Part shown: piece by piece, positions 1-64,000 of the stretch
How positions within the stretch are numbered: position 1 is the first letter of the stretch
How the letters are laid out: each line of letters begins with the position of its first letter
Origin: a virus
Lineage: Duplodnaviria > Caudoviricetes
Strand: one strand, 5' to 3'
Virus record (IMG/VR): IMGVR_UViG_3300006805_000023
DNA: 64,000 nt
The notes under the pieces: generated by a model
Told to the model about the DNA's origin: nothing
Database searches by the model: none
Seen by the model: the letters and a program-made list of their open reading frames with translations, nothing else
Position numbers and translations under genes: made by a program

Positions 1-161
1 TAGTCAGGGATGACCCTGAGCCAACCACGGCAGCAGGTCTGGACGTCGGGGCGTCCGTCATACATCTTGACGGTGATTTCCTCCCACATCGCCGGAGCCG
101 TGGGGCATTGTTTGCTGGTCCAGTCCAGGTAGTCTTGGAATTCGGGCTTGGTTTGAAACAT
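1..161 (-). CDS. Hypothetical protein, partial (runs off window start); paralog of 185..631
   Basis: Read manually: ATG at 161, MFQTKPEFQDYLDWTSKQCPTAPAMWEEITVKMYDGRPDVQTCCRGWLRVIPD, aligns with MFKHETEFQAYL...PAMWECIT...YCRGWFKAV. Confidence 0.7.
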   Translation of the reverse strand, partial: MFQTKPEFQDYLDWTSKQCPTAPAMWEEITVKMYDGRPDVQTCCRGWLRVIPD

Positions 162-184
162 GGCGAGTTAGGCGGCGAGTGTGG

Positions 185-631
185 TTAAGAGGCGTAAGCG
201 AGGCAACGGTCGAGGTGGGCATCTTCAATGAAGGAGAGGGCGTTTGCAGTATCGTTCTCGATCCGGTCGAGGCTGACGCTGGCAATCGTATGCTTGCGGG
301 TGATCCGGGTCAAGGGGACGATTCCACCGCCGTTGAGCTCAATGTGGGTGGCTTCCTCGCGGGTGCAGAACTGGACGCGGACCTGACGCTTTTCGAAGCG
401 CTCGGCGTAGGTTGCGATGATGCCGCGTGAAAGGGCGTTGTCCCGTCCGAAGTGCTTCTCAAACAACGGGGCGTCGGACACCGCTTTGAACCAGCCACGG
501 CAGTAGGTGGGCTCGTCGCGCTTGCTGTGCGGGTTGGCATACGTGATGCACTCCCACATCGCAGGAATCTCCGGCATGTGAGCTTTGATGCGGGCCAGAT
601 AAGCCTGGAATTCGGTTTCGTGTTTAAACAT
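185..631 (-). CDS. Hypothetical protein
   Basis: ORF 185..664 trimmed to ATG 631 (MFKHETEF), which matches the paralog start and overlaps the upstream stop. Confidence 0.75.
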   Translation of the reverse strand: MFKHETEFQAYLARIKAHMPEIPAMWECITYANPHSKRDEPTYCRGWFKAVSDAPLFEKHFGRDNALSRGIIATYAERFEKRQVRVQFCTREEATHIELNGGGIVPLTRITRKHTIASVSLDRIENDTANALSFIEDAHLDRCLAYAS

Positions 632-812
632 GAGCGGGTTGTTGGTTGAGGCGGGATGCAGCACTGCGGATCAGCACCATGGCCAGCTCGGCGATGGCGT
701 TTTCCTTGGTGCCAAACTCGGCGATCGCCGTGACGCGTTTGTCTTCCGGCATTGCGTTCCAGATGCGGATTGCGTGAGGGGTGGCGGCAGCGGCGATTTC
801 GGTGGGAGTCAT
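624..812 (-). CDS. Hypothetical protein (62 aa), leaderless
   Basis: ATG lies 6 nt after a TTGACA-N17-TAGGTT promoter. Confidence 0.75.
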   Translation of the reverse strand: MTPTEIAAAATPHAIRIWNAMPEDKRVTAIAEFGTKENAIAELAMVLIRSAASRLNQQPAHV

Positions 813-818
813 GTTGGG

Positions 819-847
819 AACCTAACACAGGTTTTAGCGCTTGTCAA
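819..847 (-). promoter_or_regulatory. Class-1 sigma70-type promoter TTGACA-N17-TAGGTT
   Basis: Reverse strand TTGACA agcgctaaaacctgtgt TAGGTT cccaac ATG. Confidence 0.85.
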
Positions 848-853
848 GTCCCC

Positions 854-1237
854 TCAGCTTTCCCAAATCAGGACTGGCTTGGGCTCGATCTTTGCCAGTT
901 GCTCGAAAGCAACCTCCAGGGCTGAGAGCTTGGTGAGTCGCTCAGGAGAGTACCACGTGCAGCCTTTGGCAAGGTCCTCACCGTCAACCTCCACACCGAC
1001 CTCCCCAACGTTCGTGATGTACCCGACCTTGCCACGCTTGCCTGGGTGGCGGCGGTCGCGGTCGCTGATTTTCACACGGTCATCGACCGCGAGGGGTTCA
1101 CGCTGCTTGGGTTGCGAGGAGGGGACAAGTTCATACTCGGTGAGGTAGATGGTTGTGATTTCGAGGTCGATGGTGGAAGCATAACCTTGTGCTCCCTTAT
1201 AAGATGCCACCAGAAGATCCTCCTTATAAGACGCCAC
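854..1237 (-). CDS. Hypothetical protein with KOW/SH3-like segment
   Basis: LAVDDRVKISDRDRRHPGKRGKVGYI resembles a KOW/SH3 barrel; start uncertain. Confidence 0.55.
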   Translation of the reverse strand: MASYKEDLLVASYKGAQGYASTIDLEITTIYLTEYELVPSSQPKQREPLAVDDRVKISDRDRRHPGKRGKVGYITNVGEVGVEVDGEDLAKGCTWYSPERLTKLSALEVAFEQLAKIEPKPVLIWES

Positions 1238-1572
1238 CCTTTGATCCAGGCACCTACGCAGCTAAGACCTTTGCTTGGTGGTCTTGGCATCCGGCCAACC
1301 TGCAGCATCTGGCGAGTGGCTGGCGCAGGACTTGTTGGGAAGCTCCCACTGAAGAGCGCGCCATGGACTTGATCCCGAACCTTCAGGGGAACGAGCACTG
1401 CAAGCTGATCGCCGAGGGCTTTGGTGATCTGGTCGAGGTTTACGACCTCCCACCGCGTAACCCAGGGCAATGGCTCGAATACCGTGACACTCTGGCAGCC
1501 ACCAAGAAGGCCGCACTCGCCAGAGCCGAACTCGGAATCAAGGAACTTGACAAACGCCAAGTCCTACCATAA
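1204..1572 (+). CDS. Hypothetical protein (start 1204 or 1363)
   Basis: ORF 1189..1572; ends inside the next promoter; start uncertain. Confidence 0.5.
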   Translation: MPPEDPPYKTPPFDPGTYAAKTFAWWSWHPANLQHLASGWRRTCWEAPTEERAMDLIPNLQGNEHCKLIAEGFGDLVEVYDLPPRNPGQWLEYRDTLAATKKAALARAELGIKELDKRQVLP

Positions 1573-1575
1573 GTT
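1547..1575 (+). promoter_or_regulatory. Class-1 promoter TTGACA-N17-TAAGTT
   Basis: TTGACA aacgccaagtcctacca TAAGTT tccag ATG(1581). Confidence 0.85.
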
Positions 1576-1580
1576 TCCAG

Positions 1581-2468
1581 ATGAACCCGCCCACTGACCC
1601 CGCTGTTGTCCAGGAACTTATCCTGGCTTGTGCCAACCTGCTTGATTACGCCGAAATGCGAGTCGCCCACGATGGTTCGATGACGGTCGATGACATCATG
1701 TGGCGTCTGAAAAACGTCATCCCGAAGACCGGCAAAATCATGAAGGCCCACCACATCGGCTGCAACCAGACGACCCGCGAGGTAGACCTCTACCGGATTC
1801 GCGCCCTGCTGGCACGCATCGCCCCACCTGAGACGACCAAGATTGAGTTCCGGGGCAAAGCCAAGGACATTGGGGCCTGGGCTGAAATCATGCGGGAGGA
1901 GCTTGGAGTGCACCATGAGACAGTCGTTGTCACCGGCCCTGATGAAGAGACTATCACCTACAACATCGCCTTCGACCAGTGGGGGAAGGTGCACGCCAAG
2001 CACTGGAATCGCCCGTATGCTACTGGGCTGTCTGGAATCCGCTGTTGGAAAGACATCTTGTCGTTTACCTTCCCGAACGGCAACGGGGTCGGCCAATACA
2101 TCAAACCTGACTACCGGACCTGGAGTGACATCATGCAGGGAGGCCCAAAGCTGGCCGACATCCCGTGCACCATTGAGATCGTGATTTGGGATAAACCACG
2201 GTCGCTCATGTGGTGGTCGGACTTCCTGCGCGCTAAGAAGCTGACCCTTGAGATCATCGCGAAGGACGGCAAGCCCAGCTCAGTCATCAAGTGCCAGCTC
2301 ACTTATCGGAAGTGGAAGGAGATCTACGACGAGATCTGGGACAAACCCTTCCCAGAGACGGAGTACACGTGGGGCCAGTGCACCAACGGCTTCTCATTCC
2401 CGGACTTCCCACGCGGCATCCACCCAGCCGGTGGAGGCTCCATCAAGGCTCCGCTACTTGACAAGTGA
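1581..2468 (+). CDS. Hypothetical protein (295 aa)
   Basis: Long ORF with normal composition, 5 nt after a class-1 promoter. Confidence 0.85.
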   Translation: MNPPTDPAVVQELILACANLLDYAEMRVAHDGSMTVDDIMWRLKNVIPKTGKIMKAHHIGCNQTTREVDLYRIRALLARIAPPETTKIEFRGKAKDIGAWAEIMREELGVHHETVVVTGPDEETITYNIAFDQWGKVHAKHWNRPYATGLSGIRCWKDILSFTFPNGNGVGQYIKPDYRTWSDIMQGGPKLADIPCTIEIVIWDKPRSLMWWSDFLRAKKLTLEIIAKDGKPSSVIKCQLTYRKWKEIYDEIWDKPFPETEYTWGQCTNGFSFPDFPRGIHPAGGGSIKAPLLDK

Positions 2469-2486
2469 CAAGAGCTGTGCTAAGTT
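2458..2486 (+). promoter_or_regulatory. Class-1 promoter TTGACA-N17-TAAGTT
   Basis: TTGACA agtgacaagagctgtgc TAAGTT cccca ATG(2492). Confidence 0.85.
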
Positions 2487-2491
2487 CCCCA

Positions 2492-3076
2492 ATGAGCAAC
2501 ATCATCCCCTTCGTCCTCCCCGTCGTCGCAACCGCCCCTAAGACCGTCGTCACCCTCGCCGGACCAAAGCGGTTCCACACGCCCCAAGAGATCCGCGACA
2601 TCCTGAAGGCCGCCGGAGCCAACGCCTCCAAGGTCTCGGTCAAGGTCAACAGCTCTGCCAACTACATCACCGTGACAGTGCGCGATCACAAGGTCCTCCC
2701 TTTGGTCGAGAAGATCGCAGCTGACCTGGACTCCTGGAAGTCTGATATGGGCGACTGCGCATCGGGTCAGGCGGTCAACGTTGAGCTCTCCCACGCAGCC
2801 AAGGAGGCAATGGCCGCCCCGTTCATGGACGTCATCAACTACGTGGCGTCCCATGCGATCCCAGTGATGGGCCAGGGCCAGGAGATCGCGCCTGATATCC
2901 TGATCTGGCACAACACTCAGGGCCTTTGGCTCGAAACCCGCTCCGGCGTGCGTCGTTCTTACATCTGGACCAGAAACGTCGTAGCACAGGAGCCGTCGGC
3001 CCTCGCCAAGCTGGCGCTCGATCTGGCCAGCCTCACCAACGTCGTCGAAACCGAAAAAGCCACTAAAGCAGCATGA
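2492..3076 (+). CDS. Hypothetical protein
   Basis: ORF 2465..3076 trimmed to the promoter-proximal ATG (MSNIIPF). Confidence 0.8.
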   Translation: MSNIIPFVLPVVATAPKTVVTLAGPKRFHTPQEIRDILKAAGANASKVSVKVNSSANYITVTVRDHKVLPLVEKIAADLDSWKSDMGDCASGQAVNVELSHAAKEAMAAPFMDVINYVASHAIPVMGQGQEIAPDILIWHNTQGLWLETRSGVRRSYIWTRNVVAQEPSALAKLALDLASLTNVVETEKATKAA

Positions 3077-3270
3077 GACAAGAAAAACAGATCACCGCAG
3101 AAACCCGGCTGATCCGCCTTAGCTGGTGGCTCAGAAGGCAACCGCTCGACCCGCAGTTCAACGTAAAGATGGAGGCAGCCGAGGCCTTCAAAAAGCGCCT
3201 TGCCGCCTGGGTTTCGAGTGAAAACGCTGGTGAGGTAGCCCCAACGTTCCACCAAGCCACAACCGTATGA
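3073..3270 (+). CDS. Hypothetical protein (65 aa)
   Basis: ATGA overlaps on both sides. Confidence 0.7.
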   Translation: MRQEKQITAETRLIRLSWWLRRQPLDPQFNVKMEAAEAFKKRLAAWVSSENAGEVAPTFHQATTV

Positions 3271-3695
3271 TGCCACGCACCCAAGTCAAACTAGGAACCG
3301 TCAAACCGGGATGCCGCGTCTTTGTCTCCGAGGACAACGAGACGGCTGCCTTTATCCGCTCCACCACGCCACTGGAGGACACTATGTGGGACGAGGATGA
3401 TGAGGTCTGGATCGAGACCGCGACCGACCCTCGCCTGCTGATCACCGTTTACTGCAAGCACGTCGATCCCTCAGTGCGCTTCAACGGGGACGCCATCAAC
3501 ATCGTCAACCCGACGTCCATGCTGTTCAAGATCTTCAAGATGACGCCGTATCCGGAGCCCAAGAAGAAGGTCGATAACCTGTTGATCTACGGGACGGTCT
3601 GGCTGCAGAACCTGGAAGAGAAACGGTTCCTGATCCTCGACGCTGGTGCAGCCCGTGACGTCTATTTGTCCGATTTGATGCCTTACACTCAGTGA
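3267..3695 (+). CDS. Hypothetical protein (142 aa)
   Basis: ATGA-coupled ORF. Confidence 0.75.
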   Translation: MMPRTQVKLGTVKPGCRVFVSEDNETAAFIRSTTPLEDTMWDEDDEVWIETATDPRLLITVYCKHVDPSVRFNGDAINIVNPTSMLFKIFKMTPYPEPKKKVDNLLIYGTVWLQNLEEKRFLILDAGAARDVYLSDLMPYTQ

Positions 3696-3701
3696 GTTCT
3701 T

Positions 3702-3989
3702 ATGGAAATGAGAGTACGATCCAGGTCCAAGATAGTTTACGACGCCATCACGTTTGACGAACTGGTCGAACACGGCAGAAAATCCGGTGCCTCGCTGACA
3801 CGTGGGATGCCGTGGTCGTTCACTTACAAGGGGGCCAGCGTGACCCACGAGACCGACACCTGCTACATCGTAGCCGGGGTGAAGTTCCATCAGGGCGACG
3901 TTCTGGTCAGCGACCTGGGTGACGTTGATATGACCCCAGCGGTGTTCAGCCGTAGTGATTTTGAAGCCAGCTACGAGCCCTGCCTATGA
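3702..3989 (+). CDS. Conserved small phage protein (FHQGDVL...FEASYE type)
   Basis: C-terminus resembles a widespread phage family of unknown function. Confidence 0.7.
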   Translation: MEMRVRSRSKIVYDAITFDELVEHGRKSGASLTRGMPWSFTYKGASVTHETDTCYIVAGVKFHQGDVLVSDLGDVDMTPAVFSRSDFEASYEPCL

Positions 3990-4261
3990 AAGACCGCCCC
4001 TTCTACTACGTTAACCGAGATGTTACCTTAGCCTCGACAGCCGAGTCGATCCTGGAGGATGCGCCCTCTGACGGGCTCGTGATCCGCAAGGACGAAAAGA
4101 TCAACATCCTCGACAGGAAGGAGCTGGAGGACGGCTTGGTCGCCAGGAAGGTCAGGGCCGAGAACCCGCCACGCCTAGGCTGGATGACCGCTGACCACAT
4201 CGACATCGGCGACCAGTGGCGTGACAGCCGCTACGACGGTCGTTACAACTCAGCCCTTTGA
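3986..4261 (+). CDS. Hypothetical protein (91 aa), possible SH3-like
   Basis: ATGA-coupled; LVIRKDEKINILD...LGWMTADHI is SH3-like. Confidence 0.65.
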   Translation: MKDRPFYYVNRDVTLASTAESILEDAPSDGLVIRKDEKINILDRKELEDGLVARKVRAENPPRLGWMTADHIDIGDQWRDSRYDGRYNSAL

Positions 4262-4501
4262 GGGGCCGAACATCGGCGGAAGCGGTTGCTCAGGCGCGAT
4301 CTTGTACCACCTTTCAAGGTCCAACTGAGCCCCTTCGCTCCAACGGACCTTGAGCTTACGAGCGTTGGCAACGACCGGCGTGGACACGATCTCAAGATCA
4401 ACGCTGGTGCTAGGATACCAGATAGCGTGTGTCTCTGGCTTGACGACTTTGGGAGCGAAGATGGCTCCGAACATGGTGGCGAGGAATCCGCGTCGTTTCA
4501 T
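4250..4501 (-). CDS. Twin-arginine-leader protein carrying a T4 gp23-type major capsid fragment (AxARKLKxxWS)
   Basis: MKRRGFLATMFGAIFAP leader; VDLEIVSTPVVANARKLKVRWSEGAQLDL resembles T4 gp23 FRIDKQVIEAKSRQLKAAYSIELAQDL. Confidence 0.75.
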   Translation of the reverse strand: MKRRGFLATMFGAIFAPKVVKPETHAIWYPSTSVDLEIVSTPVVANARKLKVRWSEGAQLDLERWYKIAPEQPLPPMFGPSKG

Positions 4502-4614
4502 TTGTCTTTGATGGTGTCCAGGATTGCGTTGATCTCGCAGATGCAGGTCGTGGCTCCACAGCGGCAGCGTGCTGGTGGGAGGAGCCAGTCGAAGAGGCGC
4601 TTTAGCAGTTTCAT
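4498..4614 (-). CDS. 38-aa Cys-rich microprotein (not in ORF track)
   Basis: Read manually: MKLLKRLFDWLLPPARCRCGATTCICEINAILDTIKDK; ATGA overlaps at both ends. Confidence 0.7.
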   Translation of the reverse strand: MKLLKRLFDWLLPPARCRCGATTCICEINAILDTIKDK

Positions 4615-4895
4615 AAAGTGATCTTCCAGCGTGATGGTGTGCTGGCTGTGCAGAAAGGGATCTCGACGCGCCTCCTAGGTGAGGACGTGCTGACGAAGTT
4701 CATGTGGAAGATCAGACCAGTCGGACCGTCCATCGGCTGGACCTTAACGAGTTCACTGGCGAGCAGGTCTGGGTGAATCCGTCGGATCAGCGCGATCGGG
4801 AACTCCAGGAGCTTTGGCTTCGGGGTGGACAGCCGGACGACTGCCGGAGCCAGGACGGCACCGAGCAGCGTAGTAAGGAAACCGCGTCTTCTCAT
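4611..4895 (-). CDS. Twin-arginine-leader protein carrying a T4 gp23-type capsid fragment (Gol-equivalent region)
   Basis: MRRRGFLTTLLGAVLAP leader (ATG 4895; TTG 4913 alternative); IALIRRIHPDLLASELVKVQPMDGPTGLIF resembles gp23 VMGMVRRAIPNLIAFDICGVQPMNSPTGQVF. Confidence 0.8.
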   Translation of the reverse strand: MRRRGFLTTLLGAVLAPAVVRLSTPKPKLLEFPIALIRRIHPDLLASELVKVQPMDGPTGLIFHMNFVSTSSPRRRVEIPFCTASTPSRWKITL

Positions 4896-4909
4896 CCCTG
4901 GAAGAAAGC

Positions 4910-5245
4910 TCAACCGAAGTTGTCTTCCAGGTAGGTTGAAAGACCAGCCCTAGCCTCGATGGCGTCCTCGTCCTGGGAGGCGATCGAGGCCGCTCCGTCG
5001 GCCCCGTAGCCCTTGCGCCGTGCGGTCCTGGAGGCAAAGCCCCACATCACGTCGCGCAGGTCCTGGGGAGTTGGGGCTAGGGCCAGCTTGCGGATGTCTC
5101 TTTGTGGCCACTGGCCCTCCTTGAAGTACTCGATAGCAGCCTTGCGCATCTTCTCGAAATCGGACTTCGTGTCCGTGGGCTGAGGAGCCGGGTCTTCTCC
5201 AGCCAGGAGGGTTTCAACGAGGGCGTCGGGTGTCTGTGGTCTCAT
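4910..5245 (-). CDS. Hypothetical protein, possible internal head protein
   Basis: N-terminal DALVETLLAGE; TAATTAT motif 9 nt upstream. Confidence 0.7.
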   Translation of the reverse strand: MRPQTPDALVETLLAGEDPAPQPTDTKSDFEKMRKAAIEYFKEGQWPQRDIRKLALAPTPQDLRDVMWGFASRTARRKGYGADGAASIASQDEDAIEARAGLSTYLEDNFG

Positions 5246-5258
5246 GAGTGTTCAATAA

Positions 5259-5531
5259 TTAACGGTAAGCTCTGCGGTGGGCTTCGGCCATCCTGCCTCC
5301 GGCGTGGATCGCGGCAAGGTGAGGCGGGAGAGGGTAGGCGGGGACGTAGCTGGGGCACTCTGACCCGGCCATAGGCTCTTGACCGGGGCGCATCGAGGTG
5401 CCGCACTGGAAGAACATAAACGACCACACCAAATCCCGACCGCACCAATCAGGAACCAGTCTGGACTCGCGCTTCACGCCAGCCTTGCAGTAAGGGCAGC
5501 GCTTCGGTGTGGCTGGCTTGCGTGGGGTCAT
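5259..5531 (-). CDS. Small Cys-rich (CxxC) protein
   Basis: CPYC...C...C...C; ATGA-coupled to the upstream gene. Confidence 0.65.
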   Translation of the reverse strand: MTPRKPATPKRCPYCKAGVKRESRLVPDWCGRDLVWSFMFFQCGTSMRPGQEPMAGSECPSYVPAYPLPPHLAAIHAGGRMAEAHRRAYR

Positions 5532-5842
5532 CCTTCGTCGTCCTCCACTTCTGGGTCGAGCCAGCTGCCAAAGCGCATGTAAAAGGCAGCCCTGCCTTGG
5601 GCGGTCAGCTTCCCGAAGGCCTCTTTGATGGCTTTGCGATAACCGGCGTTCCAGACGGACGGGCTGTGGTCCACGTCGGCCCGGTTGACCCGGACGTCGG
5701 CACCCTGCTCGTTGAGCCAGCGTAGCATGTCGGGCAGCTCGTCGGTGGCGCGAGCCCAGGAGGAGGTGTCGAGCGGGAAGCGTGCCAGGAAGGCATCAAC
5801 GAGGTCGGAGATCTGTTGTTCGGTGAGGGAGTCGGTCTTCAT
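5528..5842 (-). CDS. Hypothetical protein (104 aa)
   Basis: Operon-like spacing, normal composition. Confidence 0.7.
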   Translation of the reverse strand: MKTDSLTEQQISDLVDAFLARFPLDTSSWARATDELPDMLRWLNEQGADVRVNRADVDHSPSVWNAGYRKAIKEAFGKLTAQGRAAFYMRFGSWLDPEVEDDEG

Positions 5843-5845
5843 GGC

Positions 5846-6136
5846 TTAGAGGGAGAAGGTTTGTGGGGCGAGGGTGGTGCGGGTCTGGGTCTCAGAGTCC
5901 CAAGTCGTGAGGGTGACGACCAGCTTGACTGCGCCACGGAAGTAATCACGGCGGATCATGCCCTGCGCCTTGCGGGCGTAGCCGTCGAGGTTGGATTTGA
6001 CGGTCTGGCCGTAGCTGGCTGCTCCGCCGGTGAGGCCGAGACTTTTGCCGGAGGCGTCCTGACAATCGACCTTGCAGTCGGAGCAGCGGACCTTGGAGTT
6101 GAGAACGGCAGGGGCTAGAGTGTAGGAGGTGGTCAT
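5846..6136 (-). CDS. Hypothetical protein, leaderless
   Basis: ORF 5846..6151 trimmed to ATG 6136, 5 nt after a class-1 promoter. Confidence 0.75.
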   Translation of the reverse strand: MTTSYTLAPAVLNSKVRCSDCKVDCQDASGKSLGLTGGAASYGQTVKSNLDGYARKAQGMIRRDYFRGAVKLVVTLTTWDSETQTRTTLAPQTFSL

Positions 6137-6141
6137 ATAGG

Positions 6142-6170
6142 AACGTAACACAGATCCTGACGTTTGTCAA
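6142..6170 (-). promoter_or_regulatory. Class-1 promoter TTGACA-N17-TACGTT
   Basis: Reverse strand TTGACA aacgtcaggatctgtgt TACGTT cctat ATG. Confidence 0.85.
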
Positions 6171-6186
6171 GTCCTCCTAGCTTCAG

Positions 6187-6193
6187 TAGTTAT
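6187..6193 (+). promoter_or_regulatory. Class-2 (putative late) motif TAGTTAT
   Basis: TAGTTAT cgac GTG(6198); the same TAGnTATCGAC context occurs at 30547-30557 and 53559-53569. Confidence 0.65.
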
Positions 6194-6197
6194 CGAC

Positions 6198-6536
6198 GTG
6201 ATCTCAGTCAAAAACGCTCTCTCATCCGCTCTGTTGGAAGCTTCCGGAAAACCCACACGGGACGAGGTCAAGGACTTCATCCTTAAGCAGACCGGCGTGT
6301 CCCTGGAGGCGTGCGACCAGCTTAAGCCATCAAGGAGGTACTACAACTTCAAGCTGAAGGACAGGGCTTCAGAGAGCGGAGAGCTTGATGTGATCCTCAG
6401 GTTTCTGCCGAGGCAGACTCTGATCAAGAAGGTTGAGCCCAACGTTACGGACGACCGCCCAGTCTTTGGTAGCGCTCGTCCTCCCTGGAACCAGAGCCAT
6501 AAAGCCAATCTGCTTCTTGGTCTCGTCCTCCCATAG
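6198..6536 (+). CDS. Hypothetical protein with MxSVxxALSxxLxE N-terminus
   Basis: GTG start after a class-2 motif; N-terminus shared with 6369..6809. Confidence 0.65.
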   Translation: MISVKNALSSALLEASGKPTRDEVKDFILKQTGVSLEACDQLKPSRRYYNFKLKDRASESGELDVILRFLPRQTLIKKVEPNVTDDRPVFGSARPPWNQSHKANLLLGLVLP

Positions 6537-6809
6537 GTGAAGAGCCGTCAGGCGCTCCGGGTCGTTCACCGAGATCGAGAATCCGCCCTGGCTCCACGCG
6601 ATGTTGCGTCCGGCCTCGTCTTTTTGAGGAGCCCGTTCACCCAGGAACGACCGGAACCGAGCCATCAAGGCGTCGTATACAGGATTCCGCAAGGGGCCTT
6701 TAGCAGTGTTCGGATGAACGCTATTCGCCCGAACGGTGTTCGCCTGCGTGTCTCCCCCTCCCCCTATTTCGGTTAAGGTCCGGCTTAGTGCCTGGGTTAC
6801 GCTGGTCAT
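6369..6809 (-). CDS. Hypothetical protein with MxSVxxALSxxLxE N-terminus
   Basis: ATG 4 nt after TAGGTGT (6814-6820, minus strand); N-terminus shared with 6198..6536. Confidence 0.65.
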   Translation of the reverse strand: MTSVTQALSRTLTEIGGGGDTQANTVRANSVHPNTAKGPLRNPVYDALMARFRSFLGERAPQKDEAGRNIAWSQGGFSISVNDPERLTALHLWEDETKKQIGFMALVPGRTSATKDWAVVRNVGLNLLDQSLPRQKPEDHIKLSAL

Positions 6810-6909
6810 CTCTACACCTACTCGGTCGAATGAGAGCCCGCAAGTCCAGGGCTTTGATGAGGTGGCGCTGTCCGAGCCATGAGGGAGGAATTGACGAGCA
6901 ATAACGGCA

Positions 6910-6944
6910 GTTGACTCAGAGGGGCGGGTGTGTTGACTCAGAGG
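6910..6944 (+). repeat. 13-bp direct repeat GTTGACTCAGAGG x2, 22-bp period
   Basis: Copies at 6910-6922 and 6932-6944 in an intergenic gap. Confidence 0.85.
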
Positions 6945-6959
6945 CTTTTAGGGTGTGGA

Positions 6960-6988
6960 TTGACGGGGCGTCCTGTTGGCCCTACCGT
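6960..6988 (+). promoter_or_regulatory. Class-1 promoter TTGACG-N17-TACCGT
   Basis: 9 nt before ATG 6998. Confidence 0.6.
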
Positions 6989-6997
6989 AGAGCCCTT

Positions 6998-7558
6998 ATG
7001 GAAAACTCTGCATCTAACGCTTCGTCCTTAGCCGCTCGGCTTGATCTCTCCCCTAAGTCTGTGGCCCAGACGACTCTCGACATCCGTAACGCTGTCTTGC
7101 CTAAGAAGGAGCCACGTGTTCCCTCTGAGTCTGAAATGCGGGCGGCCTATGATGCTCTGCAGTGGTTGGAGGGGCGGGGGAAGCAGGCGTCGGCCTTGAA
7201 GTTTAACGAGGACACTGGTGAGCTGCTCTTGGTGGTGGACGGGATCGGGTGGCATTGTGGTGCTGAGGACGGTGGGGTGGCGGAGGCGGTCAGGCTGGCG
7301 TCGCAGTGGTGGGGCCAGCGTAAGGCCAAGCTGAGCCACTACTCCAAGCTCTCTTCAATCCGGCGTGCTTTGGAGGCTGCTGACCCGGTCGCTGGGCTCA
7401 AGCGTTTCGAGGAGTATGAGGCGGCTTGGCAGGCGGTCCTTGGGGCGGCGACGAATGATGAGCTGTATGGTATTCTGCAGGAGCAGATCGCCTTGGTGGA
7501 ACAGGAGGCCGCCGAGAAGCTGGGCGCGGTCCCCGTGCAGACTCTCCCCACCGCTTAA
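6998..7558 (+). CDS. Hypothetical protein; shares a domain with the C-terminus of 7582..9396
   Basis: ORF 6911..7558 trimmed to the ATG after the promoter. Confidence 0.75.
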   Translation: MENSASNASSLAARLDLSPKSVAQTTLDIRNAVLPKKEPRVPSESEMRAAYDALQWLEGRGKQASALKFNEDTGELLLVVDGIGWHCGAEDGGVAEAVRLASQWWGQRKAKLSHYSKLSSIRRALEAADPVAGLKRFEEYEAAWQAVLGAATNDELYGILQEQIALVEQEAAEKLGAVPVQTLPTA

Positions 7559-7581
7559 CCTTTTAAGTTCTCTTTCACCTT

Positions 7582-9396
7582 ATGGACTCACTCTCCCCAC
7601 TCGCCTTTCCGTCCTTTCCACCCTCTGACCCTAATGAGCCCGTCCGTCAGGTTGGGGTTCGTGTCAATGATCAGGGAGTCACCGAGGCCTTCCAGACCGT
7701 GACGCCACCAAAGCCGTTTAACTACGAGGATCTTACGCCGGATCAACGGGACGCTCTGCAGGGCGCGGTTTACGCAGCTAACTTTGGCACCCAGCAGGAC
7801 ATCGAGGCACATCGGGAGGTGGTGCTTGGGTTTGGAGCCAGTCTGCCGGATGTCTTGGATGAGCGGGATGCCGAAGCGGCTGCTCTGTTTACTCTTGGGC
7901 TCGATCTGGCAGCGCCGGGGTCGTCGGCTCAGACCAAGAAGGTCACGATGGTCAGGCAGCTGAATCAGACGGGCCTTGAGTATCAGGAGGAGTTCAAGCG
8001 GCGGTATGAGGACCACGGGTGCTCGTGTCACGTTTCGCCACCGTGTGGCTTCTGCGTTGATCCTGGGAACCCGACCAACTTGGCGGAGGACGACTCGATG
8101 TGGGAAACGGTTCCTGTGCAGGCCGTCACTGCTGAGGAGGCTGTTCAGGCGGTGGGCGAACTGAGAGCGGCGGTGGCTAAGAAGCCGGACAAGGTTGACT
8201 ACACTCCAGGAGTCTTGGCGCAACTGGACAAGATGGGTCTGGTGATCGGCGGTGACGAAGGGCTGGGTGGTGTTCCGCAGGAAACTCTGAACGAGATCAT
8301 GGAGCGCAACCCGTTGGGCTTCAAGGGCGAGAAGTATCAAATGACAGAGACCCAGCGGACCGGACCAGCTTCGAACACCATTGACTGGTCGAAATTCAAG
8401 GCCCCTTCGCACTATAACGTTGTGGACGACCTCAAGGCGGCGACTATGAAACGCTTTGGAGCTCCCGCTGAGGCCTTGCCGGATCTGAGCGGCAACGGGA
8501 ATGATGCAGTTCTCAGCAAGACGTGGTGTCCGATCGACCGGGTAGTCGGCCAGGATACCGTCATGGGGATGCACGTCGTGGAGAACTCCGCGATGCCGCA
8601 TGACACTGTTCTTCTGAACATGGAGCAGCCGACCCCAGAGCAGACCCAGGACATCGTGCAACGTCTCCAGGCTCGACTCAACAAGCGGTTTGGAAGGACT
8701 CATGTGGCGATGGTGGGCGGCCCAAGCAACCCTCAAAGCCTCTTCCCACGCGTCAGCCAGTCGGGGAAGCGCGGCGGTGAGGAGCCGATGGCGTGGACCA
8801 ACCTTTCCGGGCAGGCTCTTCTGCTGGGGCGCATCACGGAGCTGGAGGCTCAGAACGCGGAACTTATGCTGGCTCTCCAAAAGGCGCAGCGGACTTTCTT
8901 GTTGCTTGAGAAGGAGAAATGCCTGCGGTCACGGGACGCCGACGGCACGGAATCCACGAGCCCTCCGAAGTGCGTAATCAGCGCCGTGGTTGCCATCGTG
9001 AGAGCTTTGCACGACAAGGTGCCGACCCGGACCATGAAGGCTCTGCAGGCCATCGAGTGGCTGGAGCGGGAAGGCAAGCGCTACCCGAACATCACGCTGG
9101 ACTGGTCACTGGATGATGAGGCCTGGGTGATCACGATGGGAGGCCGGTCGTGGACCTGCGACGAGGAAATGGGCGGGATCATCGGGGCGGTCGAGTCGAT
9201 CAAGAACCGCAGCGTTGACCCGTCGGCAAAAAGCTGGCCGTTCGAGGAGTTCAAGCGCGAGTTCGACGAGACGATCGGCAAGATGACCGCAGAGGAGCTG
9301 GAAGCCGCTATGGACGAGATCCGATCCAAAGAGGGCGCGACCGGCGAGGCTCCGGAAATGATCGAAAAGCACTGGGAGGAAGCTGGTGAAGCTTAA
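7582..9396 (+). CDS. 604-aa mosaic hypothetical protein (CSCHxxPPCxxC motif, portal/capsid-like snippets)
   Basis: Long ORF with the GCSCHVSPPCGFC motif; see findings. Confidence 0.8.
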   Translation: MDSLSPLAFPSFPPSDPNEPVRQVGVRVNDQGVTEAFQTVTPPKPFNYEDLTPDQRDALQGAVYAANFGTQQDIEAHREVVLGFGASLPDVLDERDAEAAALFTLGLDLAAPGSSAQTKKVTMVRQLNQTGLEYQEEFKRRYEDHGCSCHVSPPCGFCVDPGNPTNLAEDDSMWETVPVQAVTAEEAVQAVGELRAAVAKKPDKVDYTPGVLAQLDKMGLVIGGDEGLGGVPQETLNEIMERNPLGFKGEKYQMTETQRTGPASNTIDWSKFKAPSHYNVVDDLKAATMKRFGAPAEALPDLSGNGNDAVLSKTWCPIDRVVGQDTVMGMHVVENSAMPHDTVLLNMEQPTPEQTQDIVQRLQARLNKRFGRTHVAMVGGPSNPQSLFPRVSQSGKRGGEEPMAWTNLSGQALLLGRITELEAQNAELMLALQKAQRTFLLLEKEKCLRSRDADGTESTSPPKCVISAVVAIVRALHDKVPTRTMKALQAIEWLEREGKRYPNITLDWSLDDEAWVITMGGRSWTCDEEMGGIIGAVESIKNRSVDPSAKSWPFEEFKREFDETIGKMTAEELEAAMDEIRSKEGATGEAPEMIEKHWEEAGEA

Positions 9397-9577
9397 CCGG
9401 AAGACCCTAGACTTCGAGGTCGATCCTCAGCAGGGCTTCGTGGCGTTCGCAACCAGCATCACCCTGCCAGGCCACCGGGTCGTCTCGGTGGACCGGCGTG
9501 GCACCAAGGCAACCGTTACTTTCGAAGAACTCCCAACCGAACAACCAAGCAATCATGATCAAAATCGTTCACTGTGA
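9386..9577 (+). CDS. Hypothetical protein (63 aa)
   Basis: Fills the gap in a plus-strand operon. Confidence 0.55.
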   Translation: MKLNRKTLDFEVDPQQGFVAFATSITLPGHRVVSVDRRGTKATVTFEELPTEQPSNHDQNRSL

Positions 9578-9908
9578 ATCGTGCGGACGCCGTCTCTTTA
9601 TGACCGCTACCAACTGTCTGGCCTGCGGCTTCCAGCACGGCTCCGACAACGTAGATGAGCACCGCCGTCTCTGGATTGAGGGCGGCATGCCATGGTGCGG
9701 GGCCGAAGCTCCAACCGGCTGGCATCCGCTCCAGATCCTCGCTGCTATGGCCCTCAGGAAGTCCCTGGAGCGCGTGCAAGGCCGCCCACCCAAGGAGTCA
9801 CCGTTATACTCGGAGGTTGAGATCCCGAGGAGCAGTTTTGTGCCGCGTGGCGACCGGGACTCCCAGCAGGATGCGGACCACCAGTCAGAGGAGGCCGCAG
9901 CGGTATGA
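9555..9908 (+). CDS. Zn-ribbon protein
   Basis: CESC...CLAC; trimmed to ATG 9555. Confidence 0.65.
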   Translation: MIKIVHCESCGRRLFMTATNCLACGFQHGSDNVDEHRRLWIEGGMPWCGAEAPTGWHPLQILAAMALRKSLERVQGRPPKESPLYSEVEIPRSSFVPRGDRDSQQDADHQSEEAAAV

Positions 9909-10099
9909 TGGCTTTTGCGTTCATGAAACTCCTGGCTGAGAAGATCAAGGAGAAGGGCGGCGACTTCGAGCTGAAGGCGCACGATGGCATGGGCGACCTA
10001 CGACCGGTGACCGGCCTGGGTGTCTCAATGGTCTCGCGTGGCTCCTTGTTCCTTGAAGAGGTTTACGTGGACACCAGAGAGTTTGGACAGGCGGGTTGA
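9905..10099 (+). CDS. Hypothetical protein (64 aa)
   Basis: ATGA-coupled. Confidence 0.65.
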   Translation: MMAFAFMKLLAEKIKEKGGDFELKAHDGMGDLRPVTGLGVSMVSRGSLFLEEVYVDTREFGQAG

Positions 10100-10124
10100 C
10101 TTTCTCGAAGTCCTGGATTAGCTT
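10096..10124 (+). promoter_or_regulatory. Class-1 promoter TTGACT-N17-TAGCTT
   Basis: 6 nt before ATG 10131. Confidence 0.75.
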
Positions 10125-10130
10125 CTCGCC

Positions 10131-11288
10131 ATGGACCAAAAACCACTACCAACGCCGGAGCCAGGCGTCTTCCCTATTCCAGGGCCTTGTTACTACCTGA
10201 CCGGCCCCGACGCCTTCGTCCAGCTCAAGGAAACCCTGAGCAAGGCTCCGACGGACGAGGAGGCCAAGAAGGCTCTGGACGAATTTGTGATCAAGTTCCC
10301 TGACGTGGCCCGGTGGATGAAATGGCAAACTGGAGATGTCGAGAAGGCCCTCAGCCAAATCGAGCCAGCCCCTGAGCAACGCACCGCGTGGAATGGTAGG
10401 ATGCAGGCCCTTAGCATCAAGCATCAGAAGAGCATCGAGCGGGCTACCAACGTTGTTATGCAGCGCAATGCTCTCAACTTCAACATCCAAGGCACGTTGA
10501 CTGGCCGTGTGAGCGGCAGCGCCTCGAACGTGACCGAGGAGCCTAGAATCCGAGGCTGCACAAGAGCTGAGCTGGCTGAGAGGTACGATGTGTTTCTGCG
10601 CGAAGTCCGGCTGGTTCAACGCGACCTCGGTTTATTCAAGAAGAAGCCTACGAAGCCCACGGTGTGCTGGCCGATCCGAATGTGGCGCAAGCTCACTGGG
10701 TGGAAGCGTCCAGCCAAGCCGGGGCGCAAGATCCTGGACAACGAGGAACTGCACCGCTGGGCTGACCGCATCTTCAAGCGGTATCTGACAGACGCTCCCT
10801 ATATCATCCGGACCTTCTGGGGCGGATCGGTCGCTTTCATCACCAAGGACGTAGGCGGCATGCAGATGTGGTATTGCTCGTCCTTCGGGACCTGTTCCAA
10901 CAAGTCGCTCCAGTATGGGCTGCGCGTCGGCACGCTCACGAACTCCCCTGAGGCTTCGTTAGCAATGTTCAGATTGAGCTATCCTGGACTGTTCGACGGA
11001 ACAGTGGTCCCCCGAACATTTGACGAGGGGCTGTGGTGGTGGAACAAACGCTGTAGCCTGACCCCTCAGGGAGACCAGAAGCTAATGTTCAACAAGAAGG
11101 GCGAATCGTGGTGGTGGCAGGTTGTTGAGGGCAATTATTGGGCGGTCTTCAAGGGCAACCGCAGGATTTGGCCGATCAGCCGCGACGTCCAGCCGCTCAC
11201 CCCGAGGGACGCCATGATCGGGCTGCGGCTCCACGACCCAAGGATGTTGCCGATCGAAACCTTCAAAGGCTTCAAAGGAAAACTCTGA
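10131..11288 (+). CDS. Hypothetical protein (385 aa) with an isolated Pol A-like TGRxS motif
   Basis: FNIQGTLTGRVSGSASNVTEEPR; Trp-rich C-terminal half. Confidence 0.85.
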   Translation: MDQKPLPTPEPGVFPIPGPCYYLTGPDAFVQLKETLSKAPTDEEAKKALDEFVIKFPDVARWMKWQTGDVEKALSQIEPAPEQRTAWNGRMQALSIKHQKSIERATNVVMQRNALNFNIQGTLTGRVSGSASNVTEEPRIRGCTRAELAERYDVFLREVRLVQRDLGLFKKKPTKPTVCWPIRMWRKLTGWKRPAKPGRKILDNEELHRWADRIFKRYLTDAPYIIRTFWGGSVAFITKDVGGMQMWYCSSFGTCSNKSLQYGLRVGTLTNSPEASLAMFRLSYPGLFDGTVVPRTFDEGLWWWNKRCSLTPQGDQKLMFNKKGESWWWQVVEGNYWAVFKGNRRIWPISRDVQPLTPRDAMIGLRLHDPRMLPIETFKGFKGKL

Positions 11289-11289
11289 C

Positions 11290-12594
11290 ATGGACCTCTT
11301 GCCGAACCTCCCGCCCAACCTCCCACCGCCGGAACTCTCAACCCCAGAGCAGAGAAAGGCAGCCTTCATGCGTGCCATGGGGGAGCTGCACAAGCACCAG
11401 AAGGCCATTGTGGGTCTGACCAACCACGTCCGGCTCCTGCAGACCCTCGCCAAGGGCACCATGAAGGAGCGCATGCTGGTGGCTCTCCAAAACGCTGGCC
11501 CTCTTTATCAAACGCTTTGCCCACGCAAGTACCGCGACATCCCGACGCACGCTTCGCCGCGCAACCTGCTCATTATGTGCGTCCTTGCAGCTCTCGTGTT
11601 CAGGGACTATGGGGCCGTCAACGGCTTTGACCTGAAGAACATGCGGCCCGAGCAATACGCGGACCTCATGAAGCGGTCGGATTCGATGTCGCATGGTTAC
11701 GCGAAGGAGAACAGCCTGAGGCTGTGGCGTGTGATGGGCGACATGATCGAGAATGACTCGCCAACCTACTACCTCGACCAGGAGGCTTCCGAGGAAATGC
11801 TGGAGACCCAGTGTGACGACCTCAAGATGACGTGGGACGACTTCGACTGGCCTCACCCGGTCTTCATGTTGATGCCTCCGATTGGCTTGTACAAGAACAG
11901 CCCGCTGCTCATTCTGGCACACCGTGACGACCAGTACGTGACCTTCACAGGTCTGACAGAGGAGATGGTGGACTACAACCAGAAGCTGTTCGCCACCGAG
12001 TTTCCGATCAAGAGCGAGATCGGAGCTTCGGTCAAGAGCTTGATGGACGCCAAATACCACAGGCTCATAGGAGGAGACAAGATCCGGGACATGGAGGACG
12101 GCCTCAGGGATTTCATCAACAAGACCATGCAGGTGTGCGTCAACGCCCTGCTGGCCATGGTGGCGGAGCCCAAGTTTGAGGAGCTGGAGAAGTCAGGCGC
12201 GCAACCACGCCCAGCCAGTCAAGAGCGCCGTGCGCGTGACCCGTCTGCCCTCTGGAATCCGACCTTCTTCAAGATGGAACGGACCAGACAGGCGTCGGAG
12301 GGGAGTAGCGATGGTAAGGGCGGTCACCGACGCCCCCACCCACGGCGAGCGCACTGGAAGAGCGTCTGGCTGGACGGCAGCGAGGACACCCAACTGGAAC
12401 CGGGGAAACGTGCCAGGCACACCCAAGACCAGCGGGTCGCCCATTGGGTCACGAGCATTGAAGGTGACGTCGTGACCCTCAAAAACGCCGCTGGTGAGGA
12501 GAAGTCCGTGCACCGCTCCGAGGTGAAGCCGTCCAAGGTCAAGTTCCGGTGGATCAAACGCCGGATCGTCGGGCTCAAGAACCACCTAGCTTGA
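11290..12594 (+). CDS. Conserved phage protein with a C-terminal PHxRRxHW motif
   Basis: GGHRRPHPRRAHWKSVW...RWIK C-terminus typical of a phage family of unknown function. Confidence 0.85.
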   Translation: MDLLPNLPPNLPPPELSTPEQRKAAFMRAMGELHKHQKAIVGLTNHVRLLQTLAKGTMKERMLVALQNAGPLYQTLCPRKYRDIPTHASPRNLLIMCVLAALVFRDYGAVNGFDLKNMRPEQYADLMKRSDSMSHGYAKENSLRLWRVMGDMIENDSPTYYLDQEASEEMLETQCDDLKMTWDDFDWPHPVFMLMPPIGLYKNSPLLILAHRDDQYVTFTGLTEEMVDYNQKLFATEFPIKSEIGASVKSLMDAKYHRLIGGDKIRDMEDGLRDFINKTMQVCVNALLAMVAEPKFEELEKSGAQPRPASQERRARDPSALWNPTFFKMERTRQASEGSSDGKGGHRRPHPRRAHWKSVWLDGSEDTQLEPGKRARHTQDQRVAHWVTSIEGDVVTLKNAAGEEKSVHRSEVKPSKVKFRWIKRRIVGLKNHLA

Positions 12595-12619
12595 CAAGCG
12601 TCGGCTTGTGTGATAGAGT
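12591..12619 (+). promoter_or_regulatory. Class-1 promoter TTGACA-N17-TAGAGT
   Basis: Followed by a short leader to ATG 12654. Confidence 0.8.
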
Positions 12620-12653
12620 TCCAGTCAAGTTACGAAACCCAGCACCTGTCAAC

Positions 12654-12989
12654 ATGGACGACTTACTCTTACTGCAGCACACCCTCGGCCAAGACCACTT
12701 CACCGTCAAAGAAGTCGTCCTCGATGGCGTTTTCATGGTCGCCATCAAGACCAACGGAAGAGCAATCCCGAAGGCCTTCGTCGCCAAGTGGGAAAAGGCT
12801 CTGGGTCAGGCCGGAGCAAAACTCGATGAGGCCTGTGGTTCGGATAATGGCGAGACCACGACCCGTCGTTACGAGGTCCCGGTGCTGCGCGACACCATCT
12901 TCCTGATCACCACGGCCAAGAAGCTCTGGAAAACCGATTACCTCTCCGCCAAAATCACAGTCAGCACCACCTACGAAGTCACCCAATGA
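12654..12989 (+). CDS. Hypothetical protein
   Basis: ORF 12549..12989 trimmed to the first ATG after the promoter. Confidence 0.7.
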   Translation: MDDLLLLQHTLGQDHFTVKEVVLDGVFMVAIKTNGRAIPKAFVAKWEKALGQAGAKLDEACGSDNGETTTRRYEVPVLRDTIFLITTAKKLWKTDYLSAKITVSTTYEVTQ

Positions 12990-13420
12990 ACCCAGCCCTC
13001 CACCAAAACGATGCCAGGAGCATCGCCACCGCCATCGTCGAAGACCTCCTCAAGGATATGGTGCCGAAGGACAAAACCTTCGACCATGTTCAGATCCACA
13101 ACCGAAGCCTTGCAGATGGCTTCATCGGCCAGGGTCCGTTCCTGTCACGACCCGCTCTTGAGAGCAAGCTGCAGTCCATCCTGAAGAAGCACCTCGGTAC
13201 TGCCCTGGAGCGCGACGGGCGCGACATCGGGACGGCTGCCCCGCAGGAGAAGGCCGACTTTTTCGCGGAGGATCTGGCTGCCCTTGAAAAGGCCTACGAC
13301 GCCAGTGTTTCTACCGGCGTCAACGTCGCTGGCGGCGGTGGCCTCTGGCTCAACCTGATGATTGGGGACAAGCACGGCAACGTGTTCCTCGGCAGCGCAA
13401 AGGATCGCGGAACCTACTAA
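12986..13420 (+). CDS. Hypothetical protein (144 aa)
   Basis: ATGA-coupled. Confidence 0.75.
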   Translation: MNPALHQNDARSIATAIVEDLLKDMVPKDKTFDHVQIHNRSLADGFIGQGPFLSRPALESKLQSILKKHLGTALERDGRDIGTAAPQEKADFFAEDLAALEKAYDASVSTGVNVAGGGGLWLNLMIGDKHGNVFLGSAKDRGTY

Positions 13421-13424
13421 AGCC

Positions 13425-13937
13425 ATGGCACATCCAAACAACGAGCAAGGGTCTCACACCAAGCTGGTCGCCACTAAAGTCCCCGAGGGATTCGTGCTCT
13501 ACGAGCGTGCTGGCGTCGGCGATAATCAGAACGTGCTCCTGTCGCGTGCCAGAATGCTTGAACACCGCAACGACTTGGTAGCCAAACACGGGGAGGACGT
13601 CGGGCTCGCCTATCAGATGGAAGGCCGGTCGGGTCTGCAGAAAGCACCGTCCCGTTACTTCTGCGTCTTGGCCCCCATCACGGAGCCCGTGCTGGTCCCG
13701 TCGGGTCATCGCTACATCGACGCCGTGGATGTGCTCTACCGGACGATCTGGCAGAAACAAGAGGAGCTGAACGACCACGTCCGGGCGGTCCTTGAGAGAT
13801 CTCCGCCCGAGAATGAGGTGCAACGCATGATCGGCTTCGTCCAAGGGGTCAACTCGATCCGTGGCTGGCCCGTTTGCCTTGGCCTCACCAGCGACATCAT
13901 CGAATATCAGCAGCGGCAGCGACGCGCTCAGCGCTGA
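13425..13937 (+). CDS. Hypothetical protein
   Basis: ORF 13362..13937 trimmed to ATG 13425. Confidence 0.75.
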   Translation: MAHPNNEQGSHTKLVATKVPEGFVLYERAGVGDNQNVLLSRARMLEHRNDLVAKHGEDVGLAYQMEGRSGLQKAPSRYFCVLAPITEPVLVPSGHRYIDAVDVLYRTIWQKQEELNDHVRAVLERSPPENEVQRMIGFVQGVNSIRGWPVCLGLTSDIIEYQQRQRRAQR

Positions 13938-13944
13938 GGAGGAC

Positions 13945-13973
13945 TTGACAGGCGCTAAGAAGCGTGTTATACT
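13945..13973 (+). promoter_or_regulatory. Class-1 promoter TTGACA-N17-TATACT
   Basis: 5 nt before ATG 13979. Confidence 0.9.
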
Positions 13974-13978
13974 TCGCA

Positions 13979-14704
13979 ATGAACCCAATGCCGTATAAGA
14001 TCAGAGCACGCAATCAAGCACTGGATGATGATGGTAAGCCGATCATGCCGGTCTGTAGGGAGTGTGGAGTTCCGGTCATCGTGTGCATTGAGTTCAAAAT
14101 ACACCCGTCGAACACTACCCTGTATAAGTCCAATGATGCTCGGTTTCGCTGCTGGAAAAGGCGCATAGCGAAGTGGGAGTCTGGCTTCAAATTCATGTCC
14201 CACTCCAAAGGCCGTAAGCTCTCTCAAGCCAACAAGGACAAGCTTAGGGCTGCGAACCTTGGTCGTAAGCTCTCTCAAGAAGCCAAAGACAAAATAGGTG
14301 CTGCAAATCGTGGACGCAAGCACTCTCAGGAGGTTAGAAATAAACAGAGCGCGATGAGGACAGGCCGCAAGCTCTCTCAGGAACACAGGGACAAACTGAG
14401 AGCCGCCAGTTCAGGCAAGACGCACACTCAGGAGACCAGAAACAAAATGAGTGCAGCACTCAGCGGTCGCGAGTTCTCCCAGGAACACAGGGACAAACTG
14501 AGAGCCGCGAGTCTTGGTCGTAAGCACTCCCAAGAAGCTAAGGACAAAGTGAGTGCCGCTGTTCTAGGACGTAGGCATTCCCAGGAGACTAGAGAGAAAC
14601 TTAGTGCTATCCACAGAGTCTCTGGCAACATCGAAAAGTTGCTTCAGCGTCGTCGTGACCGTTCCGCTCTCAAGCGCCTAGCAGCCCTAACAAAGATCTC
14701 ATGA
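13979..14704 (+). CDS. NUMOD3-repeat DNA-binding protein (8 x 17 aa), no visible nuclease domain
   Basis: Eight GRKxSQExxxKxxAA repeats; N-terminal CRECG. Confidence 0.85.
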   Translation: MNPMPYKIRARNQALDDDGKPIMPVCRECGVPVIVCIEFKIHPSNTTLYKSNDARFRCWKRRIAKWESGFKFMSHSKGRKLSQANKDKLRAANLGRKLSQEAKDKIGAANRGRKHSQEVRNKQSAMRTGRKLSQEHRDKLRAASSGKTHTQETRNKMSAALSGREFSQEHRDKLRAASLGRKHSQEAKDKVSAAVLGRRHSQETREKLSAIHRVSGNIEKLLQRRRDRSALKRLAALTKIS

Positions 14705-15381
14705 AGACCACACCCACCACACTAGAAATGTCAACCGCTGATCAAGCTCAGCTCTTCGGCATCCAGTTCGACGAGAGAGTCATCGTCGAAACCGACCTTC
14801 AAAAAGAAGCCCGGATCAAGGCGATGCTCAAGCAGATCGGGCCGCTGATCACCAGCGCCCTCCAGCAAATCCACCAAGCTGGCCTCATCATCGTCCGCCT
14901 GCTGGACGAAGATCGTGTCCCAATGACCGAGATCGTCGAGGCGTCTGCGATTCCGAGATCTATTCTCAAGAGGCTGGAGCAGGTGGGGCGTCAGAAGATG
15001 CACCCGTCCCTCTACTTGGGTGAAAAGGGCTACAGCGAGGCCGTTGCTCGACTCCCCTATTCAACCCAGGTCCACTTGCTCGACGAAGACGGGTCGGTTG
15101 ATGTGCTGGTCGGCGGTGGTGATGTCTTGCAGGTCAAGCTCGACGCGCTCCAGCCCATCCAAATCAAGCAGGTGTTCGGCGACGACAAGATCCGGACGGT
15201 AGCTGAGCAGCGTGCCTGGGTTGAGGGTCAGAAGACCCTCGCCCGGATCAACCAAACGGACGCCAGCAAGACTAACGCCCCATATGAGGTGGCCGGTAAG
15301 AAGCTGACGGTGCACACCCCGATGAGCTTCTCGCTCAAGCAGCTCGAACGAATCGTCGCCCAGATGAAGTCCTCCTCGTAG
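14701..15381 (+). CDS. Hypothetical protein (226 aa)
   Basis: ATGA-coupled long ORF. Confidence 0.8.
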   Translation: MKTTPTTLEMSTADQAQLFGIQFDERVIVETDLQKEARIKAMLKQIGPLITSALQQIHQAGLIIVRLLDEDRVPMTEIVEASAIPRSILKRLEQVGRQKMHPSLYLGEKGYSEAVARLPYSTQVHLLDEDGSVDVLVGGGDVLQVKLDALQPIQIKQVFGDDKIRTVAEQRAWVEGQKTLARINQTDASKTNAPYEVAGKKLTVHTPMSFSLKQLERIVAQMKSSS

Positions 15382-15386
15382 AGGAC

Positions 15387-15415
15387 TTGACAGGTGATAA
15401 GGGCTGTGTTATCTT
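15387..15415 (+). promoter_or_regulatory. Class-1 promoter TTGACA-N17-TATCTT
   Basis: 5 nt before ATG 15421. Confidence 0.9.
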
Positions 15416-15420
15416 TCCAC

Positions 15421-15897
15421 ATGGCCACCTCCCCTAATTCCCCCTCCCAGTTGTCCGTTGCTAAACTCCGTGCTTGGATGAAAACGAATGGCGCTGAGGT
15501 TGCCAAACTGATCAAGCTGCGCGAGTTCGCCGAATCAGAAAAGAAGCGCGTCACGGCCTACACAACCCCGGTTCTGGCCGAATACGGCTTCGTTAACTCA
15601 GACACCGGTGCCGTCATCACAACGGACGAAAGCCTGTTCATGTGCGAGGGTGACGAGGCCAGGATCAACGAGTACTACCAGCGCACCTATGAACTGCACG
15701 CTGCGAACGGATGGACTGGAAACCACGAGTCTTGCCCAGCACTGGTGGCCGATTATGCTGCCATCAACCAAGAGAACGTGCTGCTTCCCCTGCTCGCCCA
15801 GCTCATGGGGGTGACGCTGGAGCAGCTGCAATTCAAGTATCTCACTGCTAAGAAGGCTGTCGAACTCGTCGTTGACTTCTACAAATCACGCAACTAG
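15421..15897 (+). CDS. Hypothetical protein, leaderless
   Basis: ORF 15394..15897 trimmed to the promoter-proximal ATG. Confidence 0.8.
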   Translation: MATSPNSPSQLSVAKLRAWMKTNGAEVAKLIKLREFAESEKKRVTAYTTPVLAEYGFVNSDTGAVITTDESLFMCEGDEARINEYYQRTYELHAANGWTGNHESCPALVADYAAINQENVLLPLLAQLMGVTLEQLQFKYLTAKKAVELVVDFYKSRN

Positions 15898-16406
15898 GAC
15901 TGGACCGGGCGACCCGGACCCTGCAGCCTCTTGTAACGTAGAAACGTCAGAGGTCCCTCCTGCCTGATCACTTCAGGCTGCTCGAACAGATGCTCAAACG
16001 GCGGCATGACGACATCACCTTCTGGGATCTCGTCCACCATCGTGAGCAACAGCTCCTGACAACTCGGCAGGAGCTGCTCGTACATCCTGGCCCCGCCGAT
16101 CACGAAGATTTTGTCGCGATCATAGGTGACCTCTCCGAGCTTGCTCAAGCTGCTGATCAGGATGACCTCGCCTGGCAGCGGATCGAGGGTACCGGACACC
16201 ACGATGTTGACCCGGTTGGGGAGGCCGAGGGGCCGATCGAGTGACTCGTAGGTGCGGCTCCCCATCAGGACCGTGTGGCCGGTGGTCACTTCTTTGAAGT
16301 ACTTCATGTCGGCTGAGTGCTTCCAAGGGATCGTGAGACCGTTACCGATCACGCGGTTACGAGCCATGGCTGCGATGGCAACAAGGTGTAGGGGTTGGGT
16401 ATTCAT
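15894..16406 (-). CDS. folA: Dihydrofolate reductase
   Basis: AIAAMARNRVIG...IPWKHSADMKYFKEVTTGHTVLMGSRTYESL...IFVIGGARMY...EGDVVMP. Confidence 0.95.
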   Translation of the reverse strand: MNTQPLHLVAIAAMARNRVIGNGLTIPWKHSADMKYFKEVTTGHTVLMGSRTYESLDRPLGLPNRVNIVVSGTLDPLPGEVILISSLSKLGEVTYDRDKIFVIGGARMYEQLLPSCQELLLTMVDEIPEGDVVMPPFEHLFEQPEVIRQEGPLTFLRYKRLQGPGRPVQS

Positions 16407-16633
16407 GGGCGAAAGGCTTCGAGAAGAGCGATGATGTCGCTGACAAGGTGAGGCCCCTGCGGTATCCCAGCTTTTATAGCAGCGTCCAGGATGTCCTTCA
16501 GGTCCTGGTTGCGCCTGTCCTCGTGCGACTTGAGGCAACGCCCGTTCTGGTGCTGGCGTGACATGCCATAGCCGATCGGCTTCTTGCAGTGCTCACAGAT
16601 GGGGCGATCCCAGGACTCGTCTTCTACGCTCAT
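16403..16633 (-). CDS. Small CxxC protein (76 aa)
   Basis: ICEHCKKPIG; ATGA-coupled to folA. Confidence 0.65.
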   Translation of the reverse strand: MSVEDESWDRPICEHCKKPIGYGMSRQHQNGRCLKSHEDRRNQDLKDILDAAIKAGIPQGPHLVSDIIALLEAFRP

Positions 16634-16651
16634 TCTGGGAAGAAAGCCCGG

Positions 16652-17053
16652 TCAGTCGGGGAACTTGACCCCCAGTTTGTCAGCCTTGAGGGCTTCAGCC
16701 TCGATCTCGGCGACCCACTCAGTCAGGTCATCCAGCTGGGCCTGGTTCTCCTGCCGCAACCGGTCCGCCCTTTCGCCGTCCACACCAGCCAGGGCTGCCA
16801 GATTGTCTTGGCAGATGAGAATCCGCGACCGCACTGCGTTGGCGTACCCCTCCAGGCCACGAGCCGTGAACTTGTCCTTGTACTTCATGACGAAGAACTG
16901 CTCACCGGGCTCTTCGTTGCCGTAGGTCAGGACTCCGGCCTCCTTGAGGAAGTCGAGCATACCCTGCAGGCGCGGGTCCTGTTTGAGAAGATCGAGATTG
17001 ACCAGAGCGTACTTGCCGCGTCCGTCGGCGTTGGTGTTGCGATGCAGTTTCAT
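16652..17053 (-). CDS. Conserved phage hypothetical protein
   Basis: FFVMKYKDKFTARGLEGYA motif typical of a phage family. Confidence 0.75.
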   Translation of the reverse strand: MKLHRNTNADGRGKYALVNLDLLKQDPRLQGMLDFLKEAGVLTYGNEEPGEQFFVMKYKDKFTARGLEGYANAVRSRILICQDNLAALAGVDGERADRLRQENQAQLDDLTEWVAEIEAEALKADKLGVKFPD

Positions 17054-17101
17054 GTGGGGAATGTGGGTTGCCCTACATAAGAAAACTGCTTTCTCATCGG
17101 G

Positions 17102-17572
17102 ATGGAACTACACAACCCGACAGGACTCTCTGGACCCCGTACCAGCCACTACGTTTGCGAAACCTGCGTCAAGGTCATCGCCTGCGTCGAGGTCAGCCCT
17201 GGCATCATCCCAGCGAGGATCGGGTGTGTGTTCGGATGTGGCAAGCGGATGTTCTCGACCTTCTACATCCCACTCCCGGACGACGCACCGCCGGTGCCGG
17301 TGACTCACGAGTTTTACCGGCCTGAGGGTAGCGAACTGGTCCAGATCAAGGGTCACAACCACAAAATGCTGATGTACGTCTGGCGTAGCGGCGAGCTGTG
17401 GCTGCGCAAACGCACCGAGGCCGACACGATCCACCACATCACGCAGGTCACCAAGGCCAGGGTGCTGGCCGACATGCGCAAGAAGCTCGATGAGGTCGAG
17501 CTGTTCTTCACCTGCACCGGGCTTCCCAGGGCGAAGGCCCTGAGCACCAAGAAGCTGACACTGGGCGGCTAA
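17102..17572 (+). CDS. Zn-finger-like hypothetical protein
   Basis: YVCETC...GCVFGCG. Confidence 0.7.
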   Translation: MELHNPTGLSGPRTSHYVCETCVKVIACVEVSPGIIPARIGCVFGCGKRMFSTFYIPLPDDAPPVPVTHEFYRPEGSELVQIKGHNHKMLMYVWRSGELWLRKRTEADTIHHITQVTKARVLADMRKKLDEVELFFTCTGLPRAKALSTKKLTLGG

Positions 17573-17615
17573 GTAATGGGATTGACCGTGCACTCAACAG
17601 TGTTTTTATTTTCGT

Positions 17616-18278
17616 ATGAAAGTAAACGACCTCGTGGAGTCATTGTTGAACGAAAGCGCTGCCTGGACCTTCGACTACGGCGGGGAGTTTCCCCAAGCCT
17701 GGCGTGTCAATGTTGAGGGAGGTCTCGACGTCGTGTACACTGACTCAGGTGGACGTGACATCTCAGCGGTTGCTGACACCTGGCCCAAGGGAACCACCTT
17801 CGAGTCCTTGCCGGATCACGACCCTAGATCCAGAGCAGTGATCCGAGCAGATTCGGGCGAGGGTGCTGAGTACGACCTTGTCAACAGAGTCTCCGAGCTG
17901 ATAGATGGGGAAAACGCTCAGGAGGCGTGGGATCTAGTGATGAAAAACGGCAAAAGGGTGCGCGTCGGGAAGCCACCTACGCCCAGTAAAAAGGCCGCCA
18001 AAGATGCATTCCTCCAGGGAACCTGGGAGGCTATGATGGATGTGTGGGAAAACGCGCCTACCACGCCAGAAGGAAAGGCTGAGGCCATGGCCAGGGGGAA
18101 CAAAATGTACCAAAAAGCCAATAATCTCATGGTTGGTGACGAGAGGACTAGACTACAGAATGTGGCAACGTCCCTGAGAAGCGTCGGTGGTGGCTACGGG
18201 CCGAGCGATGACATGCGGAAGGCTCTGGAAGCACGAGCAAGAGGCGAGGCATCAAGACATCCGTGGGATGTGTATTAG
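17616..18278 (+). CDS. Hypothetical protein, possible internal head protein
   Basis: N-terminal MKVNDLVESLLNES. Confidence 0.8.
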   Translation: MKVNDLVESLLNESAAWTFDYGGEFPQAWRVNVEGGLDVVYTDSGGRDISAVADTWPKGTTFESLPDHDPRSRAVIRADSGEGAEYDLVNRVSELIDGENAQEAWDLVMKNGKRVRVGKPPTPSKKAAKDAFLQGTWEAMMDVWENAPTTPEGKAEAMARGNKMYQKANNLMVGDERTRLQNVATSLRSVGGGYGPSDDMRKALEARARGEASRHPWDVY

Positions 18279-18592
18279 TGCGGGACGCGCTGCAGACCAA
18301 GCGCCGTCAGGTCGATCACCCAGTCGTTCATGACTGCGCCTTCTTGGCGCTTGTGACCCTCGATCTCCAGCAAGTTGAAGCCGGAATCATAGGCCTCGTC
18401 CTCGTCGCTGGCTTCAACCAGCATCTTTGCAAACGAGATCCCGCCTGGATCAGTGTGGGGAATGACATCGGGCTGCGGCTGGCCGCTGGTCTTTTCGACC
18501 AGCCCGTTTAACAGGGAGACACTTTCTGGGTTTGCTGGAAGCACCTGGCACTGGACGTAGAGGTAGAGGCGGAGTGGGTCGTTTGGGATCAT
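18275..18592 (-). CDS. Hypothetical protein (105 aa)
   Basis: Stop overlaps the convergent gene; plausible composition. Confidence 0.65.
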   Translation of the reverse strand: MIPNDPLRLYLYVQCQVLPANPESVSLLNGLVEKTSGQPQPDVIPHTDPGGISFAKMLVEASDEDEAYDSGFNLLEIEGHKRQEGAVMNDWVIDLTALGLQRVPH

Positions 18593-18950
18593 CCGCCACC
18601 CTACCCTTGCCCTCCTTAGCTGTCAATTCCGTTTTCAAGCCTCCGAGCAACGCCCCAAGGGTCCCAAGACGTTGTTCCATGTCGGCCAGCTTCTCCTCGT
18701 TGGCGGGGGTCCCCTGGCTCCAGTATCCGTACTGGCCGTCCACGCAGCTTACCTCCCTCCAGAGCGGGGTTGCCGTGCCGTTCCCTCCTAGTATGGCGCG
18801 TGCCAGGTCCCAGCACTTCTTCGTGGTCTGGCCCTCGACCACGCTCGTCGTGCTGCCGTAGCGGAGAATGGCAACCGGGTTGACGTAGCGGACGCCGTTT
18901 ACGGTGCGTCCGCCCTTGACCCTTGATACTTCAATGCTTGCAAACTTCAT
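18450..18950 (-). CDS. Hypothetical protein (C-terminal part of ORF 18450..19187)
   Basis: ATG 18950 MKFASIEVSRVKGG; overlaps the downstream gene by 143 nt. Confidence 0.45.
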   Translation of the reverse strand: MKFASIEVSRVKGGRTVNGVRYVNPVAILRYGSTTSVVEGQTTKKCWDLARAILGGNGTATPLWREVSCVDGQYGYWSQGTPANEEKLADMEQRLGTLGALLGGLKTELTAKEGKGRVADDPKRPTPPLPLRPVPGASSKPRKCLPVKRAGRKDQRPAAARCHSPH

Positions 18951-18969
18951 GCTAGATATAAACAACACC

Positions 18970-19236
18970 ATGCTCCAGCTCATCGAGACCCTCACCGAAG
19001 CCAAACCGAAGTGCCATTGCTCAGATGAGGGCATTCGCAAGATCATCAAAAGCGTGGGTGGCAACGTGGCCGAAATGCAGGAGACGCAGGCCCAGTTCGT
19101 CGTCACGGTCGAGCTTAGCAAAAACAACTTCGAGAAGCTCGAAAAGGCCATCAACGATAAGTTTCCGGACCACCTTCGCACTATCACGAAGTGTGGTCCG
19201 GCTCATGCCTCAGTGGCGATCTGGAAGAAGGACTAG
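18970..19236 (+). CDS. Hypothetical protein with N-terminal LIETLTE
   Basis: ORF 18904..19236 trimmed; TAGATAT at 18953-18959. Confidence 0.6.
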   Translation: MLQLIETLTEAKPKCHCSDEGIRKIIKSVGGNVAEMQETQAQFVVTVELSKNNFEKLEKAINDKFPDHLRTITKCGPAHASVAIWKKD

Positions 19237-19556
19237 GCGGTGCGCGTCACGTAGTCCGTGATGAATTCGACTTCACCACCGATGTAAGCTTCGCGCTGGG
19301 TGCGGTTCGAGAAAGCGAACTCCCAGTCACCCATCGACGCTGTCAAGACGCCCTTGCCCAGTCCGATGGAGTCGTCACCAGTGACCTTAACCCAGGAGTC
19401 GGCGTGCTGCTGCACCATCTTAAGGACGCCGACGCGGCTCTTGCGGGAGGTGTAGCCTGCCAGGATCTTGGTGCCGTCAGGCCCGGTGGCGATAATCTCG
19501 TAGCGGGTCTTGAAGTTCTGGATGCGGGTCAGCTTGGCGGTAAGTTCGGGGCTCAT
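19233..19556 (-). CDS. Hypothetical protein, leaderless
   Basis: 5 nt after a class-1 promoter. Confidence 0.8.
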   Translation of the reverse strand: MSPELTAKLTRIQNFKTRYEIIATGPDGTKILAGYTSRKSRVGVLKMVQQHADSWVKVTGDDSIGLGKGVLTASMGDWEFAFSNRTQREAYIGGEVEFITDYVTRTA

Positions 19557-19561
19557 TCAGG

Positions 19562-19590
19562 AACTTAACACAGGTTCTAGCACTTGTCAA
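19562..19590 (-). promoter_or_regulatory. Class-1 promoter TTGACA-N17-TAAGTT
   Basis: Reverse strand TTGACA agtgctagaacctgtgt TAAGTT cctga ATG. Confidence 0.9.
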
Positions 19591-19594
19591 GTCC

Positions 19595-21259
19595 TCAGCG
19601 CTTGTGGTAAATGAAGCAAAGCTTCTCAGAGCCCCAGACTTTCCGGAGCAGATTCGTCTCCGCGTAGGCCGCCTCAGTGGTTGACATCTTTTGAGCCCTG
19701 CCCCAGACGGTGCGCTTGTGAACGACCCAGCCGAGCTGATCCACGTAGTAGTAGTCGGGAGCGACCGTGTGACTGAACCGGAAGTTGCTGGCCCGGTAGA
19801 GGCCGCCTGAGTGGCCCATCGTGGTGTCCGCGTAGGTCACAACGTCCTGACCGCTAAGCTTGAGACAACGCGACAAAAACCACGATCCAAGGTTCTTGAC
19901 CTGGTAGGCCGGGTCAAGCCAGAACCGCGTCAGCTCCACGGCGTCCTTGTATTTGAGGGTCTGCTCGTTGCGCTGGAACGGCCCAAACGAACACGCCCCG
20001 ATGACGGTTTCACCCGAGAACAGCCCAAGATGTTGTTTGCCACGGCTTGACCCCAGGTAATGACGCGAGTAAACGACCTGCGACTCCCGGAACGTGATCT
20101 CGCGAATCGCCAGAGCCTTGAAGTCAACTTCGTGCAACGCTGGCTTGTCAGCCAGGCCTAGCATCTCTTTGATCCGGTGCAGCACGCGCCCCTCGGTGTG
20201 GAACTCAAGCTCCCAGATCACTGCCAGCCTGACACCGGGGCAATAGCGCTCCACGTAGGTCGCCTTAGCCTTGTCACGCGGACCGGCGGCTGGCTTGCCA
20301 TGCCAGTACTCCCCGTGGCACTCGATCAAAAGGTTGTGGTCTGGAACCCAGACGTCGAAGTTCCAGGGTCCGATCGGATGCTCGGACGCCCACTTGATGC
20401 CAAGCGAATCCAGGATAGCAAACACTGCCTTGTTGAGAGATGACACCACTGGTTGGTTAGCGCGGGCCACAGCCATCTTGGCCTTGACAACCTCGCTCTG
20501 CATGGCGTCCCTGACGCTCTGCTTAAACTCTCCAGTAGCGCCAAGCTCGCGTGACTTCGCACAAAAACGCTCCACCCAGACAGGGTCGTCCCAGTAGGAC
20601 TGCAGCCGGTGCTGCAGCTCAGGATCGGCCATCGCTTCCAGGTGCCTGCGCCGAACCTCCGGGTTGTCCCAGTTGGCCTTCACAATGCCTGTCAGGCGCT
20701 CCCGGTACTCTGGGTTGGCCCAGCACTGCTGCGACATTGTGGACATAGCAGCCGCGTAGTCCGGGTCCTGCCAGCGCACCAGGGTGGCGGTGCGCAGCCG
20801 CTCGCGCAGGCTGATCGACCGCATCGCTAGCAAATGCCGGTCGCGCACCTCTGGGTTCGAGTACGACTCCTTGAGAGTCATAGCCATGTTGGCGCGGTAT
20901 ACCGGGTCTGCAGCACGCCTGCGGATCATGGTCAGCCAGCCCTCATCCTGTGACCGCTTTCTGATGGCGGCCCGCATCCGACCAGAAGTTTCTGGATCAG
21001 TCCAGGCCGCCTTGCTCTGCTGCGACAGGCGCTGGCGCTCTTCGGAAGTGGCTGGCACGCCCTTGTTATGTGGGACCACCCGTCCTTCAGCCTGTGCCTC
21101 CTTGAAACCGGCCTGCTGTTTCTCCCGATAGTCGGGTGACTTTATGACGCACTTAAAACAACGGGTCTCGCCCTTGCGCTTGCGGCGGGACACGGTCATG
21201 CGGTTCACGATCTCTATCGTTCCGCACGCCGAACATGTCACTGTGTAAACCTTAGCCAC
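19595..21259 (-). CDS. Homing-endonuclease-like fusion: Zn ribbon, WxDPExR helical repeats, Vsr/DUF559-type nuclease, Mom-like GNAT domain
   Basis: IGPWNFDVWVPDHNLLIECHGEYWHG; HYLG...ELTRFW...VVTYADTTMGHSGGLYRASNF. Confidence 0.8.
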   Translation of the reverse strand: MAKVYTVTCSACGTIEIVNRMTVSRRKRKGETRCFKCVIKSPDYREKQQAGFKEAQAEGRVVPHNKGVPATSEERQRLSQQSKAAWTDPETSGRMRAAIRKRSQDEGWLTMIRRRAADPVYRANMAMTLKESYSNPEVRDRHLLAMRSISLRERLRTATLVRWQDPDYAAAMSTMSQQCWANPEYRERLTGIVKANWDNPEVRRRHLEAMADPELQHRLQSYWDDPVWVERFCAKSRELGATGEFKQSVRDAMQSEVVKAKMAVARANQPVVSSLNKAVFAILDSLGIKWASEHPIGPWNFDVWVPDHNLLIECHGEYWHGKPAAGPRDKAKATYVERYCPGVRLAVIWELEFHTEGRVLHRIKEMLGLADKPALHEVDFKALAIREITFRESQVVYSRHYLGSSRGKQHLGLFSGETVIGACSFGPFQRNEQTLKYKDAVELTRFWLDPAYQVKNLGSWFLSRCLKLSGQDVVTYADTTMGHSGGLYRASNFRFSHTVAPDYYYVDQLGWVVHKRTVWGRAQKMSTTEAAYAETNLLRKVWGSEKLCFIYHKR

Positions 21260-21298
21260 TGTTCACCCTACACCCGAGGAGCCGCTCGGTCAACCCAG

Positions 21299-23791
21299 TT
21301 ACTTCTGTTTCTTGGCTTTCCTGATGTCGCGAGCCATCTCCTCGACTCCCTCGTCGTCATCCTGGCGCTTGCGCTTGCGTGGATTCTCTTCCTCGTCCTC
21401 TTCCTCCGGCATTGGCTCAGAACCAATTGACGAAAGGTACATGTAAGCTGGGTCGCAGCGGCAGATGATGCGGTTGTTGCCACCTTCATTACGGGAAGCG
21501 ATCGGGATGAGGTGCAGAGTGCCCTCTTTCTTGTACCTACGCAATGCGTAACAATAGTCACAAATCCCAACCCACTCGAAGCTCGCCGCCATGTGTTTCA
21601 TACCTGGACGGTTGGATGACTGCTCCTCACGGTTAGAACGGGCTGCCGTCCAGAGTGGGAACTTCCATTTCTGAGCTACTGAGCGCAGGTCGGTCGCGAT
21701 GATGACCTTCTCCAAGTAGTCCTTCTCCTTCTTCTGGTCGGACCCCACAAGGTTCAGGTAGTCGATGACTACCATGCCGAACACGATGCCGTGCTCGCGC
21801 TGCATCATTTCGAGGTAGTCATCCAGCACCTTGGGTGTGAACTTGTAGGCGTCAAAGTACTTGATGACGATGTTCTTGCCTGGCTGATAGATGTTCTTGA
21901 CGCGGATCTTCCAGTAGTCGATGAACCCCTCTGGGTTGCGCATCATGTCGTGCTTGGTCCGCATCGTGGTGCGCACTCCAAACCGCAGGAGCTGAAGATG
22001 CTCCGACAGCTCCAGGGTGATGTAAAGAGTGTTGACCCCCACGCCGCGCTTCACGGCGTTAAAGGCGAAGTTGAGCATCGTCCCACTGTTGTGTGTGACC
22101 GTAAAGTCGCCGAGGAGGTAGCGATGGTTGCCATCAGTCCTCCAGCCGCACCAGTCGCCCTCCCCAACTGGCTCCACTTTGATCGGTGTCCGGTCTGTCA
22201 CCTTCACGGAGTCGGTGCCGCGCTTGCGTGCCAGCTTGGTTGGGATCTCGCTGACCTTGCCCTGGATGAGGGTCCGGAACGCGGTGTGATAGGTCTTGGT
22301 GCCGTCTGGGTGAACACAGGACGACCTGAACTCGACAACATGTGCTCTGAACCCAAGGCTGCGGGCCAGCCAACAGGCGTCGTCGCAGAGAGTCCGGTTG
22401 GTGTTGTTGAACGTGAACCCATTCACGCGCAGGAAATGACCATCGCTGTCGATCATCCCAGCCAGCACCTGGAGCCTGACCTCGCGACTGTTAAACTTGT
22501 AGAGGTCGGGCACGTGCTTCAGGCTGCCAGCCCCACCCAAACCAACCGAGCGTAGAGCTTGTTTCAGCGGGTTAAAACCGGGGGAGTCAGTAACCAAGTT
22601 GACGTTTGAACATTTCGCTCTCACCCTAGCACCGGTCTTATCCACTCTGAACTTCTGCTGCTCACTAATTCTGAGCCCCCACTGAGAAGCCAGGCCGCTT
22701 AGATAATCCTTTACCTCGTGATCGTCATCTGCACTACAAATCCCAGTGTTCCGTATCACTCCGTCGCCAAGCCAAAGCCCAATGTAGTAGGGGCAGACCA
22801 GAGTGGCCTGAGACGGAAACTCGACGCCAGCCTTGAAGCCCTGCCAGGTCCGCTTGAACCACGGCTTCTGTTTGGCGTATTCCTCAGCAGTCATCTCCAG
22901 GGTCTGTTCAGTGTGATACCTGGCTTGCTGCGGGACCTCTGTATCAGGGCGTTTCAAGACGAGCTTGTGCTCAGCAGTGACTGTGTAGGAGTCGCCGTTG
23001 GCCTGAGTCACCTTAAACATCTGTCCTCGCCCGGTGCCAAGCTCCAACACCCGACGAGGAGTTGAGTCATCCCCCATCAGCAAGTCACCGAGCTTCACTT
23101 CTTTGGCGAGCTTGATACTCCCGTCGAACATCATAACCGGCTGATTTGGTTCCGAGCACTTGAAGCCCTTAGGCGGTGCCATGAGCATGCAAAGGTCGCC
23201 CTGTCTTGGTCCCCCGCCCAGCTCGGCGTCAAAGTGGACCAACCCGGTTGGGATCGCGGGTCGCCACTTAGGGTCGGTCTCGTTCCTCACCATGGTCTCT
23301 GTAGCGCCGATCACCAGACTTCCCGGATCGGTCTTCTTGGTGCCAGCCATCAGAGCCACCCGGAAGCGGTCAACCAGTGCTGCGTCGATCTTACCGGCCT
23401 GCAGGTCATCCAGGGTCTCGACCACCGCTGACTGAAGGGCCTTTCCTTGCAAGAACTGGGCCAGTCGTGCTGCCACGTAGGCCGGTGAAGCACTAGGGGG
23501 CTTACAGATCTCCTCGACGTGGTCCAGAAGCGTCTGGCGCTGTCTCTTTTCGCGCTCATTGCCAGCGGCGAAGGCCACCAGAATGTGGTCACGCAGGACG
23601 GACCGTGACGGGATCGCCCGATAGGTCCTGTAGTAGTCCTGGGCCATCCCCCACAACATCTGGGACGAAGCGTCCAGCAGATACTCCGGTTTGAGCGAGG
23701 ACTCGCATCCTAGGAACAGTCCCTGATCGGCCAGCACGGTGCGGACTACCTCAAGCTCAAAATCAGGATCTTCGGTCAGTAGGGTTGCCAT
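21299..23791 (-). CDS. dnaB: Replicative DNA helicase (DnaB/T4 gp41-like) containing an intein
   Basis: IPTGLVHFDAELGGG, P-loop APPKGFK|S, LYITLELSE, Walker B VVIDYLNL, WTAARSNR. Confidence 0.9.
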   Translation of the reverse strand: MATLLTEDPDFELEVVRTVLADQGLFLGCESSLKPEYLLDASSQMLWGMAQDYYRTYRAIPSRSVLRDHILVAFAAGNEREKRQRQTLLDHVEEICKPPSASPAYVAARLAQFLQGKALQSAVVETLDDLQAGKIDAALVDRFRVALMAGTKKTDPGSLVIGATETMVRNETDPKWRPAIPTGLVHFDAELGGGPRQGDLCMLMAPPKGFKCSEPNQPVMMFDGSIKLAKEVKLGDLLMGDDSTPRRVLELGTGRGQMFKVTQANGDSYTVTAEHKLVLKRPDTEVPQQARYHTEQTLEMTAEEYAKQKPWFKRTWQGFKAGVEFPSQATLVCPYYIGLWLGDGVIRNTGICSADDDHEVKDYLSGLASQWGLRISEQQKFRVDKTGARVRAKCSNVNLVTDSPGFNPLKQALRSVGLGGAGSLKHVPDLYKFNSREVRLQVLAGMIDSDGHFLRVNGFTFNNTNRTLCDDACWLARSLGFRAHVVEFRSSCVHPDGTKTYHTAFRTLIQGKVSEIPTKLARKRGTDSVKVTDRTPIKVEPVGEGDWCGWRTDGNHRYLLGDFTVTHNSGTMLNFAFNAVKRGVGVNTLYITLELSEHLQLLRFGVRTTMRTKHDMMRNPEGFIDYWKIRVKNIYQPGKNIVIKYFDAYKFTPKVLDDYLEMMQREHGIVFGMVVIDYLNLVGSDQKKEKDYLEKVIIATDLRSVAQKWKFPLWTAARSNREEQSSNRPGMKHMAASFEWVGICDYCYALRRYKKEGTLHLIPIASRNEGGNNRIICRCDPAYMYLSSIGSEPMPEEEDEEENPRKRKRQDDDEGVEEMARDIRKAKKQK
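22088..23158 (-). mobile_element. Intein (357 aa) with LAGLIDADG endonuclease in the helicase P-loop
   Basis: Starts CSEPNQPVMMFDG, ends LGDFTVTHN, +1 Ser; IGLWLGDG and LAGMIDSDG motifs. Confidence 0.93.
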
Positions 23792-23849
23792 TCGGGAGTG
23801 TTACGGGGTGTGGGGGAAGGAGACTGTTAGAAAGCCCGCCCAGAATGCG

Positions 23850-23856
23850 TAGCTAT
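23850..23856 (+). promoter_or_regulatory. Class-2 motif TAGCTAT
   Basis: 4 nt before ATG 23861, in a divergent gap. Confidence 0.6.
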
Positions 23857-23860
23857 CAGC

Positions 23861-24115
23861 ATGGCAAAGAGCACTCTTACCCCTACCGACCAGACCGCTG
23901 ATTCAACTCCAGGGCAGTCTGGTGCGCCTACACGCAAGTATCGTCTGGTAAACCGGATGGGGCAGAAGGTGGTCGTCAACATCGTGGTCAACGGTGTTCA
24001 GGAGTCAATCGAGCTTGGCATCCAGGAGAAGAGCCGCCCGTACTCGACCGCAGACTTCGGGCCTCATGCTGAGACCCTCAGAAGGTCACGCCATCTGATG
24101 ATCGAGGCTTGCTAA
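23861..24115 (+). CDS. Hypothetical protein (84 aa)
   Basis: Class-2 motif upstream; plausible composition. Confidence 0.7.
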   Translation: MAKSTLTPTDQTADSTPGQSGAPTRKYRLVNRMGQKVVVNIVVNGVQESIELGIQEKSRPYSTADFGPHAETLRRSRHLMIEAC

Positions 24116-24193
24116 GCCTTCAGTCCTTCGCCACGCCAGCGTTCCATGTTTGCCTGAATGAACTCCTTCAGGTTCTTCGGCTGGTACTTCGCT

Positions 24194-24388
24194 TTAGCCC
24201 ATTCCAGGAAGGCGAATGATTTGAGTCCAATCGACGGAACCGAGCCAACCCCCCTTCTCCTGCCAGATCTGATAACCGAGTGGGGTGAAAGAGGCGTCCC
24301 AGCGACGCGCTTCCACTTGAAGGGACGCAGTCTTGTATGGGTCGTTGGACTCGGCCAGAGCCTTGAGGCTCGAAGTAACGTTGGTCAT
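24194..24388 (-). CDS. Hypothetical protein (64 aa)
   Basis: ATGA-coupled. Confidence 0.55.
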   Translation of the reverse strand: MTNVTSSLKALAESNDPYKTASLQVEARRWDASFTPLGYQIWQEKGGWLGSVDWTQIIRLPGMG

Positions 24389-24780
24389 ACCCGCTTAGAA
24401 AGAAGCTTGCCAACAAAACGCTCAACGGATTCGTTCTGTGGGATGTTTGGGTCGTCACGCTCCTCGCGCTCGGCCTTGAGCTGCATCAGGACGCGCTTGC
24501 CGGAGGCCCTGGCAGAGAATGAGTTAAGGCGTTGCGTCAGGATGGCCTTCATTTCATCCGGGTTAGCTGCCCCCTCGATCATATTAGCAGTATGACGCCC
24601 CCAAGAGCTATCCATCAGAGCCACGACGTCCTCATCGTGCTGAATCTTGTAGGCCTCTTTGACGATCTGACAGGCAGCTGCGAAGATCTTGTCGGCCATG
24701 CTGGTGATCATCTTGCTGCTCAGAGAAGCAAAATAGAAGCCGTGGCCGGTGTTGTTGCTGATGAAGGTCGTTTCGTTCAT
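24385..24780 (-). CDS. Hypothetical protein (131 aa)
   Basis: TAACTAT 5 nt upstream. Confidence 0.7.
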   Translation of the reverse strand: MNETTFISNNTGHGFYFASLSSKMITSMADKIFAAACQIVKEAYKIQHDEDVVALMDSSWGRHTANMIEGAANPDEMKAILTQRLNSFSARASGKRVLMQLKAEREERDDPNIPQNESVERFVGKLLSKRV

Positions 24781-24789
24781 GTAGGATAG

Positions 24790-26085
24790 TTACTTGGGCT
24801 GGGAGACGATTTCATATTCTAGGGTGTGGTTGATCACCATGGCAGCGCGCAGGAGCTTGGTCTGCTGGACGCCGTCGCGCTCGCTGTGCTCCTTGACGGT
24901 GGCCTTGAAGGTAACACGGTCTCCCTCTTCGGCGCAACGGTGGGTTTCGCTGTTCCAGTTCTTGTAAGAGAATGAGCCCCCGACCAGCACATTGCCGGAG
25001 TCGTCCACCATGATCGTGAGGGTCTTAGGCCCGTAGAGTTCGCTCTCAAGGATGATGATGCGCTCGATGGTGGCCGTGAAGTTCTGGCGCTTGCCAGCTT
25101 CGCCGACATGCTTGGAGGTCTGACGGCGCAGCTCCTGAGTGGCTGCGCGGGCGACCTTGTCCTGACGCACCTTGTAGGCGACTGGCAGAGCACAGGCCAG
25201 ACCGAACGAGGTCTTGGAGGCGTAGCCAGCGCTGCAGATCACCTTGAGGTTGCGGTTGAAGTCGGATTCGGCGGACTCCTCAGCGTTCAGGGCTGCGAAG
25301 GTCTCAATGTAGAGGTCGGCGTCCTCCAGCATCTTCTCGGTGACTTCCAGCTCCATCATGGCCTGATGATTCTTGTAGGTCTCAAGGACGCGCTCGGCGG
25401 TCGGGATGGCTGTGCCGCCCTGCTCGCGTGCTCTGGTCTTGGAGAGCCAGCCGTGCTTGGCCTGGACGGCGAGGCTGCGTGCCACGATTTCGCGCAGCTC
25501 GTAGGCGGCGGCGGTTCCCTCGAATCCGAAGGATTGGGCCTGATCGAAGTCAACCAGAGCCTGGGTGATCTCGCCGAAGAATTCGAACTGGCGAGCCAGA
25601 GCCTCGGCGGAAGCGCCACCCACGAAGTCCTGCAGGCAGGTGCTGCCGACCTGCTTCCACTCGTCTGTCTCGACGTTACGGACCAGAAACAGGCCCTTGC
25701 GGAAGCGGCTGAGGTTGCAATGTTCGCACGAACAGTTGGCATCGGAAAACCGAGCCGGGATCTGCAGGCCTGGGACCGGGAAGACCAAGTTGCCCTTCGG
25801 GGTGTGCTCAACCGAGGCGGCGAACGACCAGCCGTCCAGAGTAACTGGGTGGGTGCCGTTGATCTCGATGGTGGAAACCATGAGCTTGACCGTGTCGATC
25901 TTGGTGGGGTTGCCCATCTCGTTGATCTGGAAGATGTCGCAATCCTCCATGGCCTCGCCGGTTTTCACGTAGGTCGGTTCGACCAGATGCAGGCGGCGTG
26001 CCTTGCGGCACAGGCGCTTGAACATGGCATCAAAAGCTTCGATGCGACGAACCCGGATCACGAGAGGAGTGTTTGTGTCTTCCAT
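24790..26085 (-). CDS. Conserved phage protein with Cys cluster and C-terminal OB-fold
   Basis: CSCEHC...VGSTCLQDF; C-terminal RQNFTATIERII...EGDRVTFKATVKEHSERDGVQQTKLLR. Confidence 0.85.
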   Translation of the reverse strand: MEDTNTPLVIRVRRIEAFDAMFKRLCRKARRLHLVEPTYVKTGEAMEDCDIFQINEMGNPTKIDTVKLMVSTIEINGTHPVTLDGWSFAASVEHTPKGNLVFPVPGLQIPARFSDANCSCEHCNLSRFRKGLFLVRNVETDEWKQVGSTCLQDFVGGASAEALARQFEFFGEITQALVDFDQAQSFGFEGTAAAYELREIVARSLAVQAKHGWLSKTRAREQGGTAIPTAERVLETYKNHQAMMELEVTEKMLEDADLYIETFAALNAEESAESDFNRNLKVICSAGYASKTSFGLACALPVAYKVRQDKVARAATQELRRQTSKHVGEAGKRQNFTATIERIIILESELYGPKTLTIMVDDSGNVLVGGSFSYKNWNSETHRCAEEGDRVTFKATVKEHSERDGVQQTKLLRAAMVINHTLEYEIVSQPK

Positions 26086-26090
26086 CCCAG

Positions 26091-26119
26091 AAGATAACAC
26101 AAACTTTAGTGCTTGTCAA
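26091..26119 (-). promoter_or_regulatory. Class-1 promoter TTGACA-N17-TATCTT
   Basis: 5 nt before ATG 26085. Confidence 0.9.
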
Positions 26120-26123
26120 GTTC

Positions 26124-27641
26124 CTACGACAGCACCCGGCTCCAGGAGCGCCTGAAGGTGAAGGTCAACGAGAACCCAGAGTCCTTGCGCTGAGGCTCGT
26201 TGAAGTCAACCAGAAGACCCGTGTATGAGTTACCTGCCGAAATGGAACCGGTGGCGTTGAAGAACAGACTCCTAATCGTGCTGATGTTCAGGGAGCCGCT
26301 GGCGAACACCATCACGTAGTCGCGATAAAAGGTCCCGTTGGTGTAAGAAGACGCGGTTCCAGTAGCGCCAGTGCCCGTTGTCGGACTGTAGAACGAAGCA
26401 AAGGAAGCGGGAGGGGTGACGCGTGCGTTGCTGACGAACGCCCCGATAACTGTCGGCGACAGGTCAACGTTAGCACTCGCACTGTTGCACCAGGCCCCAT
26501 CCCAGATTCCGGCAGTTCCGCCGGTGTTCCCATACCACGTGGGAGCGCCACCGGTGGTCGGGTATGTTCCCCCGGTGATGTTAGTACTGTTGACCACTCC
26601 CTGGAACCCACCGCCGCAGGTGTAGAGGTCCGCCTTAGTGTTGTTGTAGCAGGTCCCCTGTGCAGAGGCCGTTCCTGGGTTGAGGGCCGATGTGACCGTG
26701 AAGGTGGTGGAGGTGACGGAGGCGATGGTCCACTCGGCGTTGTAAGCAGAGATGCTGGCACCAGCAATGTTCACCTTGCCGCCGGTCAGGAAGTGGTGGC
26801 TGGCTGAGGTGGTGACCGTGAAGTTGCTGCCGGTTGAGGTGATCCCGCTGATGTTGTAAGTGTAGGGCCAGCCAGTGATGGAGATCGTTGTGTTGGTCGG
26901 CCTGTTGGCTGTGATCGAGTATGGGACCGTAACGTACAGGTTGTACTGGACACGCAGTTTTTCGGTGTTGTTGACAGTGACCGGCGTGTCAAGCACGATG
27001 CGTGAGAACAGGTTGCCAGGAGTGGAGCTGGTGTTCGAAATCCCGACTTCGGTGTACACGACCGTGCCAGTCTCTGCCGTGTGGTCCCAGGTGCGACGGA
27101 GCATCATCTTACCAGTGGCGGAGTCAAAGAACATGCCCTGACTCCAGTTGCCGTCGGTGTCGGTGTAGGCGGGCCAGATAGACGTCGAGGTGCTGAGACC
27201 TCCGGTCCTTTTTAGCTCGGTGTCAAGAGCGGTCTGGCCGCACCTGAACAGGGCGAGGATGCCTCCGCTCGCAACGGTCTGCGAGGGTGATACTGTGACG
27301 GTGGTAGAATTCGTAAAAGCAGTGATCTTTGCCTCCTCCCCAGAGTTCCATTTCAGCCAGGACCCAACGTCACCAGAGACGAACGAGTATGAACTGCCGG
27401 ACAGGGTCACCGTGGTGCCCGATTGCGAGGCGGTACCGCTCACAGCAACTCTGGTAGGGGTGGTGCCAGTTCCTGCAGCGCAGTACAGGATCGAACCTAG
27501 CCACGACTTAGTAGCCAGGTAGTCCAGACCCCGATCCAGGATCAGATTGTTCTGTGCTGGGTAAGAGCGCACCACTTCACCCTGTGAATTGATGACGCTT
27601 ACGGTTATCTTGCCGTTAACGGATGTGTGGAAGTCAATCAT
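26124..27641 (-). CDS. Virion tail/baseplate-associated beta-rich protein
   Basis: NLILDRGLDYL...GTGTTPT...RRTWDHTAETG; Thr/Gly/Ser-rich with FCCH-like inserts; trimmed to ATG 27641. Confidence 0.75.
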   Translation of the reverse strand: MIDFHTSVNGKITVSVINSQGEVVRSYPAQNNLILDRGLDYLATKSWLGSILYCAAGTGTTPTRVAVSGTASQSGTTVTLSGSSYSFVSGDVGSWLKWNSGEEAKITAFTNSTTVTVSPSQTVASGGILALFRCGQTALDTELKRTGGLSTSTSIWPAYTDTDGNWSQGMFFDSATGKMMLRRTWDHTAETGTVVYTEVGISNTSSTPGNLFSRIVLDTPVTVNNTEKLRVQYNLYVTVPYSITANRPTNTTISITGWPYTYNISGITSTGSNFTVTTSASHHFLTGGKVNIAGASISAYNAEWTIASVTSTTFTVTSALNPGTASAQGTCYNNTKADLYTCGGGFQGVVNSTNITGGTYPTTGGAPTWYGNTGGTAGIWDGAWCNSASANVDLSPTVIGAFVSNARVTPPASFASFYSPTTGTGATGTASSYTNGTFYRDYVMVFASGSLNISTIRSLFFNATGSISAGNSYTGLLVDFNEPQRKDSGFSLTFTFRRSWSRVLS

Positions 27642-27645
27642 TGGG

Positions 27646-30546
27646 TTAGGCGTAGGTTCCGGTAACACTGGCTGCTAGGGCGGCGTTGTCAACAACAGAG
27701 GTAGATTTGATGTCTGCAATGTAGGTCCCTGAAACAGCGGCGGACATTGTCGTGTTCTCTCTCAGAGTGTTAGGTGGAAGGACAGAACTGCTAGAGGAGC
27801 TGGAGTTGGACGAGGCAGACGACGGGCTGGAGGATGAGCTACTGGAGGAGTCGATGCTCGATGAGCTTGAATTGGAGGAGGATGAACTGGAGTTGGAGCT
27901 TGAGCTTGAGGAGCTTGAGTTAGAGGAAGGTGAACTGGAGCTGGAAGAACTGAAGTCAGGAGCTGTCATCCCCCACTTTGCAGACAGGTAAGTCTCAATC
28001 TGCTCGACCTCAACGTCAGTGAGAACTCGTGTGAAGATCAGAACCTCGCACAGTTCGCCTTTAAGACCGCGATCTGCTGCTGGGCGTTGCCCAATCAGAA
28101 TGGACGTGTTAGCATCAGACGTTACAGTAGCAGAGCCGGTCGTTGCCCCGTTGTCCGGGTTACCCTGCAGCCTGAGCGTCAGATTGGCTCCCGTGGAACC
28201 ACCGTCCCACTTAGCAGTGGTAAGGTAAGTCGTGTTGAGGGCAATGGTGTTGGAGCTGCTGCGCGCTATGTTGTTGGCGTTCAACGCCGCTCGCATCTGC
28301 TGCAATGCCCCATACTCAGCGTAGTGGTTGCGGACGTTATTGCGGCTCCAGAACTGGTGGAAGGTGCTGGTGGTGGTGCCAGTCAGCTTAACGACCACGA
28401 AACTGGTGAAAACAGTGGTCGCTGACGCTATTGAAGCAGTGGACATCTTCATAGTGCCGTCAAACGCCGCCCCACCGCCAGAAAGGCGAGTAGGAGGAAC
28501 GGTGGCTTCAGTAACGTGATTGCCGGACCCGGACTTGTCCTGCCACCTAAGGATGGGACTACCGACAGACGGCGTGGAGCCTCCTGACGTAGCGTTAAAC
28601 ATCGTAGCCGTGTCCTTACCATCGAGCCACAGCATCAGGTTAGGAACCGTGGCAGCATCAAAGCCAGATGAGCTAGAGGAGGAGTTAGAGGAGGCGGAGC
28701 TGGCGGAGGATGGCGTGCTCGAAGAACTACTGGAATTCGAGGAGGCGGAGCTGGCTGAGGATGGGGAGGAATCCGAGAGAGGGCTGGAACTGCTTGAACT
28801 GGAGTTCGAGGAGGCGGAGGATGGCGTGCTCGAAGAACTGCTGGAGTTCGAGGAAGCGGAGCTGGCGGAGGAGGCAGACGAGAGAGTGCTCGAAGAGCTG
28901 CTGGAGTTAGAGCTATCTGACGAGATGGAGGACGGCGTCGAGCTGGACGAGCTAGATGAGCCAGCCGAGGACAGGCTCGACGCAGAAGACGGAGATGAGC
29001 TGGATGAGCTACTAGACGAGCCAAGCGAGGAGCTGCTCGAACTGGACCCGCTGGAAAGCGAACTCGGCGTAGAAGACGAGCTGGAGTTAGAGGACGGACT
29101 GCTCGAACTGGAGGACTGAGACGAGTTGCTGGACGGCGTGCTCGAAGAGCTGGAGCTGCTGGAGCTGAACCCACATGACGACCTAGACGAGTCAGACGAC
29201 TGAGACGACTGGCTGCTGCTTGAAGATCCGAACGATGACTCACTAGAGGGAGAAGAAAGAGTCGAGCTGGAGCTGTTGCTGCTAGAGGTTGAGCCAAGAG
29301 AGCTGCTACTGGAGTTAGAGGACGCGGAAGACGGCGTCGAGCTAGAGGACGAGCTGGAGCTGGAGAAGCCGACCGATGATTTGCTGGACGGAGAGGACGA
29401 GCTGGAGCTGGAGAAGCCGACCGATGATTTGCTGGACGGAGAGGACGAGCTGGAGCTGGAGCTGTTGCTCGACGATGTGGAGCCAAATGAGCTGCTACTG
29501 GAGTTAGAAGACGCGGAGGACGGCGTCGAGCTGGAAGAGCTGGAAAAGCCGACTGAGGATCTGCTGGAACTGGAAGAATCAGATGACTGACTCGACTTAG
29601 AACTAGCGGAAGACGGCGAACTGGAGCTCTCGGAGCTGTGGCTAGATGGCGTCGAGCTGGAGGAACTGGAGTTCGAGGAGGCGGAGCTGGCGGAGGATGT
29701 GGAGGATGGCGTCGAGCTGGAGGAACTGGAGTTCGAGGACGCGGAGGATGTGGAGGATGGCGTCGAGCTGGAGGAACTGGAGTTCGAGGACGCGGAGCTG
29801 GCGGAGGATGGCGTCGAGCTGGAGGAGCTGGAGTTCGAGGACGCGGAGCTGGCGGAGGACGGCGTCGAGCTGGAGGAACTGGAGTTCGAGGAGGCGGAGC
29901 TGGCGGAGGATGTGGAGCTGGACGACGAGGTGTTGGCGTCAGACAGAACCTCAAGCGCTTTGTCAACCTGGGTTGAGCATCCAAACGAGTCGGTAACCAG
30001 GACTGTGAAGGAATAACCCCCGACCGGGGACATCGACATCGGGTCTGCCGTGGGAGTGCCGGACAAAATGCCAGCAGTGCTCAGGGACAAGCCGTGTGGG
30101 AGAGAACCAGACGACACTGAGAACGTGTAGGGTGACACACCGTTCGAGGCTGACAGAGTCACAAAGTAGGGGGAGCTCTCTATGGCGCTCGACAGCAACT
30201 CGGGGCTAATCGTCAAAACCCCGCAGTCGGCCACCACCCCGGTGAAAACCCGAATGTTGAAGCAGCCGGTTTCCTGATCGACTACTCTGACGGAAAAGGC
30301 AAACGACCCTTGTGTGGTCGGAGTTCCCGACAGCATCCCGGTGGTGCTCATTTCTACACCAGTTGGGAGTTGCCCAGCCAAGAGATCGAAGTAGTAAGAC
30401 CCAGACCCCCCGGTAATGGTCAGCTGCGCGGAGAACGGCTTCCCGGTACGCAGCGGAAAGGCCGCCTGCGGAGAGGTAACGGCCAGTTCGGGGCAAGGGT
30501 TGATGCTAAGGGGGCCGTGAATCAGGCCCCTCGCCATGGGAAGCAT
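27646..30546 (-). CDS. Virion surface protein: putative Ig domains, poly-Ser tract, LamG/ConA-like domain, poly-Ser tail
   Basis: GQLPTGVEMSTTGMLSGTPT and GSLPHGLSLSTAGILSGTPT (Ig); NLMLWLDG...WQDKSGSGNH...GELCEVLIFTRVL (LamG-like). Confidence 0.9.
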   Translation of the reverse strand: MLPMARGLIHGPLSINPCPELAVTSPQAAFPLRTGKPFSAQLTITGGSGSYYFDLLAGQLPTGVEMSTTGMLSGTPTTQGSFAFSVRVVDQETGCFNIRVFTGVVADCGVLTISPELLSSAIESSPYFVTLSASNGVSPYTFSVSSGSLPHGLSLSTAGILSGTPTADPMSMSPVGGYSFTVLVTDSFGCSTQVDKALEVLSDANTSSSSSTSSASSASSNSSSSSSTPSSASSASSNSSSSSSTPSSASSASSNSSSSSSTPSSTSSASSNSSSSSSTPSSTSSASSASSNSSSSSSTPSSHSSESSSSPSSASSKSSQSSDSSSSSRSSVGFSSSSSSTPSSASSNSSSSSFGSTSSSNSSSSSSSSPSSKSSVGFSSSSSSSPSSKSSVGFSSSSSSSSSTPSSASSNSSSSSLGSTSSSNSSSSTLSSPSSESSFGSSSSSQSSQSSDSSRSSCGFSSSSSSSSSTPSSNSSQSSSSSSPSSNSSSSSTPSSLSSGSSSSSSSLGSSSSSSSSSPSSASSLSSAGSSSSSSSTPSSISSDSSNSSSSSSTLSSASSASSASSNSSSSSSTPSSASSNSSSSSSSPLSDSSPSSASSASSNSSSSSSTPSSASSASSNSSSSSSGFDAATVPNLMLWLDGKDTATMFNATSGGSTPSVGSPILRWQDKSGSGNHVTEATVPPTRLSGGGAAFDGTMKMSTASIASATTVFTSFVVVKLTGTTTSTFHQFWSRNNVRNHYAEYGALQQMRAALNANNIARSSSNTIALNTTYLTTAKWDGGSTGANLTLRLQGNPDNGATTGSATVTSDANTSILIGQRPAADRGLKGELCEVLIFTRVLTDVEVEQIETYLSAKWGMTAPDFSSSSSSSPSSNSSSSSSSSNSSSSSSNSSSSSIDSSSSSSSSPSSASSNSSSSSSSVLPPNTLRENTTMSAAVSGTYIADIKSTSVVDNAALAASVTGTYA
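27784..27952 (-). repeat. Poly-Ser tract near the C-terminus of 27646..30546
   Basis: Directly visible in the translation. Confidence 0.9.
28666..29929 (-). repeat. Poly-Ser low-complexity tract (about 420 aa) with SSTPSSASSASSNSSS units
   Basis: Directly visible; near-tandem 51-nt units at about 29650-29900. Confidence 0.95.
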
Positions 30547-30550
30547 GTCG

Positions 30551-30562
30551 ATACCTAGTTAT
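30551..30562. promoter_or_regulatory. Back-to-back class-2 motifs (TAGGTAT minus, TAGTTAT plus)
   Basis: The two motifs overlap at CTAG; 4 nt to ATG 30546 and 6 nt to ATG 30569. Confidence 0.7.
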
Positions 30563-30568
30563 CCGGGA

Positions 30569-31312
30569 ATGAACATCAACTACACCAGGGCTGAGCTAGC
30601 CAAGTACATCAAGTCGAAGCTTGGTGGTGCGGTGTGGAGGATCGAAGGCTTCGAAAACACCGACGCTGTAGAGATCTGCATCGACGAGGCCGTCATGAAG
30701 TACAGCGCGCAGGTCCCAATGCTCGGATGGGAGACTATCAAGCCATTTTCCAAGTCGTACACGCTCACCAGTCCCGACGTCATCGGAGTCCTGCAGGTGT
30801 CGTTTTTGGAGGCGGTCAACCGCTTCAGCTCTGCCAACCTGATGATTGGCCTGACTCAGAATCTCACCGGTGTCGTCCCGATCAACGTGGCTGGCACGAC
30901 CCCCAACATTTCCGGCGACATCATGGGGTTCCTCCAGTGGCGTAAGTCGTTCCAGCGCGTCACCTCGACGATGGCTCAGTGGTTCTACGACGATTCCACG
31001 AAGACCATCATGCTGTACAACCCAGCCGGTTATCTTGCCTGCGCCCTGCTGAGTCGCGCCCGTCGCTTCGATGACAAGATCGACACGATCAAGGTCAACC
31101 ACAAGGACTGGCTCCGTGGCTACGCGCTAGCTCTTGCCAAGGATCAGCTCGGCACTCACCGGCGCAAGTTCCAGAGCTCAATTCAGGGTCCAGGCGGCAC
31201 CAAGCTGGACCTGGATGCTGGCAACCTCAAGGATGAGGCGGCCAAGGAGATCGAGTCCCACCTCTCAAAACTGATGGCTATAAGGCCTCTGGCTTGGCCC
31301 ATGTTTGATTGA
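30569..31312 (+). CDS. Neck/head-completion protein (T4 gp13-like)
   Basis: TRAELAKYIKSKLGG...ICIDEA; WLRGYALALAKDQLG..RRKF...GPGGTKLD. Confidence 0.8.
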   Translation: MNINYTRAELAKYIKSKLGGAVWRIEGFENTDAVEICIDEAVMKYSAQVPMLGWETIKPFSKSYTLTSPDVIGVLQVSFLEAVNRFSSANLMIGLTQNLTGVVPINVAGTTPNISGDIMGFLQWRKSFQRVTSTMAQWFYDDSTKTIMLYNPAGYLACALLSRARRFDDKIDTIKVNHKDWLRGYALALAKDQLGTHRRKFQSSIQGPGGTKLDLDAGNLKDEAAKEIESHLSKLMAIRPLAWPMFD

Positions 31313-31343
31313 TAGTGTTCGTTCGAACATTACCTCTAGGGCA

Positions 31344-31847
31344 TTAGTAAAGGTCCTCGCTGTAAAGCTCGCCCACACCTTTGGAGCCAGTTACCCGGCG
31401 GATCTGCCCAGCGGCCTCTGCTACTTTCCAGGCCTCCTCGCGGGTCAGGAACACGCCCTTCTGGTCCACGAAGCCCTGGTCTGCGACCTTGAGGTGATAT
31501 CCCTCTGCCCCGTAAGCCAGTCGCATGATGGCGCGCATTTCAGGTGAGAAGTGCCGGATGCCGGTCACGATGCTGCCGTCCTTCATCAGCATGGCGGCGC
31601 ACACGATCAGACGCGGCAGCTCGATGCGCTTCTTCGCTGCTCTTGAGGCACGGTCCGTGTTACCGCGATACTGGACGCCACTGCAGAAGCGCGTCCCGTA
31701 GTGGGCAGGAATGATCGGAGACCAGTAAGGGACGGCCGTGCTGGTCCCGCTGTCAGGCGGGGGATAAGTCAGGCACTCATCACCGGCCTGTTTGGTCCAG
31801 TTCATTTTTTCGGCCTCCTCGCCGGAGAAGTAAACGGGATCGTTCAT
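31344..31847 (-). CDS. Conserved phage protein (QGFVDQ...TREEA...LYSEDLY family)
   Basis: C-terminal motif typical of this phage family. Confidence 0.8.
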   Translation of the reverse strand: MNDPVYFSGEEAEKMNWTKQAGDECLTYPPPDSGTSTAVPYWSPIIPAHYGTRFCSGVQYRGNTDRASRAAKKRIELPRLIVCAAMLMKDGSIVTGIRHFSPEMRAIMRLAYGAEGYHLKVADQGFVDQKGVFLTREEAWKVAEAAGQIRRVTGSKGVGELYSEDLY

Positions 31848-32029
31848 GTCAAAGAAGCGAGGAGGTTACCCGAACCGACCAGACGGCCATAGCGATCATA
31901 AGTGCGGTTGGTGGAGGGATCGTAGCGACCGACCCGGACGCCCCAGCGATCAGTCGCCGTGACGATACCGGAGCCGGAGGTTTGCTGACGCTGGGTGACG
32001 ATGCGGTGGATGTCTTTGAGGAGGTTCAT
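31844..32029 (-). CDS. Hypothetical protein (61 aa), leaderless
   Basis: 5 nt after a class-1 promoter; ATGA-coupled downstream. Confidence 0.75.
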   Translation of the reverse strand: MNLLKDIHRIVTQRQQTSGSGIVTATDRWGVRVGRYDPSTNRTYDRYGRLVGSGNLLASLT

Positions 32030-32034
32030 GACGA

Positions 32035-32063
32035 AACCTAATATAGGAACTAGCGTTTGTCAA
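32035..32063 (-). promoter_or_regulatory. Class-1 promoter TTGACA-N17-TAGGTT
   Basis: Reverse strand TTGACA aacgctagttcctatat TAGGTT tcgtc ATG. Confidence 0.85.
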
Positions 32064-32338
32064 GTTCTCAGCTTGAGCAGCTCAGCCAGCATCTTAAGAG
32101 ACGGGGCAATTTCCATGAGCTGCGCGATGTTATAGCTGATGCAACGCCAGATCATCAGAGAGAACTGCAACCACATGCCGACGAACATCGTGGCGAGACC
32201 GGCGAACGGGTGTCCGAAGTAAATCAGAAGACCCCCAGTGACCATGAAGATCGCACCGATTGCCAGCTCGGCAAGGACGAAGACGCGTACTCTGGTGGTG
32301 AAACGGGATGGACCCTTTGGCTTGGTTTCTTGACTCAT
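32060..32338 (-). CDS. Small two-TM membrane protein (holin-like topology possible)
   Basis: Two hydrophobic stretches; trimmed to ATG 32338. Confidence 0.65.
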   Translation of the reverse strand: MSQETKPKGPSRFTTRVRVFVLAELAIGAIFMVTGGLLIYFGHPFAGLATMFVGMWLQFSLMIWRCISYNIAQLMEIAPSLKMLAELLKLRT

Positions 32339-32359
32339 GCCACGATAGAAAGCACGAAC

Positions 32360-32809
32360 ATGATCCCGCCTCCCCCACACGCTCTACTTCCTGAACTGAA
32401 AATCGGCGACTACACGTTACCAGTAGCGTCGTTGCTGAAGCTCGATCCCGAAGCCCTGGACGAAGCCTATCAGGCTCAGGCGTCGTGGTTCGCCACTCTG
32501 TCCTACCAGGAGTCCCAGCTTGAGAGCAAGATCAGGCGCAAGGAACGCCACATCAAGGAACTGGAGGCGAGCCATTACGGGCAGATCGCAGAGAGGGGCG
32601 GCAAGAAGCCAGCCGAGGCTGCCATCAAAGCTCTGATCTCGATCAGCACGCCGGTCAGGCACGCCTACAAGGAGCTGTTTGATCTGGAGGAGGAACGCGA
32701 TGCTTGGGCGGCGGTCCGGCAGGGGCTGGCTCAAAAGAAGGACATGATGGTGAACCTCGGAGCTAGCAAGCGCCTCGATCAGAAGTCCAACCTCGGTGCG
32801 AGGGATTAA
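32360..32809 (+). CDS. UvsY-like recombination mediator
   Basis: LDEAYQAQASWFA...EAAIKALI...QKKDMMVNLGA helical pattern. Confidence 0.6.
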   Translation: MIPPPPHALLPELKIGDYTLPVASLLKLDPEALDEAYQAQASWFATLSYQESQLESKIRRKERHIKELEASHYGQIAERGGKKPAEAAIKALISISTPVRHAYKELFDLEEERDAWAAVRQGLAQKKDMMVNLGASKRLDQKSNLGARD

Positions 32810-32848
32810 CTTGCGCCAGCCTAAGGCGAACCTTTTACTACTCCCCAC

Positions 32849-34495
32849 ATGACCGACGAATCCAGCACCCTCCCCGACCTTGAAGAAGCCGACAACTCCC
32901 CGCCGTGGGAAGATAACTTCAGTCCCGCAGCTGGGCGTGCAGCAGCTGAAGAGGAACAAGAGGATTGGGACGCCCCTAGAAAATCAACCTTCCTGACTGC
33001 TGCTCCAGTCGAGGTGGTTTTGACGAAGCGCGATCCGGTCCCGATGAAGTGGGACTTTGCAAAGCCGCCACGCCAGCCCCAGACCACGGCGCTCGACTGG
33101 CTGGTCACTCAGGAGCATGAGCAGGAGTCCTGTTCAATCTGCGCCCCAACCGGGTCCGGCAAGAGTGCCATCGCCCGTGCCGTCTCGGCAACGCACCGTG
33201 GTATCACGCTGGTCCCGCAAAAGATCCTGCAGGATCAGTACATGAACACCTGGCCCGACTCACGCCTCTTGAAGGGCTCCGGCAACTACTCATGCAAGGG
33301 CGCAGTAAACTGCAAGGTTGGAGCCAAACACTCCAAGGTCAAGGACTGCCGCAAATGCGCCTGCCCCTTCGCAGAGGCGAAGAGCGCGTTCCTGAGCGGT
33401 CAGTGCTCGATCACCAACTACGCGGCCTTCTTCAGCTTCCGGCAGCACGACCCAGGATTCGATCCAACTCACCACGCGCTCATCATGGACGAGTCCCACA
33501 ACTTGGAGGGGGCCTTGATCAACTCGGCGACTCTGGTGATGACTGAGGAGAAGTACGTGAAGGTCACCAAGGCTGACTTCCGGATGCCGCGCACCCTGAA
33601 CGCTGCCATGACGATGATGGAGACCTTCGTGAAGGCCTTCCAGAAGGAGACTATCTCACCGAGCCCGTTCTGGACTGAGATCGAAGAAATGGTGGACCTA
33701 ATCACGTTCGTGTTCGAACGGGTTGAGGAGGAGGGCGACGACTCTTGGATTCTGTGCAACGACAAAGATGGCTTCCGGGTCTGCCCGGTCACTTCCGACA
33801 GCCTCTACCAGCGTTACGTCGGCAGCCGCTGGAGCATCCTAATGTCTGCCACCCCTCCCCCGCAAGACCAGCTCGATAACTGGCTGGGCGAAGGCCACCG
33901 GTCGCTGGAACTGCCCAGCACCTTCCCAGTCGCCAACAGGCCGGTGCGCTTCGTGCCGGTGGGTCGTCTCAACAAGGACAGCCTCGCCACCCCTGACATC
34001 CAGAACAAGCTGCTCAAACGGATCGCCGCTATCCTGAACCACCACACCGGCGAGAAGGGCATCATCCACACGGCGACCTATGCGCTGGCTGAAATGATCG
34101 GCAGCAGGCTCAAAAGCCCACGCCTGTTGATTCAACAGCCAGGCAACCGCGAGGAGATCTTGGAGAAGCACCTGATGTCGAAGCAACCGACCGTTCTGGT
34201 GTCGCCGTCGATGACTGAGGGCGTCGATCTCTACGACAACCTTGGCCGGTTCAACATCATCGTGAAGGTGCCGTTCGCCAATCTGGGTGACAACTGGGTC
34301 AAGGCCCGTAAGGAGCGCTCCCCCAACTGGTACAACTGGTGTGCCATGAAGGATCTGGTCCAGGCGATCGGTCGCACGACCCGACACGAGAACGACTACA
34401 GCGAGTCCTACATCCTGGACGGGTCGTTCGAAATGCTGTTCAATCGCAGCTCGTTCCTGTTCCCGAAATGGTTCGCCGACTCAATCCAGAGCTAG
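32849..34495 (+). CDS. DinG/XPD-family SF2 helicase
   Basis: APTGSGKS, Cys cluster, IMDESHN, GIIHTATY, SMTEGVD, KVPF, QAIGRTTRHEND. Confidence 0.9.
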   Translation: MTDESSTLPDLEEADNSPPWEDNFSPAAGRAAAEEEQEDWDAPRKSTFLTAAPVEVVLTKRDPVPMKWDFAKPPRQPQTTALDWLVTQEHEQESCSICAPTGSGKSAIARAVSATHRGITLVPQKILQDQYMNTWPDSRLLKGSGNYSCKGAVNCKVGAKHSKVKDCRKCACPFAEAKSAFLSGQCSITNYAAFFSFRQHDPGFDPTHHALIMDESHNLEGALINSATLVMTEEKYVKVTKADFRMPRTLNAAMTMMETFVKAFQKETISPSPFWTEIEEMVDLITFVFERVEEEGDDSWILCNDKDGFRVCPVTSDSLYQRYVGSRWSILMSATPPPQDQLDNWLGEGHRSLELPSTFPVANRPVRFVPVGRLNKDSLATPDIQNKLLKRIAAILNHHTGEKGIIHTATYALAEMIGSRLKSPRLLIQQPGNREEILEKHLMSKQPTVLVSPSMTEGVDLYDNLGRFNIIVKVPFANLGDNWVKARKERSPNWYNWCAMKDLVQAIGRTTRHENDYSESYILDGSFEMLFNRSSFLFPKWFADSIQS

Positions 34496-35283
34496 GCATC
34501 GCCCGGAGGAGCTTGGGTCGGGTCCACCCTGATGTTGGCACCGGTATCGAAGATCTCGTTTCCGATGTCGTCATTTTCGTGGTTCACACCGAGGATGCGA
34601 GGGGCGAACAGAATGTCGTCCCACATCCAGGCCTCGACCTTGACGGTCAAAACCGCGTGCATGATCAGCTCCTCGTTTTCCGAGCGAGACACTTGGCTTT
34701 GGTCTTCCATGGCTTCGCGCCAGATCGCCGTGATGAACTTAGTGGGTCCAGGAGAATGAGCAATCGTGGCGTGGGCGAGGCGGTCGCGGAACGACATCTC
34801 CATGCGGTGTTTCATCCAGGCCAGATGGTTTTTCTTGCGCGCCCACAGGTCGATGGAGTACATGAACCACATCGGCTTCGGGTAACGAGTGAACTGCTCG
34901 TTGGTCTGGCCGTACACTCCCAGATTGCGTAGCGGGAAGCGGGTCTGACCCTCGCGCAAGTCCTCTCCGGTGTTATGGACGCTCGCCATCGGAAGCGGGA
35001 GGTTGGAATAGTCACGCGGGTTGTTGGAGCAGTTCTCCAGCACGCCCAGCTCGATCAACATCGTGCGCATGTTCGCAAAAGCGTTCTGAGGTGGGGAAGG
35101 GATGACCGGCAACGCCTTGCCGTCAACCATCAGACGCGACCTCACCCAGTCAGCCATCGCCTCGTTGTAGATGCGGTATGAGGTCCCAAGGCTGTCCATG
35201 TTGGGGGCGACCTGCAGAGACACCTTGTTGTAGTCCGTGGGAACTAAACTGGCTGAATGTAGTGGCAGGACAGTCTTGATCAT
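34492..35283 (-). CDS. Tail terminator/completion protein (T4 gp15-like)
   Basis: LPLPMAS...YPKPMWFMYSIDLWAR pattern; structural-gene context. Confidence 0.55.
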   Translation of the reverse strand: MIKTVLPLHSASLVPTDYNKVSLQVAPNMDSLGTSYRIYNEAMADWVRSRLMVDGKALPVIPSPPQNAFANMRTMLIELGVLENCSNNPRDYSNLPLPMASVHNTGEDLREGQTRFPLRNLGVYGQTNEQFTRYPKPMWFMYSIDLWARKKNHLAWMKHRMEMSFRDRLAHATIAHSPGPTKFITAIWREAMEDQSQVSRSENEELIMHAVLTVKVEAWMWDDILFAPRILGVNHENDDIGNEIFDTGANIRVDPTQAPPGDA

Positions 35284-36065
35284 ACGGCGAGTCCGGTCCC
35301 CTTGACAACCGCCTTGAGAGCGCGGCTGCGCGGTGTCTGCAGTCGGTCATAGGCGGAACCGATGTAGCTTGGGTCGTAGCCGGAGCTATTAGGGATGAGG
35401 AGCCGGACCGTGCGCGTCCCTGGAATCAACCACATGTCCTCGACCGCGAAGCCGTTGGCACCACGGTCGAGCTGGCGGTAAACGTACTCAGGAGGTGGGT
35501 CTGGGACAGCGTTGGTAGGGACGGCAATGTCGAGGCGCTCAAGCACCGTGATCGACAAGACGCTGCTCGGATCGAGTACTTTGCCACTGAGAGCGGCCAG
35601 AGCAAGATCGGTCACGGTCCGTGCTCCGGCCTGCCACGTGAAGTTGACCCAGGCGGATGCGAAGTCGAGCGGAACGCCGTCCTTGTAGTTTTGAAAGCTA
35701 GAGGACAGAGTCTCCGCCTCACTCGCAACGTTAAGCACTGCGGCGTCCACATAACGCTTCGTGGTGAGGTGGGAGGCTGCGGTCGGGTCGATCCCGGACT
35801 GTGGCTTCGTGAACCGAACCGAGCCGTTGGACAGGATGTTACGGGAGACGTCGCCAGTGCCAACTTGCTGACTGAGGGCTCCGACTACCTCGTTGACCTT
35901 GGCAGCGATCAGGTTGGTCCGGTGGGCCACGTCTCCGAAAACCCGGTTGAACAACGCTATGGTCAGTGCGTCTGATACCTCGATGTAACGAATTCTACCA
36001 CCGTTGGTCGGAGACCTGAATGGGTCCGTGTTTGGTAGCATCGGGTCTATGGTAAGCGTCTGCAT
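35280..36065 (-). CDS. Tail-fibre-associated protein
   Basis: PQSGIDPTAASHLTTKRYVD fibre motif; TACTTAT 6 nt upstream. Confidence 0.7.
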   Translation of the reverse strand: MQTLTIDPMLPNTDPFRSPTNGGRIRYIEVSDALTIALFNRVFGDVAHRTNLIAAKVNEVVGALSQQVGTGDVSRNILSNGSVRFTKPQSGIDPTAASHLTTKRYVDAAVLNVASEAETLSSSFQNYKDGVPLDFASAWVNFTWQAGARTVTDLALAALSGKVLDPSSVLSITVLERLDIAVPTNAVPDPPPEYVYRQLDRGANGFAVEDMWLIPGTRTVRLLIPNSSGYDPSYIGSAYDRLQTPRSRALKAVVKGTGLAV

Positions 36066-36080
36066 GTGTAAATAAGTAAA

Positions 36081-36620
36081 ATGGCACAGACACGACTCCT
36101 AGGGCAGCTTGGATTTGCAGACAGGCTCAACGGAGTGACTGTGCCTGGAATCCCGATTTATGGGATGGACCCTATCATCCTCAGCCGGGAGGCCAGATTC
36201 GACATGGAGTCAGGTTCTCAGGCTATCATGCCAGTGACTTGGCAGGGCAGCACCGTGCTTGAGTACCAGTTCAGGTTCGAGCTGGTAGCTGGGATCGAGG
36301 TGGCGAACCGTGATGAGCTGTTCAAGCACATGAAAACGGCGCAGGCTCTGGTGGCGCACACCATTTCACCGGGAGGTGGAGTGGCTGGCCCTGCCGCAGC
36401 GCGGCTGTTCCTTGGCAAGTTCTTGAACACTCGTGGTGTAGTCAAGTCCTGCACCGTCGAGGGGAAAGGGCCGTATGACATCAACCTGCAGCCTACGTCT
36501 TGCGTGTTCACTGGAGTGTTCGCCGTCGTTCCTGGCTATAACGCTATCCTAGCTCAGGTGGAGCAGAACCGCAACACGCTGTCCGCTAGCGCGGTCCTGG
36601 AGCGTTTCTATTCTGTCTAA
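36081..36620 (+). CDS. Putative baseplate/tube-associated protein
   Basis: WQGSTVLEYQFRFEL...LFLGKFLNTRGVVKSCTV pattern; coupled to the wedge gene. Confidence 0.6.
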   Translation: MAQTRLLGQLGFADRLNGVTVPGIPIYGMDPIILSREARFDMESGSQAIMPVTWQGSTVLEYQFRFELVAGIEVANRDELFKHMKTAQALVAHTISPGGGVAGPAAARLFLGKFLNTRGVVKSCTVEGKGPYDINLQPTSCVFTGVFAVVPGYNAILAQVEQNRNTLSASAVLERFYSV

Positions 36621-39600
36621 TGCGCACTCTCGACTATCAGATCGCCACCCTTGAAGATGGTGCGTTGTTCAACCTGCTGCCACGCACGGTGCGATCCCGC
36701 GATGGCGGAGCGGTCCGGGCCTTGGTGAGGCTGCTTGAATCTCGTCACAACGAGATGGCTGAGGTGTACCGGCAGCTGCCTCGACTGCAAGACCCGACCA
36801 AGGCCGGAGCTTTCGCCCCAGAGGATTTCCGAGAAGACCCAGTTCTGTACGCTCAGTGGAAGGAGCTGCGCGAACGGCTTAGCCCACTGAGCGCTCCGGA
36901 GCAGCTGCTGCTCGACCATCTGGCAGAACTGGTGCCGGTGTCAGTGCGAGCCCGCTCTTGGGAACAGCAGTCACTGCGAGCCCTGGCTGGTGCCTGCGGC
37001 GACACGCTTCCGCAAGGCCCGTTCTCCAATTACTGGCGTGACTTTGTGGCGTCGGCCACCCTGCGCCATCGACTGCGCGGCACCCACTCAGGCCTGTACC
37101 TGCTCGGCGCTGTGCTGGGTATTGTGGACATTAAGATCACGGAGCTGTGGACGTCGTATGACATCAAACAGCCAGAGACCCCGCAGCAGACTGGCACCTC
37201 CAGACTGGTGCTGGTCCCCGATGAGTACCCTCTGTGGGGCGAGGCGTCCTCCCTGCTTGAACGTGGCAACGAGCTTGGATCAGAGACCTCATTCCAGAGC
37301 CCGCAGGTCCCATACGGCACGCCTGGTTATAGCCCGCTGATCCAAGACGACGGCGGCTCGACGGTGACTGCTACCTTTCCGCGCCTCTCACCCTCGCCAT
37401 CGAGCCCGTACAGTTTCCGTAAGATCGTTAACCAGAACAACCCGTTCGGCAACTTCATCGGCGAGGTTCGTGGGGCGTTGGAGCCTGGAACCTACCTCTC
37501 AGACGTTGACGCGGTCGGTCGTGGAGTGATCCGCTTCCCATACCTGGCTCTGACCGGCTTTGCCACCTTCCAGCTGTCTGAGCATCTGACCAAGACAATC
37601 ACAGTGGCGATCAGTGGTACCTCGACCCAGTCGATGGCTCTGACCGGACCAACCAGCAAAGTCAGGTTCAAGTCATCCCGTTACAACGCCAGTTATGTGG
37701 TTGATCCTCTGGAAATGTCCAGGTTCTATCTGCCAGAGCTGGTGGTGCTGATTCCTGACGCCACGCCGGACGATGGCACACTGAGCCGGACCGTGCCAGC
37801 TAGGCCGGTTACTGGATCACTTGACGGTACACGCATCATCGCCCCGGCTGATCTCAAAGTCATGAGCCTTGGTGGCATGAACGAGACCGCCGGAGTGGCG
37901 CGTGCTCTGGCTCAAGGCCAGCTCCCTATGACCAGAGAGGTCAACCAGGAGTTGTTTGGGGTGTCATCCAAGGACTTGGTGCGTTACGCCCCCTACAAAC
38001 CACTGACGTCAGTGGTGCTGGCCGATGCCAACGGCCTGTGCTGGGAACTGACCGTCGATCAGTCTGGGGTCGTGCTGCTGAGCGAGTCCAACAAGGCAGC
38101 TACGACAGCCCCGGTTCAGAACGATAACGGCACGATGGTCGAGTGGGCGGTGTCGGTGGTTGGAAAGTTTGTACCACGCGCCACCCAGCTCTCACGTAAC
38201 GACGTGGTGTTCCTGAGTTCGGATTCGTTTTCGGGTTATGTTTACCTGAGTCAGGGAGGCTTGTTCTCCAGCCGTGTCCAAGGTGAGTTCATCACCGAGG
38301 TGCTGCATGGTGATGGAACCCCGAACGAACAGAACCTGCGTGCACTCTATCACAACGTGGTCGAAAACCCGCCGGAGCACCTGCGTGGTGTTATGTCAGA
38401 GGACGCCTTTGCTGTGTCGCAGGACACTGGAGTGCTGTTCCAGACCCGGCCAGAAGACTCCGTACAGGCCTCCCCGTTGCTACGCGACCGAGTCCCGTCT
38501 GGAATAGCTGCCAACCTGATTCCAGGAGACGAGGGCTTCTCAGCCGAGCGCTCGATGGGGTCGCTGACCGGTAGGACTGCCTGTAACGACATTCGCAACC
38601 GTTACGTCGGGATCGAGGCTACGCTGGTTCAGCCAGTCCCAACCGGTGACGCGACCCGGAATGACGGCCTCACTTACGATTACCCGATCGAGTTCCTGAC
38701 CTACTACGGGTTCTGGCACTGGCGTGATCGTCTGACCAACGCCCCCTACAAAAGCCACTACCTCTACGGGTCGGCGTCTCCGACTTGCGGCGGCACCCTA
38801 GTCACTGAAAGCCTTGGTGGTGATGGCCCCAACGAGGGCTCGCACATTCCGCCTCAAGGAGATTTCCCCGAAGTGTCATCCACCGGCTTCCGTGTCAGCC
38901 CCAACTCGCAGGTCACCTTGCGCGATCTGACAACTGAGTGGAGGCGCGAGTTTCATCAGTCAGCTGAAGCTCTCGCGACTGCGGCCAGCGTCGTTGATAG
39001 TGGAGGGCAGGCGAAGATATCCGCACTCGCGGAGCAGCCGGTCGGGTCGTTGTTCACAATCACCAGCCCATCCGGCAATTATACCACGTCCGGAGCGTTT
39101 CACCTCGGCGGTGGAGTCCTTGACCTCACCTTCATTGCGACAGAGGACGTCGAGCTGTACCGGAGGCGTGGCGAATTGGAGTTGTCAAGCGAACGTCAGG
39201 TGGTGCTGAACATCCGCTCAACCGACGTTATCAAGACGTCGTGGCGGATCGGGTACACCAACAGCTCCGGGCGTCACCTGCTGCGCTTCGGCCAAGTGGT
39301 TCCAGGCAACCAGTACGAGGCCACCTTCACCGTCCCTGACGGCAGCTATTCAGCATGGGCCGACAGCAGCGGCGGGCAGCACCAACTTAGCCTACGCATC
39401 GACGTGCCGACTGGCACCCTACCGACCTGGCCCGAACTGGCTGGGCAACAACTGATGGGTGGAGGCGAGCGTGATGCTATCGAGGTCACAATCGTTGATC
39501 CAGGCGAGCACTACTACGACTACGGCGACGGACGCAGCTCGTTGGACCCTTTGCTATCTGGCAAGAAGTGGTTCAGAGGTGGCGACTGGGCTGGCGGAGC

Positions 39601-40618
39601 CCCGAACCAGTTCTCCAGCAGCTCCAGCTCCTCGCGGTCGTCGGCCAGCTCTGCCTCTTCGAACTCCTCGTCCAGCTCAACGCCATCGTCTGCCTCTTCG
39701 AATTCTTCGTCCAGTTCTTCTCGTAACAGCTCCTCGTCCAGCTCCAGCCAGGAACTGTTCTTGCTGCTCGGTGGCTCGCTTCTCACTCTGGGAGACGGGG
39801 TGACGCCGCTTAGGTTGTACGCTCCCCCTGAGTCATCGTCGGCCAGTTCTGCCAGCTCGGCTAGTTCTGCCTCCTCCAACTCAAGCTCTAGCTCTAGCCC
39901 CTCGTCGAACTCCTCATCGAGCTCAAGCTCAACACCGTCGTCGGCGTCTTCAAACTCCAGCTCTAGCAGTTCCACACCATCGTCTGTCTCCTCCCAGAGC
40001 AGTGCATCCTCGAACTCCTCCAGCTCATCCTCCAGTCCGTCGTCGGCCTCCTCGAACTCCTCCAGCTCATCCTCCAGTCCGTCGTCGGCCTCCTCGAACA
40101 GCTCCTCCAGTTCTTCGAGTTCCTCGCACCATGCTACCAGCTACGGTAACACACTTGGAACAGGCAACCGCACTAGCTTTATCACCACTCAAACCAACAC
40201 AATCAATGGTGGTGATGCCAGCAGTTTGGTTGATGGCAACACAGCCTCTGGCGGGGGCTTGCTTCTGACACTCGGTTCCCCGGCCTACATTCGGTTTGAC
40301 CTTGGTAGCGCCCGTTGGATTGACCAGGTGCGCTGGATACAGTCGAGTGCTGCCTCAAGTGGTACCTGGCGCTGGGAAGGGTCAAGCGACACTATCAACT
40401 GGACCGTCCTCTCGGCCAACTTCACCCTGGGTGGCTCCACAACACAGACTCATGACCTTAACATCTGGCAGGACGCATTCAGGTACTACCGGATCATTCA
40501 GGTGAGCGGCTCGATCACGAGCACGACAATCCGTGAAGTTGAGTTCCAGATCGACGCCTCTTCCGGGATCGACTACTCCAGCTCATCCAGCTCCTCCAGC
40601 AGCTCATCTTCACCCTAA
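36620..40618 (+). CDS. Large baseplate wedge/tail protein with poly-Ser tracts and C-terminal discoidin (F5/8C)-like domain
   Basis: LFNLLP...RGTHSGLYLLG N-terminus; SLVDGN...YIRFDLG...WRWEGSSD...FRYYRI. Confidence 0.8.
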   Translation: MRTLDYQIATLEDGALFNLLPRTVRSRDGGAVRALVRLLESRHNEMAEVYRQLPRLQDPTKAGAFAPEDFREDPVLYAQWKELRERLSPLSAPEQLLLDHLAELVPVSVRARSWEQQSLRALAGACGDTLPQGPFSNYWRDFVASATLRHRLRGTHSGLYLLGAVLGIVDIKITELWTSYDIKQPETPQQTGTSRLVLVPDEYPLWGEASSLLERGNELGSETSFQSPQVPYGTPGYSPLIQDDGGSTVTATFPRLSPSPSSPYSFRKIVNQNNPFGNFIGEVRGALEPGTYLSDVDAVGRGVIRFPYLALTGFATFQLSEHLTKTITVAISGTSTQSMALTGPTSKVRFKSSRYNASYVVDPLEMSRFYLPELVVLIPDATPDDGTLSRTVPARPVTGSLDGTRIIAPADLKVMSLGGMNETAGVARALAQGQLPMTREVNQELFGVSSKDLVRYAPYKPLTSVVLADANGLCWELTVDQSGVVLLSESNKAATTAPVQNDNGTMVEWAVSVVGKFVPRATQLSRNDVVFLSSDSFSGYVYLSQGGLFSSRVQGEFITEVLHGDGTPNEQNLRALYHNVVENPPEHLRGVMSEDAFAVSQDTGVLFQTRPEDSVQASPLLRDRVPSGIAANLIPGDEGFSAERSMGSLTGRTACNDIRNRYVGIEATLVQPVPTGDATRNDGLTYDYPIEFLTYYGFWHWRDRLTNAPYKSHYLYGSASPTCGGTLVTESLGGDGPNEGSHIPPQGDFPEVSSTGFRVSPNSQVTLRDLTTEWRREFHQSAEALATAASVVDSGGQAKISALAEQPVGSLFTITSPSGNYTTSGAFHLGGGVLDLTFIATEDVELYRRRGELELSSERQVVLNIRSTDVIKTSWRIGYTNSSGRHLLRFGQVVPGNQYEATFTVPDGSYSAWADSSGGQHQLSLRIDVPTGTLPTWPELAGQQLMGGGERDAIEVTIVDPGEHYYDYGDGRSSLDPLLSGKKWFRGGDWAGGAPNQFSSSSSSSRSSASSASSNSSSSSTPSSASSNSSSSSSRNSSSSSSSQELFLLLGGSLLTLGDGVTPLRLYAPPESSSASSASSASSASSNSSSSSSPSSNSSSSSSSTPSSASSNSSSSSSTPSSVSSQSSASSNSSSSSSSPSSASSNSSSSSSSPSSASSNSSSSSSSSSHHATSYGNTLGTGNRTSFITTQTNTINGGDASSLVDGNTASGGGLLLTLGSPAYIRFDLGSARWIDQVRWIQSSAASSGTWRWEGSSDTINWTVLSANFTLGGSTTQTHDLNIWQDAFRYYRIIQVSGSITSTTIREVEFQIDASSGIDYSSSSSSSSSSSSP
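39614..40612 (+). repeat. Three poly-Ser tracts (about 39614-39748, 39833-40126, 40577-40612)
   Basis: Directly visible in the translation. Confidence 0.9.
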
Positions 40619-40627
40619 GTATTTCAC

Positions 40628-41587
40628 ATGGACTGGCCAGACATCCCCGTAGCTTCAATCGCAGACATCCTAAGCACCTCCACGTTTCTGGTGTGCGACC
40701 AGCCCAACCTAGCTGGGCAAGGGCCAGCTGCTTTCAAGGTCGTCGATCGCGAGCTGCTACGCCGCATCTGCGGAGTTGCCGATATCCAGGTCTTTTCGAC
40801 GGCGGGCTCAACCTCCACATGGACCAAGCCCGCCCTGGCTTCCATGGTGGACGTTTTAGTCGTTGGCGGAGGTGGTGGTGGCGGCGGTGGTCGCAGAGGC
40901 GCGGCGACCACAGTACGCGGCGGTGGCGGTGGTGGTGCCCCTGCAGCGATCAAAAGGCTGCGCATTGAAGCCTCCCAGCTCGACCCTACTGTGTCGGTGT
41001 ATGTGGGAAACGGTGGTGGTGGCGGGGCAAAGGCTACAACGAACGACGCCAACGGCTCAAACGGCGGAGCTGGTGAAAGTTCTTCGTTTGGAAGCATCAT
41101 CGCGGTCGGCGGCTCGGTCGGCGGGGGAGGAAGCGCCAGCCCAGGCGCAGCTGGTTCTCTCAAAAACAACTCAATCTCGATCTACAACGGCATCGCAGGA
41201 GCCACGGGGGCTGGAGGTCTCGGTGGCGTCACTGCTGGTACGAAACCGAGTGCTCTCGCTTATCACGCACCAACCGGAGGCGGAGGTGGTGGGGGTATCA
41301 ACGGTTCTGGCACGGTAGGCACAGGAGCAGACAGCGGTGACATGGGGTCGTCTGGTGACGTTCTATTGGCCGGAGCAACGCCAGCGGGTAGCAACGGCGG
41401 CAACAGCATCTACCGCTTCGGGGTCGGCGGGGCTGGCGGTAGTGCCAGTGCTACAGCTGACGCTCAGGACGGCGGCACCGGCGGTAGAGGTGCTGGCGGT
41501 GGCGGTGGCGGTGGTTCTCTAAACGGCTTCAACAGTGGCGCTGGTGGTGCCGGTGGTGCCGGTCTCGTGATCGTCATCACTACATAA
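40628..41587 (+). CDS. Glycine-rich tail-fibre-like protein
   Basis: FSTAGSTSTWTKP...VLVVGGGGGGGGG...VYVGNGG...GLVIVIT; TAAGTAT 5 nt upstream. Confidence 0.85.
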   Translation: MDWPDIPVASIADILSTSTFLVCDQPNLAGQGPAAFKVVDRELLRRICGVADIQVFSTAGSTSTWTKPALASMVDVLVVGGGGGGGGGRRGAATTVRGGGGGGAPAAIKRLRIEASQLDPTVSVYVGNGGGGGAKATTNDANGSNGGAGESSSFGSIIAVGGSVGGGGSASPGAAGSLKNNSISIYNGIAGATGAGGLGGVTAGTKPSALAYHAPTGGGGGGGINGSGTVGTGADSGDMGSSGDVLLAGATPAGSNGGNSIYRFGVGGAGGSASATADAQDGGTGGRGAGGGGGGGSLNGFNSGAGGAGGAGLVIVITT

Positions 41588-41637
41588 GGGCGAACCCCGG
41601 TCTTGACATCAGGCCCGTTCTGGTGTTTTTTGGATCA

Positions 41638-42741
41638 ATGCTGCTTGGCCCTCGCTTGCTGGACTCCCTCCAGCGACAATTCGAATGCGTCTGGACGGAC
41701 TCAAACGGACAAGTTAACGTAACTTGTCCTTTCTGTCAACTGAGAGGGATGGCCACACCCGATCTAAGCGGTCATTTAGGTCTCAACTTTGAGCTGGATG
41801 CGGCACATTGTGTCAGGTGTGACTGGGGCAGGAGAGGGCTGCGCGCCTGGCTCGGCAAGGGGTTTGGGATCTCAGGAATCGCGGCCACCATGCAAGAAAC
41901 CAGGTCCACACTGGACGGCTTGCGCAAACGCCTCAACCCACGCAAAGCCGTCTATCAGCTGGCACCGGCCAAACTCCCATCTGACTGCTTCTTCTTCGAG
42001 GATTGGCACTTCGATGAAAACTTTCCTCACATCCGGTCGCTGTTCGACAAAGGGATCACGAAAGAGGAGATTCTGAGGCACCGCCTAGGGTTTCAGGCCG
42101 AGGGGCGTTACGCGGATTACGTGATCTTCCCGTTTTTCGAGGACGACGAGGTAGTGTACTGGCAGGGACGCAGCCATCGCGACAACGCTGAGCTTAAGAA
42201 GGTCAACCCACCACCGTCTGAAGCCCCGCTCGGCAAGTCTCACTGGCTCTACGGGTTCGAGCAGGCCCAAAAGGGCTGCTGCGTCGCTATCGTGGAAGGG
42301 ACTCTGGACTCCATCACAACCACCAGCTGGCTGATCGGCCTGAAGGGGGAGGGCAATGCAGCTCTGGGCTTGAACGGTACCGCGATGAGCTTCCCGGATG
42401 GTGAGACTCACCCGCTCAACACTCACTTCGGCAGGCTGTGCAGTTTGGAGCCATCCGAGGTCTTAATCTTGCTGGACCGCGACGCCATCAAGAAGGGCGA
42501 GGAACTGGCCTTGCTGCTCGCCAGTGCTGGGCTCCCAGCCAGAGCCGTCCCCCTACACTCAGCCAAGGACCCCAACGACGCTGGCTCCGACAAACTCACA
42601 GCAGCCTATTCGGGAGACGCACTCGACCGGCTGCGCCAACGGGTCGATCAGGACACCGCGATAGTGGTACAGGCCCCCAAACCAACCAAGAACAGTAGCC
42701 TTGACCAACTGCGCGAGCGCGCACTTAGTTTACCCGTATGA
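41638..42741 (+). CDS. DNA primase (DnaG-like, Zn finger plus Toprim)
   Basis: CPFC...HCVRC; IFPF...YWQGR; IVEGTLD; LLDRD. Confidence 0.88.
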   Translation: MLLGPRLLDSLQRQFECVWTDSNGQVNVTCPFCQLRGMATPDLSGHLGLNFELDAAHCVRCDWGRRGLRAWLGKGFGISGIAATMQETRSTLDGLRKRLNPRKAVYQLAPAKLPSDCFFFEDWHFDENFPHIRSLFDKGITKEEILRHRLGFQAEGRYADYVIFPFFEDDEVVYWQGRSHRDNAELKKVNPPPSEAPLGKSHWLYGFEQAQKGCCVAIVEGTLDSITTTSWLIGLKGEGNAALGLNGTAMSFPDGETHPLNTHFGRLCSLEPSEVLILLDRDAIKKGEELALLLASAGLPARAVPLHSAKDPNDAGSDKLTAAYSGDALDRLRQRVDQDTAIVVQAPKPTKNSSLDQLRERALSLPV

Positions 42742-43322
42742 TCACCTACGAAGAAGCACTATCAAACGGCATGGAAGTGGTAAACATCTGCGCCACCAAA
42801 TTCTGGACCTCAAACCGCGAGTCCTACCTCAAGTTCGGGTTTGACCAGGAGGACATGGTCGGGTATCTGAACGTGCACATCTTGGTGCGTCGTTACCTGC
42901 AGTATGCGGAAGACCGCCCCGACTTCTACGCAACGATCGAAAACTACCGGGCTTCCCTTTATGTCGCTTGCTGGAAGGCCTGCCTGGCACACTTCCGCCA
43001 GCTCAACGCCAAGAAGCGTGAAGCCGCATTCCGTCCGGGTGCTATGGTGTACTTGGACCAGCCCATCGGGGACGACAGCTCCGACACCCCGACGGTCGAG
43101 AACAACTTGCTGTTCTCCGTAAACGAAAGCATGGACGACTACGTCAAGCGCACAGCTGACACCCTGTTCGATCAACATGGGTGCCTTACCAGCCGCGTGT
43201 TCATCTTGATGACGTCCAAGGGGACAACGCTGCGTTACCTGCAGCACCTCGTGCCGGAGCCCCGTGATCGCCTCCAAGCGATCATGAGCACCATAAAAGA
43301 ACATCTCAGGAACTCCCGCTAA
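42738..43322 (+). CDS. Sigma70-family-like factor
   Basis: GFDQEDM (region 2), HFRQLNAKKR, VYLDQPIGDD (region 3-like). Confidence 0.6.
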   Translation: MITYEEALSNGMEVVNICATKFWTSNRESYLKFGFDQEDMVGYLNVHILVRRYLQYAEDRPDFYATIENYRASLYVACWKACLAHFRQLNAKKREAAFRPGAMVYLDQPIGDDSSDTPTVENNLLFSVNESMDDYVKRTADTLFDQHGCLTSRVFILMTSKGTTLRYLQHLVPEPRDRLQAIMSTIKEHLRNSR

Positions 43323-43348
43323 CCAACGCCAACAAAGACCACGCCCTT

Positions 43349-43954
43349 ATGGACCCAGACCGAATCCGCAGTATCGTCGCACGCGCAAAAGCCAGAGGGC
43401 TCATTAGTCAAGCACCGGAAAGAGTGCCGACGCCGTTACCGGAATCGAGGATGTCGTTTGAAGAGCCTGTCGAGGAGTTGCCTGAACCGGGAGACAAAGA
43501 GCGCAACCGCAGACTCAAGAAGCACGTCAAGACTGGGCTCGATATGGACTTCGAGGTGCTGGCGGCCTTCATGAGCCTTGAGATCAATGCGGAGGTGTCC
43601 CCGCTACGGCTGAACACCATCCTCACAAAGCGGATCTCAGAAATGAAGTCGGATGGGTCCTTCCGGAAGGTGCCAAAGGTGGTTCTTGAAATGCTGGAGT
43701 CACTGCGCGTCCCGAACTTCGCTCCGGTGCGTGAACCTGAGTACACTGTCTCATCTCGCGGCGGCCTGTTGGTGGTGTCTGGAGACGGAGTCGAGTCAAC
43801 CCTGCGCAGCAAGTCAATCCAGGGTCTGTTGCGTCATTGCGAGTGGCAGATCAACGGCAACGACCTGATCCTGTCGGGAGGATTCGTTGACGCGTTCGGT
43901 CAGGAAGCCGTCAAACGCATCTGGCAGAATTGCCAGGCAGCCTCCCTATGCTGA
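43349..43954 (+). CDS. Hypothetical protein (201 aa)
   Basis: Long ORF in the operon. Confidence 0.75.
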   Translation: MDPDRIRSIVARAKARGLISQAPERVPTPLPESRMSFEEPVEELPEPGDKERNRRLKKHVKTGLDMDFEVLAAFMSLEINAEVSPLRLNTILTKRISEMKSDGSFRKVPKVVLEMLESLRVPNFAPVREPEYTVSSRGGLLVVSGDGVESTLRSKSIQGLLRHCEWQINGNDLILSGGFVDAFGQEAVKRIWQNCQAASLC

Positions 43955-44322
43955 AGGCTCTCAAAGCCGTTATCAATGAGGTACGCAAGAACGACCAGCG
44001 GTCACTGGCGCTGGAGCTTGCCATGGAAAGCTGCGGCCAGCTTGGTCAGCTGGTTCGCACCATCGGCGTAGGGCCAACGCTATTGTTGGTCAAAGCGTTC
44101 GCCGGTAAGTCCCTGAAGATCCCAGACCTTGAGCAGTTCAGCTCTACTCTGGAGGCCGCAGCAGCTGCGGTGGAGGGGGACGGAGTTCCCCCGGTGATGA
44201 TGCGCAAGCGTTACTCGAAGGAGGTGGTCGCACGGGCCTCGCAGTTACGCACCCAGCTCAAAGAGGTGGAGCTTGCCAGAATAGCGCTGGTGCAAAAGAT
44301 GGATGCGCGAGATACAGACTGA
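43948..44322 (+). CDS. Mor/C-like transcription activator
   Basis: IGVGPTLLLVKAFAGKSLKIP resembles the Mor family IGxxxxxxLxxxFGGxxIYIP. Confidence 0.55.
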   Translation: MLKALKAVINEVRKNDQRSLALELAMESCGQLGQLVRTIGVGPTLLLVKAFAGKSLKIPDLEQFSSTLEAAAAAVEGDGVPPVMMRKRYSKEVVARASQLRTQLKEVELARIALVQKMDARDTD

Positions 44323-44385
44323 CACGCTCTCGTTAGACGTCCCCCGTATCAAGTTCGGTCTATTCTCTAGGTGTAGGGGAACACG

Positions 44386-44733
44386 ATGCAGGCCTTCGCT
44401 AACAGCTCCAATCCGTTTGCCGACTTCATGCTGAGTCTTTTCAGCCGGGACGTTCTTCTGATGGACGCGGTGTCACAAATCGCCTGGGTGGACGGGAAAG
44501 ACGACTCAAAGGGTTACCTGCTGGTGCGGGTGCTCCCACGGTCCGAAGAATCGTTCGAAGACATCAGGGAACTGCTAGTGCAGGGCCTTGAAGACGCCCA
44601 GGAAGACGCCCCGTTTCCCTTCAGATGTAGCGGCCAGGCAGTCCAAGACTCGACCGGAAGGCGTAACATGCTGGTCAAGCTCTGGCAGAAAGTCAGCTCG
44701 CCAAAACGCCCACAACCCACCTCTAATCGCTAA
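44386..44733 (+). CDS. Hypothetical protein (115 aa)
   Basis: ORF; TAGGTGT 11 nt upstream. Confidence 0.7.
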   Translation: MQAFANSSNPFADFMLSLFSRDVLLMDAVSQIAWVDGKDDSKGYLLVRVLPRSEESFEDIRELLVQGLEDAQEDAPFPFRCSGQAVQDSTGRRNMLVKLWQKVSSPKRPQPTSNR

Positions 44734-44739
44734 CTCACC

Positions 44740-45216
44740 ATGCAGATCCTCCAACACACCCTCCAGGTCCCAACCGGCAACACTTTCAAGACTGCCGCTG
44801 CCTTCAAAAACAGCTCCGGCAAAGTCGGCAAGGTCACCTTCTTCTTCATGAATCAGACCAACGCTGGTCTGGACAACAAGGCTACGAAGGCCGAACCGAT
44901 CCTCGTCAACATCTATGAGTCCGATGACGGACGCACGCTGGGCAGCCCCCTCAACAATAGCCCCCTCGCGGTGGCCGGTGGTGCTGAGCAGCCCGTGACC
45001 GTCAAGATCTCCAAGGCCTTCATCACCCTCAAGCTCAAAGGCTCCAACGGCAAGGGCGGCAGCATGCGCGTCAACGCCTCCTACGAAGGCCGCCAGGAAA
45101 TGGGCCAGCTCGATGTGCTCTCCCTCGGCAAGGCCGGTTACGGCTTCGACGGCGGCACCGAGAACGGTCAGAGCGACGGCAGCTTCCCTTCTTACCCAGA
45201 AGGCGCTCCGGCCTAA
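44740..45216 (+). CDS. Putative virion decoration protein, paralog A
   Basis: MQILQHT...YESDDG...GYGFDGGT. Confidence 0.8.
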   Translation: MQILQHTLQVPTGNTFKTAAAFKNSSGKVGKVTFFFMNQTNAGLDNKATKAEPILVNIYESDDGRTLGSPLNNSPLAVAGGAEQPVTVKISKAFITLKLKGSNGKGGSMRVNASYEGRQEMGQLDVLSLGKAGYGFDGGTENGQSDGSFPSYPEGAPA

Positions 45217-45243
45217 GCGGAGCCGGTATCCGGCTATTAACCA

Positions 45244-45285
45244 GGGGAGGCGGACTTCAGAAACGCCTCCCCTTCAGTTTGTTTT
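45244..45285 (+). terminator. Intrinsic terminator candidate
   Basis: GGGGAGGCG / CGCCTCCCC stem, 11-nt loop, then ttcagtttgtttt. Confidence 0.6.
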
Positions 45286-45304
45286 CTGACTACCTCTATT
45301 CCTC

Positions 45305-45982
45305 ATGCAGATCCTACAGCACACGTTCCCCGTCGCAACCGGGCTTACCGCCAAAATCGCGGTGCGCCTTCATCAAGATGGCAAGGTCAATCAGGCCTCG
45401 TTCACCTTCATCAACAAGCCGAACCAGAACCTGGATGGCAAGACGGTCCACACCGACCCTCTGACCATTTCTCTCCAGGCCTCCGCTGACGGCATCAACA
45501 ACTGGGTCGAAATCCTCGCCCCATTCGCGGTGCCAGGCAACGGCCAGATCACCAAAACCGTCACCCTTACTGCCAACTACATCAACATCTTGGGCAAGAC
45601 GGCGAACGGCAAAGGCGGCTACTGCCGTCTCCACTGCTCGTACGAAGGCGTGCAGGATGGTGGTCAGATCGAGGTCATCACCTTCGGCAAGCAGGGCTAC
45701 GGCTTTGACGGCGGCACCGGTCAGGGTCAGACCCTCGCCCAGCCTCCAGGCTACCCAGAGGGTACCTTCATCGAAGCCGAAGAGTCATCCAGCTCCAGCA
45801 GCTCGGAGAACTCCTCATCCAGCTCGTCCGACTCATCCGCATCTTCGAACAGCTCCAGCAGCTCGGTCAACAGTTCATCCAGCTCCAGCAGCTCGGTCAA
45901 CAGTTCATCCAGCTCCAGCAGCTCGTCCAAGTCCTCGCAGTCCTCGTCCAGCTCCAGCAGCTCGTCCAGCACCTCCGCCTAA
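45305..45982 (+). CDS. Putative virion decoration protein, paralog B with poly-Ser tail
   Basis: MQILQHT...ASADG...GYGFDGGT, then a poly-Ser tract (about 45785-45979). Confidence 0.85.
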   Translation: MQILQHTFPVATGLTAKIAVRLHQDGKVNQASFTFINKPNQNLDGKTVHTDPLTISLQASADGINNWVEILAPFAVPGNGQITKTVTLTANYINILGKTANGKGGYCRLHCSYEGVQDGGQIEVITFGKQGYGFDGGTGQGQTLAQPPGYPEGTFIEAEESSSSSSSENSSSSSSDSSASSNSSSSSVNSSSSSSSSVNSSSSSSSSSKSSQSSSSSSSSSSTSA

Positions 45983-46002
45983 GAGGCTCAAGTCGTTTAG
46001 TG

Positions 46003-46035
46003 GAAACGGCCCGGTTTGCTCCGGGCCGTTTCTTT
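46003..46035 (+). terminator. Intrinsic terminator (possibly bidirectional)
   Basis: GAAACGGCCCGG-tttgct-CCGGGCCGTTTC followed by ttt. Confidence 0.8.
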
Positions 46036-46044
46036 GTACACTAC

Positions 46045-46073
46045 TTGACAGATTGACAAGCCTGTGTTACGTT
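46045..46073 (+). promoter_or_regulatory. Class-1 promoter TTGACA-N17-TACGTT
   Basis: 5 nt before ATG 46079. Confidence 0.9.
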
Positions 46074-46078
46074 ATTAC

Positions 46079-46582
46079 ATGGCTAAAACTACCACACCCT
46101 ACGAACCCCAAATTAACGACATCGCTGCTTATCGCGGCTCAACTGGACTCGTACTCAGCCTCGGCGGAGTCGGCTCCATGCAAGACGTCCCACTCGGCTC
46201 CATGCAAGACGTCCCACTCGGCTCAACCGAGTATCTCAGCCACGAGCCCACGGTTCTGATGGTTGATCTCAGCATCATCAGCTCCGGCATGGACCGCCAA
46301 CTCCACAGCTTCCGAGTCCCGACCCGTTTGGTCACTTATGTCGGCAAATACAACCCAGAACTGGATGCGGTGGCTGCTGCACCCGTAGCAGTGCCAATCA
46401 AGGAACTGATCGTCGCCGACCTTCTCGGAGCCCCCGACGTCGGGATGACGATCTCACAGCTAGCAGCCTCTCTGCAGCGTCCGTCGGCTGCTATTCACAG
46501 CTCTCTGCAGAGCCTAAAGACTGCTGGACGGGTGGCTCAGCGGGAGACGCTGGAGTGGCATCTGCTGCCTCAGGCTGCGTAG
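46079..46582 (+). CDS. Protein with C-terminal winged HTH
   Basis: MTISQLAASLQRPSAAIHSSLQSLKTAGRV. Confidence 0.75.
   Translation: MAKTTTPYEPQINDIAAYRGSTGLVLSLGGVGSMQDVPLGSMQDVPLGSTEYLSHEPTVLMVDLSIISSGMDRQLHSFRVPTRLVTYVGKYNPELDAVAAAPVAVPIKELIVADLLGAPDVGMTISQLAASLQRPSAAIHSSLQSLKTAGRVAQRETLEWHLLPQAA
46172..46219 (+). repeat. Exact 24-bp tandem duplication (GSMQDVPL x2)
   Basis: ggctccatgcaagacgtcccactc x2. Confidence 0.95.
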
Positions 46583-46943
46583 GCTCGAACACCTCCCAGA
46601 ACCGCGACGGCGGGACCAGCTCAAGGAGTGTGGTCCTGCCGTCTCTCACGTTAGTGTTCATTCGCTCGGCAAACCGAACTTCGAGGTTGCAGCCACGGGA
46701 CTGCACCCAGTCGCCGAACACCCAGACCTCATCGCACTTGGCGAGCAACCAGAGGCAGGATGCCATGGCGCGGTTGTAGTTCTCGGCGTCGTGCGGAATC
46801 ACCTTCCCGAAGGCTAGAATGGGTGAGACCGGGATGAAGCCAGCCTCGAAGATCAGCTGGCCGATCTTAGCCTGAGCGTCGAAGTTGGCAGCCGGGTCGC
46901 CATGAGTCGTGAACGGGTGGCAGATGTAGATGGACTTTCTCAT
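46491..46943 (-). CDS. DUF4406/nucleoside 2-deoxyribosyltransferase-like protein
   Basis: IYICHPF...PVSP...LLAKCDEVWVFGDWVQSRGCNLE. Confidence 0.8.
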   Translation of the reverse strand: MRKSIYICHPFTTHGDPAANFDAQAKIGQLIFEAGFIPVSPILAFGKVIPHDAENYNRAMASCLWLLAKCDEVWVFGDWVQSRGCNLEVRFAERMNTNVRDGRTTLLELVPPSRFWEVFEPTQPEAADATPASPAEPPVQQSLGSAESCE

Positions 46944-46946
46944 GGC

Positions 46947-47294
46947 TTAGCGGGTTTCGACGACGAAGATGGCCCAGCTTGAGCTGGTAGCGATAGCCTT
47001 AGGGAGAAGTTCCCAGGACGCCGACTGGTTGAAGTCACGGTCGAAGTAGTGCTGCTTGTCGCGTGGGATGTAGCCGATGTCGCGACCACCGTGACACACC
47101 TTGATGGCCTTGGCGTCGTAGGGGTTGGTCGGCTCGCGCTCCAGCGTGACGCCTTTGGTGAGCTGGTACGGATCGACGTCCATGTGCTTGGAGCCGACGA
47201 TCGGAATCTTGACGATCCGGGCTGGCTCACCCTTGATCACGATGTTCGAGGCCTGCAGTTCTGGAGCGTGCAGCAGCTGTAAAGTGTCCCACAT
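46947..47294 (-). CDS. HIRAN domain protein
   Basis: IVGSKH...LEREPTNPYDAKAIKV...IGYIPRD. Confidence 0.9.
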   Translation of the reverse strand: MWDTLQLLHAPELQASNIVIKGEPARIVKIPIVGSKHMDVDPYQLTKGVTLEREPTNPYDAKAIKVCHGGRDIGYIPRDKQHYFDRDFNQSASWELLPKAIATSSSWAIFVVETR

Positions 47295-47296
47295 AG

Positions 47297-47450
47297 TTTT
47301 ACAAGTTTAGTGCAGAGTGACCTGCGTTTGGTTTGTGTTTAACGAGTTGCCTCGTTCTCGAAACTCGTGGGGACGATACGCTCCCACGTGCCCGGATAAG
47401 GATGTTCCGCGCACCAACAGTGTCCGCGTTGGCGGTGTGGCCGCAAGAGC
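47297..47450 (-). ncRNA. Putative omega/reRNA overlapping the tnpB 3' end (5' boundary approximate)
   Basis: Hairpins at 47376-47398 and 47341-47356 (AACGAG-GCAA-CUCGUU); GGTCAC right-end-like motif ending at 47317. Confidence 0.55.
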
Positions 47451-48426
47451 CACACTGGAACTTCTCATTCGTCCGGTTGTCATTTGCTCGGTGACTGCAT
47501 TCAGGGCACGTCTGCGAGGTGTAGGCAGGGTTTACTCGGACAAACAGAACACAGTTCTCTCTGGCCTTTTGTTCAACCCTACCCAGCACAGAGGCATAGC
47601 GCCAAGGAGCAAGGAGTTTACGAAATTGTTTGCCGCGCTTGGGCTGCTTGCCTATCTTCAGGCCAGTCAGATCCTCGACCGCAACGGTTTTGAGAATACC
47701 CCAGGGAAGTTGGTTAACGCAGCGGTTCAGGTAACGATCCCGCGTGGTGCGAGCCCTACGCATCCCCTGGCCCCCTGGCTTCGCCATCCTGACGGCCTTG
47801 CCGATGGTCTTGAAGTCACGACCGATCAAGTTGCCGTCACTAGTTGCAAGAACAGTGCTGACCCCGCAATCCACGCCCAGCTCCGCACCCTCGGACCGCA
47901 GTGCGAGGTCCGGAATGTCAATCCAGAGGATGGCATACGCCCCTCTGTTTGTGAGACTAAGTTCGCAGCCTTTGGCAAGCACTGCCCCAGGCTTGCTCAA
48001 CCATTTATTAAGAACCTTCGTGGACTTCGCTGGGACGTTTATGCGGCAACCACTGCGCAGCGTGGAAACGCGCAGCCAGGTGTCGAACGCCTTGCTTGAC
48101 TTCCCGAAGGTGATGGAGACACACTTCTGGTTGACTTTGACACCGCGCTTGACCACAGGGCGGGTGGCCTTATTGACCGTGGCTCGTTGGGATTCCCGCG
48201 TCGCCTTGACTATTCCGAGCGCCTGTCGCAAAGCTGCAGCTCTGTAGTTGAACGGTAAGTGCCCGAGCGGCACAACGTCAGCAGTGGCCTTATCGAGACC
48301 GCCTTTGTTACCCCACAGAAACTTGATGTAACGGTTGCAGGCGCTCAAAAAACGCGACTCCACCGCCCGCAGCTTGCGCAGTTTGGACTCGGTGGCGTAA
48401 AGTTTGATTTTGACAGAGCGCGTCAT
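47299..48426 (-). CDS. tnpB: TnpB RNA-guided endonuclease (IS200/IS605 family), no TnpA nearby
   Basis: RuvC-I GVDCG, RuvC-II VEDL, NPAYTSQTCPEC, CGSC...NADTVGARNI. Confidence 0.93.
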   Translation of the reverse strand: MTRSVKIKLYATESKLRKLRAVESRFLSACNRYIKFLWGNKGGLDKATADVVPLGHLPFNYRAAALRQALGIVKATRESQRATVNKATRPVVKRGVKVNQKCVSITFGKSSKAFDTWLRVSTLRSGCRINVPAKSTKVLNKWLSKPGAVLAKGCELSLTNRGAYAILWIDIPDLALRSEGAELGVDCGVSTVLATSDGNLIGRDFKTIGKAVRMAKPGGQGMRRARTTRDRYLNRCVNQLPWGILKTVAVEDLTGLKIGKQPKRGKQFRKLLAPWRYASVLGRVEQKARENCVLFVRVNPAYTSQTCPECSHRANDNRTNEKFQCGSCGHTANADTVGARNILIRARGSVSSPRVSRTRQLVKHKPNAGHSALNL

Positions 48427-48469
48427 CGTTTGGTGTTCGCCTTAGAAAACAAACTCTACCTATTGGAGA

Positions 48470-48742
48470 ATGAAACAAGCAGCAGTCCAGGGTTCAGGGT
48501 GTCAAGGTAACACCGGGCCGTTGTACCTGATCGACTACGTGCCACAAGACCGGGTGCTGCTCAGCGGAGTCCCTCTGGCCACCAAGGCATCGCGAATCGG
48601 CTCCAGCGAGGTCCGTGAGGGCGATGAGCGCGTCCTAGTCGCCAACCGTTTCCCGGTCGCCGGTGAGGGTGACGCCATCGAGGGTCCGGTAGTGAGTGGC
48701 ACTATCAACCAGGATACCAGCGACCGTGTGCTGATCGGATGA
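48470..48742 (+). CDS. PAAR-like spike tip protein (gp5.4-like)
   Basis: VLLSGVPLA...EGDERVLVANRFPVAGEGD...GTI...RVLIG; TACCTAT 6 nt upstream. Confidence 0.7.
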   Translation: MKQAAVQGSGCQGNTGPLYLIDYVPQDRVLLSGVPLATKASRIGSSEVREGDERVLVANRFPVAGEGDAIEGPVVSGTINQDTSDRVLIG

Positions 48743-48760
48743 TTTCTTGCTGTCAACCCT

Positions 48761-49651
48761 ATGATTCGATCCAACGTTGATTCCCTGCCGCCAGAGTTCA
48801 CCGAGTTCACCCTCCCATCAGGTGGACTGCCTTACCGAAACAACTTCCCGGACTTCCCGTCTGTAGCCAGGGTAGGGTCATTCACGTTCAAAACCGAGTG
48901 TATCTTGACCACTAACATGGACCTGATGGAGAAGATGGCCAGGATCACCAGAGACGTATTCCAGAACCTTCCGCCGAACTTCCCGATCGACGACCTCCTC
49001 GAAGAGGATCAGATGGTAGTCATGGCGCTGGCACGCGGCCAGACCTACGGCGAGTCTTACATCTTTGCCACTGTTTGCCCCAGCTGCAAACACCGCGAGT
49101 CTCACGAAATGAAGATCCCGGAGCAGCTCCCAGTCGTGAACTGGAAGTTCGACAGCCTGGAAAAACTGGAGGAACATCTGACCGTGGCGCTTCCCTACTC
49201 CAAGGACGTTGTGCGTCTGCGCCCCATTACGGTCGGCATGGGTAAGAAGAGCGTCAAGGGTAACGAGCCCGCCAATGCCCCGGCAGAGGGCGAAGCCGCC
49301 CCAGCAGAGGCGAAGCCGCGCTCGTCCAAGTCGGCCATTGTGAAAGCCACAGCGGTCGCAGCTGCGCCAGACAAAGTCAGCCTGAGCGACCTCCCCAAAG
49401 AAGCGTCGGACTTCTTGTTCGGTGTCGCTCGTAGGATCGAGTCGGTCAATGGCACCACGCCGGACTCCTTGCAGGAGGCAGCCGACTGGCTGTTGCGTTT
49501 GTCGGGTCGTGACCGGGTGGCTATCGAGGAACATCGAGTCAAAACCGCGTGTGGGATCAACTATGACATCCCAGTGAAATGCGATAACTGCGCTAACCAG
49601 TTCACGGCGTTCCTGCCGATTGCGTCGTCATTTTTTCGTCGAGGCCAGTGA
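48761..49651 (+). CDS. Baseplate hub/assembly chaperone (T4 gp26/gp51-like)
   Basis: FTLPSGG; CPSC; LPYSKDVVRLRP; CDNC...SSFF end. Confidence 0.75.
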   Translation: MIRSNVDSLPPEFTEFTLPSGGLPYRNNFPDFPSVARVGSFTFKTECILTTNMDLMEKMARITRDVFQNLPPNFPIDDLLEEDQMVVMALARGQTYGESYIFATVCPSCKHRESHEMKIPEQLPVVNWKFDSLEKLEEHLTVALPYSKDVVRLRPITVGMGKKSVKGNEPANAPAEGEAAPAEAKPRSSKSAIVKATAVAAAPDKVSLSDLPKEASDFLFGVARRIESVNGTTPDSLQEAADWLLRLSGRDRVAIEEHRVKTACGINYDIPVKCDNCANQFTAFLPIASSFFRRGQ

Positions 49652-49835
49652 AAATGGCCGAGTCCCGCACGCTTCCTTGTTGACACGAAACCGGGCTGCG
49701 TACATCTCAATCATGAGACTGTCAAGGTTTACAGGGACTCCGATGCCCTACTTCGAAACGATCCCGCTGTCACGCCTTCCAGTGTTGGAGGTGGAGCTAG
49801 AGGAACTCATCACTCAAACCAAGGGGCTGAGGTAG
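49620..49835 (+). CDS. Small ORF in the +1 frame, candidate frameshift extension of the hub chaperone
   Basis: Frame open across TTTTTTC at 49631-49637; MRLSRFTGTPMPYFETIPLSRL. Confidence 0.55.
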   Translation: MRRHFFVEASENGRVPHASLLTRNRAAYISIMRLSRFTGTPMPYFETIPLSRLPVLEVELEELITQTKGLR

Positions 49836-49836
49836 C

Positions 49837-50133
49837 ATGCAAGACCTAGACGCTAAATGCCGCGAGATCCTCAAAGAGGAGCTAAAAAGACTGCTCGATG
49901 AGCACCGTGAGGTCCTTGATTCACTGCCTGATCGGTATCTCGAAGAACTAACCCTGTTGCGCACACTGAGCACAGTGTCGCTCACTGAAGCTCTCAAGTT
50001 TGACTTTGGGGATGCTGCTGGGCTGGCGTTCGTGTTGCAGCACGGAGGGCACGATTTTCCGGCGCTCCAGTTCATCACCAGACTAGACAAAGCGGTTGGT
50101 AGGCGGTTGACGGAGCTGATAGAGAAGCTCTAG
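49837..50133 (+). CDS. Hypothetical protein (98 aa)
   Basis: Operon spacing. Confidence 0.7.
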   Translation: MQDLDAKCREILKEELKRLLDEHREVLDSLPDRYLEELTLLRTLSTVSLTEALKFDFGDAAGLAFVLQHGGHDFPALQFITRLDKAVGRRLTELIEKL

Positions 50134-50142
50134 GTATAAGCA

Positions 50143-53028
50143 ATGACAGTCCTGGTCAACAAGTCAACCGCACCGGTCACGGTGTTCTACTATGATGCCT
50201 CCAATCGTGAGCAGCAGACGGTCATAGATCCTGGCAAACAATTCGTCCTGAACGGAGCGGTTCACCCGTCCACTCAGGCTCTGATCAAACGTAAGGTGCT
50301 CGTGGTGAGTTCCAGCACCGTCACCGATCCACGCGCCAACACCCTCGCTTGGGGGACTCCACTCGTCTGGGCTGGAGGTTGGCGTCCCAACGCTTTGTAC
50401 AAGGCCGGATTCGTTGTCCTGCACAACGGCAAGACCTTTGTGGCGATTCTGGATCACACGTCCGTCAACCCTCCGTCGGAGTCCGATCAGCGCTGGGATC
50501 TGTTTTCCCTTAAGAGCTTCGCGGCGGCATTCGACTTCCTAGTCACGGTCGCCAACGATGGCTCCGTGGTGTCGTATGACGCAACTGCTGATGAATGGAA
50601 GCTCGCCAAGATTGGCGACGCCAATGTTCAGGGGATCTCGGCCAGCAAGATCACAGACATGGCCCAAGTCTTGGCTACGCTGATCGCCTCAGCAGGTGGC
50701 ACGATGACTGGCCCTCTGGTCCTCGTAGGAAACCCGACCGAGAACCTACACGCGGCACCAAAGCAGTATGTTGATGGCTTCCTGTCGAAGGACGGTGGCA
50801 CGATGACCGGAGCCTTGGTCCTGAACGGCAACCCAACTGCGGCCCTGCACGCCACTCCGAAGCAATACGTCGATACGTTCGTCTCTGGTGGTGGCGGCAC
50901 GATGACTGGACTATTGACGCTATCCGGCAACCCGATCGAGAGCCTGCATGCTGCTCCCAAGCAGTATGTTGATGGCTTCCTGTCGAAGGCTGGTGGCACG
51001 ATGACTGGTGACCTGACTCTGAGCGGCAACCCGTCCGCAGCCCTGCACGCAGCACCGAAGCAATACGTTGATGGCTTCCTGCCAAAGGCTGGTGGCACGA
51101 TGACGGGAGATCTGGTCTTGTCCGGTAACCCGTCCGCAGCCCTGCACGCCACTCCGAAGCAATACGTTGATGGCTTCCTGCCAAAGGCTGGTGGCACGAT
51201 GACGGGCGATCTGGTTCTGACTGGTAACCCGTCTGCGGCGTTGCACGCCACTCCGAAGCAGTATGTTGATGGCTTCCTGTCGAAGGCCGGTGGCGCAATG
51301 ACTGGTGCGATCACTGGCGCTCATGGCCTGCTGCCGCTCGCCGGTGGCGCGATGACCGGTGATTTGATCCTGTCGGGCAGCCCCTCAGCGGCATTGCACG
51401 CTGCCCCGAAACAGTACGTTGACCTGCGCCTTCTCAAGTCCGGTGACACCATGACAGGGCAGCTCAATCTGCTGTCAACCACCCTGAACGCTGGGACTGG
51501 ACTCTACGAGACGTCTGATTATGGCGCTCCTGCCTGGAAATCTGGGCTCCTGCAGGTCAGTTATCCACCGACTTACATAACCGGCAGTCACACCGCCACA
51601 GCGACCGAAAGCATCTTCGTCTTCCGTGGCTATCAGGAGTCAACCCTCAACTTGAGCACCAACGCCCCATTCTCGTTCAAGGAAATGACTGTGACCAACG
51701 ATGGCCAGGCCAACCTCTACGTGGTGGGCAGCTCCGAGACGGTCGTGATGGCTCCCGGCGAAACCCTGACCCTCCTACCATCCGGAACGGACTTCATTGT
51801 GTTGTCTCGCGGCTTGGTCCAAGACGTCGGAGCTGTCCTGGTGCTCTCTTCCATCGGCTCCGAGTCGGGAGGTACCAAGAACGTGACCTTCAGCATCTAC
51901 GACACCTCTAAAGAGACCACGGCGATCACCGTGGTGGCAAATCCCTCAGTCGGCGTCCTGCGCTTCACTGTGGGGAGCGCCCTGAACATCATGCTCGGCT
52001 CAAAGATCTTCGTGACCGGCACCGGCACGTATGATGGCGAGTATTTGGTACACGACGTCTCAGGCTCCAACATCGACGTGCAGACCAGCACCCCGTTTAC
52101 GATCTCCAAAACCGGCACTATGGGGGTGACCAGGGTTGCAGCACGCAGCAGCACGCTGCCTCTCCTAGCCTTGGTCTCCGACACCGCGCAGGCAGCCTGG
52201 GGTGGCGCATCTGGAGCCGTCCTCTCAATGGTGAGTGGCGGGGCTTTCCAGGCACGTTCACCGACCGGCAACGGCTATCGTCTTGACAGCACCGGCAGCA
52301 GCTTGGTCCTGAACCTCGACGAGCAGTTCGTCGATTATCGCCTGCTGTACGTTCACCTGCTCACCATGGGCAGGTCGTCTCCGGTCCGCTCAACCTTGAT
52401 CAGCGATGTGGCACAGCTGGCTGTCGCCCTCACCAGCTCCTCTGACAACGGCGGGTTCCTGCAGATCGAGCTGGCGAGCGTTGACGGGTTCGAAGCCGGA
52501 GACTTGGTGACCCTGGCTGGCACATCAGGCGATGGCGACTACACAATCACAGCGGTCCTCACCGGACCTCCTCGAATTCGCCTGAGCACCGCGTACTTCG
52601 CGATCACCACTGGCACGCTCACGAACAACATGGCGCTGGTCTTGACAGCGACCGAGACCGCCGGTCTGGTGGTAGGCTCGTTTGTGAACCTCAAGAACCT
52701 GCCCTGCCTTGGCGCACAGCGTGTGACCAGAGAAGTTAAGGGCCTGACTGGTACCACGATCATCGTCAAAGACCCGTTCGAGGCGTTCAACAACGCGCTG
52801 GGCAAGGTCGGAGTCTCGGAGCAGGCCTGCATCGCCAAGGTCGAATTCCTGGAAAACTCATCGAGCAGCTCCTCCAGCAGCTCCATCAAGTCGTCGCAGT
52901 CGAGCGCCAGCTCCGTCAACTCCTCGTCCAGCTCCAGCTCCAGCTCCGTCAACTCCTCATCATCGTCCAGCTCGGTCAACTCATCGTCCAGCTCGGTCAA
53001 TTCGTCCTCGTCCTCGTCGTCACCATAA
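50143..53028 (+). CDS. Tail fibre protein: CBM5/12-like module, 33-aa repeats, FCCH-like barrels, poly-Ser tail
   Basis: WRPNALYKAG..VLHNGKTF; GGTMTGxLxLxGNPxxxLHAxPKQYVD repeats; TAGGTAT 5 nt upstream. Confidence 0.9.
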   Translation: MTVLVNKSTAPVTVFYYDASNREQQTVIDPGKQFVLNGAVHPSTQALIKRKVLVVSSSTVTDPRANTLAWGTPLVWAGGWRPNALYKAGFVVLHNGKTFVAILDHTSVNPPSESDQRWDLFSLKSFAAAFDFLVTVANDGSVVSYDATADEWKLAKIGDANVQGISASKITDMAQVLATLIASAGGTMTGPLVLVGNPTENLHAAPKQYVDGFLSKDGGTMTGALVLNGNPTAALHATPKQYVDTFVSGGGGTMTGLLTLSGNPIESLHAAPKQYVDGFLSKAGGTMTGDLTLSGNPSAALHAAPKQYVDGFLPKAGGTMTGDLVLSGNPSAALHATPKQYVDGFLPKAGGTMTGDLVLTGNPSAALHATPKQYVDGFLSKAGGAMTGAITGAHGLLPLAGGAMTGDLILSGSPSAALHAAPKQYVDLRLLKSGDTMTGQLNLLSTTLNAGTGLYETSDYGAPAWKSGLLQVSYPPTYITGSHTATATESIFVFRGYQESTLNLSTNAPFSFKEMTVTNDGQANLYVVGSSETVVMAPGETLTLLPSGTDFIVLSRGLVQDVGAVLVLSSIGSESGGTKNVTFSIYDTSKETTAITVVANPSVGVLRFTVGSALNIMLGSKIFVTGTGTYDGEYLVHDVSGSNIDVQTSTPFTISKTGTMGVTRVAARSSTLPLLALVSDTAQAAWGGASGAVLSMVSGGAFQARSPTGNGYRLDSTGSSLVLNLDEQFVDYRLLYVHLLTMGRSSPVRSTLISDVAQLAVALTSSSDNGGFLQIELASVDGFEAGDLVTLAGTSGDGDYTITAVLTGPPRIRLSTAYFAITTGTLTNNMALVLTATETAGLVVGSFVNLKNLPCLGAQRVTREVKGLTGTTIIVKDPFEAFNNALGKVGVSEQACIAKVEFLENSSSSSSSSSIKSSQSSASSVNSSSSSSSSSVNSSSSSSSVNSSSSSVNSSSSSSSP
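50695..51450 (+). repeat. Seven full 99-nt (33-aa) tail-fibre repeats plus one short unit
   Basis: Visible in both DNA and protein. Confidence 0.9.
52858..53022 (+). repeat. Poly-Ser C-terminal tail
   Basis: Directly visible. Confidence 0.9.
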
Positions 53029-53561
53029 TGCTGATCCTTGGCCCCTCAGACACGCTGCTGCAACAAGTCGAGCCCATCAGGTCCCACTGGTGGAGTTTGT
53101 CCCTTACCGGGCCGTCGGCGGTAGGCACTCTGCCCGGAATCGAGGGGTTGTCCCTGCGCGATCTACCGTCCATTGGCAACGAGCAGGAAGCGATCGAGCA
53201 CACCCCGATCAACAACACGATCAAGTATCCCGGAAAGCAACTGGCTCAGTCCTGTCAGCTGCGCCTGATCATGCTGGACACCGACCCGGTGTACGACTTC
53301 TTCGTGCGCTGGCGTAGGATGTGCTACGATCCGGAGACCAACTTGGTTGGGCTGCTCAACGAGGTGGCTGGGGTTGGCTACGTCAGGATCTTCGCCCCTA
53401 CAAGCTCATCGTTCGCCCCGCAGAACATCCGGACGATCAGGCTTGACGTGGTCTGGCCGAGCAGTCTGATCGTGACGGGCTTGTCACGTGATGGGGAGGG
53501 AGACCCAGCGGAGTATCAGGTAATGCTGGAGATCGGCAGCTCATACGACGTCAGCCTGTAG
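53028..53561 (+). CDS. Tail tube-family protein (T4 gp19/gp54-like)
   Basis: IKYPGK...VYDFFVRWRRMCYDPET...IRLDVVWPSSL. Confidence 0.75.
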   Translation: MLILGPSDTLLQQVEPIRSHWWSLSLTGPSAVGTLPGIEGLSLRDLPSIGNEQEAIEHTPINNTIKYPGKQLAQSCQLRLIMLDTDPVYDFFVRWRRMCYDPETNLVGLLNEVAGVGYVRIFAPTSSSFAPQNIRTIRLDVVWPSSLIVTGLSRDGEGDPAEYQVMLEIGSSYDVSL

Positions 53562-53569
53562 ATATCGAC

Positions 53570-53926
53570 GTGATCACAAACCGCTCTCTAGTCGCCGCCG
53601 TCGGACCAACGCAGGCACCCATCTTCAAGTTCACAGGAACAGTCCGTGGTGCATTGCTGCTGATCCTCGAAAACCTCGATGATGTCAACCAGCTCACCTA
53701 CAAGGTGCAGGAGAGCAATGACGGCGTCACCTGGACCGACAAAATCTTCGTAGTTGGCGACTCAAACGTCAGCACGTTTGTGATCGACCACGGCGGAGCA
53801 CACACTTTCCGGGTTCAACCAGCCACCCTCCACACCCGCTTGGTCGGAAGTGGTAGCCTCACAGTCAATGTCGGCCTCTCCTATTCAACCGCAGGATCAG
53901 ACAGCGCCCCTGAGCTTTACGCGTGA
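53570..53926 (+). CDS. Putative virion decoration protein (third ESxDG-type paralog)
   Basis: YKVQESNDGVTW; TAGATAT cgac GTG start. Confidence 0.7.
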   Translation: MITNRSLVAAVGPTQAPIFKFTGTVRGALLLILENLDDVNQLTYKVQESNDGVTWTDKIFVVGDSNVSTFVIDHGGAHTFRVQPATLHTRLVGSGSLTVNVGLSYSTAGSDSAPELYA

Positions 53927-54548
53927 GGTCTGGGACAAGGTCTCACCTGAGACGCTCGCCTTCCTAGACTGTCACGAAACCATGGGACTACTGGAGCACG
54001 GCCAAGAGGCCGCTCTTGAGTTATGCGCCATGGACGCCCTGATCGAGGAGTTCGAGAGCCACATCAAGCGCAGCCCACGCCACGGGCGGGTCAGAGATAC
54101 ATGGCAGACTCTGAAAGAAGCAGTTCGTATTGGTAACGTTGGACCGCAGATCCTACTCAGGTTCTCACGCCGCACCAAAATCATGCTAGAACAAACCAGA
54201 AAAAACCGCTTCGAGGCTTCCCTGATGGAGTCGCTCCTCAACATGGGAGACCTCAGCGCCCTCGCCCCTGAAAGACTTCAGGACTTGGAGCCACACCAGG
54301 CTTTCCTACGCGAGATGGGCCGCACCTTCAAGTGTCGCAGCGGCGATCTGGCCGAATCGGTGTCGAGTGGCCTCCACGTTTACCTCGATGAAGCCGACAC
54401 CAAGAAGCTGCTGGAGCAACGCGCCATGATGCTTGAGCAGTTTGCTCTGAAGCACGGCTATCACTGCGTGCGCCGTGGCAGCATGTCGGACATCAGTCAC
54501 GGACACTCCAGCCAGCGGGTATCACGCTGGACCTTCATCAAGATATGA
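53850..54548 (+). CDS. Hypothetical protein (start uncertain: 53868 or 53982)
   Basis: ORF ATGA-coupled to the next gene. Confidence 0.7.
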   Translation: MVASQSMSASPIQPQDQTAPLSFTREVWDKVSPETLAFLDCHETMGLLEHGQEAALELCAMDALIEEFESHIKRSPRHGRVRDTWQTLKEAVRIGNVGPQILLRFSRRTKIMLEQTRKNRFEASLMESLLNMGDLSALAPERLQDLEPHQAFLREMGRTFKCRSGDLAESVSSGLHVYLDEADTKKLLEQRAMMLEQFALKHGYHCVRRGSMSDISHGHSSQRVSRWTFIKI

Positions 54549-57355
54549 GCGCGGCCTTGCTGCTACAGAAACACCGCCGGAGGCGCAAAGCGTCTTCCGT
54601 ACCCAAGCCTTGCCCAGAAGAAGGCCAAGAGCCAGACAACCTGACCGAGTCCTCGGCATGGGTGGCAAACGTCCTAATCCCGGACGCTGGCAAGCTGATC
54701 CTGCTGCCGGTCCTCGACACTTATCAATCAAATGGGGTCGCGTTTCACGCCAACTCCCCAGGAGGCAGGATGCTGCCGATCTATTCAGTCCTTGCCAATC
54801 GCGCAGTCCTCCAGAAACACTTCCCCTGGCTCGGTCGCGAGATCAACCGGCTGAAACAAGAGGACCTCGTGGACGAGTCTGAAATGTCGATGGTGCAGAA
54901 ACGGGTGTTCGAGCGCAGCGGGTTCGGATTCTGGATCGTTAAGGGCCAGCGCGGCTACTTCTATGGCAACCCGTTGGTGCATAAGCTGTTCATGCGCGAC
55001 GTCACAACCGAAGAACTGCGCAAGCTGTCTCACATCTTCAAAGCAACGGCTGCCGGACTTCCGCAGGAGGTAGTGTCCATTGAGGACTTCACAGGCCAGG
55101 ACGACCTGTCCTTGAAGGGACTGGTCAACTCAGGCAGGCACGCCACCCCGAATGAGGTGGCGTTTTTGATCTACGACCAAGGAGACTTGGAAGGAGTCAA
55201 CCCAAAACAGCTGGCTGACCTGCTGGATTACCCAGCGGTCACTGATAGCCTTAGGCACCTCCAGGGGCCGTCACAACTCAAGTTTGCTCACAACGTCGTG
55301 CTGGCGCTCAAGTACTCTATGAGCAAAGGGGTGGAGGTGGAGATCGACAAATACCCGCCTTACATCGCAATGGCACTCCGCAAGGTCGGCGAGAGCCTGG
55401 AAGAGGCCTCCTTCAGCAAGCTGCTTGGCCTGACCCAGTCCAATGGTGGCTACCGTTACGGCGGTATGCGCAAGGTAAACGACCGGTGGGTGATCGACCC
55501 CGCCATCAACGGACGTCTTGACAACAGCCGTTTCATCGTGACCTCGATGCCATCCTGGAGGCTCGGTCAAGACGGGTTTCCTGTGATGCCCTACGTCTGC
55601 AAATCGGCTCCAGAGCGCAGCACCACTGGCATGAAGCAGGTTGGGTTCGTGCGCGTCACTAACCAAGGCGGGTTTTTGCGCAAGCTCGCTGGTAAACTCA
55701 TTCCGCAGATCCGGGCGGCAGAGCCCGACGTTCAGGTGTTCTGCAGCTGTCTGTCGGCGGAGTCAGTTGTATTGATGAGCGACGGCACCTATCGCCCAAT
55801 CGCTGAGGTCAGGGTGGGGGACAACGTGATCACCCACAAGGGACGCTCACGCAGAGTCACCAAGGTGGCAGCCCGTCAGGTCAGGCCAGACGAGAACGTG
55901 TATCGCGTAAAGGTACAAGGCTTCCCATTTGAAATGACTGTGACCGGCAACCACCCGTTCTACACGCTCCGAGGTAACGACAAGTGCCTGTGCGGCTGCG
56001 GGCAGCTCCTACAGCGTCCAAAGCGCAGTGCCTGGTCGCCGGAACTGCTCCTAGGGCGTCGTTTCATTCAGGGCCATGGTGCACGCCCAGCAGTTGAGCA
56101 GGACCACTCAACTGGCAGGTTCTCGTGGATTGACGTGGATAACCTTGAGCCAAACGAATGGTTCCTCTCCCCATGGCAGCAGTCCGGGTGCGCCAGCATG
56201 AGCAGGAGTCTGGCAAGGCTGTTGGGATATTACGCGGCGGAAGGCTCCGTTGCAACCAGAGGGACGACGGTTAGCTTCACTCTCAACATGAACGAGTGGG
56301 ATACCATCGGCAACGATGTGTTGAGGCTCTGCCACAATCTCGGCCTTAAGGCGCGCAGGAAGCAGTCAGGCGACCACAACTGGTTCAACGTTTACGTCTC
56401 AGACAAGAAATTCCGCGACCAGTGCGTGTCCCTGGCGGGCACCGGGTCCCGCACCAAGAAATTGGCTAGCAGCTTGATGGACCTCCACCATGAATCACTC
56501 GTAGAACTGCTCCTAGGCATGTTACTAGGAGATGGCACAGTCGGTGGTGTGAGTGGTGGAAAACGTCAGGGACGAGTCAGGTACCACTCAACCAGCAGAG
56601 ATCTTGCCAGCCAGGCCCAGACCATCATGAGCAGGCTCGGACTGCGAAGCTCCCTGTCCTTCTCCAGGAAGGCCACGAAGCCAAGGCAGGCACGCAGCAA
56701 GCGCGAGGGCAAAGTGGTTACCCTTAACCAGTCGGCTTGTTGGCAGGTCACTCCTGACCCAACGGCCTGTTCATCCCTGCGTCGCCTGATGCGCTCAGTA
56801 ACGGGCGGTAAGGACTCCATGCCGGACAACCCCGCAGCACAGCGCAGCGTTAAATTCGTCCCGAAGGAGGGACAACTGCGTGCTATGCTCAAACGCGAGA
56901 AGGTTGACTTTGACGGACTCGTTTACGACTTGACTGTCGAGGAGGACGAGTCGTTTGTGGCGCATGGGGTCGCGGTTCATAACTGTCCCGACTTCAAGTA
57001 TCGGTACCACTGGGTGCTGTCCCAAATGGGCGCAGCCGCGAAGCCGTCCGGAGCCGGTGGAGAGGCCACCAATGCCCCTCCCAACAAGACCAACCCGTCA
57101 TTCAGGCCATCGCTGTGCAAGCATCTGGCAGCCTGTGACCAGTTTATCGACTTTGGCAACGCCGACTTCAGGAAGATGCTGCGCAAGGTCGGTAACTCGC
57201 CGGTCCAGACTACACAGCCAAAGCGCGATCCGGTGATTCGCCGGAACGCGCCAGTCAGAGCAGCCCCGACACCACCAAAAAACGGCGATCCGAAGCCTGC
57301 TGATCAAGGTGTTACTCCTCCAGAAGCTGCTTCGGTGTCACCCCGCCTTGCCTGA
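54545..57355 (+). CDS. SWIM zinc-finger protein interrupted by an intein
   Basis: Spliced product reads VFCS-CPDFKYR...SLCKH (CxC...CxH). Confidence 0.85.
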   Translation: MSAALLLQKHRRRRKASSVPKPCPEEGQEPDNLTESSAWVANVLIPDAGKLILLPVLDTYQSNGVAFHANSPGGRMLPIYSVLANRAVLQKHFPWLGREINRLKQEDLVDESEMSMVQKRVFERSGFGFWIVKGQRGYFYGNPLVHKLFMRDVTTEELRKLSHIFKATAAGLPQEVVSIEDFTGQDDLSLKGLVNSGRHATPNEVAFLIYDQGDLEGVNPKQLADLLDYPAVTDSLRHLQGPSQLKFAHNVVLALKYSMSKGVEVEIDKYPPYIAMALRKVGESLEEASFSKLLGLTQSNGGYRYGGMRKVNDRWVIDPAINGRLDNSRFIVTSMPSWRLGQDGFPVMPYVCKSAPERSTTGMKQVGFVRVTNQGGFLRKLAGKLIPQIRAAEPDVQVFCSCLSAESVVLMSDGTYRPIAEVRVGDNVITHKGRSRRVTKVAARQVRPDENVYRVKVQGFPFEMTVTGNHPFYTLRGNDKCLCGCGQLLQRPKRSAWSPELLLGRRFIQGHGARPAVEQDHSTGRFSWIDVDNLEPNEWFLSPWQQSGCASMSRSLARLLGYYAAEGSVATRGTTVSFTLNMNEWDTIGNDVLRLCHNLGLKARRKQSGDHNWFNVYVSDKKFRDQCVSLAGTGSRTKKLASSLMDLHHESLVELLLGMLLGDGTVGGVSGGKRQGRVRYHSTSRDLASQAQTIMSRLGLRSSLSFSRKATKPRQARSKREGKVVTLNQSACWQVTPDPTACSSLRRLMRSVTGGKDSMPDNPAAQRSVKFVPKEGQLRAMLKREKVDFDGLVYDLTVEEDESFVAHGVAVHNCPDFKYRYHWVLSQMGAAAKPSGAGGEATNAPPNKTNPSFRPSLCKHLAACDQFIDFGNADFRKMLRKVGNSPVQTTQPKRDPVIRRNAPVRAAPTPPKNGDPKPADQGVTPPEAASVSPRLA
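55748..56983 (+). mobile_element. Intein (412 aa) with LAGLIDADG endonuclease
   Basis: Starts CLSAESVVLMSDG, ends VYDLTVEEDESFVAHGVAVHN, +1 Cys; LLGYYAAEG and LLGMLLGDG. Confidence 0.93.
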
Positions 57356-57485
57356 CCGATTCGGTCAGAGTAGGAGCAGCCTGCGCGGCTTCGGAGGCCG
57401 AACCAAAGGTTCCCTTGACTGGAGCAACGCGCTTGCCCTTGGAGTCAACCAGAATCCACTTTTCCTGAGATGTGCTGTTTTGCAT
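57312..57485 (-). CDS. 57-aa protein missed by the ORF track
   Basis: Read manually: MQNSTSQEKWILVDSKGKRVAPVKGTFGSASEAAQAAPTLTESVRQGGVTPKQLLEE; fills the 163-nt gap. Confidence 0.55.
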   Translation of the reverse strand: MQNSTSQEKWILVDSKGKRVAPVKGTFGSASEAAQAAPTLTESVRQGGVTPKQLLEE

Positions 57486-57517
57486 AGTGAGTGAGCTAGA
57501 AAGCAGGTCAGCTTTCT

Positions 57518-58315
57518 ATGAACAAAAACGGACCATCCATGCCCAGTAACAATCAGCTACCAGATCTCCCTTCTTTCGACCTCGGCGGAGCCAGACTCAT
57601 CCTTGCAGATGAAGAGTCACCCGACTTCGAAAAAGAGGCCAAGAAGCCAACCGCCCCGCCTCCCCCACCGGTGAGCTTGTTCGACGCCCTCAAAGCGACA
57701 TGCGCAGGCACCCCAGCCGTACCGCCAACGGGCTTCCAGTCGGCCAAGGCTTTGGGCAACTTGAACGACAAAAGGTTCATCCCATCGGAAGAAGGCCCGT
57801 TGATGGGGGACGTCGGAGCCTCTGAGCCCAGCCTAGGGCAACGGATGCTGCAGGAACTCAACAACGCTGTCCTCAGCAACTCCATGGACGCCACGACAGC
57901 CCGCGAAATGGCGGTCATGGTGGAAAACTGGCAGACCCGGCTCGATCTCATCGGAATCGGCATGACTGCCTATGGGATGTCACGAGTGCAGAGCGTCACC
58001 CAGATGGCGGAGGACGTCGAAAGGCACATCTGGGAGAGACTCGCCGACCTCCCAGTCACAGAGGCTATCGGCCTGCTCAAAGTTCTCCACAAAGACCGGC
58101 TGGCCTTCATCAACTTGGTTGGCAACAGGGCCTCGAACCCTACCATATCCAGCCCGGACGCACTGTCTGGAGGCCTTAACGGACGCGCTGAGGAGTCCTC
58201 AAAGCCAAAGGTCTCCATGATCAAGCCGGACGGTCGCAAGAGGCTCCACCTGATGATCGGAAAGCTACGCAAGGTGATCGACGCTGATGCAACTGTGGTT
58301 GAGAGTCCCACTTGA
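57518..58315 (+). CDS. Hypothetical protein (265 aa), helical; small-terminase-like architecture possible
   Basis: Long ORF; function guess is weak. Confidence 0.7.
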   Translation: MNKNGPSMPSNNQLPDLPSFDLGGARLILADEESPDFEKEAKKPTAPPPPPVSLFDALKATCAGTPAVPPTGFQSAKALGNLNDKRFIPSEEGPLMGDVGASEPSLGQRMLQELNNAVLSNSMDATTAREMAVMVENWQTRLDLIGIGMTAYGMSRVQSVTQMAEDVERHIWERLADLPVTEAIGLLKVLHKDRLAFINLVGNRASNPTISSPDALSGGLNGRAEESSKPKVSMIKPDGRKRLHLMIGKLRKVIDADATVVESPT

Positions 58316-58340
58316 CGTAGCGGTAGGGAGCACTTACTGT
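58312..58340 (+). promoter_or_regulatory. Class-1 promoter TTGACG-N17-TACTGT
   Basis: 7 nt before ATG 58348. Confidence 0.7.
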
Positions 58341-58347
58341 GCTGTCC

Positions 58348-59088
58348 ATGAGCAATTACCTTGAAAACGAAACAACGACCATCCAATGGCTTGATGAAGC
58401 ACTGGAGTCCCTCACAGAGGCCTTGAAGGCACTCGACGTTACGATCGTCAAAATCGAGCGGTTCCCACACCTCACCAGCGCAGCCGAGTGCAACCTGGGC
58501 AATTTCTGGAACCGACAGCGCGGCGGAGCCGTTGAGGTGAGCAGGATGGTCCTATGGATCGTTACTGGAGAGCACGTCCAGATGGTGGGCAGCACCACGG
58601 TCAGCGAGTATCTCCCATCAGTCACAGTCGGCACCATCAACTACAACGCTCCGATGCGCGAGGGCTGGGCTCGGTTCCAGGAGTACAAGTATTCAGCCAG
58701 TGCTGGCAAGAGGGGCATCAAGATCGCCACAGTGGCGGAGCGCTTCAAGGGCTACCATGAGGTAGTGATCGACCCATCCAAGGCGACTTCCAAGAAAAAG
58801 CCAAAGGACTCGGAGGAGCCCGTGGAGTTTCAAAACGAAGCCGCTGTTGACTCCTCCACGGCGTCCCCAACGGAAGCTCCACCTAGGCCAACACCGGAGC
58901 CCAACAAGAAGCAGGCGGCAGCCCCCGAGATCCCGTTGCTCGAAATGGCAGCGGGTCCGGGAGGTATGGTTTACGTACATATCCCGATGACGCTCGTCCC
59001 CCAGACTTTCGCACTGGCGCTGGAGGCCCTCATGAGAGGGGCAAATGGTGATGTCAACATGGCAGCAACAACGCTTCCCCACTCATGA
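58348..59088 (+). CDS. Hypothetical protein
   Basis: ORF 58339..59088 trimmed to the promoter-proximal ATG. Confidence 0.8.
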   Translation: MSNYLENETTTIQWLDEALESLTEALKALDVTIVKIERFPHLTSAAECNLGNFWNRQRGGAVEVSRMVLWIVTGEHVQMVGSTTVSEYLPSVTVGTINYNAPMREGWARFQEYKYSASAGKRGIKIATVAERFKGYHEVVIDPSKATSKKKPKDSEEPVEFQNEAAVDSSTASPTEAPPRPTPEPNKKQAAAPEIPLLEMAAGPGGMVYVHIPMTLVPQTFALALEALMRGANGDVNMAATTLPHS

Positions 59089-59465
59089 TCAGACCTAAGG
59101 CCCTGACACTGTTCATCAAACGCAGGCTGATCATCGCGGACGGCCTGCTGCTCAACCCAGAGTCGATCGCTGAGGACGTCTTCTACCTTCTGAAGGCAAA
59201 ACTCGAAGATAAGACACTGAAGCCTAGCAGGCTCTTTTTCACGGAGCACGTGGAGTCGCTCTTGAAGTCCTACGGGGAGAGGCTATCAAACATTGAAGCC
59301 GAAACCATGTTGTTCCATGAGGTCAACACCCTGTTTTCGCAGTCATGCGAGGGCGAGTTCATGGACACTGGGAAGTCCTCGTTTGCAGCAAAAGCTGATG
59401 GGGTCGATCAGGACACCGACAACGAGACTGATTTCATGTTGGTGATGGGCAGTACCGAAGAGTAA
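59085..59465 (+). CDS. Hypothetical protein (126 aa)
   Basis: ATGA-coupled. Confidence 0.7.
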   Translation: MIRPKALTLFIKRRLIIADGLLLNPESIAEDVFYLLKAKLEDKTLKPSRLFFTEHVESLLKSYGERLSNIEAETMLFHEVNTLFSQSCEGEFMDTGKSSFAAKADGVDQDTDNETDFMLVMGSTEE

Positions 59466-59517
59466 GGCGTGAACGGGTCGTTTTGTATCCCTGTGGGGGC
59501 TAGGTTTCTAGCCCTTC

Positions 59518-60009
59518 ATGGACCAGAAACAGCCCAACGATACTGCAATCCCTCTCTCCCTCCAGAAGCACAACCTCCCCCCAGGTCATGCTGGTTATTA
59601 CAACCACAAGAGGTCTCCGCTCACCTTCACCTCCAACTTCTCCAACCGTGGACCTGCCGACATCGACGCCGGTAAGGCAGTCCGCGACCTCCAGGGCGCG
59701 CTCGTCCTCTGGGACCCGGATTTGGAGCGTATGGTTGCCGACGGCGACCTCAAGCGCATCATGCCGAGCGATCCGCGCTACAAACAGTTCGTCAAGGAGA
59801 GCGGCGACCTCAAGAAGCGCCAGAGCACGGTCGTTACTCCGAATGCTCAGGTGCCGGTCGGCTCCCAGCAGGATCAGTCCGACGCTGGCAAACTCCAATA
59901 TGAGACCGACGTCGTGGACGACACCACTTACTACCTCTACGAGGGCCAGCGGTTCTCCTCGATCAGCGCCATGAACGCTTACGCGAGGTCGATCGGCAAC
60001 GTCACCTAG
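59518..60009 (+). CDS. Hypothetical protein, C-terminus RAMA/DUF2924-like
   Basis: YLYEGQRFSSISAMNAYARSI. Confidence 0.7.
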   Translation: MDQKQPNDTAIPLSLQKHNLPPGHAGYYNHKRSPLTFTSNFSNRGPADIDAGKAVRDLQGALVLWDPDLERMVADGDLKRIMPSDPRYKQFVKESGDLKKRQSTVVTPNAQVPVGSQQDQSDAGKLQYETDVVDDTTYYLYEGQRFSSISAMNAYARSIGNVT

Positions 60010-60353
60010 TACCTGGACCACGCGGGACGCCGCTTTCGCTGCCACGACTTGTGAACACGCAGCGTAAAGCGGGTCCCTTCTCCATGAAAGCACTTCTTAT
60101 TGGAGACACCAGACAGGTTCATCGGGTATTCCCTGGCCTTCACCTTGTGAGGTTGGAGCACTGCAAACCCGAGGTCGAGAGGCTTTCCGTTAAACACCTT
60201 CTCTTGAAGGTAATCGACCATCACAGCCGCCAGCTTCCTGGCTTCAGTCGCGCTCATGTCGTACTGAAACTGCAAATCCGAAACCAAGAACTTCATGTAG
60301 GTGCGTCGGTACTCGGAGGCAGGAACGACGTCTTTGACAGGCTTGCGTGGCAT
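60006..60353 (-). CDS. HU/IHF-like DNA-binding protein
   Basis: Helix-helix, then GKPLDLGFAVLQPHKVKAREYPMNL arm; trimmed to ATG 60353. Confidence 0.65.
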   Translation of the reverse strand: MPRKPVKDVVPASEYRRTYMKFLVSDLQFQYDMSATEARKLAAVMVDYLQEKVFNGKPLDLGFAVLQPHKVKAREYPMNLSGVSNKKCFHGEGTRFTLRVHKSWQRKRRPAWSRY

Positions 60354-60400
60354 AGGCCAACCAAGAAAGCCACAAATTCTCTCCCAGTAGGTATCACAAT

Positions 60401-61048
60401 ATGCCCGAAGCTGCACTGATAACCACAACCGAGTACGATCGGAACAACAAGTCCCTCAGGAACTGGATCACCGCAGTCGAGGGCAAGGTAGACACCCTTA
60501 GGGCGGAGTTTGACCAGTTTAAGGTTGACATCCGGGCCGAACTGGCTACCGCAGTCAGTGGACTCAATCAGCAGCTCATCGGCAACAGGGCCTACACCTA
60601 TCCGCACTCCTTGCCGTTCATCTTCACAGAGCAGGAGATCGCGGTGTCCTTGTGGAACAAATGGACCACGGTTGACCTGAGTTCGTGGTGGACCGCCACC
60701 ACGGTCGCGTTCCCAGCGAAGGCCGTTCGCCTGCAAGTCAGCGCTCGCATCTGGTGGACCGGGCCTCTGCAGTCTGGAGATGATATCCGGTATCTGGATG
60801 TTGATTTTTCCGGTGTGGAAACCAGCACGGCGGTGACGCAAGACAACTATGCGAGGCCTGCCCCGTCACGACGCGTCCGCGTCAGTGGTGTTAAGGACGA
60901 CAGCACCTACGCAGATTCAGTCAGCCAGGAGCTGTTGGTACCGGTCTATTACAAGGACAACAAACCATACATCAGGTACTGGTTCGGGTCTAACGGAGGC
61001 TCCGTCAGCAGACAGGCCTCCATCGCTATCACTGGCTGGAAGTATTAA
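60401..61048 (+). CDS. Putative virion (fibre-associated) protein
   Basis: Coiled coil, then a WTTVDLS beta domain; TAGGTAT 6 nt upstream. Confidence 0.75.
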   Translation: MPEAALITTTEYDRNNKSLRNWITAVEGKVDTLRAEFDQFKVDIRAELATAVSGLNQQLIGNRAYTYPHSLPFIFTEQEIAVSLWNKWTTVDLSSWWTATTVAFPAKAVRLQVSARIWWTGPLQSGDDIRYLDVDFSGVETSTAVTQDNYARPAPSRRVRVSGVKDDSTYADSVSQELLVPVYYKDNKPYIRYWFGSNGGSVSRQASIAITGWKY

Positions 61049-61350
61049 ACAGCGGCCTTGACGCCGTTGGGCCACAGCACCGTGTAGAACCCCTTCGGGT
61101 TCAGCTTCTTCTCTGGAAGCTGCTTGCCATCGTACAACAGGCCTTCAGCAGAGGCCTTGAACCTGGAGGTGCGCAGGTGACTCACGAACTTGCGCGACTT
61201 GAGCTGCGTGAACCACGGGTGAAACGGGGTCGTAAACACAGCTGGGTCATGGTGATGGAGCACCGACTGACCCTTAGTCAGAGACATGATGGCTTGAATG
61301 TGGCGAGGCGCGGTGTGAGTGTGAAACTCGATGACGGTGACGTTTTTCAT
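61045..61350 (-). CDS. Hypothetical protein (101 aa)
   Basis: ATGA-coupled to sbcD. Confidence 0.65.
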   Translation of the reverse strand: MKNVTVIEFHTHTAPRHIQAIMSLTKGQSVLHHHDPAVFTTPFHPWFTQLKSRKFVSHLRTSRFKASAEGLLYDGKQLPEKKLNPKGFYTVLWPNGVKAAV

Positions 61351-62384
61351 GATTGAGGGATGGAGGCGTTGCTTAGGCGTTCGAGTGCCTCGTCAACTAG
61401 GTCGGGGCGTCCTTTGGAAGAAAGCCAGCCGCGCACGGCGTCGTCCCAGTTCATCGCGGCTGCTGTGGCGCGCTGCGTCGGCATGGACTCAGGACGCTCA
61501 AGCAGGGGATGAGCCTTGACACCAAGAGTACGAGCAATCGTAGAGACCCGATCAACTTCGTGGGCGGTCGAGCACCTCACCTTGTAATAGCCAGGCTCCA
61601 GCGCGATGGCTTGGTCGAACTGATCAAAAACCAGATAATGAAACTGGTGGCCGGTGGTACGGATCGAGGTAATCACGCCGTTACGGTCCACCTTGATGAA
61701 GCGCTTGACGTCTCCAGACTCGTCGGACGTCACCTGATATGGAGAGCCCAGATAGGTCACTTTGTCGGTGAGCGACTGTGGCTTGTGGAAGTGGCCCAGG
61801 AACACGTGGTCGAACTTGTCTGGGTGGAGGTCCTCGATTCCGAGCGCCCCCTCGAACAAAGACGAGGCCAGCATGGCTCCGGAGACACCCTGGTGGAGGC
61901 ACAGGAAACGCTTTCCGACGTGCTTAGGTCCGAGAGCGGCTACTACGTGCTGCAAGCGCTCCTTGAGCGCGTCCGTGTCGTCCGTGTAGGCAAAGAAGAT
62001 GTACTGGTTGCCGTCGATCTCCAGGATGGCATGGTCGGACACCACGGTAACACTGCCGAGCAGCTCAAAAGGCTTGAGGGCGTGGATGGTGCCGGACCTG
62101 CTGTAGTGGTCATGATTGCCAGCCACCAAAATGAGCTTGACCCCCTTGTCGCGGACCCTGCCGATCCACTCAGAGACAGCGAACATCACTGAGGTGTCCA
62201 CGGCACGTTGGGTCTCAAACAAGTCGCCCAGAACCACGATGGTGTCGCCCTTCTTGGCCGGAGCCAGCACCTGATCGAGGGCGTGAATTCCGTCCTGCAG
62301 CCGGTTGGAAAACCCGGTCGGCAGGAGCGTCCCGAAAGAACTGTGGTTGTGCAGCTGCAGATCTGCTGTTAGGAACACGCTCAT
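61347..62384 (-). CDS. sbcD: SbcD/Mre11 (T4 gp47-like) recombination nuclease
   Basis: TADLQ, LGDLF, AGNHD, LHQG, LGHFH...YLGSPYQ. Confidence 0.88.
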   Translation of the reverse strand: MSVFLTADLQLHNHSSFGTLLPTGFSNRLQDGIHALDQVLAPAKKGDTIVVLGDLFETQRAVDTSVMFAVSEWIGRVRDKGVKLILVAGNHDHYSRSGTIHALKPFELLGSVTVVSDHAILEIDGNQYIFFAYTDDTDALKERLQHVVAALGPKHVGKRFLCLHQGVSGAMLASSLFEGALGIEDLHPDKFDHVFLGHFHKPQSLTDKVTYLGSPYQVTSDESGDVKRFIKVDRNGVITSIRTTGHQFHYLVFDQFDQAIALEPGYYKVRCSTAHEVDRVSTIARTLGVKAHPLLERPESMPTQRATAAAMNWDDAVRGWLSSKGRPDLVDEALERLSNASIPQS

Positions 62385-62698
62385 TCTCTGATGGGCTCTC
62401 CTGGGCTTGATGGAGCAACGCCAGCTGGGAGGATGTTGATGAACTCCGGAAGGGTGAACTTAAGAAGTTCCTCGTTAACCTGCTCGACCTTCATAGGGAG
62501 CTGGGTAGGTACAAAGTCAGAGACCTTGACGACCAAGCTGGGTGAGTCGAGCTTCAGCATGGCACAACGAAGGGCCGACGAGAGGTACTGGACTTCATGA
62601 TCACGACCTTCGGCTTCACCGAGTCGGCGCAGCAGGGCGACCTTGAGGGAGTCACTGAGGTTGCTATTGACGATCTCTTGCACGTCTTTATTCATCAT
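62381..62698 (-). CDS. Hypothetical protein (105 aa)
   Basis: ATGA-coupled. Confidence 0.7.
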   Translation of the reverse strand: MMNKDVQEIVNSNLSDSLKVALLRRLGEAEGRDHEVQYLSSALRCAMLKLDSPSLVVKVSDFVPTQLPMKVEQVNEELLKFTLPEFINILPAGVAPSSPGEPIRE

Positions 62699-62721
62699 AG
62701 ACCGGGCAAGAAAGCAGATTC

Positions 62722-62910
62722 TCAGCCTGTCGAGCGAATAAACTCGACGACGCTGTCCGGTATGTCGTCCACGTCCGGATAGGACTTGGAACGAGCCCGG
62801 TGCGTCTGGATGTACCAGCCCTTGTCGTCGCGTTTGAGCCCGACCCCGTCGAGGCGCTCCGGCTTGAGCGCTTCAAACAGAGCTGATAGGGTGCGCAGGA
62901 CTGAGGTCAT
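62722..62910 (-). CDS. Small phage protein (GWYIQTHRARSKSY type)
   Basis: Operon position. Confidence 0.65.
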   Translation of the reverse strand: MTSVLRTLSALFEALKPERLDGVGLKRDDKGWYIQTHRARSKSYPDVDDIPDSVVEFIRSTG

Positions 62911-62919
62911 CCCCGATAG

Positions 62920-63207
62920 TTAGGGCTTCACCAGCCACTCAAACCGCAGGTGGTTGTCGCCACACAGCACGGGCTCCCAGCCAGCGTCCTTGATCATGCT
63001 GCGGACGCGGCTGAACAGGCACCCCTGGTGACTACCGTCTGGGCTCTTCGGCCAAGTCTTCAAGGCCCTGCCGTCGTAGTGGACGGAGGCATGAATCACT
63101 TTTCCGGGGAGCTCAACTAGGGTTGTGCCTAGGATGAAATCAAGGGCCTCCAGCTTCTCAATAAGCTTGAGGAGCCCCACGTTTCGGTTTCTCAGTGTAC
63201 ATTCCAC
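62920..63207 (-). CDS. Hypothetical protein (95 aa)
   Basis: Operon position; overlaps the upstream gene by 50 nt. Confidence 0.55.
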   Translation of the reverse strand: MECTLRNRNVGLLKLIEKLEALDFILGTTLVELPGKVIHASVHYDGRALKTWPKSPDGSHQGCLFSRVRSMIKDAGWEPVLCGDNHLRFEWLVKP

Positions 63208-63961
63208 GGGCTGAAGTAGTTGTGTCGATGGTGACGCTCTCGATGGCCTGATCGAAGTCGGCCATTGGGAAGGCCTTGAGGGCCGAGTCTGGGTTGCAGT
63301 TGAAGACCTCGAATCCGACCTTCAAGAAATACTCCTGCAACTGGGTGAAGCGGTTGATCAGAAGCCCGTAGGAACTGTTGTTGCCCTTGATGGCACCCGT
63401 GGTGCGCTCTTCGTCAAAGAAGTACTTGGCGGTCTCAGACATGTTGAAGTCGCAGCCAAGAAGGTAGAGCTTCTTGAAGCCGAGCAGATGGATGATCCGG
63501 ACAGCTGACAGCATGCAGGAACGACCGCCACCAAGGTCGGAGTGATTGCCCCAGTTGATGGTCTGCTCACTCAGGTACTGGGCAGCGAGGAAGCGCTCGT
63601 TGCGGCGGAAGCCGATCACGTTCGGGTGCTGCCACACCTGTGGCCCTTCTTGGTTGGTCTGAGGATTCCAGGTCGGCTTGGAGAAATGCGAGTATGGAAT
63701 GAACTTCATGATGTTCGGGTTACGCCAGATCTCCGGCATAAACCGGGTCGGGTCGTCCACACAAGTCCACATGTTGGGAGTAAGGCTGTGACCACCGTTG
63801 TTGACGCCGAATAACACGACGCCGGTCTGCTTGAGCTTGAGCTTGTCGATTTTGTTGAGGCTTGGCCCGTTGAGTGCCAGGAAGCAGGTCTGACCACGGT
63901 ACAACCCGAGGAGGTCGATCGGAGCCCCGTCGTGCCGGAAGAACATCGGAGTGCCACGCAT
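63158..63961 (-). CDS. Maf/MptE-like (GT42 sialyltransferase-like fold) glycosyltransferase; may extend past the window end
   Basis: FLALNGPSL...FGVNN...CVD...SCMLSAVRI..LLGFKKLYLLGCDF...VFNCN; frame stays open to 64000. Confidence 0.75.
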   Translation of the reverse strand: MRGTPMFFRHDGAPIDLLGLYRGQTCFLALNGPSLNKIDKLKLKQTGVVLFGVNNGGHSLTPNMWTCVDDPTRFMPEIWRNPNIMKFIPYSHFSKPTWNPQTNQEGPQVWQHPNVIGFRRNERFLAAQYLSEQTINWGNHSDLGGGRSCMLSAVRIIHLLGFKKLYLLGCDFNMSETAKYFFDEERTTGAIKGNNSSYGLLINRFTQLQEYFLKVGFEVFNCNPDSALKAFPMADFDQAIESVTIDTTTSARGMYTEKPKRGAPQAY

Positions 63962-64000
63962 GGCGTCCGGCTCAGGCAGCTTGCCAATACCACGTTGACC

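Follow-up and report, generated by a model that had tools for sequence, protein, structure and literature searches.

The window is the whole stretch of DNA analyzed here, 64,000 nucleotides from a large, uncultured, T4-like phage. It carries genes for a baseplate hub, a tail fibre, a primase, a helicase and an SbcD-like protein, and a tail sheath gene lies just past its end. Its sequence recurs on contigs of 218 kb, about 186 kb and 49 kb. Comparison of the window DNA with 50,697 cultured phage records gave no match, and none of the best 120 relatives of the capsid protein P0065, which comes from another phage, was from the 218-kb contig.

Gene layout and close relatives

A block of seven small minus-strand genes runs from 6151 down to 4250. 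Inside the block lies P0001, a 94-aa ORF with an ATG start, followed downstream by a second gene with a similar leader. The features of this region are listed below in window coordinates.

4910..5245, minus strand: 111-aa gene upstream of P0001, in the same small-gene block
4611..4895, minus strand: P0001 gene; the stop codon is at 4611-4613 and the family alignment begins at the same ATG
4833..4895, minus strand: Tat-type leader, P0001 residues 1-21 (MRRRGFLTTLLGAVLAPAVVR), an RR motif plus an uncharged stretch
4803..4832, minus strand: Pro/Lys-rich linker, P0001 residues 22-31, whose length and sequence vary across the family
4695..4802, minus strand: Gol-equivalent capsid segment, P0001 residues 32-67, with Pfam, PHROG, tblastn and profile matches
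4614..4694, minus strand: C-terminal tail, P0001 residues 68-94, without conservation in the family and modeled by AF2 as low-confidence coil
4498..4614, minus strand: P0003, a 38-aa Cys-rich ORF with ATGA overlaps with the P0001 and P0002 genes
4250..4501, minus strand: P0002, an 83-aa paralog gene that pairs a leader as in P0001 with a segment weakly similar to a later capsid region
4307..4408, minus strand: P0002 residues 32-65, which resemble, by a weak Gp23 match, the return strand of the E-loop and the first part of the spine helix

The P0002 gene lies 110 nt downstream of P0001. The two leaders are identical at 14 of 24 residues (E 8e-9), and both proteins start with M-[RK]-R-R-G-F-L followed by 13-16 uncharged residues. 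Residues 32-65 of P0002 align with positions 132-165 of Pfam Gp23 at E 0.05, under the cut-off, and with positions 182-212 of our own capsid HMM at E 1.2e-3 in a 17-sequence search and at 0.81 in a six-frame search. The capsid match of P0002 is thus not significant alone and is suggestive only. The P0001 and P0002 fragments are colinear with the capsid protein.

P0003, which contains the motif CRCGATTCIC, is absent in relatives from two sequencing runs. These have about 10 nt in its place, and the flanking genes are 2-3 nt apart. This pattern suggests that P0003 was inserted recently or is a micro-gene confined to this lineage. The Zn-ribbon neighbors of P0001 and of P0005, another small family member, were compared as possible homologs and found not to be homologous. 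Scans for promoters and terminators contributed no useful signal.

Close relatives of the locus were used to examine constraint on P0001. An 86.6-kb wastewater contig is syntenic with the region at less than 90% identity, and its P0001 homolog is equally long. The contig lacks P0003, leaving its leader genes 2-3 nt apart, and the same joint (4501->4618) was found in a second run. A third variant, on a 270-nt contig of low depth, has 28 substitutions and, in addition, three insertions of one base each, which total one codon and leave the frame open. With 23 differences listed, the 17 single changes outside the indel zone comprise 8 synonymous and 9 non-synonymous ones. The residues altered in this variant include R39, the second Arg of the RR in the Gol-like segment, and the near-invariant P42; these changes may reflect sequencing error or relaxed constraint. 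This rough count, from a contig that may contain errors, points to constraint on the P0001 ORF that is present and only moderate.

Elsewhere, a 76.6-kb wastewater contig matches only the 36-nt VQPM-GPTG core at 4707-4742 (4 differences), with unrelated flanks. The match is probably another Gol-bearing gene, for a capsid or a mini-protein, of a related phage.

The window also contains genes of a different character. A 936-aa ORF at 54545-57355 (plus strand) has an intein-like insert, with Hint and LAGLIDADG matches on the gene call from one of the related contigs (L003). A strain 97% identical to the window (L004) lacks window positions 55750-56982 and has a 524-aa gene in place of the 936-aa ORF. 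On the minus strand, a 554-aa protein at 19595-21259 has HNH/homing-endonuclease and Mom-like matches, and a 375-aa protein at 47299-48426 has transposase-family PHROG matches. The last two look like mobile or DNA-modification genes within the phage genome.

The Gol-equivalent segment and the twin-arginine leader

The Gol segment of the T4 major capsid protein gp23 is a classic capsid trigger of defence. The protease that it activates through EF-Tu, Lit of e14, cuts EF-Tu at Gly59-Ile60, and EF-Tu and Lit both act in the cytoplasm. Gol is a 29-residue stretch of gp23 that binds EF-Tu domains II-III and enables cleavage of EF-Tu by Lit (PMC3014915). No other part of gp23 is as conserved among T4-like phages, and the peptide alone binds EF-Tu-GDP and inhibits its GTPase (PMC3014915). 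The same paper cites a proposal that EF-Tu binding is common to gp23 from all T4-like phages (PMC3014915).

Residues 32-67 of P0001 (FPIALIRRIHPDLLASELVKVQPMDGPTGLIFHMNF) are encoded by exactly positions 4695-4802, the segment that the original prediction had named as a Gol equivalent, and several searches bear this out. Pfam PF07068 (Gp23) aligns its positions 9-47 with P0001 residues 34-72 at E 5.1e-9; the score, 36.5 bits, is above the curated cut-off of 24.4. PHROG 138, "major head protein", matches with E 9.5e-9, and in 863 cultured phages the major capsid gene was matched by tblastn with P0001. A profile built from the small proteins of the family aligns with residues 88-134 of the T4 gp23 chains (5vf3, 6uzc) at E 7e-14. 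P0001 residues 32-67 align with gp23 residues ~94-129, which include the entire 29-residue Gol region. Within it, A94-G122 of T4 gp23 aligns with F32-G60 of P0001 and 12 of the 29 residues are identical (RR, P, L, A, VQPM, P, T, G). By these scores the homology between P0001 and the Gol region of gp23 is far above chance.

In gp23-type capsid proteins this segment forms the N-arm helix and the first E-loop strand. A full HK97-type subunit has an N-arm, an E-loop and P- and A-domains in about 400-520 aa. P0001 falls short of that, covering positions 9-47 of 376 in PF07068 and positions 72-112 of 438 in our own capsid HMM, which was built from 101 T4-type capsid proteins. The AF2 monomer of P0001 has a helix at residues 3-21, short helices at 33-40 and 42-52, and coil in the remainder (pLDDT 70, pTM 0.25). 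The two short helices resemble the capsid N-arm. The predicted structure fits a peptide that would fold only upon its partner. The ESM Atlas gave no usable lead for P0001. When residues 28-75 of P0001 were co-folded with EF-Tu of E. coli, the score was 0.00 and the partner itself was poorly folded, which makes the result evidence neither for nor against binding.

The N-terminus of P0001, M-R-R-R-G-F-L-T, follows the twin-arginine motif (S/T)-R-R-x-F-L-K, with T where the Tat motif has K. The 16 uncharged residues after RRR, with a mean Kyte-Doolittle value of 1.87, lie within the length of an h-region (~12-20 residues). P0001 itself did not match the Tat-signal models PF10518 and TIGR01409 at E<=1; these models from Pfam and NCBIfam, which are very short, match 5 of 32 aligned family members at E<=0.1. 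A leader of the form M-x-R-R-x-F-[FL]-K-T plus ~15 uncharged residues was found in 41 proteins, including P0001 and P0002. The RR is invariant in these proteins, F occupies +3 in 33/41, F, L or I occupies +4 in 41/41, and K occupies +5 in 22/41. Their uncharged stretch is moderately hydrophobic, with a median length of 15 residues, and the distance from RR to QPM is near-constant (median 56 residues). Judged by its residues, the family leader is a textbook Tat pattern, and its hydrophobic stretch has a length typical of signal peptides, below that needed for a stable membrane anchor. It was also considered whether the leader is the capsid protein's own GFLTE protease-site region. This idea was dropped, as the match spans only 5-6 residues and the Tat pattern occurs in 41 proteins.

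A DNA-level scan of IMG/VR for the leader (L090-L164) recovered ~40 distinct small phage ORFs of 57-210 aa that start with MNRRxF[FL]KT and have unrelated C-termini. Pfam TAT_signal matches 24/40 of these, and one of the ORFs weakly matches another capsid family (GP7, E 0.0018). Mini-proteins with a Tat leader seem to form a broad and functionally unannotated class among phage genes.

The family of small proteins and its cassettes

An exhaustive HMMER search of 1.84 billion cluster representatives gave 98 matches at E<=1e-3, nearly all of 48-170 aa. The RR leader is present in 39 of the 97 matches other than P0001. About 80 small proteins carry the same Gol-type module. Alignment A1, which holds 32 sequences from residue 1 through the Gol-like block, is matched by Pfam Gp23 in 32/32. 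The positions conserved in capsid proteins are conserved in the 80 small proteins as well: in the numbering of our own HMM, P82 (98%), P94 (100%), P98 (100%), Q93 (92%) and V92 (91%). Their conserved core, RR..P.L.A.....VQPM.GP.G..F, coincides with the Gol peptide, and conservation ends a few residues past the Gol region. Only conserved capsid motifs are detectable by such searches, so the appearance of a "most conserved epitope" is partly an effect of detection.

The module does not always follow a leader. Leaderless variants also occur among the small proteins, and one leaderless subfamily (P0028, P0046, P0070, P0073, P0096) has a conserved C-terminal motif, W-x-[KQ]-E-G-F, which might be a different targeting or adaptor tag. 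In some small proteins the C-terminal strand of the capsid protein, Y-[CA]-P-Y-[IV]-P-L, is fused directly before the module.

Other searches recovered capsid genes or nothing. Word-index searches with P0001 and P0002 returned only the queries themselves, and P0001 had no match in scans of IMG/VR and JGI. A scan of IMG/VR with the family alignment found full-length capsid genes only. A scan of GTDB for VQPMxGPTG found capsid genes or chance matches and no small members. In cultured phages, tblastn with three family members found one place per record and no second Gol-like copy, and wherever the listed rows had annotation that place was an annotated capsid or vertex gene. The one match annotated "hypothetical", RsoM2USA_383, proved to be an ordinary 411-aa capsid protein. 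Leader-only queries found nothing in cultured phages.

The origin of the module was examined with a tree of 41 columns. A test on this tree rejected monophyly for the small proteins (p-AU 0.007), but only 2 branches were well supported; so poorly resolved a tree cannot separate one origin from several.

Leader genes with different capsid pieces recur together as cassettes in unrelated T4-like contigs. Further leader genes of this kind were found in the window (P0002, with its weak match) and on two other contigs, L165 and L167. L165 is T4-like, with gp59, gp32, gp53, gp2 and gp5-type genes. On it, the gene for P0029, a leader-plus-Gol protein, overlaps an 86-aa ORF that bears a second RR leader and weakly matches the spine-helix region (HMM positions 220-248). 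L167 is an 11.9-kb freshwater contig with three RR-leader genes within 3.5 kb, all derived from a T4-type capsid protein:

L167:6796-7443, plus strand: 216-aa mini capsid protein with several motifs
L167:9517-9921, plus strand: leader plus C-terminal strand (HMM 361-392, E 1.5e-4)
L167:10001-10321, plus strand: Gol-type protein P0011

In a third contig, L166, an upstream ORF contains YCPYIPLQ and has no leader. Fused forms also occur, namely P0023, P0085, P0016 and P0080. No partner leader gene was seen in the contexts of P0005 (L006) and P0007 (L008). Besides Gol, leaders precede pieces from the E-loop return strand, the spine helix or the C-terminal strand, and in one case a whole mini-capsid protein.

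The mini-proteins are found in variable islands of small genes, together with a T7 gp5.9-like gene, ADP-ribosyl glycohydrolases, SIR2 and glycosyltransferases. These variable neighborhoods, and the lack of a second Gol-like place in the cultured records, mark the mini-proteins as accessory in character. We defined the class by an RR leader, a capsid-homologous segment within ~30-60 residues and a length below ~220 aa, and P0001 has all three. The comparisons give good support to the view that P0001 belongs to a class of widespread small accessory phage proteins, each predicted to consist of a Tat-type signal peptide, a short linker and a piece of the T4-type major capsid protein copied long ago. 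No description of leader-plus-capsid-piece genes was found in open-access papers and preprints.

Proposed function and comparison with known systems

Capsid proteins rank among the chief triggers of immunity in bacteria. Several defence families sense them (bioRxiv 10.64898/2026.01.04.697583). We favor, tentatively, a reading in which the mini-protein mimics the capsid, draws off capsid-sensing host factors as a decoy or sink, and is directed to the membrane or the Tat machinery; even this reading is more doubtful than secure. It starts from four observations, which are the homology, the leader, the conservation across the family and the arrangement in cassettes. From these we infer export, binding, the identity of the partner and the benefit to the phage. 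The capsid piece would mimic unassembled capsid protein and would bind a partner that normally recognizes that capsid surface. By way of its leader the mini-protein, possibly with the bound partner, would then leave the cytoplasm for the inner membrane or the Tat translocase. Conflict would be the most likely purpose, with host factors that sense capsid protein diverted by the decoy or sink. An export signal is odd for a decoy of cytoplasmic sensors, which speaks against this reading, and a step of hitchhiking or sequestration is purely conjectural. A stricter version of it is improbable: the module would capture a capsid-sensing receptor or the Lit-targeted EF-Tu complex, and the leader would drag the whole complex to or through Tat. 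If true, it would be an export-based anti-defence mechanism that removes the sensor from the cytoplasm, and it would also account for Gol being the most conserved part of T4-type capsid proteins.

The original prediction pointed to EF-Tu and Lit as possible targets. It regarded the segment as isolated and left the N-terminal leader unweighed; the segment in fact lies behind a twin-arginine leader, with a paralogous gene nearby and ~80 small relatives. What holds of it is that the phage encodes a conserved version of the gp23 Gol segment that stands on its own. The mechanism specific to Lit or EF-Tu does not hold up as well, because Gol is one of several leader-borne capsid pieces, which favors a general capsid mimic, and because the leader points out of the cytoplasm. 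The common denominator of these genes appears to be a capsid-protein surface on a Tat-type leader and not Gol, Lit or EF-Tu specifically. It is therefore improbable, about as much so as capture of a whole complex, that the module binds EF-Tu domains II-III like T4 Gol and in this way modulates translation, or blocks a Lit-type protease or acts ahead of it. The coincidence of the conserved core with the 29-residue Gol region, the binding of EF-Tu-GDP by Gol alone (PMC3014915) and the existence of leaderless subfamilies argue for such a role. Yet the same leader is found on capsid pieces without a known link to EF-Tu, and EF-Tu is far too abundant to be titrated. The original prediction had also suggested a non-activating competitor, but a free Gol-like peptide is expected to activate Lit and not to inhibit it (PMC3014915).

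Interference with capsid assembly is an unlikely explanation, although the strongest of the rivals. The pieces would dock on capsid subunits, either those of a co-infecting or superinfecting T4-like phage or the phage's own, and cap or misdirect their assembly, in the way that tails are blocked by Tab and Tai and capsids remodeled by satellite proteins. They match elements of inter-subunit contact (the N-arm, E-loop strands, the spine helix and the C-terminal P-domain strand). With the exception of the one whole mini capsid, all map to the N-arm, the E-loop base or the P-domain (HMM 64-112, 182-212, 220-248, 361-392), and several complementary pieces are co-encoded and translationally coupled. 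Assembly blockers are moreover a known category (PMC10884400, PMC11364771). Docking on the phage's own subunits would make the pieces regulators. In either case the leader would hold them at the membrane, where T4-type proheads start. But pieces that fit the phage's own capsid protein too would have to avoid self-poisoning, the export signal would take the protein out of the compartment where heads are assembled, and the neighborhoods in other phages look early or accessory.

Somewhat less likely again is a true periplasmic or envelope protein, in which a working Tat signal exports a capsid piece re-used for a job unrelated to its role in the capsid, such as superinfection exclusion, lysis timing or envelope remodeling. 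The canonical leader across the family fits this explanation, as do the ~40 other IMG/VR ORFs with the same leader and their TAT_signal matches. It is countered by the conserved residues, which are the same as in capsid proteins and suggest that the original binding or folding role was retained and not re-purposed; in addition, little structure is predicted for the mature part, which would be a poor Tat substrate alone. That the genes are non-functional remnants of capsid gene duplication or recombination, left open by chance, is very improbable. The short ORF, the unconserved tail, the moderate constraint among close variants and the low model confidence would be expected of remnants, but ~80 diverged small homologs exist, 41 proteins share the leader at a near-constant distance from QPM, the frame is preserved across indels, and the genes are translationally coupled.

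Gol of T4 gp23 is, to our knowledge, the oldest known capsid trigger, and we know of no work that has settled the reason for its conservation and EF-Tu binding. The present family is a natural, minimal and free-standing Gol segment, and its sister genes are the same for other capsid pieces. What is new is a subclass whose passenger is precisely Gol, the segment that binds EF-Tu in T4, with ~80 diverged members. The family is widespread in uncultured T4-like phages, and its module is often joined to an export-type leader. If the mini-proteins were decoys or assembly poisons, they would be a new class of phage conflict protein that is easily tested with peptides of ~45-70 residues; if they bound EF-Tu, the old Gol question could be tested outside T4. 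Even without a function assigned, they mark capsid surfaces that selection treats as stand-alone modules.

P0001 shares with the Gol region of T4 gp23 a homologous segment with the same invariant residues, and like the Gol peptide it stands without the remaining capsid fold. It differs in being a natural separate gene, not part of gp23 or a laboratory construct, and in the twin-arginine leader in front. Its EF-Tu binding and its effect on Lit are putative only, and other capsid segments are treated alike in the same phages. With gp23 and gp24 as whole proteins (PF07068, HK97 fold) there is a significant match, and the P0001 and P0002 fragments keep the capsid order. At 94 aa against 400-520 and without an A-domain, P0001 cannot form a capsid subunit.

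The leaders share R-R-x-F-[FL]-K, a moderately hydrophobic stretch of ~15 residues and a Pro-/basic-rich c-region with bacterial Tat signal peptides (PF10518, TIGR01409). Unlike those, they are encoded by phages and precede a short passenger (~50-70 residues) for which a mostly unfolded state is predicted. The mini-proteins often lack a clear AxA cleavage site (AAP), and their export is predicted only. Uncleaved Tat anchors exist, for example in the Rieske protein.

Tab (PMC10884400) and Tai (PMC11364771) block virion assembly, and the satellite proteins CpmB and Sid remodel it. All of them are small accessory proteins of mobile elements that act on the structural proteins of another phage, a possible functional analogy to the mini-proteins. 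There is no sequence relation to Tab, Tai, CpmB or Sid, which are not fragments of their targets and have no export signal. These four target tails or scaffold sites, whereas the mini-proteins, known from sequence alone, carry pieces of the capsid protein itself behind a Tat-type leader.

What the first reader, a model, noticed from the sequence alone, without database searches (positions are those of the whole stretch)
10479..10547. Pol A motif snippet embedded in an otherwise non-polymerase early protein
Seen: FNIQGTLTGRVSGSASNVTEEPR in the 385-aa ORF, with no other polymerase motifs. Known: family-A DNA polymerases conserve FNQxxTxTGRLSSxxPNLQNIP. Inference: another conserved phage-replication epitope placed out of context, consistent with the capsid-fragment theme (decoy for polymerase-sensing defence) or with a recycled DNA-binding loop.
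Basis: partly seen in the sequence, partly recalled or inferred. Interest (0 to 1): 0.6.

Follow-up and report, generated by a model that had tools for sequence, protein, structure and literature searches.

The report
Scrambled DNA-polymerase relic beside AcrVA2-like gene

Summary
The motif is real: FNIQGTLTGRVSGSASNVTEEPR is residues 117-139 of the 385-aa ORF 10131-11288. The order is non-native, catalytic motifs A, B and C are absent, and the region models as disordered, so it is no polymerase. The family is tiny (five proteins among billions). All four long members keep one canonical TGR motif, but before a shared helix in one subclade and after it in the other, as a short linear motif would behave. 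In all four lineages the gene abuts an AcrVA2-like gene bearing the family's H-x-R-x-x-H signature. Best reading (about 0.4): polymerase-derived peptides serve the AcrVA2-like silencer as pseudo-target or adaptor. The decoy idea is untested. This scan noted a parallel on other DNA (e1-5392748: AcrVA2-like protein fused to RNA-polymerase motif copies), which I could not check. I could not reach the phage's own polymerase gene.

The parts
10131..11288 (+). 385-aa ORF (P0001), member of a five-protein orphan family
   Evidence: ORF and translation. GC3 is 0.74 against 0.58 overall GC. Homologues are P0002 (37% identity), P0003, P0005 and P0010. dN/dS between P0003 and P0010 is 0.13.
10191..10250 (+). 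residues 21-40 (YYLTGPDAF...TLSKAP): position where the other subclade has its canonical TGR motif; here degenerate (inference)
   Evidence: MAFFT column correspondence with P0003 FNLKGTRTGRFNSSTLN. There is no statistical support for an internal repeat.
10251..10472 (+). residues 41-114: segment resembling Pol I 780-852 (EAxxxxDxFxxxFPxVxxWM helix, GR, ERxxNxxMQ = motif-6-like)
   Evidence: Pfam PF00476 E 4.6e-4, profile positions 233-304. Own HMM 19.3 bits. hhalign Prob 84, E 7.5e-6. NCBIfam PRK05755 hits the same stretch at E 0.072. Residues 83-116 have a rival assignment to the thumb end just before motif 2.
   Evidence: hhalign vs Pol I 657-692 Prob 73, E 3.1e-5. BLASTP to the D69 and CcrPW polymerases. 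AF2 pLDDT is below 50 over residues 101-144.
10623..10706 (+). residues 165-192: Lys/Arg/Trp-rich linker (KKKPTKPTVCWPIRMWRKLTGWKRPAKPGR), strongly conserved
   Evidence: Alignment A1. 57% identity between P0001 and P0002 over residues 140-190.
10698..11285 (+). residues 190-385: conserved C-terminal domain of unknown fold (two alpha-beta-beta-beta-alpha units in low-confidence models); occurs alone in P0005
   Evidence: Alignments A1 and A5. AF2 models have pLDDT 53-55. No significant fold or family match.
11290..12594 (+). 434-aa AcrVA2-like gene (P0008), starting 1 nt after the stop codon of P0001
   Evidence: Precomputed PF26125 hits on this protein and its three orthologues. Junction sequence TGA-C-ATG.
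12337..12357 (+). HPRRAHW (residues 350-356 of P0008): H-x-R-x-x-H signature of the AcrVA2 family
   Evidence: Invariant in alignment A4. It corresponds in pattern to AcrVA2 H286, R288 and H291, whose mutation abolishes activity (bioRxiv 10.1101/2022.11.29.518452).

Best explanation
Shown: the N-terminal third of this protein (about residues 20-145) is a non-catalytic mosaic of segments derived from a family-A DNA polymerase palm. It holds a helix-plus-motif-6-like piece (Pol I 780-852) followed by motif 2 with its flanks (Pol I 657-692). This mosaic is fused to a basic Trp/Arg-rich linker and an orphan C-terminal domain. The gene forms a conserved, translationally coupled pair with a downstream AcrVA2-like gene. 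Inferred: selection acts on the polymerase pieces as short linear peptides, not as a fold. They are most likely read by the AcrVA2-like partner, whose founder binds short peptides of its target and then causes destruction of that target's mRNA. Two concrete versions fit. (a) The upstream ORF is a pseudo-target: excess AcrVA2-like protein recognises the nascent polymerase-like peptide and destroys its own bicistronic mRNA, which would be feedback control. (b) The protein is an adaptor or antidote that tunes a silencer aimed at family-A polymerases of the host or of rival phages. The peptide copy would then name the silencer's target.
For: Polymerase origin:
- Pfam PF00476 E 4.6e-4.
- Independent 82-sequence HMM: P0001 19.7 bits, P0002 6.7, P0003 7.2, each with 0 of 4000 shuffles reaching it. 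The ORF is the only polymerase-like frame among the window's 521.
- hhalign Prob 84, 73 and 92 for three segments.
- 5 of only 12 weak tblastn hits in 2.3 Gb of phage DNA fall on motif 2 of annotated DNA polymerases. The pairwise scores are never reached by shuffles.
- Language-model neighbours include clusters of PolA fragments, and these vanish when the N-terminus is left out.

Not an enzyme:
- A single HMM domain, with no motif A, B or C.

Linear-motif behaviour:
- The segment order is non-native.
- The canonical TGR motif lies before the shared FP helix in P0003 and P0010 and after it in P0001 and P0002.
- The region has pLDDT below 50.
- Conserved islands are separated by linkers of 14-38% identity.

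Partner:
- In all four lineages the stop codon overlaps or abuts the start of a PF26125 gene.
- That gene carries HPRRAHW.
- AcrVA2 binds target peptides, in the 7CI2 peptide complex and at the nascent LSKT motif.

Lead only:
- The scan note e1-5392748 reports an AcrVA2-like protein fused to copies of RNA-polymerase motifs.
Against: - The link to the AcrVA2-like gene rests on adjacency within one syntenic phage clade. That is effectively one evolutionary observation, since both families are confined to the same four lineages.
- The model does not explain the well-conserved C-terminal domain, which is more conserved than the polymerase-like part and exists alone in P0005.
- P0002's motif 2 is weak on the HMM (-1.4 bits).
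- Residues 83-116 have two incompatible polymerase assignments.
- Low AF2 confidence with a four-sequence alignment does not prove disorder.
- The parallel case is an unchecked AI note.
- I could not compare the peptides with the phage's own polymerase.
Confidence: 0.4

Rival explanations
1. DNA-end-binding relic. The retained pieces are the parts of the palm that touch the primer terminus (equivalents of Arg668 in TGR and of Asn845/Gln849 in N-x-x-MQ). The N-terminus would fold into a catalytically dead palm fragment that binds primer-template ends, for example to block or compete with polymerases. It would act independently of the AcrVA2-like gene.
For: P0001 keeps R126 in TGR and N107/Q111 in NVVMQ. 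Arg668 contacts the primer 3' end and the incoming dNTP and belongs to a conserved Arg-Gln-His network in family-A enzymes (PMC11122685). A Lys/Arg/Trp-rich conserved linker follows the motifs.
Against: P0003 and P0010 lack the N-x-x-MQ element. The segment order is non-native and differs between subclades. No confident fold was obtained. The His881/Asp882 part of the network is missing.
Confidence: 0.2
2. Inert evolutionary leftover. A fragment of a polymerase gene was captured when the gene was assembled, for example during homing-endonuclease or intein traffic, which is rife in this genome. It now serves only as a spacer or helical scaffold, with the TGR core persisting by slow decay.
For: The genome holds many inteins and endonuclease inserts. 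The polymerase-like part evolves faster than the C-terminal domain. P0005 works without it, if it is complete.
Against: The subclades are only about 36% identical. Even so, each keeps one canonical TGR motif and the FP helix, which is the best-conserved stretch between P0001 and P0002 at 62% identity. dS is saturated between them, so a neutral peptide should have been erased.
Confidence: 0.2
3. Decoy or bait for a host defence that senses phage DNA polymerase. The exposed polymerase peptides would soak up or mislead a sensor, in the same spirit as the capsid-fragment mini-proteins encoded 5 kb upstream.
For: Out-of-context signature peptides of two different conserved phage proteins occur in the same accessory region: PF07068 Gp23 hits on about 90-aa proteins (scan notes e1-5378203 and e1-5378204). 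The motif region is probably flexible.
Against: No sensor is known or identifiable here. The idea explains neither the coupling to the AcrVA2-like gene nor the C-terminal domain. I have no evidence that any defence recognises motif 2.
Confidence: 0.1
4. Chance resemblance: the N-terminus is unrelated to polymerases.
For: Every single score is below curated thresholds (PF00476 19.7 against 34.3 bits). The database-level tblastn E-values are 3-8. PDB searches with the sequence or a two-sequence profile are not significant.
Against: Four independent lines hit the same two polymerase regions: Pfam, my own HMM, hhalign on two subclades, and BLAST to two unrelated jumbo-phage polymerases. Shuffles did not reach the whole-polymerase HMM scores of P0001, P0002 and P0003, nor the BLAST scores to the D69 and CcrPW polymerases. 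For P0010, 3 of 4000 shuffles reached its whole-HMM score.
Confidence: 0.07

Closest known systems
Family-A DNA polymerases (E. coli Pol I, T7 gp5, Caulobacter phage CcrPW gp420, Vibrio phage D69 split polymerase)
   Same: Shares motif 2 (f-n-x-x-GT-x-TGR-x-S-S-x-x-N...P, then IR-x-c) with its flanks. Also shares the helix EA...F..(Y/F)P.V..(Y/W)M and a motif-6-like ER.A.N..MQ. P0003 and P0010 add a motif-A-like (V/I)DY.KAE(L/V)ALLA.
   Different: Only about 100 residues are related. The order is non-native. Motifs B and C and the whole fingers, thumb and exonuclease architecture are absent. The score is below Pfam's cut-off, and the rest of the protein is unrelated. It is derived from a polymerase but is not a member.
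AcrVA2 / FinQ family (Pfam PF26125; PDB 7CI1/7CI2; bioRxiv 10.1101/2022.11.29.518452)
   Same: The coupled downstream gene belongs to this family and keeps the H-x-R-x-x-H signature. The founder recognises short peptides of its target, which is what the upstream protein displays.
   Different: AcrVA2 is described as acting alone on Cas12a, and no partner protein carrying target-like peptides has been described. The 385-aa protein itself shows no relation to the family (hhalign Prob 0.3). Target and activity here are unknown.
Scan note e1-5392748 (another genome): AcrVA2-like protein fused to copies of RNA-polymerase active-site motifs
   Same: The same combination: an AcrVA2-family protein next to a floppy string of signature peptides of a conserved nucleic-acid polymerase.
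   Different: There the motifs are fused to the AcrVA2-like protein and come from RNA polymerase. Here they sit in a separate upstream protein and come from DNA polymerase. That note is unchecked, and I could not examine its sequence.
Capsid-fragment mini-proteins of the same phage (window 4250-4895; scan notes e1-5378203 and e1-5378204)
   Same: Accessory proteins that carry an isolated signature stretch of a conserved phage protein (T4-type gp23).
   Different: Those are about 90-aa proteins with Tat-type leaders. P0001 has no export signal, is larger, and is paired with an AcrVA2-like gene.

Membership tests
Family-A DNA polymerase (Pfam PF00476) | Whole-protein score above the curated gathering threshold (34.3 bits) | tested here: not met
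   19.7 bits, E 4.6e-4, one stretch at residues 41-122. P0002 and P0003 give no Pfam hit.
Family-A DNA polymerase (Pfam PF00476) | Motif A (D-Y-S-Q-I-E-L-R, catalytic Asp705) | tested here: not met
   Absent from P0001 and P0002 (single HMM domain). P0003 and P0010 have (V/I)DY.KAE(L/V)ALLA aligned to motif A by hhalign (Prob 92), but with a rival assignment.
Family-A DNA polymerase (Pfam PF00476) | Motif B (R-x-x-x-K-x-x-x-F-x-x-x-Y-G, O helix) and fingers subdomain | tested here: not met
   No alignment to HMM positions between motif A and position 353 in any member.
Family-A DNA polymerase (Pfam PF00476) | Motif C (V-H-D-E, catalytic Asp882) | tested here: not met
   No alignment beyond HMM position 432. 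There is no HDE in the sequence.
Family-A DNA polymerase (Pfam PF00476) | Motif 2 (T-G-R-L-S-S-x-x-P-N-L-Q-N-I-P, Arg668) | tested here: met
   P0001 7.1 bits, P0010 9.3 bits and P0003 16.8 bits on the motif HMM. hhalign E 3.1e-5 and 5.7e-7. TGR is kept in all four long members. The PNLQNIP half is degenerate.
AcrVA2/FinQ family (PF26125), for the coupled neighbour 11290-12594 | Match to the family profile | tested here: inconclusive
   Precomputed PF26125 hits on P0006 to P0008 and on the called genes, faint for P0009. The Pfam copy I could scan did not return the family. PDB sequence searches found nothing.
AcrVA2/FinQ family (PF26125), for the coupled neighbour 11290-12594 | C-terminal H-x-R-x-x-H signature (AcrVA2 H286, R288, H291) | tested here: met
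   HPRRAHW is invariant in three orthologues.
AcrVA2/FinQ family (PF26125), for the 385-aa protein itself | Profile similarity to the neighbouring AcrVA2-like proteins (tandem-paralogue possibility) | tested here: not met
   hhalign A1 vs A4: Prob 0.3, E 0.22.

The most novel reading that the evidence does not exclude
AcrVA2-family silencers carry, in cis or in a coupled partner, copies of the signature peptides of the protein they target. Here the target would be family-A DNA polymerases of the host or of competing phages. The phage's own polymerase would escape because its epitope differs or is interrupted by its intein until after translation. If so, the targets of the roughly 1,800 orphan AcrVA2 homologues could be read from such peptide copies.
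Probability: 0.15. Interest if true: 0.85.

Novelty: new variant of a known kind. Interest (0 to 1): 0.55.

Why it matters
AcrVA2 homologues are widespread on phages and plasmids, mostly where Cas12a is absent, and their targets are unknown. A partner protein that displays recognisable pieces of a conserved enzyme would give the first sequence-based clue to what such a silencer is aimed at. It would also suggest a feedback or adaptor layer in translation-coupled mRNA destruction. Even on the modest reading, this is a clear example of an essential enzyme's signature peptides being kept, shuffled and moved within an accessory protein. That behaviour is typical of short linear motifs and not of domains. 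Together with the capsid-fragment proteins nearby, it suggests this phage lineage reuses 'epitopes' of core phage proteins.

Tried and rejected
1. Reaching the phage's own family-A polymerase (reported by scan notes about 25 kb past the window end). I walked along sister contigs with the look-up of encoding contigs. Two look-ups were wasted on wrong minus-strand coordinates and one on an ORF whose start lies outside the window. The Logan sister contig ends at about window position 84.5 kb, and the ENA contig was never shown again. A metagenome scan with the last reachable protein found nothing. All look-ups are now used.
2. No whole genome is held for the window or for L001.
3. Complex prediction of P0008 with P0001 returned no verdict (score 0.09, controls not run). 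This is evidence neither way.
4. AF2 of the whole protein and of the C-terminal domain gave pLDDT 53 and 55. Foldseek against the PDB and VIA-align wide gave only noise-level rows (E at least 0.05, Z at most 4.0). Several were dsRBD or SH2 folds with the same alpha-beta3-alpha topology. I do not claim a fold.
5. The family is absent from IMG/VR and from 50,697 phage records at E 0.01. The AcrVA2-like neighbour is likewise absent from the phage records.
6. PDB sequence searches with P0001, P0003 and profile A2 were not significant. A Pol I chain appears at E 0.25 on the TGR stretch.
7. P0004 (1958 aa), returned by the representative search, is a repeat protein matched through low-complexity similarity and was discarded.
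8. The tandem-duplication model of the N-terminus has no significant internal repeat in hhalign self-comparisons. It is kept only as speculation.
9. The C-terminal tag [VIT]-D-G-x-T-Q of scan note e1-5359865 is not present in this window.
11. The promoter and terminator scan of 9000-13600 shows nothing above shuffles.

Full report
**1. Observation**

ORF 10131-11288 (+) encodes a 385-aa protein, P0001. The peptide FNIQGTLTGRVSGSASNVTEEPR is its residues 117-139, at 10479-10547, exactly as reported. The ORF is a real gene. Its GC3 is 0.74 in a 58% GC window, it has homologues, and the closest pair of homologues shows dN/dS of about 0.13.

**2. Setting**

The window is part of a 218-kb phage contig. 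It carries a DnaB-type helicase with an intein, a Mom-like enzyme, primase, tail-fibre-type proteins and another intein host. No frame of the window other than P0001 resembles a family-A polymerase: 19.7 bits against 3.5 for the next of 521 six-frame ORFs.

Scan notes describe the genome as a T4-like jumbo phage from wastewater. They place its own intein-bearing family-A polymerase about 25 kb beyond the window (e1-5378219). I could not verify this (see section 8).

**3. The family**

A search of 1.84 billion representatives and two word-indexed searches of 5.8 billion clusters found only P0002 (411 aa, 37% identity), P0003 (348 aa) and P0005 (235 aa, C-terminal domain only). A fifth member, P0010 (352 aa), came from the neighbourhood of an AcrVA2-like orthologue. 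IMG/VR and the GenBank phage set hold none. P0004 was a low-complexity artefact.

**4. Is the polymerase likeness real?**

Pfam reports PF00476 at E 4.6e-4 and 19.7 bits, below the 34.3 cut-off.

I built an independent HMM from 80 IMG/VR polymerases plus E. coli Pol I and T7 gp5. The results were:
- P0001 scores 19.7 bits, with residues 41-128 aligned to 'seeeAqelidayfkrfpglkkwi...GRrr...aerqavNtpiQGta'.
- P0002 scores 6.7 bits and P0003 scores 7.2 bits.
- None of 4000 shuffles of each protein reaches its score.

A 25-column HMM of motif 2 alone (consensus HttfkqhGTvTGRlSStDPNLQNIP) gives:

| Protein | Bits | Shuffles reaching it |
|---|---|---|
| P0003 | 16.8 | 0 of 4000 |
| P0010 | 9.3 | 1 of 4000 |
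| P0001 | 7.1 | 1 of 4000 |
| P0002 | -1.4 | not significant |

. On this HMM P0001's ORF is the top frame of the window, but the runner-up scores 6.7.

Profile-profile comparison separates the pieces:
- P0001 with P0002, residues 41-114, match Pol I 780-852 (Prob 84, E 7.5e-6).
- P0001 with P0002, residues 115-143, match Pol I 657-692, which is motif 2 plus the following I-R-x-A (Prob 73, E 3.1e-5).
- P0003 with P0010, residues 26-72, match Pol I 657-725, which is motif 2 and motif A with a 19-residue deletion (Prob 92, E 5.7e-7).

A tblastn of residues 30-150 against 2.3 Gb of phage genomes gives only 12 weak hits (E 3-8). Five of them lie on motif 2 of annotated DNA polymerases, in Vibrio phages D69, D181 and D148 and in Caulobacter phage CcrPW. 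Pairwise, residues 67-146 align to D69 153-241 (35.0 bits) and residues 100-140 to CcrPW 422-458 (30.4 bits). None of 2000 shuffles reaches either score. These pairs were picked from a database search, so their pairwise E-values overstate significance. What counts is that they land on motif 2.

Language-model neighbours of the whole protein include clusters of short viral proteins that partly carry PF00476 (score 0.84, a lead only). These disappear when the N-terminus is excluded.

I conclude, at about 0.85, that the N-terminal third is polymerase-derived. One ambiguity remains. Residues 83-116 align to the pre-motif-6 region by HMM and hhalign, but to the thumb end before motif 2 by BLAST to D69. 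Both cannot be right.

**5. It is not a polymerase**

There is one HMM domain only, with no motif A, B or C in P0001. The order of the two segments is the reverse of the native order. AF2 gives pLDDT below 50 for residues 101-144, though a four-sequence alignment makes that weak evidence.

**6. How the motif behaves across the family**

- The helix A..L..F..(K/R)FP(D/E)(V/A)..W(M/V) is orthologous in all four long members (hhalign between subclades Prob 85). It is the best-conserved stretch between P0001 and P0002, at 62% identity.
- The canonical TGR motif lies after this helix in P0001 and P0002 (TGRVSGSASN, TGRVRSDVPN). It lies before it in P0003 and P0010 (TGRFNSSTLN, TGRFDASVLN). The two positions find each other only off-diagonal (E 0.007).
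- At the 'empty' position each subclade has a degenerate look-alike: YYLTGPDAF in P0001, and TETARS and TETSRR in P0003 and P0010. A two-copy ancestor is therefore possible, but self-comparison gives no significant repeat.
- A motif that is kept while its place and surroundings change behaves like a short linear motif.

**7. The partner**

In the window the next gene starts 1 nt after the stop codon (TGA-C-ATG). In L001, L002/L003 and L094 the two genes overlap by 4 nt. The partner (P0008 and its orthologues P0006, P0007 and P0009) carries precomputed PF26125 'AcrVA2-like' hits. It also has an invariant HPRRAHW. This pattern matches H286, R288 and H291 of AcrVA2, which are needed for activity.

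AcrVA2 binds the nascent N-terminal peptide of Cas12a and causes loss of its mRNA. Homologues abound on mobile elements without Cas12a, megaphages included. A crystal structure shows it holding a Cas12a peptide (7CI2).

P0001 itself is unrelated to this family, and the partner has no polymerase likeness.

The caveat is that all four lineages are one syntenic clade. The same acetyltransferase lies upstream and the same DHFR downstream. Adjacency therefore counts as about one observation, although the stop-start overlap argues for co-translation.

**8. What I could not do**

I could not fetch the phage's own polymerase. I could not get a verdict on complex formation (not evidence either way). 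I could not obtain a confident fold for either half. I could not obtain expression data.

**9. Explanation and rivals**

Best reading, at about 0.4: the polymerase-derived peptides are handles read by the AcrVA2-like protein. They could act as a pseudo-target on the shared mRNA, giving feedback control. Or they could be part of an adaptor or antidote for a silencer aimed at family-A polymerases.

Rivals:
- A dead palm fragment that binds primer ends (0.2). The kept residues correspond to Arg668 and Asn845/Gln849, and Arg668 acts at the primer terminus. But P0003 and P0010 lack the Gln element.
- An inert captured fragment (0.2).
- A decoy for a host sensor (0.1), which nothing here tests.
- Chance (0.07).

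**10. Comparison and novelty**

The protein fails every catalytic criterion of family A, so it is polymerase-derived but not a member. The partner is an ordinary, if distant, AcrVA2-family member. I found no paper describing an AcrVA2-family gene with a partner that displays target-like peptides.

The scan itself noted a parallel on other DNA: an AcrVA2-like protein fused to RNA-polymerase motif copies (e1-5392748). I could not check it, and it is not independent evidence.

I rate this a new variant of a known kind, with interest 0.55. The anatomy is solid and unusual. The mechanism is inferred.

Noticed in passing
L095:1258-4001 (Vibrio phage D69, OZ195729.1): The family-A DNA polymerase is annotated as three consecutive overlapping ORFs: 430 aa 'DNA polymerase', 181 aa hypothetical, and 318 aa 'DNA polymerase'. 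It is either a naturally split or a frameshifted polymerase in a 187-kb phage.
   Followed up: no
window 19595-21259 (-): A 554-aa protein joins a REase_MTES_1575-like region (weak) to a Mom/GNAT domain (PF25680, E 8e-20). It may be a DNA-modification enzyme fusion.
   Followed up: no
window 21299-23791 (-): A DnaB-type helicase interrupted by a Hint plus LAGLIDADG intein (PF05203 E 7e-15). The orthologue in L003 has the same insert.
   Followed up: no
window 47299-48426 (-): A transposase-like gene (phrog_506 and phrog_12300, E 1.6e-26) sits among late and tail genes.
   Followed up: no
L002:10001-11047 (P0003 residues 78-91): An exact tandem duplication of seven residues (ARSFTET ARSFTET) lies in the linker between the FP helix and the degenerate second TGR-like site. 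It is absent from P0010.
   Followed up: partly
window 7582-9396 (+): A 604-aa orphan protein two to three genes upstream, with a CSCHVSPPCGFC cysteine cluster. It has only weak PHROG hits (phrog_22771, E 0.0014) and is shorter (397 aa) in the relative L001.
   Followed up: no
window 4611-4913 (-) and L001:1632-1901, 3880-4167: Proteins of about 90-100 aa with precomputed PF07068 (T4 Gp23 major capsid) hits occur in the window's phage and its relative.
   Followed up: partly

Follow-up and report, generated by a model that had tools for sequence, protein, structure and literature searches.

The window, by which we mean the whole 64,000-nt stretch of virus DNA analyzed here, carries a tnpB gene (47299..48426, minus strand, 375 aa) that is inserted between the ribosome-binding site and the start codon of a HIRAN-domain gene. 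On balance, we favor the view that this gene, together with the guide RNA written into its 3' end, is a tnpA-less tnpB-omegaRNA cassette of IS607 descent that spreads by RNA-guided homing during co-infection. Such homing would be the most economical way for a lone cassette to persist.

TnpB, from which Cas12 descends, is one of the most abundant genes in nature. It occurs mostly as solo copies, and there is debate over how these persist. The locus described here is a natural test case, with a filled and an empty site in related phages and a cassette that is unable to transpose alone; its value in this respect also comes from a phage-only clade of solo copies and from sister cassettes that lie in identical tracts within diverged genomes. 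The compactness of the cassette (~1.14 kb including the guide RNA) is, in addition, of practical interest for genome-editing tools.

The nuclease and its family

Searching Pfam with the protein, we found a match to PF07282 (Cas12f1-like TNB domain) at 1.7e-18 and none to PF01385 (OrfB_IS605). Two PHROG 'transposase' families also match TnpB, as do Cas12f/TnpB chains of the PDB, and in the PDB sequence match the RuvC triad of TnpB aligns with the RuvC segments of Cas12f. We aligned the window TnpB with 27 metagenomic relatives (28 proteins, 31-63% identity) and found that the triad (D186, E251 and D335) is invariant, as are the four cysteines of a CxxC..CxxC zinc finger (C307, C310, C325 and C328), which is placed between RuvC-II and RuvC-III. 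The preliminary description of this DNA had named a lone TnpB with an intact D-E-D triad and zinc finger, and the invariant residues and the PF07282 match bear this out; the 64-kb window holds a single copy of tnpB.

The AF2 model of TnpB, built on the family alignment, has a pLDDT of 87.5 and a pTM of 0.74. Using this model, Foldseek matched AsCas12f over the whole length at 2.6e-17, the IS607 TnpB of ISFba1 (8iaz) at 2.9e-14, and ISDra2 TnpB (8h1j) with TM scores of 0.61/0.62; the TM scores are 0.59-0.66 across Cas12f, ISFba1 TnpB and ISDra2 TnpB. Only the C-terminal tail, residues 352-375, is of low confidence; it is disordered in the model and unconserved in the alignment because the stop codon wanders relative to the element end (from 63 nt before it to 3 nt after it across the family). 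As judged by its residues and its predicted fold, the window TnpB is a full-length WED/REC/RuvC protein and a complete nuclease. The intact triad rules out a TldR, and the lack of an array rules out CRISPR-Cas12f.

To the family of this protein belong many relatives in which tnpB starts where a gene of ~195 aa ends; the product of this gene has a helix-turn-helix along with a Resolvase domain (PF00239, 7.3e-16), and the gene abuts tnpB in L097, L110, L111, L102, L104, L014, L136 and others. By the tnpA of these relatives, the element family is of the IS607 type (serine recombinase) and not of the IS200/IS605 type, which the preliminary description had missed. It had correctly reported that tnpA is absent: tblastn detected no serine-recombinase tnpA anywhere in the 64 kb of the window (best E 0.5). 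Since both tnpA and a left end were looked for and both are absent, the window cassette is a derivative of an IS607-type element and not a complete IS607.

The maximum-likelihood tree of 66 family proteins pairs the window copy with L001 (64% identity, support 100/100) and places it in a clade of 11 tnpA-less copies (support 91/99; 99/96 for a core of nine rows), adjoined by two clades in which tnpA-linked and solo copies are mixed. All 11 copies are on phage-like contigs, at different loci, and although they are only 45-64% identical, they keep the catalytic residues and the covarying RNA that is described below. The wider family is likewise found at many loci on large phage-like contigs, and some phages have two copies. 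The window's own TnpB occurs on contigs of up to 218 kb; a 185-kb ENA contig that carries it (L002) is the same genome as the window, with an identical cassette.

The insertion into the HIRAN operon

Downstream of tnpB is the HIRAN-domain gene (46947..47294, minus strand, 115 aa), which matches PF08797 at 2.3e-10, so its earlier naming as HIRAN stands. The tnpB stop (47299) is 4 nt from the HIRAN ATG (47294), and the HIRAN gene has no ribosome site of its own. On the other side, the tnpB ATG (48426) is 43 nt from the ATG (48470) of a divergent gene of 90 aa (48470..48742, plus strand) that adjoins a baseplate-hub gene. Both spacings had been given before and are right by the ORF coordinates. 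In comparison, the identification of the 90-aa neighbor as PAAR finds no support from Pfam, PHROG or the Atlas, and the homologues of this gene are without a Pfam domain. With these two ordinary phage genes at 43 nt and 4 nt, neither a CRISPR array nor adaptation genes were found next to tnpB. Our sigma-70 promoter scan of 46400-48900 found no promoter, the phage database held no DNA match to the tnpB region, and its protein matches to the region were all below 30% identity; relatives sought among viral contigs with the baseplate protein were not found.

Four homologues of the HIRAN protein (62-80% identity) are each encoded on a contig in which the 90-aa gene and the HIRAN gene adjoin without tnpB. 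Hence, tnpB-free alleles of this locus, as had been proposed, are present in four related contigs. The distance between the two genes is 15-34 nt in L088/L089, L090, L091 and one further contig; three of these empty sites are readable, and the fourth is known from the gene map only. The empty site of L088 reads CAT-cccggatacctaagctgctgttttctaaggc-tct-ATGTGGGAC, and the filled site of the window reads CAT-tctccaataggtagagtttgttttctaaggc-(GAACACCAAACG ATG ... CTAAACTTG TAA AA)-CT-ATGTGGGAC, with the insert in brackets. In a BLAST comparison of L088 with the window, synteny breaks at 48439 and 47296 between flanks that are 70-80% identical, which sets the largest extent of the inserted cassette at 47297..48438 (minus strand). 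The cassette is ~1,137-1,142 bp long (extent ~47297/47302-48438). In L090, L091 and L088, TTTCTA is followed by 7 nt and the ATG, and the reconstructed empty site of the window is TTTTCTAAGGC joined to TAAAACTATGTGG.

Everything between the left edge of the insert and the tnpB ATG is a leader of 12 nt, GAACACCAAACG (48427..48438, minus strand), which leaves no room for an IS607 left end or a promoter. CTAAGGC (48439..48445, minus strand) adjoins the insert on its 5' side, 13 nt before the tnpB ATG; in the relatives it is the ribosome-binding site of HIRAN, and its position is the candidate position of the TAM. The insert therefore separates the HIRAN ATG from that gene's AAGG ribosome site, so tnpB appears to have taken over the HIRAN ribosome site and presumably the promoter too. 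The left junction is CTAAGG-C|G. The most likely right end reads AAACTTG instead of GG, and in the family the element closes in AAC followed by CAT, TCT or TTG. In comparison, IS607 inserts at or behind GG and its elements end in GG (PMC13565253).

The putative guide RNA and the right end

We found that the last ~130 nt of the tnpB ORF also encode a conserved structured RNA. All family members have a hairpin GGGAGC-N6-GUCCCC within the codons of G..(S/V)P, and in the window it is hairpin 1, CGUGGGAGC-GUAU-CGUCCCCACG (47366..47388, minus strand), within codons G348..P353. In 20 relatives, with the window and L001 excluded, all 114 cells of its six pairs are paired (100%), and the changes include 26 double (compensatory) ones; none of 500 shuffles equaled this covariation, and slid controls collapsed. 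Hairpin 2 (47342..47355, minus strand), of the type ACGAGG-CA-ACUCGU, varies in sequence among the relatives, and folding gives the terminal hairpin 3, GCAGG-UCAC-UCUGC (47312..47325, minus strand). It is followed by the right-end tail ACTAAACTTG (47302..47311, minus strand), which contains AAC (47307-47305) and three further bases, NNN (47304-47302). The fold of 139 nt of the window has a z of -2.3. Covariance model R1 (hairpin 1 and the end) found hairpin 1 in the window at 13.2 bits with no bridge to the right end, and Rfam 15 gave no match to RAGATH-18 at E <= 1 in 46500-49000. Overlap of the RNA with the 3' end of the ORF, which the preliminary description had noted, is upheld by the covarying hairpin 1 and the conserved terminal hairpin; the hairpins number three, not two.

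Across the family, the element closes with the variable hairpin 2, the terminal hairpin, and AAC plus 3 nt, after which the sequences are unrelated. In 14 of 30 relatives, AAC immediately follows the end of a helix of 5 bp or more, compared to 8.4% of decoys (533 AAC sites within the same genes; p = 4e-8), and this AAC is 88-147 nt (mostly 105-126) past the DAD motif. L102 and L104, which are 99%-identical tnpA+tnpB elements of 2,004 bp in different contexts, both end in AACTCT and differ at three positions of the last stem, in a compensatory manner; a crossover dinucleotide of a serine recombinase, repeated at both of their ends, was not found. Similarly, the two copies in one phage, L012 and L016, lose similarity right after CCTAAC.

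Locally aligning the tails of the window and L001, we found TGCACT-AAACTTG beside TGCATTCAAACTTG, with similarity that stops at TTG in both and contexts that are unrelated (p ~0.07 for this alignment alone); over the 14 nt past TTG, the two match at chance level. The block TGCAyT(C)AAACTTG is thus common to the window and its closest relative in unrelated genomic contexts. From this alignment and the synteny limit, the right end is most likely at 47302, within a range of 47297-47305.

The preliminary description had placed the right end elsewhere: at a GGTCAC motif ending at 47317, with six codons of the ORF read in the flank beyond it and the 20-mer TCTGCACTAAACTTGTAAAA as the guide. The motif does end at 47317 and the 20-mer is indeed 47316-47297. 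This placement draws some support from the likeness of CAC-TCT to the AAC-TCT ends of one subfamily, from the 111 nt between CAC and the DAD motif (the modal distance is 113), and from L088, in which TCT directly follows TAAGGC. However, GGTCAC (47322-47317) is itself within hairpin 3, as the end of the 5' arm and the loop (TCAC being the loop). Its CAC lacks the preceding hairpin that family ends have, and the bases 3' of it form the other arm of the terminal hairpin and the AAC+NNN tail that is the family-wide element end. The ORF spans the whole RNA scaffold, and its stop abuts the likeliest right end. Furthermore, TGCACTAAACTTG is also in L001, in another context, and from TTTCTA to ATG the distance in the three readable empty sites is 7 nt instead of ~26; of the 20-mer, 14-19 bases are insert sequence that none of these sites contains. 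An end at 47317 is therefore very doubtful. It would predict an empty allele that contains TCTGCACTAAACTTG.

With the right end at 47302, the guide would be TAAAACTATGTGGGAC(ACTT), read from 47301 downwards across the HIRAN start codon; this is our best estimate, and it shifts the guide by about 15 bases from its earlier placement. The predicted guide/target region, TAAAACTATGTGGGACACTT (47282..47301, minus strand), was derived from the right end; it takes in the tnpB stop codon, the 4-nt spacer and, on the HIRAN side, the ATG and the first four codons. Hence, the guide is predicted to cover the HIRAN start codon and first codons instead of the region upstream of HIRAN, as had been supposed.

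The 16-mer of the guide is unique in the window, and the predicted empty-site pattern had no match in IMG/VR. Two IMG/VR matches of the 16-mer were rejected as targets, since they are in unrelated contexts and due to chance, and so was a 13/16 match at 3377-3392 of the window, which is inside an ORF. The 5' flanks of the relatives yielded no readable common motif that could be the TAM; tested IS607 TnpBs use the TAMs AGGAG/GAGGG (PMC11061315).

How the cassette may persist

TnpB makes its omegaRNA from its own transcript, its guide is the flank past the right end of the element, and the target that is cut, a TAM followed by that flank, is the empty site (PMC8612924, PMC10278001, PMC10055086). 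In the mechanism that we propose for the window, the promoter of the HIRAN operon would drive the cassette, and translation would begin from the captured ribosome site. TnpB would cut its own mRNA into omegaRNA, in which the guide would be the 16-20 nt just past the right end (TAAAACTATGTGGGAC...). In a cell co-infected by a close relative that is free of the insert, the complex would read a TAM at the CTAAGGC position and the guide-matched sequence beside it, and it would cut that relative inside the first HIRAN codons. Recombination repair from the carrier genome would then copy the cassette in, with co-conversion of its flanks, and the carrier would be immune because the insert parts the TAM from the target.

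Sister cassettes show the pattern that is expected of such co-conversion. We found that L172 and L174, and L175 and L176/L177, share tnpB and 107-455 nt of upstream flank at 100% identity; past these tracts, mismatches rise abruptly to 11-22% and fall mostly on every third base. Ordinary recombination could also produce this pattern. As to the window's own cassette, no diverged carrier was seen, the two carrying assemblies being the same genome.

Having neither a tnpA nor a left end, the window copy is unable to transpose alone, so its options are homing or vertical descent. The latter would make it a stranded relic: an IS607-type element that recently lost tnpA and its left end, is inherited vertically only, and plays no role in spread, its nuclease and RNA looking intact owing to the recency of the loss. 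The 12-nt leader, which leaves neither a left end nor a promoter, fits this picture, as do the origin of both cassette-carrying assemblies from one genome and the fact that a near-identical tnpB-free allele was not seen among the empty-site phages that we found. However, we consider it unlikely, given that the 11 solo copies keep the residues of catalysis and the covarying RNA at 45-64% identity, which indicates long-term selection without a linked tnpA, and given the fresh identical tracts across diverged flanks in the sister cassettes. These same two observations, the conservation over deep divergence and the identical tracts, favor an active, selected system.

From the known empty-site phages it can be concluded that the site was formerly empty, but not that they are current targets. 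L088 has TCT where the window has TAAAACT, beside the candidate TAM, and with this mismatch to the guide and a DNA identity of 70-80%, the empty-site phages may be neither cut nor good partners for recombination. This divergence, too great for easy gene conversion, would suit a cassette that cuts the HIRAN start in the same way and is kept as a weapon for destroying or excluding competitors in co-infection, with copying not the main benefit. The killing of competitors by such enzymes has been described (PMC13565253), and the cassette is built into a phage operon with the phage's own expression signals. Nevertheless, a weapon is improbable: the guide mismatches the known relatives right beside the presumed TAM, and no other target beyond chance was found in the window or IMG/VR.

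Mobilization in trans, by a serine-recombinase TnpA from elsewhere in the phage genome or from the host, with TnpB only restoring the element after excision, is in our judgment decidedly improbable. The members of the clade are at different loci in different phages, so some transposition-like events have happened; tnpA-bearing relatives exist, and our search for tnpA covered 64 kb, the full genome being at least 218 kb long. Against it, the 12-nt leader before the ATG has no room for the several TnpA-binding repeats that an IS607 end contains (PMC6188088). The different loci nonetheless mean that, within the solo clade, movement of another kind is needed at least occasionally, and allelic homing alone is insufficient.

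RNA-guided homing is hence the reading that we retain for the window. More tentatively, the lineage as a whole (at least 11 phage-borne, transposase-less members) might be a self-sufficient RNA-guided homing element of large phages: an element of ~1.1 kb, with its guide RNA inside the tail of the ORF, that borrows expression signals by standing between a ribosome site and a start codon, acts as a natural gene drive in co-infections, and drags short flanks with it.

Comparison with known systems

Several parts of this picture have already been described, namely phage tnpB, solo tnpB, TnpB homing, plasmid gene drive and, as a proposal, 'non-restorative homing' into co-infecting phages. TnpB-driven homing and the plasmid gene drive are published (PMC10055086; 10.1101/2025.02.20.638934; review PMC13565253). 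We found no report of experimental TnpB homing in phages in the literature.

The IS607 TnpB with its reRNA (ISFba1, 8iaz; PMC11061315) resembles the window protein in size (~360-390 aa), fold, RuvC triad and zinc finger. Both have relatives linked to a serine-recombinase tnpA and a guide RNA at the 3' end of the element, and both are inserted behind a G-containing motif that resembles a ribosome site; the TAMs tested in that group are AGGAG/GAGGG. In contrast, the window cassette has neither tnpA nor a left end, its RNA is not RAGATH-18 and lies almost wholly within the ORF, the element, by its most likely right end, does not close in GG, and the protein identity is only ~14%.

ISDra2 TnpB with its omegaRNA (IS200/IS605; 8h1j, 8exa; PMC10055086) has the same type of RuvC nuclease, an omegaRNA that overlaps the 3' end of tnpB, a guide that is the flank past the right end, and a TAM 5' of the left end, so that its target is the empty site, as is predicted for the window. 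Its partner transposase is a Y1 HUH enzyme, whereas that of the window's family is a serine recombinase. Moreover, homing in ISDra2 restores the element from the sister chromosome after excision by TnpA; in the case proposed for the window, excision plays no part, and the target would be the genome of another phage.

In T4-type phages, protein-guided endonucleases have been shown to home in co-infected cells. Like the free-standing SegA-G and Mob enzymes of T4-like phages, the window tnpB is a small nuclease gene between conserved phage genes, with patchy presence among relatives; spread in co-infection with co-conversion of the flanks is expected of both, and the tracts of the sister cassettes fit this. 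Unlike in those enzymes, the target in the window would be read by a predicted RNA guide and a TAM, not by protein. The insertion would also be what tells self from non-self, a role that falls to substitutions in a neighboring gene in the T4-like case.

In the TnpB gene drive of plasmids (10.1101/2025.02.20.638934), as in the proposal made here, multi-copy replicons share one cell, the element-free copies are cut, and repair copies the element into them. That system is experimental and uses tnpA-bearing IS605 elements; the window has a tnpA-less cassette on a giant phage of lytic type, known from its sequence.

TldR shares with the window cassette a phage-borne setting, the lack of a transposase, and descent from TnpB with a guide RNA. 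However, RuvC catalysis is lost in TldR, whose guide is directed at host promoters, whereas the window triad is intact and the predicted guide is the local flank. An intact nuclease with a guide to its own flank would be more in keeping with a selfish element than with a regulator that has been domesticated.

Identical tracts and paired copies of the cassette

Sister tnpB cassettes from different samples were compared across the gene and its upstream flank, and we found 100% identity both between carrier contigs L172 (1382-2731) and L174 and between carrier L175 (388-2751) and each of L176 and L177. The identical upstream flank spans 107-455 nt in these comparisons, and beyond it the sequences change abruptly to 11-22% mismatches, mostly at every third base. 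These switches are sharp recombination breakpoints adjoining the cassette.

Single large phage contigs in IMG/VR also hold two copies of the same TnpB family at different loci (pairs L012/L016, L013/L019 and L008/L022). The DNA of L012 and L016 is 81% identical over 1.13 kb, and their flanks differ.

Left ends of the tnpA-less relatives

Five solo relatives (those without tnpA) have a promoter-like left end of their own, lying in the 40 nt that precede the tnpB ATG (L172:1520-1562, L175:1064-1106, and likewise in L093, L004 and L008). Its layout is TTGACA or TTTACA, 17 nt, then GGCATAnnAT. Since this left end stops 7-10 nt before the ATG, with no ribosome site, the sequence suggests that the tnpB mRNAs of these relatives are leaderless. 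The promoter-like left end is missing in the window and in its closest relative, L001.

Genes near the site and elsewhere in the genome

All relatives keep the 90-aa gene (48470-48742, + strand) that adjoins the baseplate hub, at 69-81% identity; it has no Pfam or PHROG family match, and the model of it in the Atlas is of low quality (pLDDT 0.32). Near the HIRAN gene (46947-47294, - strand) lies a nucleoside 2-deoxyribosyltransferase-like DUF4406/DUF7768 gene. Between these two, the empty-site contig L088 has an additional 128-aa gene (8360-8746) that the window does not, a second presence/absence difference less than 1 kb from the tnpB site.

A tail-fibre-like protein (50143-53028 and 45305-45982; L002:7220-7718) carries a poly-Ser tail as well as GGTMTG..HA.PKQYVD repeats. 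Almost every difference between the window and L002, an ENA assembly of the same phage, lies inside these repeats. Hint/LAGLIDADG intein signals occur in an 861-aa protein (~55700-57100; L002:1171-3756).

Open frame antisense to tnpB

Antisense to tnpB (47299-48426, - strand) runs a 260-aa open frame (47317-48099, + strand), and the antisense frames are longer in the tnpA-linked relatives L097 (576 aa) and L110 (366 aa). A 2026 preprint claims a reverse-strand protein from tnpB of a cyanophage and its host (10.64898/2026.02.14.705889).
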